From a bacterium (GTDB lineage: Bacteria; UBA6262; WVXT01): a stretch of DNA of 45,091 nt. Location: contig JBHIBS010000014.1 of assembly GCA_046759165.1 (NCBI GenBank), positions 1 through 45,091 of the forward strand. The letters run 5' to 3'. The notes below the pieces were generated by a model. The model saw only the letters and a list, made by a program, of their open reading frames with translations, did no database searches and was not told the DNA's origin. Below, piece after piece: positions 1-45,091 of this stretch. The translations under genes and the position numbers were made by a program. Within the stretch, counting starts at the first letter, position 1. Every line of letters starts with the position of its first letter.

Positions 1-629
1 CAACGCACTATCTTTTAGGTTCCTGTGTTGGTCCGCATCCTTATCCCATGATGGTGAGGGATTTTCAGTCAGTTATTGGCAAAGAGGTCAAGCGTCAGAT
101 ATTGGAAAAGGAAGGTCGATTCCCAGACTATTTAATAGCCTGTGTGGGAGGTGGGAGTAATTCTCTTGGTCTATTTCATCCTTTCTATAACGATGGAGTA
201 AAGTTTATTGGAATTGAAGCGGCCGGGCTGGGGATAAAGAGTGGCAGGCACGCTGCTCCTCTATATGCGGGAGAGATAGGAATCTTGCATGGCTCGAAAA
301 GTTATGTCCTACAGGACAGCAATGGGCAAATTCTTCCTGCACATTCTGTTGCTCCCGGCTTGGATTATCCTGGAGTTGGACCTGAACACAGTTTTTATAA
401 GAAGACAGGGCGTGCCGATTACTTTGTAGTTACGGATAAGGAGGCACTGGAGGCTTTCCATCTACTCTCTGAGACCGAGGGCATTATTCCGGCGTTGGAG
501 CCAGCTCATGCTTTGGCCTACTTAATGAAAATGGCAAAGGATACTAATAAAGACGAGATAATTGTCCTTTGTCTCTCTGGCCGGGGAGATAAGGATGTGG
601 AGATAGTGAAGGGGAGGATGAAGGGATAG
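1..629 (+). CDS. trpB: Tryptophan synthase beta chain, 5'-truncated by the window edge
   Basis: Frame open from base 3 ([22 protein letters not shown]); motifs [35 protein letters not shown]; upstream of trpA. Confidence 0.97.
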
Positions 630-774
630 TTTTCGGAGTCGCTCGGTTAGAACCTCGCTCTAATTCCGCCAGCGCTGGGGCGAAACCTGGCGGAATTGAA
701 GCTCCTTTAACTATCCCTTCATCCTCAGGATGTTAAGAGGTGGGATAGTTTTCGGAGTTGCTCGGTTAGAACCT
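614..774. repeat. Palindromic miniature element plus partial direct-repeat copy between trpB and trpA
   Basis: Perfect 18-bp inverted repeat GAGGATGAAGGGATAGTT 614-631 / 709-726; inner 11-bp stem 662-672 / 687-697; 33-nt direct repeat 623-655 / 742-774 with one mismatch. Confidence 0.8.
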
Positions 775-796
775 AAATTTTTGATAACGCAGGTTT

Positions 797-1597
797 ATGA
801 ACAGGATTGAGAGTAAATTTGTAGAGTTAAAGAGTAAGGGTACAAAGGCTTTAATCACTTTTATTACTGCCGGTGATCCAGATTTGGATACGACCTTTGA
901 GTTGGTTTTGGAAATGGAGAGGAAAGGTACAGATGTGGTTGAGCTGGGGGTTCCTTTTTCAGATCCTTTGGCTGACGGTACTACCATTCAGAGAGCATCC
1001 CAGAGAGCGCTAAAGAATAAAGTAAGATTAGAAGATATACTCAAATTGGTTTATAAATTGAGAAGGAAGACGGAAATTCCAATCGTTCTGATGAGTTATT
1101 TGAATCCTGTTTACAAGTATGGGTTGGAAGAATTTGCCAGAATGTGCAGAAAAACGGGCGTAGATGGGGTTATCATTCCAGACCTTGTGCCCGAAGAAGC
1201 AGAAGAGTGGCTGAGAGCGGCACGCTTGAATAAATTATCTACGATTTTTCTGGCTGCTCCCACCAGCCCGCTCGATAGGATAAAAAAAATTGCCAGCAAA
1301 AGCACGGGTTTCCTATATTATGTATCTTTAACTGGCGTGACCGGCGCCCGTGACAAATTGAATACCAATGTAATTGAGGCTTTAAAAGCCATTAAAAGGA
1401 TAACTAATAGACCTGTAGCCTGCGGCTTCGGGATCTCCAATTCCCGACAGGCAAGAAAGATATCTAGATATAGCGATGGTGTAATTGTGGGTAGCGCCAT
1501 TATAGACTTGATTGAAAGGAGCACCACCAGAAAGGCTATACTAAGGAATGTGGGTAATTTTGTGGTGTCTTTACACCAGAAAATGGTAGGTGATTAG
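797..1597 (+). CDS. trpA: Tryptophan synthase alpha chain
   Basis: TAGDP, ELGVPFSDPLADG, YYVSLTGVTG, GFGIS, DGVIVGSA motifs. Confidence 0.97.
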   Translation: MNRIESKFVELKSKGTKALITFITAGDPDLDTTFELVLEMERKGTDVVELGVPFSDPLADGTTIQRASQRALKNKVRLEDILKLVYKLRRKTEIPIVLMSYLNPVYKYGLEEFARMCRKTGVDGVIIPDLVPEEAEEWLRAARLNKLSTIFLAAPTSPLDRIKKIASKSTGFLYYVSLTGVTGARDKLNTNVIEALKAIKRITNRPVACGFGISNSRQARKISRYSDGVIVGSAIIDLIERSTTRKAILRNVGNFVVSLHQKMVGD

Positions 1598-1598
1598 C

Positions 1599-2420
1599 AT
1601 GCCAGTCGAAGTTCCCGGCGGTAAAAAGAGTGTGCCAGGCGGCCTCTGGACTAAATGTGGAAAGTGTAATGAGATAATCTACAACAAGGAACTGGAAAAG
1701 AACTTTAGGATTTGTCCCAAGTGCGGCCATTACTTCCAATTGACAGCAAAACAGCGCATTAAGTTACTTTTGGACAGAGGAAGTTTCAGGGAGGATTACG
1801 CTAATCTTAAAACAAGCGATCCCCTAGGCTTTGTTGCTGTTCAATCGTACAAAAATAGGTTGAAGCAAGACCAGAAGAAGACGGGGTTGAGTGAGGCGGT
1901 TATTAGTGGCGAAGGTAGAATAGGAAAGCACAGGGTGGCTGTGGCTATTTTAGATTTTGACTTCATGGGTGGGAGTATGGCTTCGGTGGTGGGGGAAAAA
2001 GTAACTCGCCTAATTGAAAAAGCAGTCAAGAAAAGAATTCCGTTAATTATTGGCTCTTCTTCTGGCGGGGCGAGGATGCAAGAGGGAGTTCTTTCACTAA
2101 TGCAGATGGTAAAGACAAGCGCAGCCCTTGGCCTATTGGGTCGGAAAAAGATACCTTTTATTTCGATTTTAACTAATCCAACTACAGGCGGAGTAAGTGC
2201 AAGTTTTGCCATGTTGGGTGATGTAATTATTGCAGAGCCAAAAGCGCTTATCGGCTTTGCTGGCCCGCGGGTTATCGAACAGACGATAAAGCAGAAATTA
2301 CCCGAGGGATTTCAGACTTCAGAATTCTTATTAAAGCATGGTTTAATAGATATGATAGTTGAAAGAAAAGACTTAAAGAGCACTGTTATTAAAATATTGG
2401 AACTTTTTTCATCCAGATAA
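1599..2420 (+). CDS. accD: Acetyl-CoA carboxylase carboxyltransferase beta subunit (ATG at 1599 preferred over GTG at 1590)
   Basis: C4 zinc finger LWTKCxxC...CPKC; FMGGSM, SGGARMQEG, PTTGGVSASF, GFAGPRVIEQT, EFLLKHG. Confidence 0.96.
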   Translation: MPVEVPGGKKSVPGGLWTKCGKCNEIIYNKELEKNFRICPKCGHYFQLTAKQRIKLLLDRGSFREDYANLKTSDPLGFVAVQSYKNRLKQDQKKTGLSEAVISGEGRIGKHRVAVAILDFDFMGGSMASVVGEKVTRLIEKAVKKRIPLIIGSSSGGARMQEGVLSLMQMVKTSAALGLLGRKKIPFISILTNPTTGGVSASFAMLGDVIIAEPKALIGFAGPRVIEQTIKQKLPEGFQTSEFLLKHGLIDMIVERKDLKSTVIKILELFSSR

Positions 2421-2499
2421 GCCGAAATTGATGCCCATAGATGTTCGGACGACCGTCCGCTTGGGCGGGGGAATCACCGCTCGCGTCCACTCTTTATGA

Positions 2500-3852
2500 T
2501 TGAAAAATTCCAGTATGACCTATCCGCAGGTTTTAGATTACCTTTCGGGTTTGGACCATTTAGGTATAAAATTTGGGCTATCCAATATTAAAAAGCTTTT
2601 GAGAGTCAGCGGCATTTGTGATGAGAAATTCCGGATAATCCATATCACCGGGACCAATGGAAAAGGGTCTGTAGCTATTTTTCTCTCCAGTATTCTTAAA
2701 CAAGCTGGATTTAGAGTCGGCCTTTATACTTCGCCGCATTTGGTCGATTTTCGAGAACGCATTCAAGTAGATGGTAGGTATATTCCAAAGAGGAAAGTTA
2801 CCGAACTCTTTTCTCAGTTACTATTTCTTACCAGAACTGCCCGCGCAGAATTCTCCCTGAAGCCGACCTATTTTGAAATAACGACAGCCCTGGCGCTCCA
2901 ATACTTTTCTCAAGCCAATGTTGAAATAGCCATCTTAGAAGTTGGCATGGGGGGGCGTTTAGATGCCACAAATGTATTCAAGCATTCCTTGGTCTCAATT
3001 ATCACCAATGTTAATTATGAGCATACGGAGTATTTGGGTAAAAAAATTTCTGATATCTCTCGAGAAAAAGCAGGAATCATAAAAAGGAATGGTGTCGTAA
3101 TTACTGGAGTGAAGCAGAGAAGAGCCCTTGAAGTAATAGAGGGAGTATGTGAGAAGAAAAAAGCGAGATTATTCCGTTTAGGAAAAGATATCAAAGTCCA
3201 ACAAGTAAATCAGAGAAGAAACGCTAGTGATTTCTGTGATTTCCAGAGGTTCGATTACCAGGGAATTTTCGATAGTTTCAGAGATTTAAAGATAAGACTT
3301 CTGGGGAGACACCAGATAGAGAATGCGGCTTTGGCCTTAGGTGCAATCGAAGGATTAGAATTGAGAGGAATCCAGCTGGCGGAGAAGCATTTGAGACAGG
3401 GTCTAGAGAAGGCAACCTGGTCGGGGAGATTGGAAGTTTTAAATTTTGTCAACTGGAAAGGAGAGGAGCGTAGGGTAGTATTAGATGGTGCGCATAATCC
3501 ATCTGCTATGCGCTGCCTCAAGAATGCCCTTCTGGAGGGGGTTATCCCCCATCGGAGGATAATTCTTGTTTTGGGAATTTTAAAAGATAAAGATGTGAAA
3601 AAGATGGTGGCAGAAATCGCTCCTCTGTGTCGGGAAGTGGTGGTGACTTCACCCAATATCGAGAGAGGCTTTGATAAGGATTTGCTTAGAAGAGAGGTTT
3701 TGAATTATCTCCCTTCAAATAGGGTCCGGATAGGGGATGGCGTTGGAGGGGCCTTGAAGAGGGCACTTGAGATTGCCAATACGGATGATTTAATCTGTGT
3801 TACTGGTTCCTTGTATACCGTAGGTGAAGCCAAGAGTGCATTGAGACTATGA
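2500..3852 (+). CDS. folC: Bifunctional folylpolyglutamate synthase/dihydrofolate synthase (start may be ATG 2515)
   Basis: HITGTNGKGS P-loop, YTSPHL, LEVGMGGRLDATN, EKAGIIK, LDGAHNP, VTGSLY. Confidence 0.96.
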   Translation: MKNSSMTYPQVLDYLSGLDHLGIKFGLSNIKKLLRVSGICDEKFRIIHITGTNGKGSVAIFLSSILKQAGFRVGLYTSPHLVDFRERIQVDGRYIPKRKVTELFSQLLFLTRTARAEFSLKPTYFEITTALALQYFSQANVEIAILEVGMGGRLDATNVFKHSLVSIITNVNYEHTEYLGKKISDISREKAGIIKRNGVVITGVKQRRALEVIEGVCEKKKARLFRLGKDIKVQQVNQRRNASDFCDFQRFDYQGIFDSFRDLKIRLLGRHQIENAALALGAIEGLELRGIQLAEKHLRQGLEKATWSGRLEVLNFVNWKGEERRVVLDGAHNPSAMRCLKNALLEGVIPHRRIILVLGILKDKDVKKMVAEIAPLCREVVVTSPNIERGFDKDLLRREVLNYLPSNRVRIGDGVGGALKRALEIANTDDLICVTGSLYTVGEAKSALRL

Positions 3853-4808
3853 AGAAGTATTCTATCGGAATAGACATCGGTGGAACGAATATAACTGTAG
3901 CCCTGGTCACAGAAAAAGGGAAAATCGTAAGAAAGATTAGATTTCCCACCAAGGCGGAAGAGGGCAAAACTAAGACCATCAAACGCATCATAAAAGCTTT
4001 AGATGAGATTATGAAAGGTCTCCGGTCGAAATCTATAGAGGGAATAGGCATTGGGGTAGCTGGTGATATCGACCAGGATAGGGGGATTGTCCGATTCTCT
4101 CCCAATCTATTCTGGAAGAATGTGCCTTTAGGTCGTTTGATAAGAAAGAAGTTCAATCTGGGGGTGGTTCTAGACAATGATGCTAATGCCGCTGCCTGGG
4201 GAACATACATTTTGGAAACTAGGAGAAAGGTAAGGAACTTGCTCTGCATAACCTTGGGTACTGGCGTGGGAAGTGGCATCATACTCAACGGAAGGATATA
4301 TCACGGTTCCTCAGGCAGTGCCGGTGAGATTGGGCATATGACTCTCAATCCGCAAGGTCAAAGATGCAGGTGCGGGAATTATGGCTGTCTTGAAACTTAT
4401 ATTGGCTCCCCCTATATTGTTAAAAAGGCGATTAGGGAAATTAGAAAAGGTGAGAAGAGCCTGATAGAGAAGATCGCTGGTGGAAACTTGGAGTCAATTA
4501 CTTCCGAGACCATTCAGGCTGCTGCCCTACAGGGTGATAAACTGGCAAGGAGAATCTGGAAAGAGGCAGGAGAGTATTTAGGAATAGCATTGTCTGGAGT
4601 TATTAATCTTCTAAATCCAGGAGTCATAGTTTTTGGCGGGGGAGTGGCTAAGGCTGAAGAATTAATTTTCAAACCAATGAAAGCAGAAATAAGAAAACGC
4701 ACTTTCAGGGCTCCTTTTGAGAAAGTAAAGTTTACTCGCACAAAGTTCGGTGAAGACTTAGGAGTAATCGGTGCGGCTTTACTGACATTCCAAGGAAATA
4801 GAAAGTGA
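3849..4808 (+). CDS. ROK family sugar kinase, probable glucokinase
   Basis: GIDIGGT, NDANAAA, LGTGVGSG, AGEIGHM, CxCGxxGCLE zinc motif; no N-terminal HTH. Confidence 0.9.
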   Translation: MKKYSIGIDIGGTNITVALVTEKGKIVRKIRFPTKAEEGKTKTIKRIIKALDEIMKGLRSKSIEGIGIGVAGDIDQDRGIVRFSPNLFWKNVPLGRLIRKKFNLGVVLDNDANAAAWGTYILETRRKVRNLLCITLGTGVGSGIILNGRIYHGSSGSAGEIGHMTLNPQGQRCRCGNYGCLETYIGSPYIVKKAIREIRKGEKSLIEKIAGGNLESITSETIQAAALQGDKLARRIWKEAGEYLGIALSGVINLLNPGVIVFGGGVAKAEELIFKPMKAEIRKRTFRAPFEKVKFTRTKFGEDLGVIGAALLTFQGNRK

Positions 4809-6925
4809 AAAGTGTAAAGTGTAAAGTTACCATAACTTTTCTCTCTCGCATTACACTTTACGCACTGTTGGTGCCTTCCTATATAGTCTTTGTGGCTATT
4901 TTTTCATTTTGTCAATCTGCCACAGCTTACCTTCCTGAAGGGAAAGAACCCTATATAAGTTTATCCAGCACCTATGTAGTTGTTGGGAGGAGTTCTGAAT
5001 TAGGGCCCGTCCAGGATAACCCGATTATTCTTTCAGCCGAGTACATTGAGTATACAAGAGAAGGGAATAAGGTCTTAGCCCGTGGTAATGTTAAGATAGA
5101 AGATAGGGATGTTATCGTGGAATGTGATGAAGCTATTTTCGACTTGGAAGAGGAGAAAATCGAAGCAAAAGGCGAAATCATTCTTCAAGACAAAGAGACT
5201 ATCATCCATGGCAGTCAAATAATCTACGATTTGAGGACAGGGGGTGGAGTTATAGATAATGCTTCATCATTTATAGAACCCTGGTATGTTTCCGGTGCAA
5301 AGATAGAGAGAGTAAGCGATAAAGAAATTGTTGTACATAATGGCTATATTACTTCCTGTGAACTCTCCCCTCCCCATTATCGGTTGAAAGCAAAAAAAAT
5401 TCGTGTATTACTGGGAGATAGGTTTTACGCATATAATGTCCTGACGTATTTAGGCAAAATTCCCATATTCTATTTCCCTTTCTACTGGCGCTCATTGCGC
5501 GAGAGAAGGTTTAAGTGGGGACTGAAATTGGGCTCCAATCGCGAGGAAGGCTTTTTCGCTAAAGGAAATTTTGGCTATGCCTTCAGTAGCAAGACATACG
5601 GAAGTTTACTCCTCGATTATATGACCAAGAAAGGAGTCGGTTTTGGAGGCAGATATGATTACAATTTGCAGGATAAAGTAAAAGGATTCTTGTACGGATA
5701 TTACATTAAGGAGAAAGATACTGAAGAAAAGAGATGGCGCGGAGAGGCAGAACACTTTCAGAGGTTAGGAAACGACTTCTATTTTCAGACGAAGCTGGAC
5801 TATATGTCCAATCAACAGTTTAATCGGGTATATAATAAAGAAGACTGGATACCAATGAAAGAGGAACTGAAATCTCATATTGCTCTTACACGCTCCAGAC
5901 CCAACTATACTTTGAGGATAGTTGGAGAAAGGAAGGATGTATGGGATTACCAGACTGGGCGATTTGTCAATATTCTGGGCTATTCTCCCAGGCTTTCATT
6001 TGCCACAAATCTTCTCCAAATCAAGAAAGGGCTACTCTATTATAAATTAGGAGCGAACTACGCCAACTGCTATCTTAAACCATACGATTATGTCACCAGA
6101 GAATTTCAGGAAGGTCACCGTCTAAATCAGAGCGAGGTCTATTTTGACTTGGTCAATAAACTGAGGTTGTCACGCAGGGCCAGCATAAATACAGAGGTGG
6201 GTTTTCAAGAAAGTTGGCGAGATAAAGATGAGGACTGGAATAGAAAGAATGTATATAAGAATATATACCACACTCAAACAAACCTACGAACCCGAATTAC
6301 TAGGTCTTTCGATACAGACTTAACGCACAGTTTTCAGCAAGAACAGGGTAAGAAGACGACCCTCAATAAACTTTCGATTTTGGGAAGAATTCGCCTTCTT
6401 TGGCTATTGGAATTTACGTCCTCCACAGGATATAGTTTTATTGGAGAGAGAAATCTTAGATTCGATAACCTTTTGTCCCGGGTCGACTTTACTCCCTCCT
6501 CTTTAGCCAGGTTCTATTTGGAACATAACTACGACTTGAACAGGGAGAGGACGGCTAATTTTCAGACTGAGGCGATATTTGGTCCAGGAGCAAGGAAGTG
6601 GTCAATTAATGCCAGATTGACCTATTTAGAGGGAACTTCTGACTATCCCCATCACCTCGACATCCTAAATGGGTTTATTTTTCCAATTGCCCAGAAATGG
6701 AGGGCTCGACTGACTACCAGATACGATATCTATAATGGTGAGCTTATGGAACGGGGAATTCATCTCTATCGAGACCTCCACTGCTGGGAAGCAAGGTTTA
6801 GCTGGACAAAGATACCTTCCAAGGAAGAGATATGGTTCACGGTTAATTTGAAGGTCTTTCCCGAAGAGAGAATAGGCCTTTACCATAATATTGATGAGGA
6901 AGAGTGGAGACTACGGAGAAAGTAA
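4805..6925 (+). CDS. lptD: LPS-assembly protein LptD-like (OstA-type N-domain plus beta-barrel)
   Basis: N-terminal hydrophobic segment, ARGNV/AKGEI beta-jellyroll repeats, TSC...PHY motif, PIFYFP, C-terminal RDLHCW motif. Confidence 0.8.
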   Translation: MKSVKCKVTITFLSRITLYALLVPSYIVFVAIFSFCQSATAYLPEGKEPYISLSSTYVVVGRSSELGPVQDNPIILSAEYIEYTREGNKVLARGNVKIEDRDVIVECDEAIFDLEEEKIEAKGEIILQDKETIIHGSQIIYDLRTGGGVIDNASSFIEPWYVSGAKIERVSDKEIVVHNGYITSCELSPPHYRLKAKKIRVLLGDRFYAYNVLTYLGKIPIFYFPFYWRSLRERRFKWGLKLGSNREEGFFAKGNFGYAFSSKTYGSLLLDYMTKKGVGFGGRYDYNLQDKVKGFLYGYYIKEKDTEEKRWRGEAEHFQRLGNDFYFQTKLDYMSNQQFNRVYNKEDWIPMKEELKSHIALTRSRPNYTLRIVGERKDVWDYQTGRFVNILGYSPRLSFATNLLQIKKGLLYYKLGANYANCYLKPYDYVTREFQEGHRLNQSEVYFDLVNKLRLSRRASINTEVGFQESWRDKDEDWNRKNVYKNIYHTQTNLRTRITRSFDTDLTHSFQQEQGKKTTLNKLSILGRIRLLWLLEFTSSTGYSFIGERNLRFDNLLSRVDFTPSSLARFYLEHNYDLNRERTANFQTEAIFGPGARKWSINARLTYLEGTSDYPHHLDILNGFIFPIAQKWRARLTTRYDIYNGELMERGIHLYRDLHCWEARFSWTKIPSKEEIWFTVNLKVFPEERIGLYHNIDEEEWRLRRK

Positions 6926-6932
6926 TATTTGT

Positions 6933-6961
6933 TTGACAATTTCTTTCCATTTTGTTAATAT
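6933..6961 (+). promoter_or_regulatory. Sigma70-type promoter for tRNA-Phe
   Basis: TTGACA-17 nt-TAATAT with TGn extension, 23 nt upstream of the tRNA. Confidence 0.75.
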
Positions 6962-6984
6962 TAGTGTTACTTAGAAGGAAAGGT

Positions 6985-7058
6985 GCCAAGGTAGCTCAGT
7001 TGGTAGAGCACCGGACTGAAAATCCGGGTTGTCCCCAGTTCGATTCTGGGCCTTGGCA
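6985..7058 (+). tRNA. tRNA-Phe (GAA); CCA not encoded
   Basis: Acceptor GCCAAGG/CCTTGGC, D-arm GCTC/GAGC, anticodon stem CCGGA/TCCGG with loop CTGAAAA, T-arm CCCAG-TTCGATT-CTGGG. Confidence 0.97.
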
Positions 7059-7111
7059 CATTTTTTATCTTTTACATTCTTGGACATTGCGAAGTTCTGG
7101 GAGTATTAATT

Positions 7112-8254
7112 TCATATCTCAAAAATATGTACTTTCCTTAAATCCAACTCTACATCCACTATCTCACCCTCTTTAAATCCTGTATCAGGTGTTAACACAG
7201 AACATTTGTATTTATTAAGCAAGATATGAAGAAGCATCTCTCTTCCCAATGGTTCAAGGGAGTCTATTTTTGCCTTGAAGCTTTGACTCACCCCGTTAGA
7301 AATCCTGGCTCTAAGCGGGACAGTCGCCTCTGAAGGCTTGTTTCTAACGGGGCTAATGTAGATATGTTCTGGTCTTATCCCCAAAATACAAGATTTTGCT
7401 TTTAACTTTTTCAAATCTTTTGTCTTATTAGCTGGCGTTCTCACTTTTCTATCACCGAGAATTATATAGAATATTCCTTCCTCTTCGATAAATGAAGTTT
7501 CAAGTAAGTTCATAGGAGGGGAACCTATAAATGTTGCTACAAATGTGTTGATCGGCCTTTCGTATAATTCATTTGGCGTGCCCATCTGCTCAAGTTTGCC
7601 GTCTTTTAATATACCAATCCTGTCACCTAAAGTCATAGCTTCAACCTGATCGTGAGTAACATAAATAGTTGTTATACCTAATTTACGCTGAAGATTCTTC
7701 AATTCAGCGCGCATAGATAATCTCAACTGGGCGTCAAGATTAGATAATGGCTCATCTAAGAGGAGTACAGTTGGATGGCGCACTATTGCCCGGGCAATAG
7801 CAACCCTCTGGCGTTGGCCACCGCTTAATTCGCCTGGTTTAGCAGCAAGTAAACTTGAAATTCCCAGTGTAGAAGCAACTTTTTCCACAGCTTCTTTTAT
7901 TATCCTCTGTTTTGTCCCAATAATTCGTAAAGGGAATGCTATATTTTCAAATACATTCAAATGTGGATATAATGCATAACTTTGGAAAACAAAAGCAACA
8001 TTTCGATCTTTCGGCATAAGGAAGACTCTTTTCTTGGTAGAAGCAACCAATCTATCATTATACCATACCTCGCCGCTGGTGGGCTTTTCTAACCCGGCAA
8101 TTAAATTTAGCAAGGTAGACTTACCGCAACCACTCGGGCCAAGTAACACAAAAAATTCCTTGTCTTGTATTTCAAGATTTATATCATTTAAAGCCGTAAT
8201 CTGACCACGCAAGGGAAAGAATTTTTTTGTCAAATTGATTAATTTCAGTATCAT
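7112..8254 (-). CDS. malK: Sugar ABC transporter ATP-binding protein (MalK family); true start ATG 8254 overlapping upstream stop
   Basis: Walker A GPSGCGKST, FQSYALYPH, LSGGQRQR, LLLDEPLSNLD, YVTHDQ, FIGSPPMN, C-terminal TOBE-like region. Confidence 0.93.
   Translation of the reverse strand: MILKLINLTKKFFPLRGQITALNDINLEIQDKEFFVLLGPSGCGKSTLLNLIAGLEKPTSGEVWYNDRLVASTKKRVFLMPKDRNVAFVFQSYALYPHLNVFENIAFPLRIIGTKQRIIKEAVEKVASTLGISSLLAAKPGELSGGQRQRVAIARAIVRHPTVLLLDEPLSNLDAQLRLSMRAELKNLQRKLGITTIYVTHDQVEAMTLGDRIGILKDGKLEQMGTPNELYERPINTFVATFIGSPPMNLLETSFIEEEGIFYIILGDRKVRTPANKTKDLKKLKAKSCILGIRPEHIYISPVRNKPSEATVPLRARISNGVSQSFKAKIDSLEPLGREMLLHILLNKYKCSVLTPDTGFKEGEIVDVELDLRKVHIFEI
7290..7352. mobile_element. 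MITE-like palindromic element inserted in frame in malK
   Basis: 12-bp terminal inverted repeat CCCCGTTAGAAA 7291-7302 / TTTCTAACGGGG 7341-7352; encodes extra peptide PVRNKPSEATVPLRARISNGV. Confidence 0.75.
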
Positions 8255-9081
8255 CCTTTTACCGCGCCTCTGGTTAAACCTGTAATTATGTGTCGCTGAA
8301 AGGCGATGGTCAATATAACTACCGGTATAGTGGTCGCAACTGATGCGGCCATGATATTTCCCCAAGGTATTTCTCCATGCAATCCCTGAAAAAGTGCAAT
8401 ACCCACGGGTATAGTGCGTGCACTATAGTCGGTTGTTAATATTAGAGCAAACATAAATTCATTGAAGGCAAAAATAAATGCAAGTAACGCCGTAGAAAAA
8501 AGTGCCGGTGCAGCAACCGGAAAAATTACTTTACGAAGTGTTTGCCAACGCGTGGAGCCATCAATTAGTGCAGCCTTATCCAACTCCTTGGGAATCTGAG
8601 CAAAATAACTTACAAGTATCCAGAGTGATAAGGGCAAAATCCAGGCAATATAGGGAAGTATTAAGGCGTTATAAGTATTTATCCACCCGAGTCTTGTCAT
8701 AACCTTAAACAGATAACCGATCAGGCTTATCTGCGGAAACATTGAAACTGCAAGCACAAAAAATAATATGAACATTTTCCCAGGTAAAGCCAAACGGGTT
8801 ATGGAATAAGCCGCCAAACCAGCTATTAATACGGAGAAAACTGCACTTATGAACGATACTATAAGGCTATTTCGGAGGTAATCAAGGAAATGAAGAGACT
8901 TCATGGTTAATACCGCGTGGTAATTTTTCAATGTAAATTCGAAAAGATTCCCTCCGGACAAGAAATCGGGCCCGGAAACTGCGCTAATTAGAGCCATGTA
9001 TACAAACGGCATCAAACAGAAGCTTACCATAAAAACTGAACCAACTAAAATAAGAATAAATTTAAGCCTCTCCTCATTCAT
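8251..9081 (-). CDS. malG: Carbohydrate ABC transporter permease (MalG type)
   Basis: Six hydrophobic segments, EAA-loop IPKELDKAALIDG, FNEFMFA, TIPVGI. Confidence 0.92.
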   Translation of the reverse strand: MNEERLKFILILVGSVFMVSFCLMPFVYMALISAVSGPDFLSGGNLFEFTLKNYHAVLTMKSLHFLDYLRNSLIVSFISAVFSVLIAGLAAYSITRLALPGKMFILFFVLAVSMFPQISLIGYLFKVMTRLGWINTYNALILPYIAWILPLSLWILVSYFAQIPKELDKAALIDGSTRWQTLRKVIFPVAAPALFSTALLAFIFAFNEFMFALILTTDYSARTIPVGIALFQGLHGEIPWGNIMAASVATTIPVVILTIAFQRHIITGLTRGAVKG

Positions 9082-10004
9082 GTTACTTCCTTAATAAAGC
9101 GACCTGATTTAACATAGATAATGGATAAACCAAAAGCAATAGCAAAGAGGAGCACCGAAACAGCAGAGCCATAGCCAAAGTCGCTCATAAGAAAATATTT
9201 ATAAGCATAGAGGGAAAGTGATGTTGTTGCGCCACCCGGTCCGCCATGGGTAAGCACGTATATAACGTCAAAGATTCTTAATGCATCAATTGTCCTGAAC
9301 AGTAACGCCACGATGATCACCGGTTTAAGCAATGGCAGGGTAATTCTGTAAAATCTTTGTAAAAAATTCGCTCTGTCAACCTGTGCCTGCGCGTAGAGTT
9401 CATTTGGTATTGCTTGTAGTCCGGCAAGGAGAATAATCGCTACAAAAGGTGTTGTCTTCCAAGCATCCGAAATCACCAGCGAGAAGAAAGCCCCAATATT
9501 TGTGCCTAACCAATTTATTGGTTCCCCAGAAATTCCTAATTTTATACATAAAAAATTTGCTAGCCCATAGTTGTAGTTATAAATCAGTTCCCACGTACGC
9601 GCTGATATTGCCGCCGGTATCGCCCAGGGTATAAGCACACAGGCCCGCAAACAGCTCCGCAATGGTATGTTTTGGTTGAGAAGTTGCGAAAACAGTAGCC
9701 CTAAAAGCATTTCTAATGGGACAGATACAGCTATGAACAGCAGGGTGAACCGAAGAGCTTGCCAGAATCTAGGGTCAAGAAACAACTGTTTGTAATTTTC
9801 AAAAAATATGAATTTCTTTTCCAAAAAAGCAACATCCCTAAAACTACTGGTGATAACTGTCCCTAACACAGGTAAGAGGATGAACACCAGAACGAACAGA
9901 ATAAGTGGTAGGACAAAGCTATAAGATTCTTTCAATTCTCTAAACCCCGTTAGAGAGTTGAATTTATTCCTCCTGATATTTTTAGTTACTTTTTTATTGA
10001 TCAT
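9078..10004 (-). CDS. malF: Carbohydrate ABC transporter permease (MalF type); N-terminus derived from an inserted element, start uncertain
   Basis: ENY...F.DP.FW, WKTTPF..IILLAGLQAIP, RITLPLLKP, GGPGGAT. Confidence 0.9.
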   Translation of the reverse strand: MINKKVTKNIRRNKFNSLTGFRELKESYSFVLPLILFVLVFILLPVLGTVITSSFRDVAFLEKKFIFFENYKQLFLDPRFWQALRFTLLFIAVSVPLEMLLGLLFSQLLNQNIPLRSCLRACVLIPWAIPAAISARTWELIYNYNYGLANFLCIKLGISGEPINWLGTNIGAFFSLVISDAWKTTPFVAIILLAGLQAIPNELYAQAQVDRANFLQRFYRITLPLLKPVIIVALLFRTIDALRIFDVIYVLTHGGPGGATTSLSLYAYKYFLMSDFGYGSAVSVLLFAIAFGLSIIYVKSGRFIKEVT

Positions 10005-10122
10005 AGTACCACATTTACCCCAGTAAAAATTCGACTTTATAGAAACGCAATAATTATCTAACAGTGGAACAAAATTATCTCCGAAATTATTGCAACGAAT
10101 CTTTAGAAATTTCTAACGGGGT
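9944..10122. mobile_element. Second, longer CCCCGTTAGA-ended element spanning the malE stop and malF start
   Basis: 11-bp inverted repeat ACCCCGTTAGA 9944-9954 / TCTAACGGGGT 10112-10122, same ends as the malK element; AT-rich interior. Confidence 0.65.
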
Positions 10123-11402
10123 CGGTACCTTTCAACCACTTTTTGTGCTTCTCGCTCTGCACGGACGAAGGCAACTTCCGGTGCTAATTCACCAGTAATT
10201 ATTCCACTTATATATCGCTGAATAACTTCTGAAATCTGTGTATAATAGGGCAAATTTGGTCGAGGTTCTGCATTTTCAAATACTTTTCTCAAACTAGCAA
10301 AGTGGGGCAATTTTTTAAGTACCTCATCGTCTGCGTACACATCCTTTCGGCCGGGATTCCAGCCAAGTTCCAGAGCAAGCTTCTTCTGGGTTCTGTATGA
10401 AGCTACAAATTTGACGAATTGAAAGCTTTCCGATTTTACATTGGAAAATTTTGAAATACCGATATGCCATCCTCCAAGAGTCGACGCACTCTTGCCGGAT
10501 TGAAAATGGGGGAGACGAGCGATACCAAATCTGTCCTTCACTTTTGAATCTTTACTTTGGTGAAGTGACCAGGCATAGGGCCAGTTGCGTTCAAATAGTG
10601 CATTACCTTGCTGGAAAAATATCCTCACTTCCTCTTCCGTCATCTCGGTAAATGTATTGGGAGGAGAGATCTTGTAACTGTGTATTAGGTCATGCATAAA
10701 TTGGGCTGCTCTTATATTCTCAGGCAGATTCAATAATATATTGTTATTTTGGAAAATAATTCCACCACCATTTGAGCCTGCAAATTCTAAGAAGTTACAA
10801 ATTAGGCCTTCGTATTGAACCCCTTGCCACACAAACCCATAAAAATCTGGGTTGATTTTTCTAACATCTTGCTGGACCTTGAGGGAATAATCGACAAGTT
10901 GATCCCACGTTTGGGGTGGTTTTGTATATCCATATTTTTTTAGTAAATCTTTTCTATAATACAAAAGCCCACCGTCCACATATACGGGAAGTGCTATTAA
11001 ACTTCCTTTATATCTGTCTACTAAATTTACTACCTTGCTAAAGAATACTTCAGGGTCTAACCTATCTTTCTCAATGTAGTTATCAAGAGGCTCTAACCAA
11101 TCTGACATTGCGAACTGTCCGACCCAGGCAACATCCATAAGGAAGACATCAGGGTCATTCTTTCTGGATTTTAAGGAAATTAGGAGCCCTTGACGTCTTT
11201 GGTCGGTATCAGTAGGCTGTCGTAAGATATCCACTTTTATACCTGTCTGACTATCAAATTCCTTTACAATTACCTGCCAAAACTCTAATTCGCTAGGCGC
11301 CCCACCTACGGCGAAAGTGACTATCCTTCCTTCTCTTTTGGTGCACCCGATAACAAGAAATGTAAAGCAAAAAGTAATCAAAATAAATTTTTTATTAAAC
11401 AT
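10113..11402 (-). CDS. malE: Trehalose/maltose-type ABC substrate-binding lipoprotein
   Basis: Lipobox LVIGC; FAVGGAP, TDTDQRR, DPDVFLMDVAW, WQGxQYEGLxC, RNWPYAW, TLGGW motifs as recalled for Thermococcus TMBP. Confidence 0.88.
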   Translation of the reverse strand: MFNKKFILITFCFTFLVIGCTKREGRIVTFAVGGAPSELEFWQVIVKEFDSQTGIKVDILRQPTDTDQRRQGLLISLKSRKNDPDVFLMDVAWVGQFAMSDWLEPLDNYIEKDRLDPEVFFSKVVNLVDRYKGSLIALPVYVDGGLLYYRKDLLKKYGYTKPPQTWDQLVDYSLKVQQDVRKINPDFYGFVWQGVQYEGLICNFLEFAGSNGGGIIFQNNNILLNLPENIRAAQFMHDLIHSYKISPPNTFTEMTEEEVRIFFQQGNALFERNWPYAWSLHQSKDSKVKDRFGIARLPHFQSGKSASTLGGWHIGISKFSNVKSESFQFVKFVASYRTQKKLALELGWNPGRKDVYADDEVLKKLPHFASLRKVFENAEPRPNLPYYTQISEVIQRYISGIITGELAPEVAFVRAEREAQKVVERYRPR

Positions 11403-11756
11403 ATTTCGTCAACTGTGATTTGGGGTTGACTTTTGACAGCTTCTCAATAATTATTATCCATCCAGCCTGGGTTTGTTTAGAAATAAGAAGCAGGGGGACC
11501 AAGGGTACTTGACAACTTCCGCTACACTATTCAGAATTTACCCTCAGTTTCATATTGAAATAATTATATTAAATCAGTTTAATTTTATGCAACAAAAAAA
11601 TCAAAAAAGTAACCATAAGTTTCTCACCTGCATAAACAAGCTCAATTTACTAAAATTCTTGAATTCTTCTTACGTAAAACTAAAGTTCAGTCAACTGGAA
11701 AATGTAGCGAAGGAGCCAATAGCTCCCCACCGAGTGGTTTAAGAGAGAGGGGTAGA

Positions 11757-12010
11757 ATGAGAAGATCGTATATTTTACTTTTCTGTATTCTGTTAATTGG
11801 GTTAATTGCGAGACCTTGTTTTAGTGAACAGGTTGGAATAGATCGTTATGTTTGGGAATCTTACTCTGAAGGTATGAAACTTGGTTGGTTTTAGGTCTTA
11901 TGGGAGGAATTAATCAAGCAAGCATGGAAACCAACATTTTTCTTGTAGATTTTGCAAACACTGTGAGGACGAAATTTGCTGGAACAGTTGAGCGGGTTGC
12001 ATCCCAGTAG
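11757..12010 (+). pseudogene. Frameshifted remnant of a small secreted protein
   Basis: Purine-rich RBS, ATG 11757, signal-peptide-like MRRSYILLFCILLIGLIARPCFS, stop at 11892-11894; shifted frame continues LGLMGGINQA to 12010. Confidence 0.45.
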
Positions 12011-12247
12011 TCCGGGTCATTTGCCCCTACGCGTTACCTATTTGCTGCTACGGCTGGTGAAACAGAAGAGAGAAGATTGATAACCAGCAAAAATGGCCCT
12101 GTAAGAATCATTCTTTTGCCAGTGTAACAGATTATCACCCAACCTCTGTTAGCCTCTGAGCCTCACCCGGTAGGTAATCTTCAGAGTGGCGTGTTGGTCA
12201 CCTTGCCCCGTCCCGAAACCCAAACCGGATCGGGAAAGGGCCGAAAA
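11990..12247 (-). pseudogene. Decayed paralogous copy of the leader and first ~45 codons of the large adhesin gene
   Basis: Translates ...KRMILTGPFLLVINLLSSVSPAVAANR*RVG vs adhesin ...RRIILIGLFLVAISFVFSVSPAAAANRYWVG; both ATGs mutated, in-frame TAA at 12034-12036; leader matches 22821-22912. Confidence 0.85.
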
Positions 12248-12248
12248 T

Positions 12249-14009
12249 TCAAGATACGCCAGAATAATTGCAAACCTGGTTCCTACCCTGCTTTTTAGCT
12301 CTGTAGAGGGCCTGATCGGCTCTCTTAATGAAGACTTTTCGTGAGATCTTTTCTTCTATATCCTTCTTTGTGTAAGAAGCAGTGCCGACGCTTATTGTGA
12401 CCTTAAGCGGCATATTGCCCAGCCCATTAAATTCAGTTTCTTCTATAATTGTCCTTATCCTCTCTGCAAAAATGGCAGCTCCTTGACTATCCATCTCAGG
12501 CGTAATAATGGCGAATTCTTCCCCGCCATACCGAGCTGCGATGTCAAAGCTGCGGATTTTCTCTTTCAATTTCTTGGCTATCATTTTCAACACCTCATCT
12601 CCCGTTTGGTGACCATAGAGGTCGTTAACTGATTTGAAATGGTCTATGTCAATCATCAACAGAGAGAGAGGTTGTCCATATCGTTGAGTCCGTTCTATTT
12701 CTTCTTTCAGGCGAAATTGAAAGTATCTGGGAATGTAGAGCTGCGTCAAGCCGTCGGTAATCGCTAATTCATATAATATAGCATTTTCTATAGTTACTGC
12801 TACGTGGTTGGCCAATGTGGAATATAAGGTAACTTCATCCTTGGTGAATGGTTCTCCTGACAGCTTATTGCTCAAATTGATTACTCCCAGAACCTTCTCT
12901 TTAACCGTTAAAGGCATAACTAAAAGGGATTCCCGTATTTTTTCTCCCGTGGGATTAAATACTTTGTAATCCGAGAATTTTCTTACATCATCTAAACAGA
13001 TTACTTTACCACTTTCAGCTGCTTTTCCAGCAACCCCTTCTCCAATCTTGAATTTGATTCTTTCAAACTTTTCCCTATCAATGCCTTCAGCAGCTTGAAT
13101 CCTCAGTTCATTTGCATTTTCATCAGTTAACATTAAGGAGACTTTTTTAACCTTTGCCATGTCGACATAGAGAGATACTATCAAGCGCAAAAGTTCTTCT
13201 TTCTCTAGTACAGAACTTATGCTTGTGCTCAATTTCTGGAGGGTTTCCAAATCAAGCACTTTTTGGGAAAGGGCTTGCTGATTTTTCAACAGATCCTTTG
13301 TCATATTGTTAAAAGAATCGGCCAATTCACCAATCTCATCGCGACTTTTTAGCACAATCCTGTGTTTCAAATCCCCCGCACTCACGTTCTTAACTCCTCG
13401 AATTAATTTAGCTAATGGACCGGTTATGAAAGAAACCAGAAACCAAGCCACAACTAAACCCAATAATAAAACTCCTGCAGTAACTCCAGAGATAATTCTT
13501 TGCATGCGTGCAACCGCCAGGTGAATCTCTTTACCGGAGAACCCGATACGGAGCGTTGCTAATCTTTGTCCTTTGGTTAGGATAGGAGTAGCGATATCAT
13601 AGTAATTTCCTAAAATCTTTGTAAAATTATGTTGAATAAGCATTCTTTCTGCTGCCTTTGCCTTCAGTCCAATTGGATCATTGTAAACCGTGCCTTTGAC
13701 TACGGTGTGATCGGAATGAGAAATCACGCCTCCTTCATTATCCAGGACCATGGCATAGATTACCGATTTCTCTTCTATAGCTTTATCCATGTACACACCC
13801 AGCAACAACTCGTCTCCAGTAAGTAAAGCTTCTTCACAATTAGCTGCTATATTAGAAGCTAAAGCCTCCCCTTTCTTTTTCATCTCTTCTATTAAAGGAC
13901 GTTTCACTTGCTCTATAGTAATCAATCCCACACTTATCATGATCATACAGATCAATCCACTAATTATAATGCTAAATTTGAATTTCAAGCTTATCTTTTT
14001 CTTATTCAT
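12249..14009 (-). CDS. Membrane diguanylate cyclase (2 TM, periplasmic Cache-like, HAMP, GAF, GGDEF); start ATG 14009 (or GTG 14036)
   Basis: HAMP SRDEIGELADSFN, GAF GEGVAG..KVLGVINL, DGLT, DIDHFKSVNDLYGH, I-site RSFD, active site RYGGEEF; GGAGGA RBS. Confidence 0.93.
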   Translation of the reverse strand: MNKKKISLKFKFSIIISGLICMIMISVGLITIEQVKRPLIEEMKKKGEALASNIAANCEEALLTGDELLLGVYMDKAIEEKSVIYAMVLDNEGGVISHSDHTVVKGTVYNDPIGLKAKAAERMLIQHNFTKILGNYYDIATPILTKGQRLATLRIGFSGKEIHLAVARMQRIISGVTAGVLLLGLVVAWFLVSFITGPLAKLIRGVKNVSAGDLKHRIVLKSRDEIGELADSFNNMTKDLLKNQQALSQKVLDLETLQKLSTSISSVLEKEELLRLIVSLYVDMAKVKKVSLMLTDENANELRIQAAEGIDREKFERIKFKIGEGVAGKAAESGKVICLDDVRKFSDYKVFNPTGEKIRESLLVMPLTVKEKVLGVINLSNKLSGEPFTKDEVTLYSTLANHVAVTIENAILYELAITDGLTQLYIPRYFQFRLKEEIERTQRYGQPLSLLMIDIDHFKSVNDLYGHQTGDEVLKMIAKKLKEKIRSFDIAARYGGEEFAIITPEMDSQGAAIFAERIRTIIEETEFNGLGNMPLKVTISVGTASYTKKDIEEKISRKVFIKRADQALYRAKKQGRNQVCNYSGVS

Positions 14010-14032
14010 TGTTCTCCTCCAGTCTTGGCCGG

Positions 14033-16054
14033 TCACTCTATGGTGGTCACCACAATTTCCACTCTCCTGTTCTTTGCTCGTCCTTCTGCGGTCCTATTGG
14101 AAGCCACGGGTCTGCTATCGCCATAACCTTTAACAAAAAAACGTTCTACAGATACGCTACTCCTTTCGATTAAATAGTGAGACACTTCTTTAGCCCGCGC
14201 TTTGGAAAGCGCCAAATTTGATGGGTAAGGACATCGAGGTCCTATCGGTACATTATCCGTATGGCCTTCAATAGTAATCTCCACCTTTGGTTCCTTCTGC
14301 AAAATCGTGATGACTTGGTCTAGAATAGGATGGCCTTCCAATTTTATTCTGGCACTGCCACTGGTGAAAAGCAGACTCTCACTTATGATTAGCCGCCGGG
14401 AAGGTATTTCTTTCTCCTTTTTCACCAGAATGGTGGGTTTCTCCAAATCTACTTTTGCTTCAATTATAGCCTGGGCCTTTGCAGTGCGGCCAAGCCAATC
14501 GGTCAGCGTTGCCTCGATCTTATTACTCCCCTCCTCTAAAGGAACTAATGCCTTATAAGTTCTCTCGCCAAAATTCAAGTCCGCAGAAATATTGCCGGGG
14601 TTTATCATAATCTTTTTCACATTTCCTTTGTTAAACTTTCCAGTGATACTTTGTAGACCAATACTCAGCGGCGCCTCACTTACATCAATAGTCACAACAG
14701 GTTTGATAGTGTCTATTGCCAATTTAGCAAGAGATCTGTTGAACTCACCCTTTTTGTCACGGACGGTCAAACGCAGATTATAAACATCGTTATTGCTGGG
14801 CAAATCTTTCAGATCCCAACTGACAATTAAACGACCCCTTTTTACCACGGGACGGATATCAATTCCTTTACTGAGCCAAACTTCAGGGAAAGAACCTATA
14901 CTATACTCCATCACGTAATTCTTTATACCTCGATAACTGAATGCGAGGCATTCAATCTCTAGTGGATGCTCAACATCAGTCATATAGCTTCGGGGTAGAC
15001 GAATGGCCGCATGGGGAATAATCTTATTGAATCGACTTATCCCATTATCAGTGCCAAACCAAACATAGTTGCCGTCTATAGCAATAGCTGTCACTGAGTC
15101 ATCAATTAAGCCATCTTTTGTGGAAAAAGTTTGCCATTTGTTTCTGGTGGTATCGAAGCAACTCACCCCATCAAATGTGCCAAGCCAGATATATCTACCG
15201 TCGGCTGCTATGGATAACGAGAAGTTGTCTGCCAGAGCACTGACCACTCGTTCCTCCTTGGCAAGACCAGCGGAACCTTTCCCTCGGTGAGATACATAAT
15301 AAGTCCACCTTTTGGTTGTTTTGTCATAGGCACGTACTCCTCCGCCAAATGTTGCCGCCCAAATCTTGCCTCCCTCACTGGCAATGGCAAAATTAGTGTA
15401 TAGTAATTCTTCAGGCGAATAGAAACTCCATTGTTTTGTCACCAAATCCAACACGCTGACCAGAGGCCCTACGGTGGCGATTAAAAGATGCCCACCATCC
15501 ACAAGCATGCTTTTAATCCTGTTATCGAAAAGTCCTTCCTTAGTAGTGTAGGAAGTGAAGCTGCGATTCCTTTTGTTGAACCCACTCAATCCACCCTCTG
15601 TTCCCAGCCATACATCACTATCAGTTACTGCCAATGCATTCACTCTGTCATTAATTAGACCTTCCCTCGTGGTATAGGAAATCCAGTTATTTTTTACTTT
15701 ATTAAAAAGACTAGCTCCAGCCTGGGTTCCGAACCACACCCCATCTCCATCGACCAGAATAGCATTGACCTGGTTGGAAGTTAGACCTGTCGCGGTAGTA
15801 TAAGTTGTCCAGCGATTTTTCTTCTTATTAAACCGAGTCACTCCATTGTCGGTCCCAATCCAAATTTCATCTCCATCAACCGCAATGCATTTAACGATGT
15901 TGCTGGTTAGACCATCCTTGGTGGTGTAGCTAATCCATTCTTTACCAGCGTAGCTGACTCCTCTGGTTAGAGCTATTCCGGCTAAAAAAGATACTACACA
16001 TAATAAAGATGCTAAATTGCGTAGAACGGTCGGATTTTTTTTCATGGCTATCAC
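14033..16054 (-). CDS. Secreted beta-propeller (two-component-regulator-propeller-like repeats) + Ig-like + OmpA/MotB C-terminal peptidoglycan-binding protein
   Basis: Signal peptide; repeats WxxYTTxxGLxxNxVxAIxxDGxxxWxGTxxG; C-terminal IEGHTD...NLALSKARA...GYGDSRP...NRRVEI. Confidence 0.85.
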   Translation of the reverse strand: MIAMKKNPTVLRNLASLLCVVSFLAGIALTRGVSYAGKEWISYTTKDGLTSNIVKCIAVDGDEIWIGTDNGVTRFNKKKNRWTTYTTATGLTSNQVNAILVDGDGVWFGTQAGASLFNKVKNNWISYTTREGLINDRVNALAVTDSDVWLGTEGGLSGFNKRNRSFTSYTTKEGLFDNRIKSMLVDGGHLLIATVGPLVSVLDLVTKQWSFYSPEELLYTNFAIASEGGKIWAATFGGGVRAYDKTTKRWTYYVSHRGKGSAGLAKEERVVSALADNFSLSIAADGRYIWLGTFDGVSCFDTTRNKWQTFSTKDGLIDDSVTAIAIDGNYVWFGTDNGISRFNKIIPHAAIRLPRSYMTDVEHPLEIECLAFSYRGIKNYVMEYSIGSFPEVWLSKGIDIRPVVKRGRLIVSWDLKDLPSNNDVYNLRLTVRDKKGEFNRSLAKLAIDTIKPVVTIDVSEAPLSIGLQSITGKFNKGNVKKIMINPGNISADLNFGERTYKALVPLEEGSNKIEATLTDWLGRTAKAQAIIEAKVDLEKPTILVKKEKEIPSRRLIISESLLFTSGSARIKLEGHPILDQVITILQKEPKVEITIEGHTDNVPIGPRCPYPSNLALSKARAKEVSHYLIERSSVSVERFFVKGYGDSRPVASNRTAEGRAKNRRVEIVVTTIE

Positions 16055-18105
16055 TCCTCCTTAATGTTTGTTTCCTCTATCTCTTGTAACTTTTTCTGCT
16101 TAGTAGTTGCCCTCTTTAGGTACTTCGGTGCCTTTTCGTGTTGGGGCTCTAAAACCAACACCTGCTTCCACTGGGCGATTGCTCCTTCTAAATCATTTTC
16201 TCGATAGAAAATAATCCCTTGTGCGAGGCGAGCTTCAACGCATAGTTGCTTTATATTCAGATGCTCAGGGGCTACTTCCAATACTTTCTCCCATATTTCA
16301 GCGGCTTCGATGTAATTGCCTTCGTTATAATTCTGGATTCCTTGATTGCAAAATTTATCGATCTTCTCTTCGATCACTTTTTCTGCTATTTTAATCATGC
16401 TCCTCGCCTGGTCATAATCGGGATTTACACTGAGGGCTTTCTTCCATTCTTCAATTGCCTCCGTAAATTTGTTATTGTGGTACATCTCCATTCCTGTCTC
16501 AAAATATTCCTTTACCACAAGGTTAATATGGTGCAGGGCCTCTTTTTGTTGGGGATCTATATCCAATGTCCTTCGCCACTCTTTTACTGCTTCCAAATAA
16601 TCACCTGCTTTGTAATACTCCAGACCTTTTTCAAAATACTCACCAATAATTCGCTCACGGGAAGCTGCCTCCATCTCTTTAATCTTGAGGCTAGCCTTCT
16701 CGATATTTTCTGTAGCTCGATAGTAGTGAGCATCCCATTCTAAAACTCGTTGCCATTCTTTAATAGCCTGAGCGTAATTCCCCTGTTCATAATGTGTCAT
16801 TCCAAGATTAAAATGTTCGTCCATTGTTTTCTTTATGCTCTCTATCTTTTCTCTAACCCAAGCATCCTCGGGCCGCAGCCTTGATACAGCATTCCATTCA
16901 TTTATTGCTTCTGCCCACCTACCTTCGTTGTAATATTCCTGCGCCTTTTGATAATGCTCCTCCACCAACTTATCCAGTTCAACTTGGGCGGCTTCAAGAT
17001 ATCTACTGGCTAACTCATGAGAAGGATCGGCTTTTAAGACCTCGTTCCAGACTGCTATAGTTTCCCGCAACTTTCCTCTTTGATAGAAGTCCATTCCCTG
17101 CCTGAAGCGCTTTGTGATCTCCTCTACCTCTGTCTCTTCTGTTTCTACTGTAACCTCAGCTGGAGGTCTTGGGACCGGCTGATGAATGGTGAGGGAAAGG
17201 CGATGGGAACCATAAATATCTTTAATACCCGTAAGTGGATAGATAAAAGTATAATCAAATTCGAATAGTTTTATATTGAAACTCGTCCCCAGAGAAAGAC
17301 TCCTGTATTCCCTGCTCCCAATCCCTAAACCACCTCTTATCCCCAGTATTTTGCTGAAGAACCACTTCTCTCCTCCTGCATAAACATTTGCATCCCTGTC
17401 TTTGTATGCTGTATCCAGCGCAAGATTAAGCGTTCCATTCTTATAGGCAAGCCCTATCTTAACGCAGAGAGGAACTTTGCTTCCTTCATGTGCTAACTCT
17501 ACATTCGGTTGGTTGATGTCCATCAAAGATAGACCTAAAGATATTCTTTTCGTAAGCTCATATAGCCCACCCAGATCCATACTGAACCGAGTTGCCGAGT
17601 AGCCATAATTCATAAATATTGGATTTGCCCGAGTATACGCATCTTTTCCGTATCTCTTCGATAAAAGTTTCAGATTCATTCCGATATACCATGGTCGGGA
17701 TATCTGCTTCCCGTAGGAGAATATAAATGTATTCTCCTGATAATATCTGGTTAAACTTAGATTCAACCATCCCACTCCCAGGGTACCCCAATCTAGTGGA
17801 TGTCCATAGCCTATAAACCCACTTCCCAAATTTGTCTCTCCTGGACCATTCAGCCCCCAGTAGAGCTTGCCATAGCCACAGGTGAATTCCTTTCCCTTAA
17901 GCTGCCCTAACCCAGCTGGATTATAGTAAATAGCATTAACATCATCAACCAGACCAACAAAAGCCCTGCCCATGCCAATCGGTCTTGCTCCCACACCAAG
18001 GTCCTCAAAGTCAGCCAAGACTGGCTCAGGCCACACCCCCCAGATTATAGTTACCGACAATATCAGGATAATTAACTTAAATCGTTTTTTCATCTCTTTG
18101 ACCAA
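16051..18105 (-). CDS. PorV/PorP(SprF)-like outer-membrane barrel fused to C-terminal TPR array
   Basis: Signal peptide then DLGVGARPIGMGRAFVGLVDDVNAIYYNPAGL (FadL/PorV-like N-terminus), amphipathic strands ending GSHRLSL, then repeated GxxxYxxGxxxEAIxEWxxVL TPRs. Confidence 0.75.
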   Translation of the reverse strand: MVKEMKKRFKLIILILSVTIIWGVWPEPVLADFEDLGVGARPIGMGRAFVGLVDDVNAIYYNPAGLGQLKGKEFTCGYGKLYWGLNGPGETNLGSGFIGYGHPLDWGTLGVGWLNLSLTRYYQENTFIFSYGKQISRPWYIGMNLKLLSKRYGKDAYTRANPIFMNYGYSATRFSMDLGGLYELTKRISLGLSLMDINQPNVELAHEGSKVPLCVKIGLAYKNGTLNLALDTAYKDRDANVYAGGEKWFFSKILGIRGGLGIGSREYRSLSLGTSFNIKLFEFDYTFIYPLTGIKDIYGSHRLSLTIHQPVPRPPAEVTVETEETEVEEITKRFRQGMDFYQRGKLRETIAVWNEVLKADPSHELASRYLEAAQVELDKLVEEHYQKAQEYYNEGRWAEAINEWNAVSRLRPEDAWVREKIESIKKTMDEHFNLGMTHYEQGNYAQAIKEWQRVLEWDAHYYRATENIEKASLKIKEMEAASRERIIGEYFEKGLEYYKAGDYLEAVKEWRRTLDIDPQQKEALHHINLVVKEYFETGMEMYHNNKFTEAIEEWKKALSVNPDYDQARSMIKIAEKVIEEKIDKFCNQGIQNYNEGNYIEAAEIWEKVLEVAPEHLNIKQLCVEARLAQGIIFYRENDLEGAIAQWKQVLVLEPQHEKAPKYLKRATTKQKKLQEIEETNIKEE

Positions 18106-18135
18106 TTGCTATTCTTGATCATTGCCGACGGAAGC

Positions 18136-18159
18136 GGGTTCAATAAATTGAACCCCTAT
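18136..18159. repeat. Short intergenic palindrome (REP-like)
   Basis: GGGTTCAAT-AA-ATTGAACCC 9-bp stem with flanking ATAG tetramer on the minus strand. Confidence 0.4.
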
Positions 18160-18173
18160 AGACCCCCCTTTCA

Positions 18174-21100
18174 CTATTTTGCCAGCACTATCGTTCCGTT
18201 TATAACCTTCCCTCTTGATTCAATCTGGTATATGTAGATTCCACTCCTTGCCATCCTGCCATTCCTGAACCTGCCATCCCATACCAGACTATTTTCATCA
18301 TCTCCCCGTGGAAGATTGTTATACACCAAAGCCCCTGTAATATCAAATATCTTGCCCACAACCGCTTCATCAGGGTCTGTCCCCTCAAAGTAGATCTTTA
18401 CAGTCTTATGAATCCCTTCTCCATAAGGCGTAAATATCTTAGGCCAGACGCTGGTCACCCTGAACCCTCCGGGATTAAATGTCTTCTTTATAGCAAACTT
18501 GCTTAAATGTCTCGTTCTAACTGTTACTGTCTGCCTATCCTTATCTACCTCTCCTCCCAGCTTTATCCATTCAATCCCGTTGAACCAGTAAACTGCCAGC
18601 CTCTTAGGGGCTTCGGAGGCCGGGATACTATCTCCTATCTTTCCATCTTTTACCTGGTAATGGAGGCTAATCTCCGCCCTTCCACCATTAAACTTAAATC
18701 CTTCTATCTCATTTTCACTATCTGCTTTCACTGCCTTGATATCATAACAAGTTATGGTATCACTATCTCTCTCTTCTGTATTTTTTCTTTGCAGAATTAT
18801 CTTTATGTCTTCGTCATACAGATTCCCTTTGTACAGAATTGAATTTATCTCTTTTGACATCTTTTTCTGATTCCTGGCATCATCGTCAGCCACTGCAATT
18901 ACGTTTATGTCTTCGGTAGTATCTACAATCATCGACCCCTTGCTCTCATTGTGGCCGATATCTTCCGCCTTAATTCTGTAATAGTTGACCTGCCCATTAA
19001 CTGCATCCGTTGAGGAGGAGGCATTATTCCCTAGAGATTTTATTGGGATCCACAGCCCTTCAGTTGAAGTCGCCCTGTAGACATTATATCCTTCTACATT
19101 CTCGTTCTCTCCCTTAATATCTTTAGTAACTTTGCTCCAGCTCACCTCAAATATTTTAGAATTCAGAAATCTCCCCTTTATTCCGCAGGGTTCCCTTGGC
19201 TCAACTGTATCAGTAAATTGAAAGACCCATTTGATGTTTCTGCCTGCATCCTCGCTATCAGTAGCTAAGATAGTCTGCCCGCCTGAGGCGTCAGAATCCT
19301 GCGCGTCTACATAGAAGACACTCTGGGTGCCAGTTACGGTTAAATACCAGGCAGTACCTGGACTTGTTGACCTCAGCACTATCCGGCTGGCTATCGCCTG
19401 TCCATTTAGAGTAATGTTTGTCAATGTGGCTGTTGAGCCACCTGTAAAGTAAAGATGGGTATTTGGCGTGGTTGCCGTAAAAGTTGAGCAGGTGAGATTA
19501 TCAGCAAAGTAGACTCCATCAGAAGAGGAATTGGTGATTTCCAATATATTGAGGCTGTTACCATCCATGGTCATGGTCTGGGAGGAACTACCATTCAAAA
19601 CAAAAGTGGAAGAACCAGAATTAAAGTTTCCTCCTGTGACGCTAAAGTCACCATTACAGGTTATTGTCGAACCACCGGCATTAAATATACCGCCAGTTTG
19701 AGAATATGAACCAACTTCTAGCAGTTCTCCATTGGTAGTGAAAGTGCCACCAGCAATCTCAAAAGAACCTGATGTAGTCAGAGAATTTCCCGAATTGATG
19801 GATACTGTGGCAGTATGGGTGGAATAGATGATCACATCCGTGACAGAGGCTTGAATGTCAATATTACAATTTCTCAGCCCAGCACCATCAAAGATGGCCG
19901 TGTCATCGGAATCCGGCACCATAGCTCCTCCTGACCCCCCTGAGCTCGATGACCAGTTGTTACTATCACTCCAGTTCCCTGTTGTAGCAGCTACCCAGTA
20001 CCTATTCTGCGCTCCAAAAACCCAATTCACATTCCTCCCAGCATCATAGCTTGTCCCATCCGTGGCATCGATTGTATTCCCTAACGAAGCATCGCAGTTC
20101 TGTACATCTACATAGGAGACAGATTGATTGCCAGAGACATTCCAACAATACGCTGTGCTTGGACTTGTTGACCTCAGCACAATACGGCTAGATTCCGCCT
20201 GTCCATTTAGAGCAATGTTTGTGAATGTGGCTGTTGAGCCGCTAGTAAAATAGAGGTTTCCATCCCCTGTAGTAGCTGTAAAGGTTAAAGCTGTGACGTT
20301 ATCGCTGAAGGTCACACCGTCAGATGAAGTGTTCTCAATAGTAAGATTATTAAGTGATTGGCCCGATGATGTGATAAAAGCCGGAGTCGTGTATTGGGCA
20401 ATCGTACTGGCAGATACTCCAGCAGCTTGCGTGAATTGTCCTCCAGGAATTAGTTCGTTGTTGTAGACTGTGAGGGCATAAACCTCATCATTCATCCCCG
20501 TGCCTAACGCTGACCAGGAAGAGCCATCCCATTTAGCAATCCGATTAGCAGACCCTCCGCCAGCTTGTGTGAAAACTCCTCCAGCAATTAGTTTTTTGTT
20601 GTGGACGGTGAGGGCGAGAACAGGCAGATTCATCCCTGTGCCTAAGGCTGACCAGGAAGAGCCATTCCATTTAGCAATCCGATTAGAAGACCCTCCGCCA
20701 GCTTGAGTGAAACTTCCTCCAGCAATGAGTTCGTTGTTGTAGACTGTGAGGGCATAAACCGTATCATTCATCCCTGTGCCTAAGCTGGACCAGGAGGAAC
20801 CATTCCATTTAGCAATCTGATTGGCAGACTCTCCGCCAGCTTGAGTGAAACTTCCTCCAGCAATGAGTTCGTTGTTGTAGACTGTGAGGGCATAAACATA
20901 ATCATTCATCCCTGTGCCTAAGGCTGACCAAGAAGAACCATCCCATTTAGCAATCCGATTAGCAGACACTCCGCCAGCTTGAGTAAACCTTCCTCCGGCA
21001 ATGAGTTCGTTGTTATAGACTGTGAGGGCAAGAACAACGTTTTCCATCCCCGTGCCTAAGGCTGACCAGGAAGAACCGTTCCATTTAGCAATGTAGTTAG

Positions 21101-22817
21101 CAGACTCTCCGCCAGCTAGCCAGAACCATCCTCCAGCAATTAGTTCGTTGTTATAGACTGTGAGGGCAAGAACATCACTATCCATCCCCGTGCCTAAGGC
21201 TGACCAGGAGGAGCCATCCCATTTAGCAATCTGATTAGCAGACTCTCCACCAGCTTGTGTGAAATCTCCCCCAGCAATGAGTCCGTTATTGTAAACTGTG
21301 AGGGCATTAACAGGTTGATCCATCCCTGTGCCTAAGGCAGAATAGCCAGAAGTTGTGCCATCCAGTATCACTGTAGAGGGGCCGGCAGTAACTGTACCAC
21401 CTGTAAAATCGATATATCCACCTACATACCAGGTACCTGAACCCATGGATATTGACTCTGTGCCTGCTCCTGTTCCTGCATAATCAATATTTCCTTCTAT
21501 GTCTATGGTGGGATCATAGGTATTGGCATCAACTAAAATATTTCCTACACCATCTGCAGCGAGGAAGAAGTTGCCTGAACAATTGATGGTCTGGGAGCCT
21601 GCTGTGCCTAAGGTGGCTGTGTGGTCTGTAGCGGAGTCATTATAAAACTCTATCCCACCACCATAGGTTCTGGCAGGAACAGTTACATTAGCCGATTCGG
21701 TATGGAACCTGACCTTTGTGCGAAGGGTGCCTGAGGTGCCTAAATTTGCCCCAGCTGAATCTAGCAATTCCAAAGTGCCTGGACCATCCATGGTGCCATT
21801 CAAGGCTGTCAGAGACCCTGCTGCCATCTTCACGGTGTAATTATCTGCAATCTGCAGGGTCTTGCTGGCATCCAGTGTCAAGGTTCCATTTATTGTGACA
21901 TCAGAATTTGCACCAATCGTTCCGGAGATGGTGAGGTTATTCAATGTCTGCCCGGCTCCTGCTAAACCCTTGTTGTTACCGTCCATCACCAGTGTTGAAG
22001 CTCCAGCATTAACCGTTCCACCAGTAAGATTCACATTGCCGCTCACTGTCCAGGTGCCATTGCCCATAGAGATCGATTCAGAACCTGTGCCTGTCCCGGT
22101 ATAATCCACATTGCCAAGAATATTCAACTCAGGATTATTAATAGCTGCAGTTACCGTCAAATTTCCACTTCCCTCAGCCTTGAGTTCAAAGTTGCCATTG
22201 AAGGTTATATTTCCTCCCCCTAAAGTCCATGTCCTGGCTACTGTGCCTGTTGACTGGAAGATTACATTGTTGAATGTATAACCATCACCAGTGAAGGTAG
22301 CGTCGCCATTGGTGGCCTTCAGAATTAAAGTTGAGGAGCCAGTATTGAAAGTACCTCCTGTAACACTGAAGTTACCATTACAGGTTATTGTCGAGCCACC
22401 AGCATTAAATATAGTGCCAGTTTGAGAATAAGAACCAACTTCTAACAGTTCTCCATTGGTAGTGAAAGTCCCACCAGCAATCTCAAAAGAACCTGAAGTG
22501 GTTAGAGAATTTCCCGGATTGATGGATAGTGTGGCTGTATAGGTGGAATAGATGATGACTGAGGCTACTGTGGAGGATATATCAATCTGGCAGGAGTTGG
22601 TGTTTCCCCCATCAAAGATAGCATTATCGCTTGTTCCCGGAACTCCAGCTCCCCCCGATCCTCCAGAAGTATTTGACCAGTTACTCGGGTTATCCCAGTT
22701 AGTTTGCCCTACCCAGTACCTATTTGCTGCTGCGGCTGGTGAAACTGAAAAGACAAAGCTGATGGCTACCAAAAATAACCCTATAAGAATGATTCTCCTA
22801 GCGTTGTAAGACATCAT
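18174..22817 (-). CDS. Large secreted surface protein/adhesin with beta-solenoid-like repeats, 7-blade propeller, FN3-like domain and gliding-motility-associated (T9SS type B-like) C-terminal domain; start ATG 22817/22814
   Basis: Signal peptide ending SPAAAA; G/T/S/N-rich repeats; C-terminus PKIFTPYGEG...IFDITGALV...WDG...SGIYIYQI...GTIVLAK. Confidence 0.82.
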   Translation of the reverse strand: MMSYNARRIILIGLFLVAISFVFSVSPAAAANRYWVGQTNWDNPSNWSNTSGGSGGAGVPGTSDNAIFDGGNTNSCQIDISSTVASVIIYSTYTATLSINPGNSLTTSGSFEIAGGTFTTNGELLEVGSYSQTGTIFNAGGSTITCNGNFSVTGGTFNTGSSTLILKATNGDATFTGDGYTFNNVIFQSTGTVARTWTLGGGNITFNGNFELKAEGSGNLTVTAAINNPELNILGNVDYTGTGTGSESISMGNGTWTVSGNVNLTGGTVNAGASTLVMDGNNKGLAGAGQTLNNLTISGTIGANSDVTINGTLTLDASKTLQIADNYTVKMAAGSLTALNGTMDGPGTLELLDSAGANLGTSGTLRTKVRFHTESANVTVPARTYGGGIEFYNDSATDHTATLGTAGSQTINCSGNFFLAADGVGNILVDANTYDPTIDIEGNIDYAGTGAGTESISMGSGTWYVGGYIDFTGGTVTAGPSTVILDGTTSGYSALGTGMDQPVNALTVYNNGLIAGGDFTQAGGESANQIAKWDGSSWSALGTGMDSDVLALTVYNNELIAGGWFWLAGGESANYIAKWNGSSWSALGTGMENVVLALTVYNNELIAGGRFTQAGGVSANRIAKWDGSSWSALGTGMNDYVYALTVYNNELIAGGSFTQAGGESANQIAKWNGSSWSSLGTGMNDTVYALTVYNNELIAGGSFTQAGGGSSNRIAKWNGSSWSALGTGMNLPVLALTVHNKKLIAGGVFTQAGGGSANRIAKWDGSSWSALGTGMNDEVYALTVYNNELIPGGQFTQAAGVSASTIAQYTTPAFITSSGQSLNNLTIENTSSDGVTFSDNVTALTFTATTGDGNLYFTSGSTATFTNIALNGQAESSRIVLRSTSPSTAYCWNVSGNQSVSYVDVQNCDASLGNTIDATDGTSYDAGRNVNWVFGAQNRYWVAATTGNWSDSNNWSSSSGGSGGAMVPDSDDTAIFDGAGLRNCNIDIQASVTDVIIYSTHTATVSINSGNSLTTSGSFEIAGGTFTTNGELLEVGSYSQTGGIFNAGGSTITCNGDFSVTGGNFNSGSSTFVLNGSSSQTMTMDGNSLNILEITNSSSDGVYFADNLTCSTFTATTPNTHLYFTGGSTATLTNITLNGQAIASRIVLRSTSPGTAWYLTVTGTQSVFYVDAQDSDASGGQTILATDSEDAGRNIKWVFQFTDTVEPREPCGIKGRFLNSKIFEVSWSKVTKDIKGENENVEGYNVYRATSTEGLWIPIKSLGNNASSSTDAVNGQVNYYRIKAEDIGHNESKGSMIVDTTEDINVIAVADDDARNQKKMSKEINSILYKGNLYDEDIKIILQRKNTEERDSDTITCYDIKAVKADSENEIEGFKFNGGRAEISLHYQVKDGKIGDSIPASEAPKRLAVYWFNGIEWIKLGGEVDKDRQTVTVRTRHLSKFAIKKTFNPGGFRVTSVWPKIFTPYGEGIHKTVKIYFEGTDPDEAVVGKIFDITGALVYNNLPRGDDENSLVWDGRFRNGRMARSGIYIYQIESRGKVINGTIVLAK
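20385..21341 (-). repeat. Seven tandem 138-bp (46-aa) intragenic repeats
   Basis: Unit SALGTGMxxxVxALTVYNNELIAGGxFTQAGGxSANxIAKWxGSSW, last copy degenerate. Confidence 0.95.
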
Positions 22818-22820
22818 CAC

Positions 22821-22912
22821 CACCCCCGTTATCCTCTCAGTCTTACTTGCTCGGGCACTCTTCAAATTCCTGTCTTTCTCACCTTCCCCCGTCCCGAAAC
22901 GGGAAACGGCTG
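22821..22912 (-). repeat. Conserved leader sequence, copy A (upstream of adhesin)
   Basis: Aligns with 23262-23360 and 12139-12245; shared core CCCGTCCCGAAAC and TCTTCA, ends in RBS region. Confidence 0.85.
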
Positions 22913-22939
22913 AAAATACCAATTTAATTAGAGTTCTTT

Positions 22940-22990
22940 AAAAGAAAACCCGGTCAGTCTTAAAATTTACTTTCGAACTGCTCGGGCTTC
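22940..22990 (-). terminator. Possible intrinsic terminator/attenuator in the adhesin leader
   Basis: Minus strand AGCCCG-AGCAGTT...GACTGA-CCGGGTT imperfect stem followed by TTCTTTT. Confidence 0.4.
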
Positions 22991-23252
22991 TATTGGAAAA
23001 TTTAGGGCAAGGCACCTATAGGTGTATGCTACTATTATAATATGGTTCAATAGTATACAGCTCCCTTCTTGCTTCTACTATGAGCTTATCTTAAGATTCT
23101 CGAAATTAAAGCGAACTTCTGGCGAAATTTTATGGAGGGAAGCTATGGCTGATGGTGAGTGGAGGATGGATTTGGAAGGTTACAATTGGGGAATTTTAGG
23201 CCCTAAACATATAGCCTACTCCTTCAACGTTTCCATATGACGGCTGGCTGGC

Positions 23253-23372
23253 CTAAGACATGATTACCTAACCTCTGTTATCCTCTCATCTTTACTTGCT
23301 CGGGCAGTCTTCAAATTGCTATCTTCGTCACCCTGGCCCGTCCCGAAACGGGAAAGGGGCAGGGAAAGGGCG
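23253..23372 (-). repeat. Conserved leader sequence, copy B, followed by dead start ATG-TCT-TAG
   Basis: Near-colinear with copy A; ATGTCTTAG at 23261-23253 vs ATGTCTTAC in the adhesin gene. Confidence 0.82.
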
Positions 23373-23438
23373 AGCCAACAGTTTACCGTCACCTAAACTC
23401 CAAAGTAATTGGGTAAGCAGTTTAGTTTAAATCTTGCT

Positions 23439-23475
23439 TAAAAGAATTCCGAGTTAACCTAGTAGGCAACTCGGA
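23439..23475 (-). terminator. Intrinsic terminator, probable riboswitch expression platform
   Basis: TCCGAGTT/AACTCGGA 8-bp stem (23448-23455 / 23468-23475) followed on minus strand by ATTCTTTT. Confidence 0.6.
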
Positions 23476-23553
23476 TCAAATAGACCGAGAGCAACTCAAG
23501 AAAAGTGTAATTGAAAATATCCTCGGCAACCCGGCTGATATCTTTCATTATGT

Positions 23554-23636
23554 GTATCTTCGGCAGCCTGGCCATGCCGATCATCAGGGACTCATCAGCT
23601 TTGCCTGCCCCGATTACTTGGAGTTTGCCCTGATAG
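23554..23636 (-). ncRNA. Cyclic di-GMP-I (GEMM-I)-like riboswitch, variant
   Basis: Minus strand TATC-A-GGGCAAA-CTCCAA-GTAA-TCGGGG-CAG-GCAAAGC...GGCTGCC-GAA-GATA: both GCAAA motifs, GNRA loop, P1 TATC/GATA; upstream of an operon ending in a GGDEF gene. Confidence 0.72.
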
Positions 23637-23668
23637 GATATTCTTTTCTTGCTACTAATTCCAAAGGC

Positions 23669-23698
23669 ATATTACAAAGGGCTTTTCCCAGAGGTCAA
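23669..23698 (-). promoter_or_regulatory. Sigma70-type promoter upstream of riboswitch
   Basis: TTGACC-18 nt-TAATAT on minus strand, ~30 nt before the aptamer. Confidence 0.5.
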
Positions 23699-23869
23699 GA
23701 TGCTATTTCTTAATTTTCATTCTTTCCTTTGCTTGCTCGATAAGTCTTAGTGCAACTGAACGGATTTAATGACTGAAAAAGAAATTGTCCGGGAACTTAA
23801 AGAACTTCAGCAAGAAGAGAATATTTTGAAGGAAGTGGCGGGAATAGCATTCAGGAAGGAAATCCACCG

Positions 23870-23944
23870 ATGGAGAAAAAAATATTCGACCTCAAAGAGC
23901 TATCCGAATATTTGGGATTTCTAAACAAACCCCATATCAAATAG
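23870..23944 (+). pseudogene. Excisionase/HTH_17-type DNA-binding protein, N-terminal remnant
   Basis: MEKKIFDLKELSEYLGF resembles first helix-turn of Xis-like MerR-family HTH; directly before integrase 5' fragment. Confidence 0.55.
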
Positions 23945-24021
23945 AATTAACCAGAGGCAAGAAATGAAGGTGCGTAAGAGAGAAGGTAAGAGAGGCATAG
24001 TTTATTTACTGGATTGTCGAG
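23945..24021 (+). repeat. 77-bp direct repeat copy 1 = 5' end of an integrase gene
   Basis: 71/77 identical to 28472-28548; encodes MKVRKREGKRGIVYLLD. Confidence 0.9.
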
Positions 24022-24110
24022 CCTACCACGCAGAAAGGTAAAACTGAACTGTCTTGTTGGAACTCCACTATCCCTATTTAGCTTGGATAGGTTCTTAAGG
24101 AGCGATCTTA

Positions 24111-25001
24111 TTATCTTACCTTTGAAACTAACGCCCTATGCTTCTCATAGGCATAGAGTTCGTCCCTCTCAAGATTTCCCTGGTTCAGCTTTACACCAAA
24201 TTTGTCCTCAAAACTTTTCCTCACCGCATTGAGAAATTCATCCATATCCGGCTTTTTACCGGTCGATTCCTCTATCGATGTGAGCGGTTCGATCACCTTA
24301 TCCTTGACCTCGGGAGGAACCCAAATCGCCTGCAAGAATGGGTCGGGATTGAATTTTCCAAGAAAGATAATTGCATTTAAAATATATATATCCTCAATTT
24401 CATAGAAAATAAACCCCCCCATCTTCCTCGTCTCTGAATAGATACTTCCCCGATCTTTATACCATACATCCTTTGCTCCCAGATGGAGGCAGGTCTCCGT
24501 CAGTGTCTCACCTATTTTACGATAGGCATCATCGAGACCTGAAAAAGTATCCTTGGGCAGGATAATTTGAAGGAACCCAGTGCTTTCCGGATCAGCAAAG
24601 GTGAGGGTTCTCTCTCCAGTTGAAATTATATATTCGAGCTGTGGTACCTCCGGTCTAATCTCATTTATAAGAGGAACAAAATTGGAAAGACATAGGATCG
24701 CCCTTGCCCCTGAATCTCGAAGGATATGGATTATCTCCCCCCTTTTGTACATTGTGTTAAAAGGAACGGTAACAGCACCAATTTTCTGACAGGCAAAGAA
24801 GAAGTAAACAAATTCTGGTATATTTGGAAGCATCATAGCCACGCGGTCTTCTTTCTTTATGCCCAGTTGTTTCAGTCCATTGGCAAGGATATTCGCATTT
24901 CTGTTCAGTTCCCGATAGGTTATCTCCTTCCCCTGATAGATAATGGCTACCTGGTTAGAATATTCCTTAGCCCTTTCCTCAATCAATCTTCCCAGATTCA
25001 T
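24111..25001 (-). CDS. Chimeric protein: acyl-CoA synthetase (AMP-binding) N-terminal ~130 aa fused to lipoate-protein-ligase-like C-terminal ~166 aa
   Basis: N: ITYREL, ANGLKQLGIKKEDRVAMMLPN, KIGAVTVP, LRDSGAR; lacks YTSGTTG; C: YRKIG...LG, RKMGG (cf. RKISG), VPPEVKDK, TSIEE..G, F...FG..L..G.L...E. Confidence 0.75.
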   Translation of the reverse strand: MNLGRLIEERAKEYSNQVAIIYQGKEITYRELNRNANILANGLKQLGIKKEDRVAMMLPNIPEFVYFFFACQKIGAVTVPFNTMYKRGEIIHILRDSGARAILCLSNFVPLINEIRPEVPQLEYIISTGERTLTFADPESTGFLQIILPKDTFSGLDDAYRKIGETLTETCLHLGAKDVWYKDRGSIYSETRKMGGFIFYEIEDIYILNAIIFLGKFNPDPFLQAIWVPPEVKDKVIEPLTSIEESTGKKPDMDEFLNAVRKSFEDKFGVKLNQGNLERDELYAYEKHRALVSKVR

Positions 25002-26397
25002 TCCTTTCCTCTATAAACCTTGGATCCTGGTAATCATCACGAAGTTCCTTCCGAAGAACCTTCCCGGTGACGCTTCTTGGCAATATATCCCTGAACTCTA
25101 CATAATCAGGAACTTTACAAGAGGCCAGCCTCTGACGACACCACCCGATTATCTCCCTTTGATTCGATCTTTCCCCTTCCTTCAAAACGACAAATGCTTT
25201 TATCTCTTCCCTCTTCTTGCTCTCCCCAACACCGATCACACATGTTTCCTTCACCTTTGGATAAGAGGAGATGACTTCTTCAACCTCACCGGGAGAAATG
25301 TTGAATCCAGCTTTTATAATGATCTCCTTCTTTCGACCAGTAATGTAGAAATAACCTTCCTCATCTTTATACCCTATATCCCCAGTATGTAGCCATCCGT
25401 TCCTCAATATCTCCTCAGTCTCCTGTGGTCGATTATAGTACCCTTTCATCACAACCTCGCCTCTTATTACAATTTCACCCTCTTTTCCAATGGGAACCTC
25501 CTCATCATTCTCATTAACAACCTTCATCTCAATTCCCGGCGCTGGAGGACCTATTGAGCCAGGCTTTATCCTTTCAGAGGGGTTTGCTGAAACTGCTGCT
25601 GTCGATTCAGTCAGGCCGTATCCCTCGGCAATCTTTGTCGAAAATATCCTCTCAAATTCCTTAATCACATCAAGCGGAAGAGAGGCAGCGCCGGATATTG
25701 ATATACGCAAGGAAAGGAGAGGGGCAGGCTTATGCCTGGCAAGCATGACCAAATGGAGAAACTGGGTGGGTATTGTGATGAGGATTGTAATTTTATCTTC
25801 AGATAGTCTGTTCATAAGTTCCTTTGGGCTATACTGCGGGATGAGAACTATTGAACTCCCCCTGAAGATAGCAACCATCAGGACGTCCGCTAGTCCATAG
25901 ACATGGAAGAATGGGACTACAGCTGCAAACCTGTCTTCCGGTGTAATTGAAAATATCTTCTCAGCGATTGTGTATTCTGCCATGAGGTTGCAATGGGTGA
26001 GCATAACACCTTTCGGTTTTCCGGTCGTCCCGGATGTATACAGGAGGAGAGCTAGGGCGTCCTCTTCCACATCCCCACATTCAAACTCGCTACTCCCTCT
26101 TGATATGAGTTCCTGATAGGAGATTGTGCCAATAATCCTAGCTTCTCCCCTTCCAGAGCGCCCTCTGAGTGCTATATCGATATCAGCCTTCTTAGCCTCT
26201 TCTTTATCTATAATAACATTGGCACCGGCAACGATTCCCCTTCGAGAGACACCCTGTACTATGATTGTGGGAGCGGTAATTTTGGAGGATAGGAGGTATC
26301 TTGAGGCTATCCTTCCCTCAACAATTGATGCCGGAAGAGCAATCAAATCAGCGGCATCTCCCTCTGGCTTATAGAACAATCTCCATTCTCTTTCCAC
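24979..26397 (-). CDS. Chimeric protein: lipoate-protein-ligase-like N-terminal ~85 aa fused to the catalytic core and C-terminus of a long-chain acyl-CoA synthetase
   Basis: N: EWRL, PTI, D.EEAKK..IDIALRGRSG; C: YTSGTTGKPKG, PFFHVYG, EGYGLTE, VMKGYY, WLHTGDIG, GRKKE, PRSVTGKV. Confidence 0.8.
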   Translation of the reverse strand: MEREWRLFYKPEGDAADLIALPASIVEGRIASRYLLSSKITAPTIIVQGVSRRGIVAGANVIIDKEEAKKADIDIALRGRSGRGEARIIGTISYQELISRGSSEFECGDVEEDALALLLYTSGTTGKPKGVMLTHCNLMAEYTIAEKIFSITPEDRFAAVVPFFHVYGLADVLMVAIFRGSSIVLIPQYSPKELMNRLSEDKITILITIPTQFLHLVMLARHKPAPLLSLRISISGAASLPLDVIKEFERIFSTKIAEGYGLTESTAAVSANPSERIKPGSIGPPAPGIEMKVVNENDEEVPIGKEGEIVIRGEVVMKGYYNRPQETEEILRNGWLHTGDIGYKDEEGYFYITGRKKEIIIKAGFNISPGEVEEVISSYPKVKETCVIGVGESKKREEIKAFVVLKEGERSNQREIIGWCRQRLASCKVPDYVEFRDILPRSVTGKVLRKELRDDYQDPRFIEERNESGKID

Positions 26398-26413
26398 AAA
26401 AATTTCCTTTTTC

Positions 26414-27916
26414 CTATGCTTGGGCAGAGAGGTAGTCTTCTACTTCATCAAAAAATCTTCTCTTTATCTCATCGGTTGGTGGAGGAGTGCAAAGACTTAC
26501 TATTACATAGAGTAACATATTTAATAACATTGTGGGGATTATAGGATGGAGGCCGAGGAGAATCGGCTGATAGAGGAATCCACCAACTAAATACAACGTT
26601 CCAAAAATAGCCCCGGCAAGAGCCCCCTCTCTCGTTGCTCTCTTCCAGAGAATTCCACCAACAAGTGCCGGTCCCCACTGGGCAAATCCAGGGACAGCCA
26701 CCCTGGTAAGATAAAGGGCAAGGGCCATCTTCTGCCACAGGGCAATCCCGAGGCTGAGGATAATAATACCGATAACCGCCCCCTTAGTCCACCTGATGAG
26801 TTGGCGGTCAGTCGCCTGGCGTTTAAAGAGACCATATATGAGATCCCTTGAGACGAATATGCTTGCCGTCATCAACTGGATGGCAGCAGTTGATATGGCG
26901 GCAGCGATAACGCCCATCAGAACAAAGACAGAGAACCAACCTGGAAGGTAACGGGTAACTATAACCTGAACAACATTATCGGCCTCCTTGCCTATAAGAG
27001 GGGGTACGAGTGTTCCAGACATATGACTGATCGCCGGAGCGATCAGGGAACCCCAGAGAAATGGGATTGTATAGAATCCAATTCCTCCAAAGAGAAAAAG
27101 GAGCAACGGAAACCATTTGAAGAGCACTTTCCCCCTTGCCGTCATTATTCCTATAACGATATGAGGCCATGAGAATGCCATCAGGCCCACAATCAATGTT
27201 CCCCCCAATGTAACTGTGGTGAAGAAGCCTTCTGGCCCTGGCGTGGTAAGTAGTTCTGGTTTGTTGCTCAAGAGGATATTTGCTGCCTCTGAAAGTCCAC
27301 CAGGAAAGACTATTCTTATTACCCAGATGAGTGAACCGAGAAAGGCTGTTGAATAGACGATGCCTAAAAAGATATTCACCCACGCCGATATTCTCATCCC
27401 GCCAAGAAGAACAATAATGATCAAAAGGGATACTGTATAAATGGCACCGACAATTACTGGGAGGCCGGTGAGGGCATTGAATCCAATGCCAACGCCTAAG
27501 GGCTGGATTCCTATATAAGGGATAATGGAAGCAAGAAGGATAATAGCAAATAATCCCCTCAGGGTCTTTGATTCGTATCTTTCAGATAACGCTTCAATTG
27601 GAGAGAGGAATCGGTTCAAACGGCAGAGGGCCCAGAAGCGTGGACCGATGAACATATAGAGAGCGGCAAACCCAGCCACACATCCCCAGACAAAATAGAC
27701 ATAACCGGGGCCATGCCGATAGAGAAATCCTGGATAACCGTAAAATGTCCATGCACTTGAGACGGCAAAGAGAACGAAAAAAAACATAATTGTAATTCCT
27801 ATTCCCCGACCGGCAAGGAAATAGTCCTCAGCAGTCTTTGCCGAAATTTTGTATCCATAGACCGCCATGCACATCACAATTAAACCAAAAATAGCAAGGA
27901 CAATAATCTCCATCAT
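26414..27916 (-). CDS. Sodium:solute symporter (SSS family)
   Basis: DYFLAGR, SAWTFYGYPG, GGMR..AW, AAAIST, W..ATREGALAG; ~13 hydrophobic segments. Confidence 0.92.
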   Translation of the reverse strand: MMEIIVLAIFGLIVMCMAVYGYKISAKTAEDYFLAGRGIGITIMFFFVLFAVSSAWTFYGYPGFLYRHGPGYVYFVWGCVAGFAALYMFIGPRFWALCRLNRFLSPIEALSERYESKTLRGLFAIILLASIIPYIGIQPLGVGIGFNALTGLPVIVGAIYTVSLLIIIVLLGGMRISAWVNIFLGIVYSTAFLGSLIWVIRIVFPGGLSEAANILLSNKPELLTTPGPEGFFTTVTLGGTLIVGLMAFSWPHIVIGIMTARGKVLFKWFPLLLFLFGGIGFYTIPFLWGSLIAPAISHMSGTLVPPLIGKEADNVVQVIVTRYLPGWFSVFVLMGVIAAAISTAAIQLMTASIFVSRDLIYGLFKRQATDRQLIRWTKGAVIGIIILSLGIALWQKMALALYLTRVAVPGFAQWGPALVGGILWKRATREGALAGAIFGTLYLVGGFLYQPILLGLHPIIPTMLLNMLLYVIVSLCTPPPTDEIKRRFFDEVEDYLSAQA

Positions 27917-27920
27917 TTCT

Positions 27921-28136
27921 TCACCGTCTGAATGGCCAGTATCTGAAAAAGTATATCAGATAAGCCACGATCCATATAATTACGAATATCAGGCCAGCAA
28001 GATATGGCAAGGTCATCCACCCGAATATAAGAATCTCCTTCCCAAAATACCTGCTTACGTAAATAAGGCCGATTATTGAAATGAAAAGGATGAGGAGAAA
28101 TATCCTCCCCGGACGATGACTGAAGATTTCCCTCAC
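27921..28136 (-). CDS. Small two-TM membrane protein accompanying the SSS transporter
   Basis: 71 aa, two hydrophobic helices, GGAGGA RBS 8 nt before GTG; canonical position before SSS genes. Confidence 0.75.
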   Translation of the reverse strand: MREIFSHRPGRIFLLILFISIIGLIYVSRYFGKEILIFGWMTLPYLAGLIFVIIWIVAYLIYFFRYWPFRR

Positions 28137-28209
28137 AACATGGTTCCTCCCGATGGTTTGAAGGATGAAATTGTAACCAGTAATCTTGTATGGATTCTTG
28201 ACTTTTTTT

Positions 28210-28237
28210 ATTTTAACATCTTATGTCATATTGTCAA
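28210..28237 (-). promoter_or_regulatory. Sigma70-type promoter for symporter/ligase operon
   Basis: TTGACA-16 nt-TAAAAT with TGn on minus strand. Confidence 0.6.
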
Positions 28238-28305
28238 GCATAAAATTCATAATCTGTTCCAAATATGAGAATGGAACAGAAATTTTTGCTGAGGGAGGAA
28301 TAGAT

Positions 28306-28425
28306 ATGTCACAGAACAAAGGCTTCTTGCCAAAAATCATCCTTAAAATTGGAAGACTTCGATTCGATAAAGAAAGAATGGGCAGATGGCTTAAAGGGAG
28401 AAGCACTGAGCCGAAAAGGTTTTGA
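28306..28425 (+). pseudogene. Excisionase/HTH_17-type protein, C-terminal remnant
   Basis: KIGRLRFDKERMGRWLK resembles the wing and last helix of Xis-like proteins; immediately upstream of integrase remnant. Confidence 0.55.
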
Positions 28426-28434
28426 AGAAAATAA

Positions 28435-28463
28435 TTGAAAAACTTTACACAAGTTAGTATAAT
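28435..28463 (+). promoter_or_regulatory. Sigma70-type promoter upstream of integrase remnant
   Basis: TTGAAA-17 nt-TATAAT. Confidence 0.6.
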
Positions 28464-28471
28464 TTTTATAA

Positions 28472-28548
28472 AATTAACCAGAGCCAAGAAATGAAGGTGC
28501 GAAAGAGGGAGGGTAAGAGAGGCGTAGTTTATTTACTGGATTATCGAG
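28472..28548 (+). repeat. 77-bp direct repeat copy 2
   Basis: 71/77 identical to 23945-24021. Confidence 0.9.
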
Positions 28549-28864
28549 TGAATGGTTACAGGAAAGTTGAATCCCTGGGCAGGATAATAAAGAAAAAAGC
28601 AGACCTTATTAAGGCCCAGAGACAAAAGGAGATTGCTGAGGGTTAAAACCAATTATAATTGTGGCAGTCTTTACTGGGATGAGAAAGGGGGAAGTCCCAA
28701 ATTTAGAATGGAGTAACATCAAGTTAGATCTGCGTTTGTTCTACGTAGAACATACTAAAAGCAATAGAATTCGTGAAATTCCAATAGCCGGTCCTGTTAG
28801 AGAAATTCTCTGGAATTCAATAAAGAAATGTAACAGCGAATTACCGGTTGTAAAAAACGATTAA
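28491..28864 (+). pseudogene. Tyrosine integrase pseudogene (arm-binding fragment fused out of frame to a partial catalytic domain)
   Basis: 28491-28646 MKVRKR...YLLDYRVNGYRKVESLG; other frame from 28643 LKPIIIVAVFTGMRKGE..NLEW...TKSNRIREIPI; core-binding domain and HxxR/Tyr missing; next to tRNA. Confidence 0.85.
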
Positions 28865-28938
28865 AAAAATCATTAGAGTCAGAGTCTCTAACAGTGATGC
28901 CCTTAGAAATGCTTGAAAATAAAAGACGATTTGAAAGA

Positions 28939-29014
<76 letters not shown>

Positions 29015-29031
29015 AAATAATCGAATACACG

Positions 29032-29070
29032 GCCGTGTTTTCCACTTTTGTGGGGCAATGCGGCTTTTTT
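29032..29070 (+). terminator. Intrinsic terminator after tRNA-Thr
   Basis: GCCGTGTT...AATGCGGC hairpin followed by T6. Confidence 0.75.
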
Positions 29071-29085
29071 GAATTTATAAATGGG

Positions 29086-29114
29086 TTGAATTTTTGCGGA
29101 AATTGTGTTAAAAT
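29086..29114 (+). promoter_or_regulatory. Sigma70-type promoter
   Basis: TTGAAT-17 nt-TAAAAT with TGn, just before ATG 29127. Confidence 0.6.
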
Positions 29115-29126
29115 ACTATAAGAATT

Positions 29127-31661
29127 ATGGATAGAAAACTAATTAAATATTGCGATATAATAATAGAATTTGGCTTACCAATTTTAGCTTTCCTTATTGC
29201 TCTGTCTTTCTATCTGAAGACCTACGATTCATGTCAGGTAAAAATTACACTTCTACATATTGGTGCTACAATTATTATAGCAGCGTGGATTGTCAAGGCA
29301 ATTGAAAAGGGAAAGCTACTGGGGAGTAAAGAACAGCGCCTATACGCAGTTCCTGCTCTCTTTTTCCTCCTTTCTGGTATTATTTCTTTCTCCATTTCCC
29401 CATTCAAATTTACCAGTTTCGAGGAGCTTACTAGGAGAGTTCTGTATGTAGGAATTTTTCTGATCGCTCTAATTGAATTTGACAGTTCCGAAAAAGTAAA
29501 TAGAATGTTCCGCTGGATACTCGCTGCCACTTTTATCGCTGTTTTCTATGGTTTGGTTCAATTCATGGACTTGGATCCCTTTATTTGGAGGGGAGTTTTT
29601 GGGGATAGAATATTTTCCACTTTTGGCAATCCCAACTTCTTTGCAGCATTCCTGGTACTCGTTACTCCTTTAATTCTAACATTTTTCGATTTTTCCGACT
29701 TGGAAAAAGCTAAAAGGACAATTGTCTCTTTGGTTCTAGTGGCAGCCATTGGTATCCTCTACTGTTTTATGCAATTTTTGGGAAAGGAAGGACTCATGCG
29801 AATGGGAAGTTTGGGAGCTGCAGCCTTTCTCTTCTTTGTTGAAAATAAGACCTATGCTTTCTTCTTTCTACTTCTCTTTTCCTTATGCTTAATGGTGTTA
29901 TTGAAAATGAAGTCCAGAAAGTTTCTGATTCTCTTTCTGTTTATCGTTCTCGTTAATGTCCTCATGACCAGAACCAAAGCTGCTTACATCGGGTTTGCAG
30001 CGGGAACCTGCTTTTTTGCAATCGTGACCACGCTGTTTATTGTTCCAGCCACAAAAAAGCAGAAGAAAGCTTTCCTAGCGTGTTTCTTATCAGTAGTGCT
30101 CCTGGGTACTCTCTTTGGAGTAGTTTTCCTTCTGCGACAGCGAATAGACTCGGTACGTTTCCGGGTCTTCACCTGGCTTTCCACTTTGGAAATGATTAGA
30201 GATTACCCTGAGGAAGGCACGGGTCTTGAGGCTACGGCTAAAAGGGAACTAATTCACAAATTTCTGGGAACAGGAATTGGCACTTTCAAAATAGTCTATC
30301 CAGCTTTCAGGCGTCCCGAGATATTCCATATTGAGGGAAAGCATAATACCGAGACAGACCATCCAGAAAATGAGTTCATCGAGGTCTGGTACGATGAGGG
30401 GATAGTTGGACTGGGGATATTTCTCTGGCTCCTGATGGTATTCTTTTACACTGGAACGAAGAGGTTAAAGCAAGTTACCAGCCATTCGGCGCAAGGTCCC
30501 CCTTCTCCCAAGAATTCTCGGTTTAATCCTCACTCTAAGAAGGGTTCAAAATTCAAGATCGGCTATCTGCCAGATAAGTTTACAAGACGCCAATATCTAC
30601 TTCTTGGCTTGCTCTCGGGTCTGTTTGGACTTCTGGTGCACAACACCATGGGTGTGAATATGAGATTTGTATCTTCGGGTTTCGTTTTCTGGCTTTTCCT
30701 GGGACTGCTTGGTGGTCAGATACTGGGTGAGAAGGAGAAGGATAACGCGAGTTTGGAAGGTAATAGGAGGTCTAAGTTTCCAGTTAATGTTCGCTCCCGA
30801 AGGATAATCCAGACCTTAGTTATAATTCTCGCTTTGTTTCTGGTCTTCTTCTTCAGGCGATTCTTTATAGCGGATATCCACCACAACAAGGCTATTGCTT
30901 ACTCCAAAGCCAGTATGTGGGAGAATGCTTTAAAGGAGTATCAGACTGTTTTGAGAAATAACCCTTATTATGCAATGACTCACTACTTTATGGGCAATGT
31001 CTACAACGATAGATGGGATATGAGGAGAGTTTACAACCCGCGCTGGGATTCTGTAGACCTGCGACAGAAATATTTCTTTCCTTTCATCCATAAATTGTTG
31101 AATGGGACAGAAGAGGAGGACCAAAAGCCGCGCACTGATGCTGAAAGGGCGCTGGCGAAGTATGCCGATTTAAAGAAGCTGGCTCCCCACTATGTACAGG
31201 TTCACTTTCAGGAAGGAATAGTCTATACTAAGTTGGGCGAGTGGGATAAGGCTATAGAAGATTTCGAGAAGGCTTTAGTTCTCGACCCTGTATATGCTCC
31301 GAGCTATTTCAAGATGGGCTGGTGCTATGTTCAGAAGAAAGAATGGGCGAAAGCAGAGGAGGTTTACCAGAAGGCTGTAGAATGGAATCCAAAGTTTGGT
31401 CAGGCATATATAAATTTAGGCAATGTCTATTTTATGCAGACCAAGTTCAGAGAGGCTGAAAATTGTTATAAGAAGGCAGTGGAGCTGAACGATTCTGACA
31501 TTAGTGCCCACAGGAGTCTTGCTGCTTTCTACTGGAATGTAAAAAGATACGATTTAGCCCTGAAAGAATGGGAAAAGATATTAGAGTTGAATCCTGAAGA
31601 TAAACAGGCAAAATCTATAATTGAACAGGTGAAGGGTGAGAAGCTAAGAGTCGGAGATTAA
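29127..31661 (+). CDS. O-antigen ligase/Wzy_C-family membrane protein with C-terminal TPRs
   Basis: Multiple TM helices, STFGNPNF, T.TKAAY, R..TW, G.GIGTF, HPENE..E...GIVG; TPR repeats at C-terminus. Confidence 0.85.
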   Translation: MDRKLIKYCDIIIEFGLPILAFLIALSFYLKTYDSCQVKITLLHIGATIIIAAWIVKAIEKGKLLGSKEQRLYAVPALFFLLSGIISFSISPFKFTSFEELTRRVLYVGIFLIALIEFDSSEKVNRMFRWILAATFIAVFYGLVQFMDLDPFIWRGVFGDRIFSTFGNPNFFAAFLVLVTPLILTFFDFSDLEKAKRTIVSLVLVAAIGILYCFMQFLGKEGLMRMGSLGAAAFLFFVENKTYAFFFLLLFSLCLMVLLKMKSRKFLILFLFIVLVNVLMTRTKAAYIGFAAGTCFFAIVTTLFIVPATKKQKKAFLACFLSVVLLGTLFGVVFLLRQRIDSVRFRVFTWLSTLEMIRDYPEEGTGLEATAKRELIHKFLGTGIGTFKIVYPAFRRPEIFHIEGKHNTETDHPENEFIEVWYDEGIVGLGIFLWLLMVFFYTGTKRLKQVTSHSAQGPPSPKNSRFNPHSKKGSKFKIGYLPDKFTRRQYLLLGLLSGLFGLLVHNTMGVNMRFVSSGFVFWLFLGLLGGQILGEKEKDNASLEGNRRSKFPVNVRSRRIIQTLVIILALFLVFFFRRFFIADIHHNKAIAYSKASMWENALKEYQTVLRNNPYYAMTHYFMGNVYNDRWDMRRVYNPRWDSVDLRQKYFFPFIHKLLNGTEEEDQKPRTDAERALAKYADLKKLAPHYVQVHFQEGIVYTKLGEWDKAIEDFEKALVLDPVYAPSYFKMGWCYVQKKEWAKAEEVYQKAVEWNPKFGQAYINLGNVYFMQTKFREAENCYKKAVELNDSDISAHRSLAAFYWNVKRYDLALKEWEKILELNPEDKQAKSIIEQVKGEKLRVGD

Positions 31662-31680
31662 CTTTTACTCTTCCTCTCTC

Positions 31681-31719
31681 CGCCAGCCTGCCAGCATTCG
31701 TGGCGAGTGGCGGTTTTTT
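31681..31719 (+). terminator. GC-rich hairpin with T-tract between the two ligase-like genes
   Basis: CGCCA...TGGCG stem followed by G and T6. Confidence 0.45.
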
Positions 31720-31730
31720 CTATTATAGAA

Positions 31731-34034
31731 ATGGAATTCGATCGCATAATAAAATATATTTTTTTTCTTCTCCTTTTAATTTGTCCTCTAATCTTTCTTA
31801 CCAATACTACTCGCAATCCTTATATAATACAAGGCGTAGTGTTTGGGATTAGTCTATCTGTGATTTTGGCTATCTGGCTGATAAAGAGTAATCTTAGACG
31901 GCAGATCATTTTACCCAGAACATACCTCGACAAACCCCTTTTATTCTTCTTTTTGGTCTCATTCCTTTCGGTCGCTTATTCGTTCTCCATTCATCCGGAA
32001 ATGAAACTGGCTATCCTTTCCTTTGGTGGGAGAAACCTCCTATTCTTATTTCTCAATTGCATAGCGGTCTTTTATATAACTGTCCACCTCCTGCGCGATG
32101 AAAGAAATCTTAACAGGTTACTCTATATTGCCTTTGCAGTGGGAACGCTTGCCTCTTTGTATGCAATACTTCAGTATGAAGGGATTGAACCCATATGGCC
32201 AATGAAAATAGAGCCCTTCGGCACTCGCAGCGTTTCCACCTTTGGCAACCCCAATTTCTTGGCAAGTTTTCTGATTCTAATTTTGCCTGTGATAGCGATT
32301 CTGGCTGTTTATGAAAAGTCTCTCATAAAGAAGCTCTTTTTAGGCGGACTTTTTGGAGTTAATTTCCTTGGACTGATGGTGACCCGCACTCGCAGCGCTT
32401 GGCTGGGGCTTTTTGTGGCTTCGATTTTCGTTGCGTTCTTTTTGGTCTCTTACCAGGTCTCTCTAATTTCGAGGAATAGAAAGTGGTTAATCTTTCTGGC
32501 GAGTCTTCTGTTTCTGATGATGCTCTATCCTGTAAGGGTCGAACGACAAGGGCAGAGGAAAGTTATGGTTGTGAAGCTTGCTATTGAGAAGGTTAAGAGC
32601 TTTACCGATCTTAAACAGATGGCCTATGTTCAGAGATTTCTAATCTGGCAGGCAGCCTATCCCATGTTTAAGGAAAGCCCACTTTTAGGCCATGGCTGGG
32701 GAAATTTTGAGATTATCTATCCATTTCATCAGGCGAAGTATCTGAAGATAAAGAAGTATTCTCCTTTTCGCACCCATGCCAACAATGCTCATAATGAAAT
32801 ATTAGAGATAGCTTCCCAAACGGGGATTGTGGGGCTGGGAATATATGTTTGGTTATTCGTCCTCTTTTTTAAAGTAGGAATAGATAGTTACAGGAAGCTT
32901 AGTACTGAGTATGATAAGATTGTTGTTTTGGGGCTTTTGGCAAGCATTTTTGGAATGCTGGTCGACAATTTGTTGAATGTTTCTTTGCATTTCCCAATGC
33001 CTGCCCTTCTCTTCTGGATATGGATGGGATTGGCAGTGGGAATATGCCAGAGAAGGGGGATGCCGGAACGCAGGATTTCCATTAAAAAATTTCTTGTTTA
33101 TCCGATAAATGTTCTCTCTGGAATAATTATTTTTGGAATTATTCTCTTTAATCTTAAGTATTTCCGAGGGGAGATCCACTATTTTAAGGGTTTTAAGTAC
33201 GCAAAAAATAACACTACGCTGGGAAATGCAGTTAAGGAGTGCGAGCTGTCCTATAGGATTTATCCTCTAAATGTGGACAATAACTATGAACTGGGGAACG
33301 CTTATGCTCGCCTAGACGAGAAGGAGAAAGCTATTTGGGCTTACCTTAAAGCAATAGAAGCAAACCCTGGCTACGACGAGATATACTCAAATTTAGGAAT
33401 TATGTATGGAGAGACCGGAAGAATACCAGAGGCCATTGAAGCTCTAAGTAAATCAATTGAGATAAATCCTCTTTCGGTCCCTACGCGCTCCTACCTCGCA
33501 CAGATGCATATTAGAAGAGGGGAATGGGAGAAAGCTGCTAACCAATATCGAGAAATATTAGACCTTGAACCCGAAAATTCGAAAGCTAAAGCGAATCTTT
33601 CCTTTATCCAGGCACAGATGGAAGGGAAACATCCTCTTCGTGCACAGACACAGGAAATCAAACTTCTGTTTGAGAAAGGGGAAAAGTATATAAAGAATAG
33701 AGATTGGAATAAAGCACAAGAGACTTATGGAAAGATTGTAGAGCTTGCCCCCAGAAACATAAAGGCAAACCTCTATTTGGGTAATGTATATTTTAGCCAG
33801 AGTAAGATAGAGGAAGCTATCAATCAATATCAGAAGATAATCGAACTCTCTCCGACATTCAATATCGGGATTCATAATAACCTCGGTCTTGCCTATCTGG
33901 AATTGAAAAAGGTCAATCTGGCGAGAGAAGAGTTCCGGAAAGTTTTGAAAGTTGATCCTGGAAACGAATTGGCCATCAGGAAGTTGAGACAGATAGATTC
34001 TGGGCTTGGAGAGAGTCAAAAGAGGATACCTTGA
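31731..34034 (+). CDS. O-antigen ligase/Wzy_C-family membrane protein with C-terminal TPRs (paralog; ATG 31731 preferred)
   Basis: STFGNPNF, TRTRSAW, RFLIW, P.LGHGWGNF, AHNEILE...TGIVG; TPR repeats. Confidence 0.87.
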   Translation: MEFDRIIKYIFFLLLLICPLIFLTNTTRNPYIIQGVVFGISLSVILAIWLIKSNLRRQIILPRTYLDKPLLFFFLVSFLSVAYSFSIHPEMKLAILSFGGRNLLFLFLNCIAVFYITVHLLRDERNLNRLLYIAFAVGTLASLYAILQYEGIEPIWPMKIEPFGTRSVSTFGNPNFLASFLILILPVIAILAVYEKSLIKKLFLGGLFGVNFLGLMVTRTRSAWLGLFVASIFVAFFLVSYQVSLISRNRKWLIFLASLLFLMMLYPVRVERQGQRKVMVVKLAIEKVKSFTDLKQMAYVQRFLIWQAAYPMFKESPLLGHGWGNFEIIYPFHQAKYLKIKKYSPFRTHANNAHNEILEIASQTGIVGLGIYVWLFVLFFKVGIDSYRKLSTEYDKIVVLGLLASIFGMLVDNLLNVSLHFPMPALLFWIWMGLAVGICQRRGMPERRISIKKFLVYPINVLSGIIIFGIILFNLKYFRGEIHYFKGFKYAKNNTTLGNAVKECELSYRIYPLNVDNNYELGNAYARLDEKEKAIWAYLKAIEANPGYDEIYSNLGIMYGETGRIPEAIEALSKSIEINPLSVPTRSYLAQMHIRRGEWEKAANQYREILDLEPENSKAKANLSFIQAQMEGKHPLRAQTQEIKLLFEKGEKYIKNRDWNKAQETYGKIVELAPRNIKANLYLGNVYFSQSKIEEAINQYQKIIELSPTFNIGIHNNLGLAYLELKKVNLAREEFRKVLKVDPGNELAIRKLRQIDSGLGESQKRIP

Positions 34035-34059
34035 CAAGATAGGGGAAATCTGTTAGGAT
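34031..34059 (+). promoter_or_regulatory. Sigma70-type promoter
   Basis: TTGACA-17 nt-TAGGAT with TGn. Confidence 0.65.
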
Positions 34060-34120
34060 TATACGCGTATAATTGAAGCACGGAACCTGTGATGAATAGC
34101 AGTCCACAAAGGAAAGGAGA

Positions 34121-34846
34121 ATGAAAAAAGGGTACCTTCCATTAACACTATTGATAGGAGTGGTTATTGCTTACTTTTTAGGCATTTATTCTGTCTTATC
34201 TGCAGGGGAAGTGGTCGATTTGATTGATACCCCCACTCCTCAAATTGTTGAACAGGGGGGATATAATGTAAATTTCCGCTTCTATAGCTTGGAAAGCAAG
34301 GGGGGTGGCAATGATATTGGACTTCTAGCCGGCCTATTCTTTGGGATGTTGGAGCATATGAACCTGGGAGTTTATCTCGATACTGAAAATATCATAGGCA
34401 ATCAGAATATCAAGCTCAGGCGTCCCCGACTCTTTGTAAAATTTCGCGTTTTCAGTGGAACCCAGTACTTTCCGGCAATAGGTGTTGGTTACGATGATCA
34501 AGGTTACGGAGAATATAGGGATAGAAAGTATGAACAGAGAGAAAAGGGTTTCTTTATAGTCCTCTGCAAAGAAAATTTTATTCGGCAATTGGAAGTCTGT
34601 ACTGGAATTAATGGTTACGATTTTGATAAATTTAGGATGAGAGGATTCATTAGCGTATTTTCTCGACTGGGAGAGAATGTAATCCCGATGTTAGAATTCG
34701 ATAATTTGGGTGGTGGAAACCAGAACAGGATAAATATGGGCATACGTTATTTCATTACGCCAAACTTAAACGTTGAAGTAGATGGAAAAGACGTCGCCGA
34801 TGGGTTTGACCGCATCTTTCGCATCGGGTATATGAGTGCATTTTAA
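34121..34846 (+). CDS. Putative outer-membrane beta-barrel protein (YjbH-like)
   Basis: Signal peptide, LIDTPT, PAIGVG.D.QG, amphipathic strands, terminal Phe. Confidence 0.6.
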   Translation: MKKGYLPLTLLIGVVIAYFLGIYSVLSAGEVVDLIDTPTPQIVEQGGYNVNFRFYSLESKGGGNDIGLLAGLFFGMLEHMNLGVYLDTENIIGNQNIKLRRPRLFVKFRVFSGTQYFPAIGVGYDDQGYGEYRDRKYEQREKGFFIVLCKENFIRQLEVCTGINGYDFDKFRMRGFISVFSRLGENVIPMLEFDNLGGGNQNRINMGIRYFITPNLNVEVDGKDVADGFDRIFRIGYMSAF

Positions 34847-34934
34847 ATTGGAAGATAGTTTGTTCATCGCTGAGGAAGATATACTCCGGATTTGGCTCGC
34901 TCGCCGAGAATTTTTTGGTGTTTGACCACCCCCT

Positions 34935-34998
34935 GTCATTGCGAGCGACTGGAAAGAGCGTGGCAATCTCGAGATTACTTAGGTTGCCTCGCAATGAA
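34935..34998. repeat. GTCATTGCGAG...CTCGCAATGA palindromic intergenic element
   Basis: 10-bp inverted repeat 34936-34945 / 34988-34997 with inner AATCTCGAGATT palindrome; related copy at 39024-39091. Confidence 0.75.
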
Positions 34999-35096
34999 CT
35001 CTTTTCTTCGATTTTTGGCCAAAATTCCAAAAGCTCTTCATAAACTATCTTTCAAATGCGAATTAAGGTGAATTCTATTCCTAAAAAGGAGATCGC

Positions 35097-36104
35097 GTGG
35101 CTGAGGTTGAAGGGTTAGATTTTGAAAGGCCAGTTGTAGAACTGGAAAAGAAAATTGAAGAGCTAAAGGGTCTCAGCGCTAACGAAACAGTCGACTTCTC
35201 TCAAGAGATAATCAGTCTGGAGAAGAAATGTAAGAAACTTAAAAAGGAAATTTTCGGCAAGCTCACTCCCTGGCAAAAGGTTCAGCTGGCTCGGCATCCT
35301 CAACGTCCCTATACTTTGGATTACATAGATTTACTTATGAGTGATTTTGTAGAACTTCGCGGAGACAGAAATTTTGCCGATGATCCAGCTATAGTGGCGG
35401 GAATAGCTAAATTTCAGAACAAAACGGTTGTAGTTATTGGTCATCAGAAGGGCCGGACGCTCCAGGAAAACATGGTGAGAAATTTCGGAATGCCGCATCC
35501 GGAAGGGTACCGCAAGGCGTTGAGGATGATGAAGCTGGCTGAGAAATTTTCAATTCCTGTCATTAGTTTCATAGATACTCCCGGCGCTTATCCAGGAATC
35601 GGGGCAGAAGAGAGGGGGCAAGCCGAGGCAATTGCTCGAAATTTGAAAGCCATGTCGGAATTCGAAATTCCGATTATTGTGGTGGTCATCGGAGAGGGAG
35701 GTAGTGGTGGAGCGCTGGGAATCGGCGTTGGTGATAAAGTCCTAATGTTAAAAAATGCTATCTATTCGGTTATCTCTCCTGAGGGTTGTGCTTCTATTCT
35801 CTGGAGGGATGCAGCAAAGGCTCCAGAGGCTGCTAAGGCACTAAAGTTGACCGCCAAAGATTTACTAGAGTTAAAAGTGATTGACGAAATCATCGATGAA
35901 CCTCTGGGTGGCGCCCATCGGGACATAGGATTTGTAGGGAGGCAATTGGAAGAAAAAATAAAGAGATACCTGAGTGAATTAAAGAACTTATCCGTAGAAG
36001 AACTGTTGAGAAAAAGATACCAAAGGTTCCGCCTACTGGGGGAATTTGTTGAAGTAGAACCGAGGAGAAAGGGGAAAACTGAAATAAGCGACGAGAGAAA
36101 ATGA
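35097..36104 (+). CDS. accA: Acetyl-CoA carboxylase carboxyltransferase alpha subunit
   Basis: [58 protein letters not shown]. Confidence 0.97.
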
Positions 36105-37063
36105 GAAGGATCGCTGTTACAACTGCTGGTGGGGATGCCCCGGGAATGAATGCTTGTCTTAGAGCCGTAGTTCGCTCAGCAATCTATTATGGCTATGAGG
36201 TGGTCGGATTTGAAGAAGGGTATTGGGGATTGATTGAAGATAAAAAGAGAAGAATGGATTTGAGGTCGGTTAGCGGAATTATCAGTTGGGGTGGAACGAT
36301 ATTGAAAACGAAAAGGTGTGAAGAGATAAAGACTAAAAAGGGGATAGAGAAGGCAGTAAGGGTCTTAAAGAAGAACAGGATTGATGGTTTTATTACCATA
36401 GGAGGAGACGGTGCTTTTAGAGGGGGAGTAGAACTATATCAGGCAATTGGAACACCTCTTGTTGGTATACCGGCAAGCATTGACAATGATATCGCTGGCA
36501 CAGAAGATACTATAGGTTTCGATACAGCTGTGAATACAGCCTTAGCCTCCATCCAGAAAATTCGGGATACCGCTTCTTCCCACGAGAGAATCTTTATCAT
36601 CGAGGTTATGGGAAGAGAGAGGGGATTTATTGCCCTTGCGGTTGGATTAGCTTGCGGGGCTGAAATAATTTTAGTACCCGAAATAAAGTATGATCTGATC
36701 AAGATCTCCCAAGAATTGGAAAAGGGCAGAAGGAGCGGAAAGAAGAGCAGTATTATTGTTATGGCTGAGGGAGCAGGAACCGCCTATGCCATAGCCCATC
36801 AAATAAGCGATGTTACTGGCTATGAAGTTAGAGTAAGCGTTGTTGGTTATATTCAACGTGGTGGTTCCCCCACTGCCCGTAGTGCAAATTTAGCTAATCT
36901 TTTTGGACATCGGGCAGTAAAGGTTTTGACCAGAACGAAATCGGCCAAGATGGTGGGATGGGAAAGAGGGAAGGTTGTAGTTCTACCCTTGGACTATTCA
37001 ATAAGATATAGAAAACAGATAGACGATAATCTTTATAGATTGGCTCACATATTGGCAATCTGA
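36101..37063 (+). CDS. pfkA: ATP-dependent 6-phosphofructokinase
   Basis: [12 protein letters not shown] (Gly at 104-equivalent), PASIDND, EVMGR, GYIQRGG. Confidence 0.93.
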
Positions 37064-37080
37064 GGATAAAGGAAGAAGAT

Positions 37081-37935
37081 ATGCCACTAGTAACGACAAA
37101 AGAACTCTTGGAGAAGGCTATGAGAGAGAAATATGCTGCGGGAGCTTTCAATGCTAACAATATTGAGATGGTACAGGCGATTATCGAAGCGGCAGAGGAA
37201 GAGAATGCCCCAGTGATTCTACAGGCTAGTCAGGGCGCAATTAAGTATGCTGGCCTGGAAAATGTCGTAGCGATAGTTAAGAACGCTGCGGCTATGGCTA
37301 AAGTTCCGATTGCTCTCCATTTAGACCACGGGACCAATTATGAACAGAATGTCAAGTGTTTACGTATGGGATTCACTTCCTTAATGTTCGACGGTTCTAA
37401 ACTTCCATATGAGGAGAACGTCTCTATTACCAGGAAGGTAGTGGAGATGGGGCATGCTGTGGGAGTTCCCGTAGAAGGAGAGATAGGTAAGATTGCGGGT
37501 ACGGAAGACCATATTACCGTAAGCGAAGTGGAGGCCAGTATGACCGAACCTGAGGAAGCTTTGAGGTTCGTTCAGGACACTGGAGTTGACTCACTGGCAG
37601 TGGCTGTAGGAAGCGTTCACAGGATGAAGAAAAAAGAAGCTAAACTCGATCATGAGCGGATTGGGAAGATCGCTGAATTGGTAAAGATTCCTCTTGTTTT
37701 GCATGGCTCAAGCGGGGTAATGGATGATGAGATGAAAAGAGGCATCAAGGAGGGACTCTGTAAGATCAATGTTGCTACCCAGTTAAATATGGCTTTTGTT
37801 GAAGGAATGAGAAAGGCTCTAAACGAGAAACCAGAAGAGGTGGATCCCCGAAAGATACTTAGAGTGTCAAAAGAATTGCTGAAGAAAGTAGTAAAGGATA
37901 GAATAAGGGTTTTTGGATGTTCAGGGAGAGCATAG
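37081..37935 (+). CDS. fba: Class II fructose-bisphosphate aldolase
   Basis: HLDHG, SLMFDGS, VEGEIG, LAVAVGSVH, LVLHGSSG, KINVAT. Confidence 0.95.
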   Translation: MPLVTTKELLEKAMREKYAAGAFNANNIEMVQAIIEAAEEENAPVILQASQGAIKYAGLENVVAIVKNAAAMAKVPIALHLDHGTNYEQNVKCLRMGFTSLMFDGSKLPYEENVSITRKVVEMGHAVGVPVEGEIGKIAGTEDHITVSEVEASMTEPEEALRFVQDTGVDSLAVAVGSVHRMKKKEAKLDHERIGKIAELVKIPLVLHGSSGVMDDEMKRGIKEGLCKINVATQLNMAFVEGMRKALNEKPEEVDPRKILRVSKELLKKVVKDRIRVFGCSGRA

Positions 37936-37965
37936 AGGGGTAAAGGAGGTAAAGTAAAAATTATC

Positions 37966-38991
37966 ATGAGAATTGGAGTATTGAATGGTGGAGGAGATGT
38001 ACCAGGTTTAAATCCCGCGATTCGTGGATGTGTGATGCGGGCAATAGATTTCGGCTGGGAAGTAGTGGGAATTAACGAGGGATGGAAGGGATTGATTAAG
38101 GGTTTGACTGAACCCTTGGGAATTTCCGAAGTGGAAGATTTAATGGATAAAGGAGGGACGATACTGGGCACTTCCAGGGCAAATCCCTATAAAGTGGAGA
38201 AGGGCGTGGAAAGATGTTTAGAGAATATAGGGAGGCTTGATCTTGGGGCAATAGTTGCTATGGGTGGCGAAGATACTTTGGGAGTGGCCAATAAACTATA
38301 TAAAGAATACAGGATGAAAGTTGTTGGTGTTCCAAAGACCATGGACAATGACCTTTCGTCTACCGATTACACTTTTGGTTTCGATACTTCAGTTACTCTG
38401 GCGATGAATGCTTTGGGAGTTTTAAAAGACACTGGAAAATCGCATAGGAGGATTATGGTTCTAGAGGTAATGGGCAGGCACGCTGGTTGGGTGGCCCTGT
38501 TTACAGCCATTGGTGGTGGTGCGGACTGGGTTCTGCTTCCTGAGGAAGAAGGGAATATAGATTTGATGTGCGAACATTTGAAAAGAGTTTATGAAAGGAG
38601 AAAGGTAGCGACCGTAGTAGTTTCCGAAGGTATCGAAATTCCCGGAAAGGATACAGGTGAAGAAAAACTGGACCAGTTTGGCCATATGCTTTTGAAAGAG
38701 AGACGAATGGGAGAGGAGATTGCTAAAATTATAAAGGACAGACTGGGAATCGATACCAGGGTGAGCGTTATCGGTCATATGCAGCGGGGAGGAACTCCCA
38801 CTCTATTCGATCGAATGCTGGGAGTGAGGGCTGGTGTAAAAGCAGTTGAACTCATTAAGGAAGGCAAGTTTGGTCAGATGGTTTCATTAAGGGGAACGGA
38901 GATGGTGGGGATTAGTTTAGAAGAAGCTGTGGGCAAGTCAAAGACTGTTTCTCGTGAATGGATCGACTTCGCACATACACTTTTTAAGTAG
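37966..38991 (+). CDS. PfkA-family phosphofructokinase, predicted pyrophosphate-dependent
   Basis: GGDVPGLN, GGED (Asp at 104-equivalent), PKTMDND (Lys at 124-equivalent), EVMGRHAGW. Confidence 0.88.
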   Translation: MRIGVLNGGGDVPGLNPAIRGCVMRAIDFGWEVVGINEGWKGLIKGLTEPLGISEVEDLMDKGGTILGTSRANPYKVEKGVERCLENIGRLDLGAIVAMGGEDTLGVANKLYKEYRMKVVGVPKTMDNDLSSTDYTFGFDTSVTLAMNALGVLKDTGKSHRRIMVLEVMGRHAGWVALFTAIGGGADWVLLPEEEGNIDLMCEHLKRVYERRKVATVVVSEGIEIPGKDTGEEKLDQFGHMLLKERRMGEEIAKIIKDRLGIDTRVSVIGHMQRGGTPTLFDRMLGVRAGVKAVELIKEGKFGQMVSLRGTEMVGISLEEAVGKSKTVSREWIDFAHTLFK

Positions 38992-39023
38992 GGCCCCCTA
39001 CTTTTTTCCCGGAATTAGCATCA

Positions 39024-39091
39024 TGTCATTGCAAGCGACTGAAGGGAGCCTGGTCTCGCCCAGTCAGGACTTCACTTCGTTGGCAATCACA
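39024..39091. repeat. Degenerate copy of GTCATTGC palindromic element
   Basis: TGTCATTGCAAGCGACTGAAGGGAGC matches 34934-34959; ends GCAATCACA. Confidence 0.6.
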
Positions 39092-39125
39092 GAGCCTTGC
39101 TACTATAAAAAGGGAATGAGGGAAA

Positions 39126-41543
39126 ATGAAGGTTTCTTATAATTGGTTAAAGGAGTATGTAGATTTTTCTTTGTCTCCTCCAGAACTGGCTAAATGTCTC
39201 ACGATGGCGGGTCTGGAAGTGACCGATATTCTCTATTTGCGGCCAGAGGTGGAGAACGTGGTGGTTGGTGAAATCCTTTCCATGAAGCCACTTCCTCAGG
39301 CAGATAGATTAAGCCTCTGTCAAGTTTCCGATGGGAAGCAGATCTTTTCTGTAGTTTGTGGAGCAAGAAACATAAAGGTTAAGGATTTTGTTCCTCTTGC
39401 CAGGGTGGGAGCTAAACTTCCTGGCGGAAGAAGAATAAGTAAGACGAAAATAAGAGGGCAGACTTCTTACGGAATGCTCTGTTCGCAGAAGGAATTAGGA
39501 ATTGGAGAAGATGCCAGTGGCATTCATATTCTTCCGGCTGGTTCTAAATTGGGTGAGGATATTAAAAAGGCTTTAGTGTTGGAAGAAGTAATGCTGGAAG
39601 TCGAATTGACTACCAATCGTTCCGATTGTGCCAGTATATTTGGGATAGCCCGTGAGGTTTCAGCTATTTTGGGCGGGAATTTAAACCCGCCCAAGATTGA
39701 ATTTGAGGAAAATGGAATTTCTGTATTCGATTTAGCTAAGGTTGAAATTCTTGATCCCGAGGTATGTAGGCGTTATGCCGCCAGAGTTATTCGAGACCTG
39801 AAAGTGGGTTCCTCCCCCTCTTGGTTAGTCAAGAAATTGGATACAGTGGGGCTTAGACCGATTAACAATGTAGTTGATGTTACCAATTACGTTCTAATTG
39901 AACTTGGCCATCCCCTTCACGCCTTCGACTATGATAAACTGTGTGAGCATAAAATTCTTGTGCGTTTTGCTACTCCTGGCGAGAAGCTATTAACTTTGGA
40001 TAATGAACAGAGAAAATTGACAGAAAAGAATTTAGTTATTGCTGACGCGGAGCGACCAGTTGCTTTAGCGGGAATAATAGGAGGGGTGGAGAGCAGTGTT
40101 GACCAATCTACCAGGAATGTACTTTTGGAAAGCGCTTATTTCACTCCTCAGGTAGTGAGAAGGACAGCCCGGCAGTTTGGGATTGATACAGAATCGTCCT
40201 ATCGTTTTGAGCGTGGCGTTGATATGGAAAATGTCCTTATCGCATCCAATCGAGCCTGCCAGTTGATCCAGGAACTCACCGGAGGCAAAGTTGCTTCTGG
40301 AGTAGTTGATGTATACCCTCAGCCTTTCTCTCCAGTAGAGATAGAGTTTTCCCCGGAAGAGACCAATCATATCTTGGGCTCCAATATCTCCGCCAAAAAA
40401 ATGGGCGAAATTTTGACGCGTCTGGGGTTTAAGATTTCTGAGAAAGAGGGAGAGAGGCTCCTATGGGTCAGAGTGCCTTCCTATCGAAATGACATTTCTC
40501 GCGCTATCGATCTGGTAGAAGAGATCGCCCGACTATATGGATATGATAAGATTCCATCAGGGATGCCGAAAATAGAAATCAGTGATTCATTTGATGATAA
40601 AGTTTTGATACTGGAGGATCTTGTAAGAGATGTATTGACGAAGTTAGGATTATGCGAAGTTGTCAGCCGTTCTCTGGTTAGTCCAGAATATTATAACGAA
40701 CTGGACATTACTATCTCGGCAGGGCTTAAAGGAATTGTTGAGATTACTAATCCTCTCTCTCGGGAACAGAGTCTCTTACGCACTTCCCTTCTCCCGGGTC
40801 TCATATCGATACTGAAATGGAATCTAAACCATGGGGTCACTGATATGAAGATATTTGAAATAGGTCAGGTCTTTTTCCCCGGAAAGGAGATGCCAGAAGA
40901 GAAAAGGATTTTGGCAGGGGCCTTGGTGGGTACGCAGGAGGAGGGATACTGGGAAGACTCTTCAAAAGCTATCGATTTTTATTATACTAAAGGGATTGTG
41001 GATTCCCTATTAGGAGAATTGGGCATTTCTCGTCAAAGTCGTGGAGAATCTAAGATAGAGAAAAGCAGCCATTTTCTTCTGGAAGATAGAGTTTCAAATA
41101 AGATAATGGTAGGCAATGAACATCTGGGAGATTTTGGCGAATTAGCTAAGAAGGTCTCTGGGAAGATGGAATTTAAAGATAAAGTATACATTTTCGAATT
41201 ATATTTTGACAAATTGTGTAAACTTATCGAAATTAAGAAGACGTATAAGAGAATGTCGAGGTTTCCGTGGGTTTCTAGGGATATTGCTTTTGTTGCTCCG
41301 GAGGGCTTGACATTTGAGGAAATTTGTGTTAAAATTAAAAAAGTTGGAAATGAACTTGTTCAAGACGTAAAACTTTTCGACGTGTATTTTGGTGAACAGA
41401 TTGAGCCCGGGAACAGGGGCTTAGCTTGCAAGGTTATTTATCAATCTATGGAAAAGACTTTGAGGGATGAAGAGGTAAATAGTTTACATATGAGAATAGT
41501 GGAGGCGTTAGAAAGAGACTTAAAAGTAAAAGTGAGAAGATAA
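39126..41543 (+). CDS. pheT: Phenylalanine--tRNA ligase beta subunit
   Basis: MKVSYNWLKEY, VCGA.N, GMLCS..ELG, NRSDC, INNVVDVTNYV, RFERGVD, DLVEEIAR, C-terminal RDIA anticodon-binding domain. Confidence 0.97.
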   Translation: MKVSYNWLKEYVDFSLSPPELAKCLTMAGLEVTDILYLRPEVENVVVGEILSMKPLPQADRLSLCQVSDGKQIFSVVCGARNIKVKDFVPLARVGAKLPGGRRISKTKIRGQTSYGMLCSQKELGIGEDASGIHILPAGSKLGEDIKKALVLEEVMLEVELTTNRSDCASIFGIAREVSAILGGNLNPPKIEFEENGISVFDLAKVEILDPEVCRRYAARVIRDLKVGSSPSWLVKKLDTVGLRPINNVVDVTNYVLIELGHPLHAFDYDKLCEHKILVRFATPGEKLLTLDNEQRKLTEKNLVIADAERPVALAGIIGGVESSVDQSTRNVLLESAYFTPQVVRRTARQFGIDTESSYRFERGVDMENVLIASNRACQLIQELTGGKVASGVVDVYPQPFSPVEIEFSPEETNHILGSNISAKKMGEILTRLGFKISEKEGERLLWVRVPSYRNDISRAIDLVEEIARLYGYDKIPSGMPKIEISDSFDDKVLILEDLVRDVLTKLGLCEVVSRSLVSPEYYNELDITISAGLKGIVEITNPLSREQSLLRTSLLPGLISILKWNLNHGVTDMKIFEIGQVFFPGKEMPEEKRILAGALVGTQEEGYWEDSSKAIDFYYTKGIVDSLLGELGISRQSRGESKIEKSSHFLLEDRVSNKIMVGNEHLGDFGELAKKVSGKMEFKDKVYIFELYFDKLCKLIEIKKTYKRMSRFPWVSRDIAFVAPEGLTFEEICVKIKKVGNELVQDVKLFDVYFGEQIEPGNRGLACKVIYQSMEKTLRDEEVNSLHMRIVEALERDLKVKVRR

Positions 41544-41566
41544 GACTGGTTGTGAAATAAGGGAAG

Positions 41567-41815
41567 ATGAAAGAATTCAATGTCCTCAAGAAAAAGATAG
41601 AGGAGATTGTTGTATTAGTCAATTCGCTGAAACAAGAAAAGACAAAGTTACTGGAGAACATTGAAAAGGAAAAAGAGGACATTAAATTTATGGAGGGAGA
41701 GAATAGAGCAGCAAAGAAGATAATCGCTCAAGCCGAGCGCTTAGGAAAGGAAAGAAAAGAAGTTAGGGAGAGGCTCCGAATTCTGCTTGATCGGTTAGAG
41801 AAAATGAAAGTATAA
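41567..41815 (+). CDS. Coiled-coil protein, ZapB-like
   Basis: 82 aa heptad-rich, between pheT and zapA. Confidence 0.6.
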   Translation: MKEFNVLKKKIEEIVVLVNSLKQEKTKLLENIEKEKEDIKFMEGENRAAKKIIAQAERLGKERKEVRERLRILLDRLEKMKV

Positions 41816-41839
41816 TCCTGGCACGGGTAAGAGGGTTCT

Positions 41840-42136
41840 ATGCTCGAGAAAGACGGAGACAAGATTCCAGTGAGGATATATAACCGAGAATTCGTAATTC
41901 AGGGGGGCGACTGGGACCCCTTGTATGTCTCGGCTTTAGCAAAATATGTTGATGAACAAATGAACAAAATAGCTAACACATCACATATTGTAGATACAAG
42001 CCGGGTAGCAGTTTTGGCTGCTCTAAATATTGCTGATGAATTGTTTAAATTGAGAGAGAGTAAGGATAACAGTGGCCAGGAAATATCAAAAAAATCTGAA
42101 GAACTGATCAAGCTGCTCGATCAAGCATTAAAATAG
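41840..42136 (+). CDS. zapA: Cell division protein ZapA
   Basis: V.IY.REF, LAKYVDEQM, AVLAALNIADEL. Confidence 0.92.
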   Translation: MLEKDGDKIPVRIYNREFVIQGGDWDPLYVSALAKYVDEQMNKIANTSHIVDTSRVAVLAALNIADELFKLRESKDNSGQEISKKSEELIKLLDQALK

Positions 42137-42174
42137 TAGTTTCCATATTGTTGAAAATATAGTATGCTTTTACC

Positions 42175-42324
42175 GTCCCTGCGATGTTCGTGATGTGTTG
42201 ACTATTTTAAGCCGACAAGCATTAATCAGGGAATCCGGGGCCTCTGATAATCGTGGTTATCGGAGCAGGATACCCACTTTTAGTTGGTGCTTTAAAACAG
42301 TCAGGCACACGGCAGAGCGGGGAC
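42175..42324 (+). ncRNA. ssrS: 6S RNA
   Basis: Ends pair (GTCCCTGC..GTG / CACGGCAGAGCGGGGAC), inner TGACTATTTTAAG / CTTTAAAACAGTCA stem, T-tract after; canonical position after zapA and upstream of ygfA; boundaries approximate. Confidence 0.8.
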
Positions 42325-42361
42325 TTTTTTTAATGATTGATTAAGAATTACGAGGTAGGGG

Positions 42362-43738
42362 ATGGAACTTTTTGCGAAACAGAAAGCAGAAGCCACTAAT
42401 GATATGCCCTTAGCTTTGAGGATTTCCCCAAAGAGACTTTCCGAGTTCGTAGGACAAGAGCACATTTTAGGTATGGGTAAACTGCTTCGGCGAGCTATTG
42501 AGGCGGATAGAATTGTATCTCTCATCTTCTACGGTCCACCAGGCTGTGGTAAATCTGCGCTGGCCAGAATAATCGCTGAGGGTACGGAAGCATACTTTGA
42601 AGAGTTAAATGCGGTGACTTCCGGGGTTGCTGATTTGAGAAGGATAATTGAAAGAGCTTGGCAAAGGAGAAAGCTTTCGGGTCAGAAGACAATTCTACTC
42701 ATCGATGAGCTTCACCATTTTAACAGAAGCCAGCAAGATGCCCTTCTGCCAGACGTAGAGAGGGGGATAGTAATCCTAATCGGCATTACTACTGAGAATC
42801 CCTATTTTTATATTAATTCCAGGTTACTCTCCCGCTCCCAGATTTTCGAATTTAAACCTTTGAGTGATCGAGACCTAAAAGTTATTTTGAAAAGGGCAAT
42901 TGAAGATAAACAGAATGGCTTGGGCAAAAAGAGAATAAAGATTGCTCCTGAGGCACTGAAGCATCTGATAAAAACTGCCAATGGTGATGCCAGAAGAGCA
43001 TTGAATGCTCTGGAGGTGGGAGTGATGACCACAAAACCAAGCCGCAACGGAGAGACTAACTTCACCCTATTAGTAGCTGAACAATCGATTCAGAAAAAAG
43101 CTGTGGTCTATGATAAGAAAGGGAATGAACATTATGACACGATATCTGCTTTTATTAAGAGCATGAGAGGCTCAGACCCAGATGCAACTTTGTACTGGTT
43201 GGCAAAGATGATATATGCTGGCGAAGACCCACGATTTATTGCCAGAAGGATTGTGATCTGTGCCAGTGAGGATGTGGGCAATGCAGACCCACAAGCTCTG
43301 GTAGTAGCCAATGCAGCTCTGGAGGCCTGTGAATTTTTGGGAATGCCCGAAGCTAAAATACCCCTTGCTCAAGCCGCAATATATATTGCTTGTGCTCCTA
43401 AGTCTAATGCAACCTATAAGGGAATAGATAACGCTTTGGCCGATATAGAAGAGAAGAAAATTCTTAAGCCACCAAAATATTTAACTAAGGTTGGACGAAA
43501 AGATTATAAGTATCCGCACAATTATTCAAATGGATGGGTTCAGCAAGACTATTTACCCGTGAAACGTAAGTACTATTTTCCCACAGAAGAAGGTTATGAG
43601 GCAAAGATCAAGAAGAGGATGGAAGAGTTGGAGTCCCGGATTGCTAAGGATTCCAAGTCCTCCCATGGGCAGAAGCCAGACCATTCTCCAGAAAGATCCA
43701 CTCGGCAGGAGAAGGAGGATCAGGCTAGAACTTTTTGA
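42362..43738 (+). CDS. rarA: Replication-associated recombination protein A (AAA+ ATPase)
   Basis: PLA.R..P, VGQEH, YGPPGCGKS, IDELHHFN..QQDALLP, TTENP, HYDTISAFIKSMRGSDPDA. Confidence 0.95.
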   Translation: MELFAKQKAEATNDMPLALRISPKRLSEFVGQEHILGMGKLLRRAIEADRIVSLIFYGPPGCGKSALARIIAEGTEAYFEELNAVTSGVADLRRIIERAWQRRKLSGQKTILLIDELHHFNRSQQDALLPDVERGIVILIGITTENPYFYINSRLLSRSQIFEFKPLSDRDLKVILKRAIEDKQNGLGKKRIKIAPEALKHLIKTANGDARRALNALEVGVMTTKPSRNGETNFTLLVAEQSIQKKAVVYDKKGNEHYDTISAFIKSMRGSDPDATLYWLAKMIYAGEDPRFIARRIVICASEDVGNADPQALVVANAALEACEFLGMPEAKIPLAQAAIYIACAPKSNATYKGIDNALADIEEKKILKPPKYLTKVGRKDYKYPHNYSNGWVQQDYLPVKRKYYFPTEEGYEAKIKKRMEELESRIAKDSKSSHGQKPDHSPERSTRQEKEDQARTF

Positions 43739-43742
43739 AAAA

Positions 43743-44348
43743 ATGGAGAAGAAAAAGACAAAGCTCAGGCAAGAATTCCTGAAGCGGAGAGACAGCCTTT
43801 CCAGGCATGAAATAGACTCTAGGAGCGAGAAGATCGAAAAGGAGCTCTTTACATTGCCTGAGTTCCGGTGCGCAAAGACAGTTATGTTTTATGTATCTTT
43901 TCGTAGTGAAGTGGAAACAGAGAAAATGATAAGAAATGCGCTGGACGTGAGAAAAAGGGTAGTAATACCCGTTGTAGATGGGGAAGAAATAGTGGCAGCC
44001 GAGATTAAAAATTTTAAAAAAGAGCTCACCAAGGGAAGTTTTGGAATAAGGGAACCGAAAAAAGAGTTCAGAGGGAGGGTGGATCAGAAAGAGATCGATC
44101 TCGTAATTGTTCCGGGAGTAGTCTTTGATAAGAGGGGAGGTCGCCTTGGGTACGGGAGAGGATACTACGATCGATTCTTAAGAAGTAAGTCGATAAGATT
44201 GAGGATGGGTCGCTCCCATCAATGTGCAGTGATTGGACTGGCTTTCGATTTGCAGATTGCCGAGAAGATTCCTCTGGTAGAAAAAGATGTGAGGGTTGAT
44301 AAAATAGTTACTGAAAGCGGGATAATAGATTGTAAAAGCCGGCCTTAA
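43743..44348 (+). CDS. ygfA: 5-formyltetrahydrofolate cyclo-ligase (start ATG 43743)
   Basis: K..LR, YVSFRSEV, FGIREP, IVPGVVFD..G.RLGYGRGYYDRFL, D..VD.IVTE. Confidence 0.93.
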   Translation: MEKKKTKLRQEFLKRRDSLSRHEIDSRSEKIEKELFTLPEFRCAKTVMFYVSFRSEVETEKMIRNALDVRKRVVIPVVDGEEIVAAEIKNFKKELTKGSFGIREPKKEFRGRVDQKEIDLVIVPGVVFDKRGGRLGYGRGYYDRFLRSKSIRLRMGRSHQCAVIGLAFDLQIAEKIPLVEKDVRVDKIVTESGIIDCKSRP

Positions 44349-44468
44349 GTAAATTTCAGTGCTGATGCCGTTGGAACTGGTTCTAATGGTACTGCCATCA
44401 CCAAATCTTTGGTATCTCCAGAGGGGATAACTTGAGTGTGGGAATTTCCCCCAGATAAGGAGGGAGAA

Positions 44469-45091
44469 ATGGATAGTATAACCTTAGTTATCCTAGGGTG
44501 CCTTCTTTTAGGAATATTAGTAGGCTTCATATTAAGATTTATCTACGCGAAATCTCAGGCCTCATCAGTTGAAACACAAGCGAAGAGGATAATCGATTCT
44601 GCCCAGCGAGAGGCCGAAGCGAAAAAGAAAGAAGGTGTCCTTGAGATAAGAGATGAGATGCACAGAGCAAGGATTAAATTTGAAGAGGAGACGCGAAGTC
44701 GACGGCAAGAGTTAGAGAGTTTGGAAAAGCGGTTAGTGCAGAAGGATGAAAATTTGGACCGCAAAGTTGATATCCTTGAGAGGAAAGAGAGAGAAATTGA
44801 CAAGAAAGAGAGATATGTTTTGGGAAAAGAGAGACACTTGGAGGAAGAGGCGAAGAGGTTAACTCAAGTAAAGGAAGAACAAAAAAAGGTATTGGAAAGG
44901 TTAGCCAGAATGACCCCGGAAGAAGCAAAGAAGGTTCTGCTGGCCAGTATGGAAGAAGAGGCGAAGAGAGAAGGGGCGACAATTATTAGACGGATGGAGC
45001 AAGAGGCTGTAGAGACCGGAACAAGAAGAGCCAAGGGGATTTTAAGTCAGGCTATCCAGCGTTGTGCTGTGGAGCATACTGCGGATATCAC
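44469..45091 (+). CDS. rny: Ribonuclease Y, 3'-truncated by window edge (absent from ORF track)
   Basis: AGGAGG RBS, ATG 44469, N-terminal TM MDSITLVILGCLLLGILVGFILR, coiled coil, LEKRLVQKDENLDRK, MTPEEAK, AIQRCA. Confidence 0.9.
   Translation, partial: MDSITLVILGCLLLGILVGFILRFIYAKSQASSVETQAKRIIDSAQREAEAKKKEGVLEIRDEMHRARIKFEEETRSRRQELESLEKRLVQKDENLDRKVDILERKEREIDKKERYVLGKERHLEEEAKRLTQVKEEQKKVLERLARMTPEEAKKVLLASMEEEAKREGATIIRRMEQEAVETGTRRAKGILSQAIQRCAVEHTADI

Follow-up and report, generated by a model that had tools for sequence, protein, structure and literature searches.

What do two overlapping genes encode when each appears to hold one part of one enzyme and the complementary part of another, and can their products work other than together? 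The question is raised by genes A and B on the minus strand of a bacterial contig of 45,091 nt (the window, meaning the whole stretch of DNA that was analysed). An earlier note on this DNA had proposed that A begins with ~85 amino acids resembling the start of a lipoate-protein ligase (LplA) and goes on with all the catalytic motifs of an ANL enzyme, that B supplies the first ~130 ANL amino acids absent from A and goes on as the remainder of an LplA-like domain with its conserved lysine, and that the two chains form an obligate heterodimer, each completing the fold of the other and thereby tethering an adenylating enzyme to an acyl/lipoyl transferase.

The gene pair and its relatives

Gene A (26397-24979, minus strand, 472 aa) starts with GTG at 26397, with AGGA located 7 nt upstream, and gene B (25001-24111, minus strand, 296 aa) starts with ATG at 25001, directly behind GAGGAAAGGA. 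Both frames are intact and, on inspection of the start-site sequences, both are preceded by ribosome-binding sites, as the earlier note had stated. The end of A and the start of B overlap by 23 nt (24979-25001, minus strand), so that the ribosome-binding site of B sits within the last codons of A. A 19-nt direct repeat (24972-24990 and 25003-25021; RLIEER at the start of B, RFIEER in the tail of A) was considered as the trace of an ancestral single chain; this reading was dropped because a simpler one is available, namely that the last codons of A carry GAGGA, the ribosome-binding site of B. At the DNA level, nothing convincing was found in the way of microhomology at the junctions.

Among species-representative genomes, 343 of 393 candidate stretches encode a relative of B. 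Eighty loci were kept; 79 have a frame upstream and in 74 of these 79 it matches A residues 1-88, three of the five loci without a match being cut by contig ends. The search of other genomes for the same split pair, which the earlier note had suggested as a check, thus found it with the same breakpoints in 74 of the 79 other loci (from Spirochaetota, Desulfobacterota, Fibrobacterota and others), one of them in a cultured bacterium, Alkalispirochaeta alkalica DSM 8900 (locus L073). Within the taxonomic family of the window the pair occurs in two of nine genomes; the second of these (G005) holds it at 85% identity and with the same overlap. The protein family occurs in several public sources. 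The distance from the stop of A to the start of the match to B ranges from -47 to +212 nt in the other loci, most of which have an overlap of only 4 nt or none, and A and B are never in one frame. No fused single-chain form was detected in the loci examined or by a search among longer proteins (weak evidence), and none of the 103 matches of a profile search exceeds 541 aa. The pair is a widespread family, present in many anaerobic bacteria, and not an oddity of one genome.

An ANL fold divided between A and B

Residues ~86-472 of A, with the stop codon (24979-26142, minus strand), hold the ANL core and the mobile C-terminal domain, from just upstream of the P-loop through to the natural C-terminus; residues 1 to ~131 of B (24609-25001, minus strand) hold the natural ANL N-terminus and first subdomain. 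The two pieces are complementary. Pfam AMP-binding (PF00501) was matched by A residues 57-321 (profile positions 92-384 of 384), together with AMP-binding_C (PF13193), and by B residues 8-125 (profile positions 2-127). On the NCBIfam model PRK06187 (531 long), B 1-134 occupies positions 8-141 and A 89-458 positions 146-524. With an ordinary ANL protein of 531 aa (L004), BLASTP aligned B 6-126 to residues 20-140 (E = 3e-30, 45% identity) and A 90-456 to residues 149-515 (E = 6e-88). Modelled residues 1-129 of B superpose on residues 2-135 of FadD13 with Z = 15.5 and an rmsd of 1.6. Only jointly do A and B cover the ANL family model, and neither chain passes a curated full-length NCBIfam cut-off. 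The ANL N-terminal domain is therefore not continuous in either chain, since its first ~131-141 residues lie in B and the remainder in A; the breakpoint is in a surface loop ~30 residues ahead of the P-loop.

The core motifs are all in A: YTSGTTGKPKG, EGYGLTE, HTGDIG, GRKKEIIIKAG and TGKVLRKEL, which correspond to the P-loop (T/S)SGTTGxPKG, GYGxTE, TGD, the hinge RxK(D/E) and the C-terminal catalytic lysine. In an alignment of 45 homologues YTSGTTGKPKG, EGYGLTE, TGD, GRKKE and the GKV motif with Lys446 are invariant or nearly so, and strict invariance extends to Y120, T121, G123, T124, G126, P128, K129, G130, G261, T263, E264, G339, D340, R355, K357 and K446. The nearest relatives of solved structure are CoA ligases (8weu/8wev, malonyl-CoA synthetase 4fuq and oxalyl-CoA synthetase 6qjz; E down to 4e-68). 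No solved structure of the pair family was found, the sequence matches in the PDB reaching the ANL parts only.

An LplA-like domain divided at its glycine loop

The LplA-like catalytic domain has its N-terminal third in A residues 1 to ~85 (26143-26397, minus strand), which end in an altered loop, RGRSGRG, and its C-terminal two thirds in B residues ~132-296 with the stop codon (24111-24608, minus strand). When the first 90-95 residues of A from the window protein and 45 homologues were searched with Pfam, no LplA match was obtained, and an HMM of this piece found PDB sequences at chance level only. Alignment of profiles by hhalign (45 homologues against eight ordinary LplA domains) placed A 2-85 on LplA columns 5-85 (88.9%, E = 2.4e-6), and BLASTP placed A 1-78 on residues 1-75 of P0081, an unsplit LplA-family protein of 365 aa (E = 3e-10). 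Folded alone, the piece was predicted as beta-alpha-beta-beta-alpha-beta (pLDDT 83.9), and LplA/LipB-family chains made up eight of its best 12 fold matches out of 48,161; these align from about chain residue 1, at low Z (3.0-3.8).

The C-terminal part of B was recognized by Pfam as LplA-B_cat (PF21948; residues 144-265 on profile positions 77-200 of 200, 28.5 bits against a cut-off of 27), by hhalign (97.4%, E = 1.3e-11) and by BLASTP to P0081 (B 137-289 on residues 85-242, E = 4e-26). Its profile, run against PDB sequences, matched only LipB 2qhs, at E = 0.29. ANL chains took up the Foldseek list for the B model, and the BPL/LPL matches came from the VIA search of all representatives, in which residues 130-273 matched the biotin ligase 6ndl (Z = 12.7), 1wnl (Z = 12.5) and LipB 2qht (residues 71-210, Z = 12.4). 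As with the ANL fold, the LplA/LipB catalytic domain (PF21948, BPL/LPL fold) is covered by A and B jointly only. B K193 aligns with the invariant catalytic lysine of the eight ordinary LplA domains (Lys133 in E. coli LplA) and is invariant in sets of 21 and of 45 homologues.

The LplA breakpoint is the glycine loop, into which the ANL sequence is inserted. The motif of this loop in LplA proteins is RRxxGGGxV(F/Y)HD, and its R, G and G are invariant in the eight ordinary domains. It is not kept in the pair, where A has PRxGRxGA (RGRSGRGEA in the window) and B resumes with TGERTLTFxDP. The accessory domain is absent as well, B stopping ~50 residues past the catalytic domain with no match to PF10437. 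The loss of the motif and of the accessory domain makes canonical LplA chemistry doubtful.

These comparisons confirm that chain A is an LplA N-terminal piece joined to an ANL C-terminal piece (LplA-N and ANL-C) and chain B an ANL N-terminal piece joined to an LplA C-terminal piece (ANL-N and LplA-C), a clean reciprocal exchange with one point per fold. The pieces meet with gaps of eight residues on the ordinary ANL protein and nine on P0081, and rejoining them gives an ANL enzyme of ~518 aa and an LplA-like domain of ~250 aa (517 and 251 aa in the earlier note). In all these respects the earlier note was right: all catalytic ANL motifs are in A, B supplies the missing ANL start, both non-ANL segments (the LplA-like start of A and the remainder of B with its lysine) match the BPL/LPL fold, a failure of which it had named as grounds for giving up the proposal, and the profile check that it had asked for finds the predicted family in each of the four segments by profile, BLASTP or fold.

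Predicted interlocking of the two chains

Two-chain structure prediction, also proposed earlier as a check, gave ipSAE values of 0.82, 0.83 and 0.82 in three runs, while the best of three controls scored 0.00; the mark used was reached by 58 of 80 solved complexes and by 2 of 110 mismatched pairs in calibration. The result may in part reflect memory, as the half-folds resemble solved monomeric ANL and LplA structures. The model has 476-487 contacts and a partner pLDDT of 85-86. In it A 2-94 contacts B 124-149 and 198-294, and A 97-188 contacts B 1-113, so that the LplA-N piece of A packs on the LplA-C piece of B and both chains contribute to each of the reconstituted folds. The lowest predicted errors belong to cross-chain pairings of beta-strands (e.g. 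A 182-185 with B 18-22, and A 44-48 with B 143-147). B modelled alone consists of two unconnected lobes (pTM 0.49). A and B very probably form an obligate, doubly interlocked heterodimer. The heterodimer of the earlier note is thus backed by complementary segments and by a complex that is predicted, not demonstrated.

A conserved module and its proposed function

The pair forms the end of a module whose conserved order is small membrane protein, sodium:solute symporter, A and B. The first gene (27921-28136, minus strand) encodes a small hydrophobic protein of 71 aa that matches no Pfam or NCBIfam family; phmmer detected homologues of it ahead of the symporter gene in 58 of the 79 loci (E from 3.5e-12 to 2.3e-32). 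The second (26414-27916, minus strand) encodes a symporter of the SSF family (500 aa) and ends 16 nt ahead of A; residues 32-439 span the whole of PF00474 (positions 1-406 of 406, E = 3.1e-25) and hence the entire transporter core. SSF proteins were the upstream neighbours in 62 of the 72 proteins scanned (that of the window included), mostly at 56-72% identity. The nearest NCBIfam models of the symporter are panF, the best (108.6 against a cut-off of 328), and PutP, both far under their cut-offs. An SSF-family vitamin transporter is also the starting point of the mammalian lipoate route. Downstream, no conserved partner such as a carrier or a lipoyl protein was seen, the commonest neighbour being Smr (5 of 70).

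We propose that an ANL enzyme and an LplA-type catalytic domain reciprocally exchanged parts once, with the crossover in the surface loop of the former and in the glycine loop of the latter. Neither fold would then form from a single chain; pairing would restore both the ANL enzyme and the LplA-like domain in full, with two crossing linkers holding them together. The symporter would bring in a carboxylic acid, and the rebuilt ANL enzyme would adenylate it and pass the acyl group to CoA in the manner of an ordinary member of the CoA-ligase branch. The LplA-like domain would provide the interlock, and its retained catalytic lysine makes it probable that it is a second ligand site as well. An interlocked heterodimer that activates a symporter-imported carboxylate, with the LplA-like domain in this double role, is the reading that we consider likely, although with less assurance than the pairing itself; that the protein is a plain CoA ligase whose LplA-like domain transfers nothing seems to us an even call. 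We infer the reaction, the class of substrate and the role of the LplA-like domain, and acyl-CoA formation is suggested only by the nearest relatives, which are CoA ligases. Of the tethering of an adenylating enzyme to an acyl/lipoyl transferase, as proposed earlier, the ANL and LplA identities stand; 'transferase' is unproven, the lysine being kept but the GGG loop and the accessory domain lost.

A different division of labour is conceivable, in which the ANL half makes acyl-AMP, and the LplA-like half receives it over the shared junction and moves the acyl group to a protein lysine or other amine. The acid could then be lipoate, octanoate or another, and the pair would be the fused bacterial counterpart of the mammalian route from ACSM1 to LIPT1. 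Such a two-site relay would account for the insertion of the ANL sequence exactly at the active-site glycine loop of LplA, and for a lysine that is invariant in 45 of 45 homologues, as are many neighbouring residues, which is unusual for a mere scaffold. It would also fit the missing accessory domain, which LplA-type ligases need for adenylation (either this domain or a separate LplB is described as necessary for lipoyl-AMP synthesis; PMC7253636), the account of ACSM1 as a lipoate-activating enzyme that feeds LIPT1 (PMC5828627), panF as the best curated match of the symporter, and the presence of LipA in all five pair-holding genomes tested and of GcvH in the four from other lineages.

However, the GGG loop is replaced, the ANL half resembles an ordinary CoA ligase, and no gene for a lipoyl-domain protein, GcvH or a carrier is among the conserved neighbours. 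Lipoyl metabolism is present in the hosts and has no linkage to the module. Four of five other pair-holding genomes have canonical LplA/LipB-type genes, which adjoin gcvH in all four (and lipA too in two), and the module lies apart from them. In the fifth genome (that of the truncated-A locus L030, see below), the copy of B is the only LplA/LipB-type gene. Moreover, GcvH and E2 were not found in genome G000 (92% complete), nor was GcvH in G005, and in G041 the LplA of the host (354 aa, beside gcvH) shows no similarity to the LplA part of the pair (E = 1.7 and 50). By the same comparison, the host LplA is ruled out in G041 as the source of that part. We regard such a relay as improbable, if worth keeping in mind, and retain the heterodimer that activates an imported carboxylate.

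Selection, exceptions and soundness of the assembly

Between the window and G005, dN/dS is 0.27 for LplA-N, 0.17 for ANL-C, 0.09 for ANL-N and 0.23 for LplA-C; purifying selection acts on each segment. At 42-57% identity, the 74 loci have kept their frames intact, and residues at the junctions are among the most conserved (R80, G82 and R83 of A; T128, G129 and R131 of B). Two loci depart from the pattern. In one (L029) the symporter is fused in frame to ANL-C and LplA-N is missing, and in the other (L030) only the last ~150 residues of A are left; B is intact in both, which means either that pairing is not kept everywhere or that these copies are broken.

The two exceptions are what favours the view that A and B are not partners, each acting alone or with other proteins, for example as a truncated ANL enzyme that manages without its first subdomain. 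This is very unlikely given that the genes lie next to or overlap each other in 74 of 79 loci, that their pieces are exactly complementary on both the ANL and the LplA fold, that the strand pairings across the chains carry the lowest predicted errors, and that B alone is modelled as separate lobes.

A recent rearrangement could have broken both genes and left pseudogenes in decay, with frames that only happen to be open, as might be suggested by an integrase fragment 0.5 kb upstream of the module, by the presence of the pair in only two of nine genomes of the family and by the truncated A at one locus elsewhere. The low dN/dS of all four segments (0.09-0.27), the intact frames in 74 loci, the invariant catalytic motifs and the highly conserved junction residues refute this in general; it could still apply to individual loci, L030 for example.

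Misjoining of an ordinary ANL gene and an ordinary LplA gene in metagenome assembly, which the earlier note had named as a possible refutation and for which the sole support is the origin of the window, one of 165 contigs that make up a metagenome-assembled genome, is already refuted by the 74 further loci, which come from many different assemblies and phyla (the cultured A. alkalica included), by the ortholog in G005, by the several public sources of the family, and by contigs from three other studies that bridge both junctions without joints or indels, among them one of 4558 nt that covers 24000-26500 and shows 46 differences and no joint.

Implications

A search of listings and abstracts of the openly accessible literature found no description of the interleaved ANL/LplA arrangement, in agreement with the earlier note, which knew of none. 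Database names for these proteins are 'AMP-binding protein' or 'long-chain acyl-CoA synthetase' only; several hundred genomes thus carry the genes under ordinary or partial names that reveal neither the LplA-like domain nor the requirement for a partner chain. Here two textbook enzyme folds, each discontinuous and shared by two polypeptides, have been stably maintained in several bacterial phyla. In terms of protein evolution, this suggests that a single reciprocal crossover of unrelated genes can yield a viable product maintained by selection, and it offers a natural 'split-and-swap' design for obligate heterodimers. It would, if true, be the first natural case known to us of cross-fused split enzymes in which the assembly of one enforces that of the other. 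From the standpoint of enzymology, an adenylating enzyme sits at the active-site loop of a transferase fold that uses acyl-AMP and has kept its catalytic lysine, which raises the possibility of a hand-over of the adenylate; the relay, should this doubtful reading be true, would be a third bacterial route of lipoyl-type or other protein acylation and a mirror of mammalian ACSM1-LIPT1. The cultured carrier A. alkalica DSM 8900 makes bench work possible.

Comparison with known systems

The pair shares its core motifs, both domains and a length of ~518 aa with ANL acyl-CoA synthetases (the feruloyl/fatty-acyl-CoA enzymes 8weu/8wev, 4fuq, 6qjz and FadD13 of M. tuberculosis, 3r44). It differs from them in that the fold is divided over two polypeptides, the pieces are fused to another fold and the C-terminal part is encoded first; among the best 60 of 197 matched solved chains, none covers more of B than ANL-N. 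The closest relatives of the LplA-like pieces are unsplit archaeal LplA-family proteins of ~350-390 aa and their relatives from metagenomes (the P0081 cluster from Freyarchaeota/Jordarchaeia and the P0085 cluster from Sulfolobaceae, with profile E-values of 3.3e-29 and 2e-24), whose function is known by annotation only. They have in common with the pair the motifs WRLI.., WYK..G, K..G and PPEK..DK...TS. However, each of them consists of one chain and has its GGG loop intact, whereas in the pair the ANL sequence replaces the loop and the accessory domain is absent; five of the ten closest unsplit relatives scanned match the accessory family Lip_prot_lig_C, two of them above the cut-off.

Dependence of an LplA-type catalytic domain on a second polypeptide has a precedent in LplA/LplB of Thermoplasma acidophilum, where the latter is a small accessory domain. 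There the catalytic domain is whole (structure 2ars), whereas in the pair the cut goes through this domain itself and the partner brings an ANL enzyme. Mammalian ACSM1 and LIPT1 are described as acting in series, an ANL enzyme followed by a non-adenylating LplA homologue (PMC7253636, PMC5828627), and the physiological role of this route is disputed according to PMC7253636. They are two separate and complete proteins that are not interleaved, whereas the genes of the pair are, and the chemistry is only by supposition the same.

Viewed against domain insertions, circular permutations, simple split genes and the interrupted adenylation domains of NRPS, the locus reads as an LplA gene that carries the ANL gene, circularly permuted, in a loop and that is cut at the natural ANL termini. 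We know of no other case, and the literature search turned up none, of a reciprocal exchange between two chains that leaves both of the enzyme folds concerned discontinuous.

Gene organization and exchange of two folds

Four closely packed ORFs lie on the reverse strand of the window, which is one complete contig of a 1.88-Mb metagenome-assembled genome (G000, 92% complete). They encode a hydrophobic protein of 71 aa (28136-27921), a sodium:solute symporter of 500 aa (SSF; 27916-26414), A (26397-24979; 472 aa, GTG start with AGGA 7 nt 5' of it) and B (25001-24111; 296 aa, ATG start), the last overlapping A by 23 nt. The sequence GAGGAAAGGA was found immediately 5' of the ATG of B, within the final codons of A; the motif D.RLIE in the A tail is kept family-wide, probably because the ribosome-binding site of B sits in it. 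An imperfect 19-nt direct repeat (84%; 24972-24990 and 25003-25021) corresponds to RLIEER at the B start and RFIEER in the A tail.

A and B share between them one enzyme of the ANL (acyl-activating, AMP-binding) fold. Pfam AMP-binding matched B residues 8-125 (profile 2-127) and A residues 57-321 (profile 92-384 of 384), with AMP-binding_C next in A, and the full-length NCBIfam model PRK06187 (531 positions) was covered at 8-141 by B 1-134 and at 146-524 by A 89-458. In an ordinary 531-aa ANL (L004), residues 20-140 aligned with B 6-126 (45% identity, E = 3e-30) and 149-515 with A 90-456 (39% identity, E = 6e-88), so the two pieces are consecutive and non-overlapping. The break falls in a loop ~30 residues ahead of the P-loop, and 8 loop residues separate the pieces. 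Ordinary ANLs of related genomes align with A from residue 84-117 onward only. Residues 1-129 of the B model matched FadD13 2-135 in fold comparison (Z = 15.5). Across 45 A homologues, all ANL core residues show little or no variation, among them the P-loop, GYGLTE, TGD, the hinge R355/K357 and the C-terminal Lys446.

The remaining segments are pieces of a domain like that of lipoate-protein ligase (LplA). The first ~88 residues of A gave no Pfam match, alone or across 45 homologues, and no match among PDB sequences. When a 45-homologue profile was compared with eight ordinary LplA-type domains (hhalign), A 2-85 aligned on columns 5-85 (88.9%, E = 2.4e-6), the alignment stopping at the R.TGGGAV loop of LplA; A 1-78 also matched residues 1-75 of P0081, a 365-aa unsplit LplA-family protein from an archaeal cluster (BLASTP, 30% identity, E = 3e-10). 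Modelled alone, this piece (mean pLDDT 83.9) has the order beta-alpha-beta-beta-alpha-beta. Among 48,161 chains compared, 8 of its best 12 fold matches were LplA/LipB-family chains (2qht, 4tvw, 2ars, 5t8u, 5iby, 2p5i, 6jom and 3a7u), each aligning over 77-91 residues and beginning at or near residue 1 of the chain, against at most 50 residues for the unrelated rows; with such low Z-scores (3.0-3.8), this match is weak by itself. In B, Pfam LplA-B_cat (PF21948) was found at 144-265 (profile 77-200 of 200; 28.5 bits, cut-off 27), and residues 127-290 aligned on LplA columns 79-246 (hhalign, 97.4%, E = 1.3e-11). The same part matched P0081 85-242 (BLASTP, 35% identity, E = 4e-26), and model residues 130-273 matched biotin ligase 6ndl (Z = 12.7, rmsd 2.7, 128 aligned), 1wnl (Z = 12.5) and residues 71-210 of 210 of LipB 2qht (Z = 12.4). 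The earlier note's account of the segments, including its assignment of the non-ANL parts to the BPL/LPL fold, was thus right in every part by profile, BLASTP and fold comparison.

Of P0081, the two LplA pieces miss only residues 76-84, the glycine loop. The canonical glycine loop is absent from the pair, PRxGRxGA (A) and TGERTLTFxDP (B) standing there instead, and no accessory domain follows the catalytic part of B. B K193, which aligns with the invariant LplA lysine, is itself invariant, as are P138, G164, Y181, G185, E231, E238, P239, E281, Y285 and K287 in B and R6, D17 and G58 in the N-terminal piece of A; junction residues (A R80, G82, R83; B T128, G129, R131) are among the most conserved.

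The order along the mRNA is LplA-N, ANL-C, ANL-N, LplA-C; the two junctions share one position in each fold, and the natural ANL end adjoins the natural ANL start. The arrangement probably originated when an LplA gene and an ANL gene that was circular or repeated in tandem underwent one reciprocal crossover, an event that yields precisely this order; two independent events would be unlikely to strike one and the same ANL position.

Distribution and conservation

A misassembly of two ordinary genes can be dismissed: the same DNA recurs on contigs of other studies, one of 4558 nt covering 24000-26500 with 46 differences, no indels and no joints, and shorter contigs from two further runs bridge each internal junction. 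Full-length B was found in 2 of 41 related genomes, G000 and G005; in the latter, from another genus of the same family, B is 85% identical and A lies upstream with the same overlap. Comparison of the two gave dN/dS of 0.27 (LplA-N), 0.17 (ANL-C), 0.09 (ANL-N) and 0.23 (LplA-C).

Of 391 candidates in a large protein collection, 64 matched the LplA-C part. Almost all of these are ~295 aa long with PF00501 and PF21948; their source names are "AMP-binding protein" or "long-chain acyl-CoA synthetase". Among 393 candidate stretches from species-representative genomes, 343 proved to encode a B relative, and 80 loci were kept. Their labels are chiefly Spirochaetota and Desulfobacterota ("Deltaproteobacteria"), further ones being Fibrobacterota/Chitinivibrionales, WOR-3, Syntrophomonadaceae and Kuenenia- and Gammaproteobacteria-labelled MAGs; one locus comes from Alkalispirochaeta alkalica DSM 8900, an isolate in culture. 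All but one of the 80 loci have an upstream frame on the same strand; its end lies -47 to +212 nt from the start of the B match, and in 74 of these 79 it matches A residues 1-88 (E = 1.7e-17 to 1.6e-31; 2e-8 for a contig-cut copy). The other five comprise three ended by contig edges and two aberrant loci. The split arrangement is no artefact, nor is it a single occurrence.

One aberrant locus (L029:1281-4004, Deltaproteobacteria bacterium RBG_13_52_11) has a 907-aa frame in which the counterpart of window SSF residues 1-492 is fused in frame to that of A 91-463; LplA-N is absent and B is intact downstream. It may be genuine, the product of a deletion or a misassembly. The other (L030:3546-4882, a 1.09-Mb 'chromosome' record) retains only the final ~150 residues of A before an intact B and appears to be decaying or rearranged.

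Predicted pairing of the chains

Complex prediction with a 45-sequence alignment per chain gave ipSAE of 0.82, 0.83 and 0.82 (best of three controls, 0.00), a score of likeness that is no measurement and may partly be memory because the half-folds resemble solved monomeric enzymes. In calibration, 58 of 80 solved complexes reached the mark, as did 2 of 110 mismatched pairs; these figures apply only roughly because analysis-specific alignments were supplied here. The 476-487 predicted contacts (partner pLDDT 85-86) join A 2-94 with B 124-149 and 198-294, and A 97-188 with B 1-113, as expected from two rebuilt folds. Predicted errors are lowest at cross-chain strand pairs (A 182-185/B 18-22, A 116-118/B 77-79, A 44-48/B 143-147). 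B modelled alone forms two separate lobes (pTM 0.49). No fused single-chain form was found in the loci examined, among longer proteins or among 103 LplA-C profile matches. The models support the heterodimer proposed in the earlier note, and A and B very probably form an obligate, interlocked one.

Genomic context

In 62 of 72 proteins scanned (the window's among them), the gene next upstream encodes an SSF symporter, mostly 56-72% identical to the one in the window; homologues of the 71-aa protein precede it in 58 of 79 loci. No conserved downstream gene was found, the commonest family being Smr (5/70). The best curated models for the window symporter are panF and PutP, with scores far under their cut-offs. 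On one Alkalispirochaeta chromosome the entire module of four genes occurs twice (L063 and L084, at ~1.10 Mb and ~2.34 Mb), which suggests paralogues with different substrates.

Within the taxonomic family, 2 of 9 genomes carry the module. On one side it is flanked by a 67-aa integrase remnant (28661-28864, plus strand, ~0.5 kb upstream) matching only 31-86 of 172 positions of the phage-integrase family (E = 6.7e-9); remnant and patchy distribution hint at acquisition by transfer. On the other side lies a 1582-aa secreted protein (18174-22922, minus strand) with ~10 tandem ~35-residue repeats (..YNNELIAGG.F..AGG..AN.IAKW.GS.WS.LGTGM..), weak DUF5122 beta-propeller matches and an equally tentative match to the CHU_C type IX secretion signal (22.5 bits, cut-off 27). 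The equivalent position in G005 is occupied by a different CHU_C protein, rich in fn3. Two adjacent plus-strand genes (29127-31661 and 31707-34034) each encode an O-antigen-ligase (Wzy_C) membrane domain and a C-terminal TPR array.

Possible function

The chemistry that we favour, with middling confidence and from sequence, is that of a CoA ligase, because the nearest relatives of the rebuilt ANL are CoA ligases. The symporter would take up a carboxylate, which the rebuilt ANL would adenylate and convert to its CoA thioester; the LplA-like domain would serve as a clamp, perhaps also as a ligand site.

The main rival, which we consider rather improbable, is a relay in which acyl-AMP formed by the ANL would be used by the LplA-like domain to acylate a lysine or amine. 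It is based on the invariant lysine, the insertion of the ANL precisely at the LplA active-site loop and the missing accessory domain, which, according to PMC7253636, lipoate ligases require to make lipoyl-AMP. LIPT1 of mammals is a "half ligase" of this kind, with the ANL enzyme ACSM1 reported as its supplier (PMC7253636 and PMC5828627). Against a lipoate relay, canonical LplA/LipB-type genes are also present in 4 of 5 other pair-holding genomes searched, in all four adjoining gcvH (in two also lipA) and distant from the module; in the genome of the truncated A (G042), the sole LplA/LipB-type match is its B copy. Moreover, GcvH and E2 were not found in the 92% complete G000 with Pfam models. 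G000 nevertheless has LipA, a LipB-type gene and three biotin/lipoyl-domain proteins. Its ordinary lipoylation genes are clustered apart from the module (contig C16:18622-22882), where LipA (18622-19500) is accompanied by an octanoyltransferase of LipB type (19526-20101) and, at 22664-22882, a 102-aa frame with a biotin/lipoyl domain.

Relationship to known families

Searched against 1.84 billion representatives, the LplA-C profile matched 103 proteins at E ≤ 0.001. Next after the A/B family and its fragments came proteins of 350-390 aa matching from about residue 85, among them P0081 (3.3e-29) and P0085 (2e-24), in clusters named as lipoate-protein ligase family proteins of Freyarchaeota/Jordarchaeia and Sulfolobaceae. 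PF21948 was present in all 10 unsplit relatives scanned and Lip_prot_lig_C matched in five (two above the 24-bit cut-off, three below). The bacterial hosts' own LplA was rejected as a relative (354-aa LplA beside gcvH in pair-holding genome G041: E = 1.7 and 50 against the two pieces).

PDB searches found no solved structure covering the A/B family, and its ESM Atlas cluster names are generic only. The Atlas also holds clusters of stand-alone 136-aa 'AMP-binding' proteins (score 0.86), mostly from Bacteroidota, which may be another sort of split ANL N-terminal piece. A full-text search of the openly accessible literature found no description of such an arrangement. The glycine loop and the accessory domain are among the defining features of lipoate-protein ligases; the A/B pair has neither and is for that reason not classed among them; we regard it as a new architectural variant of the ANL acyl-activating enzymes.
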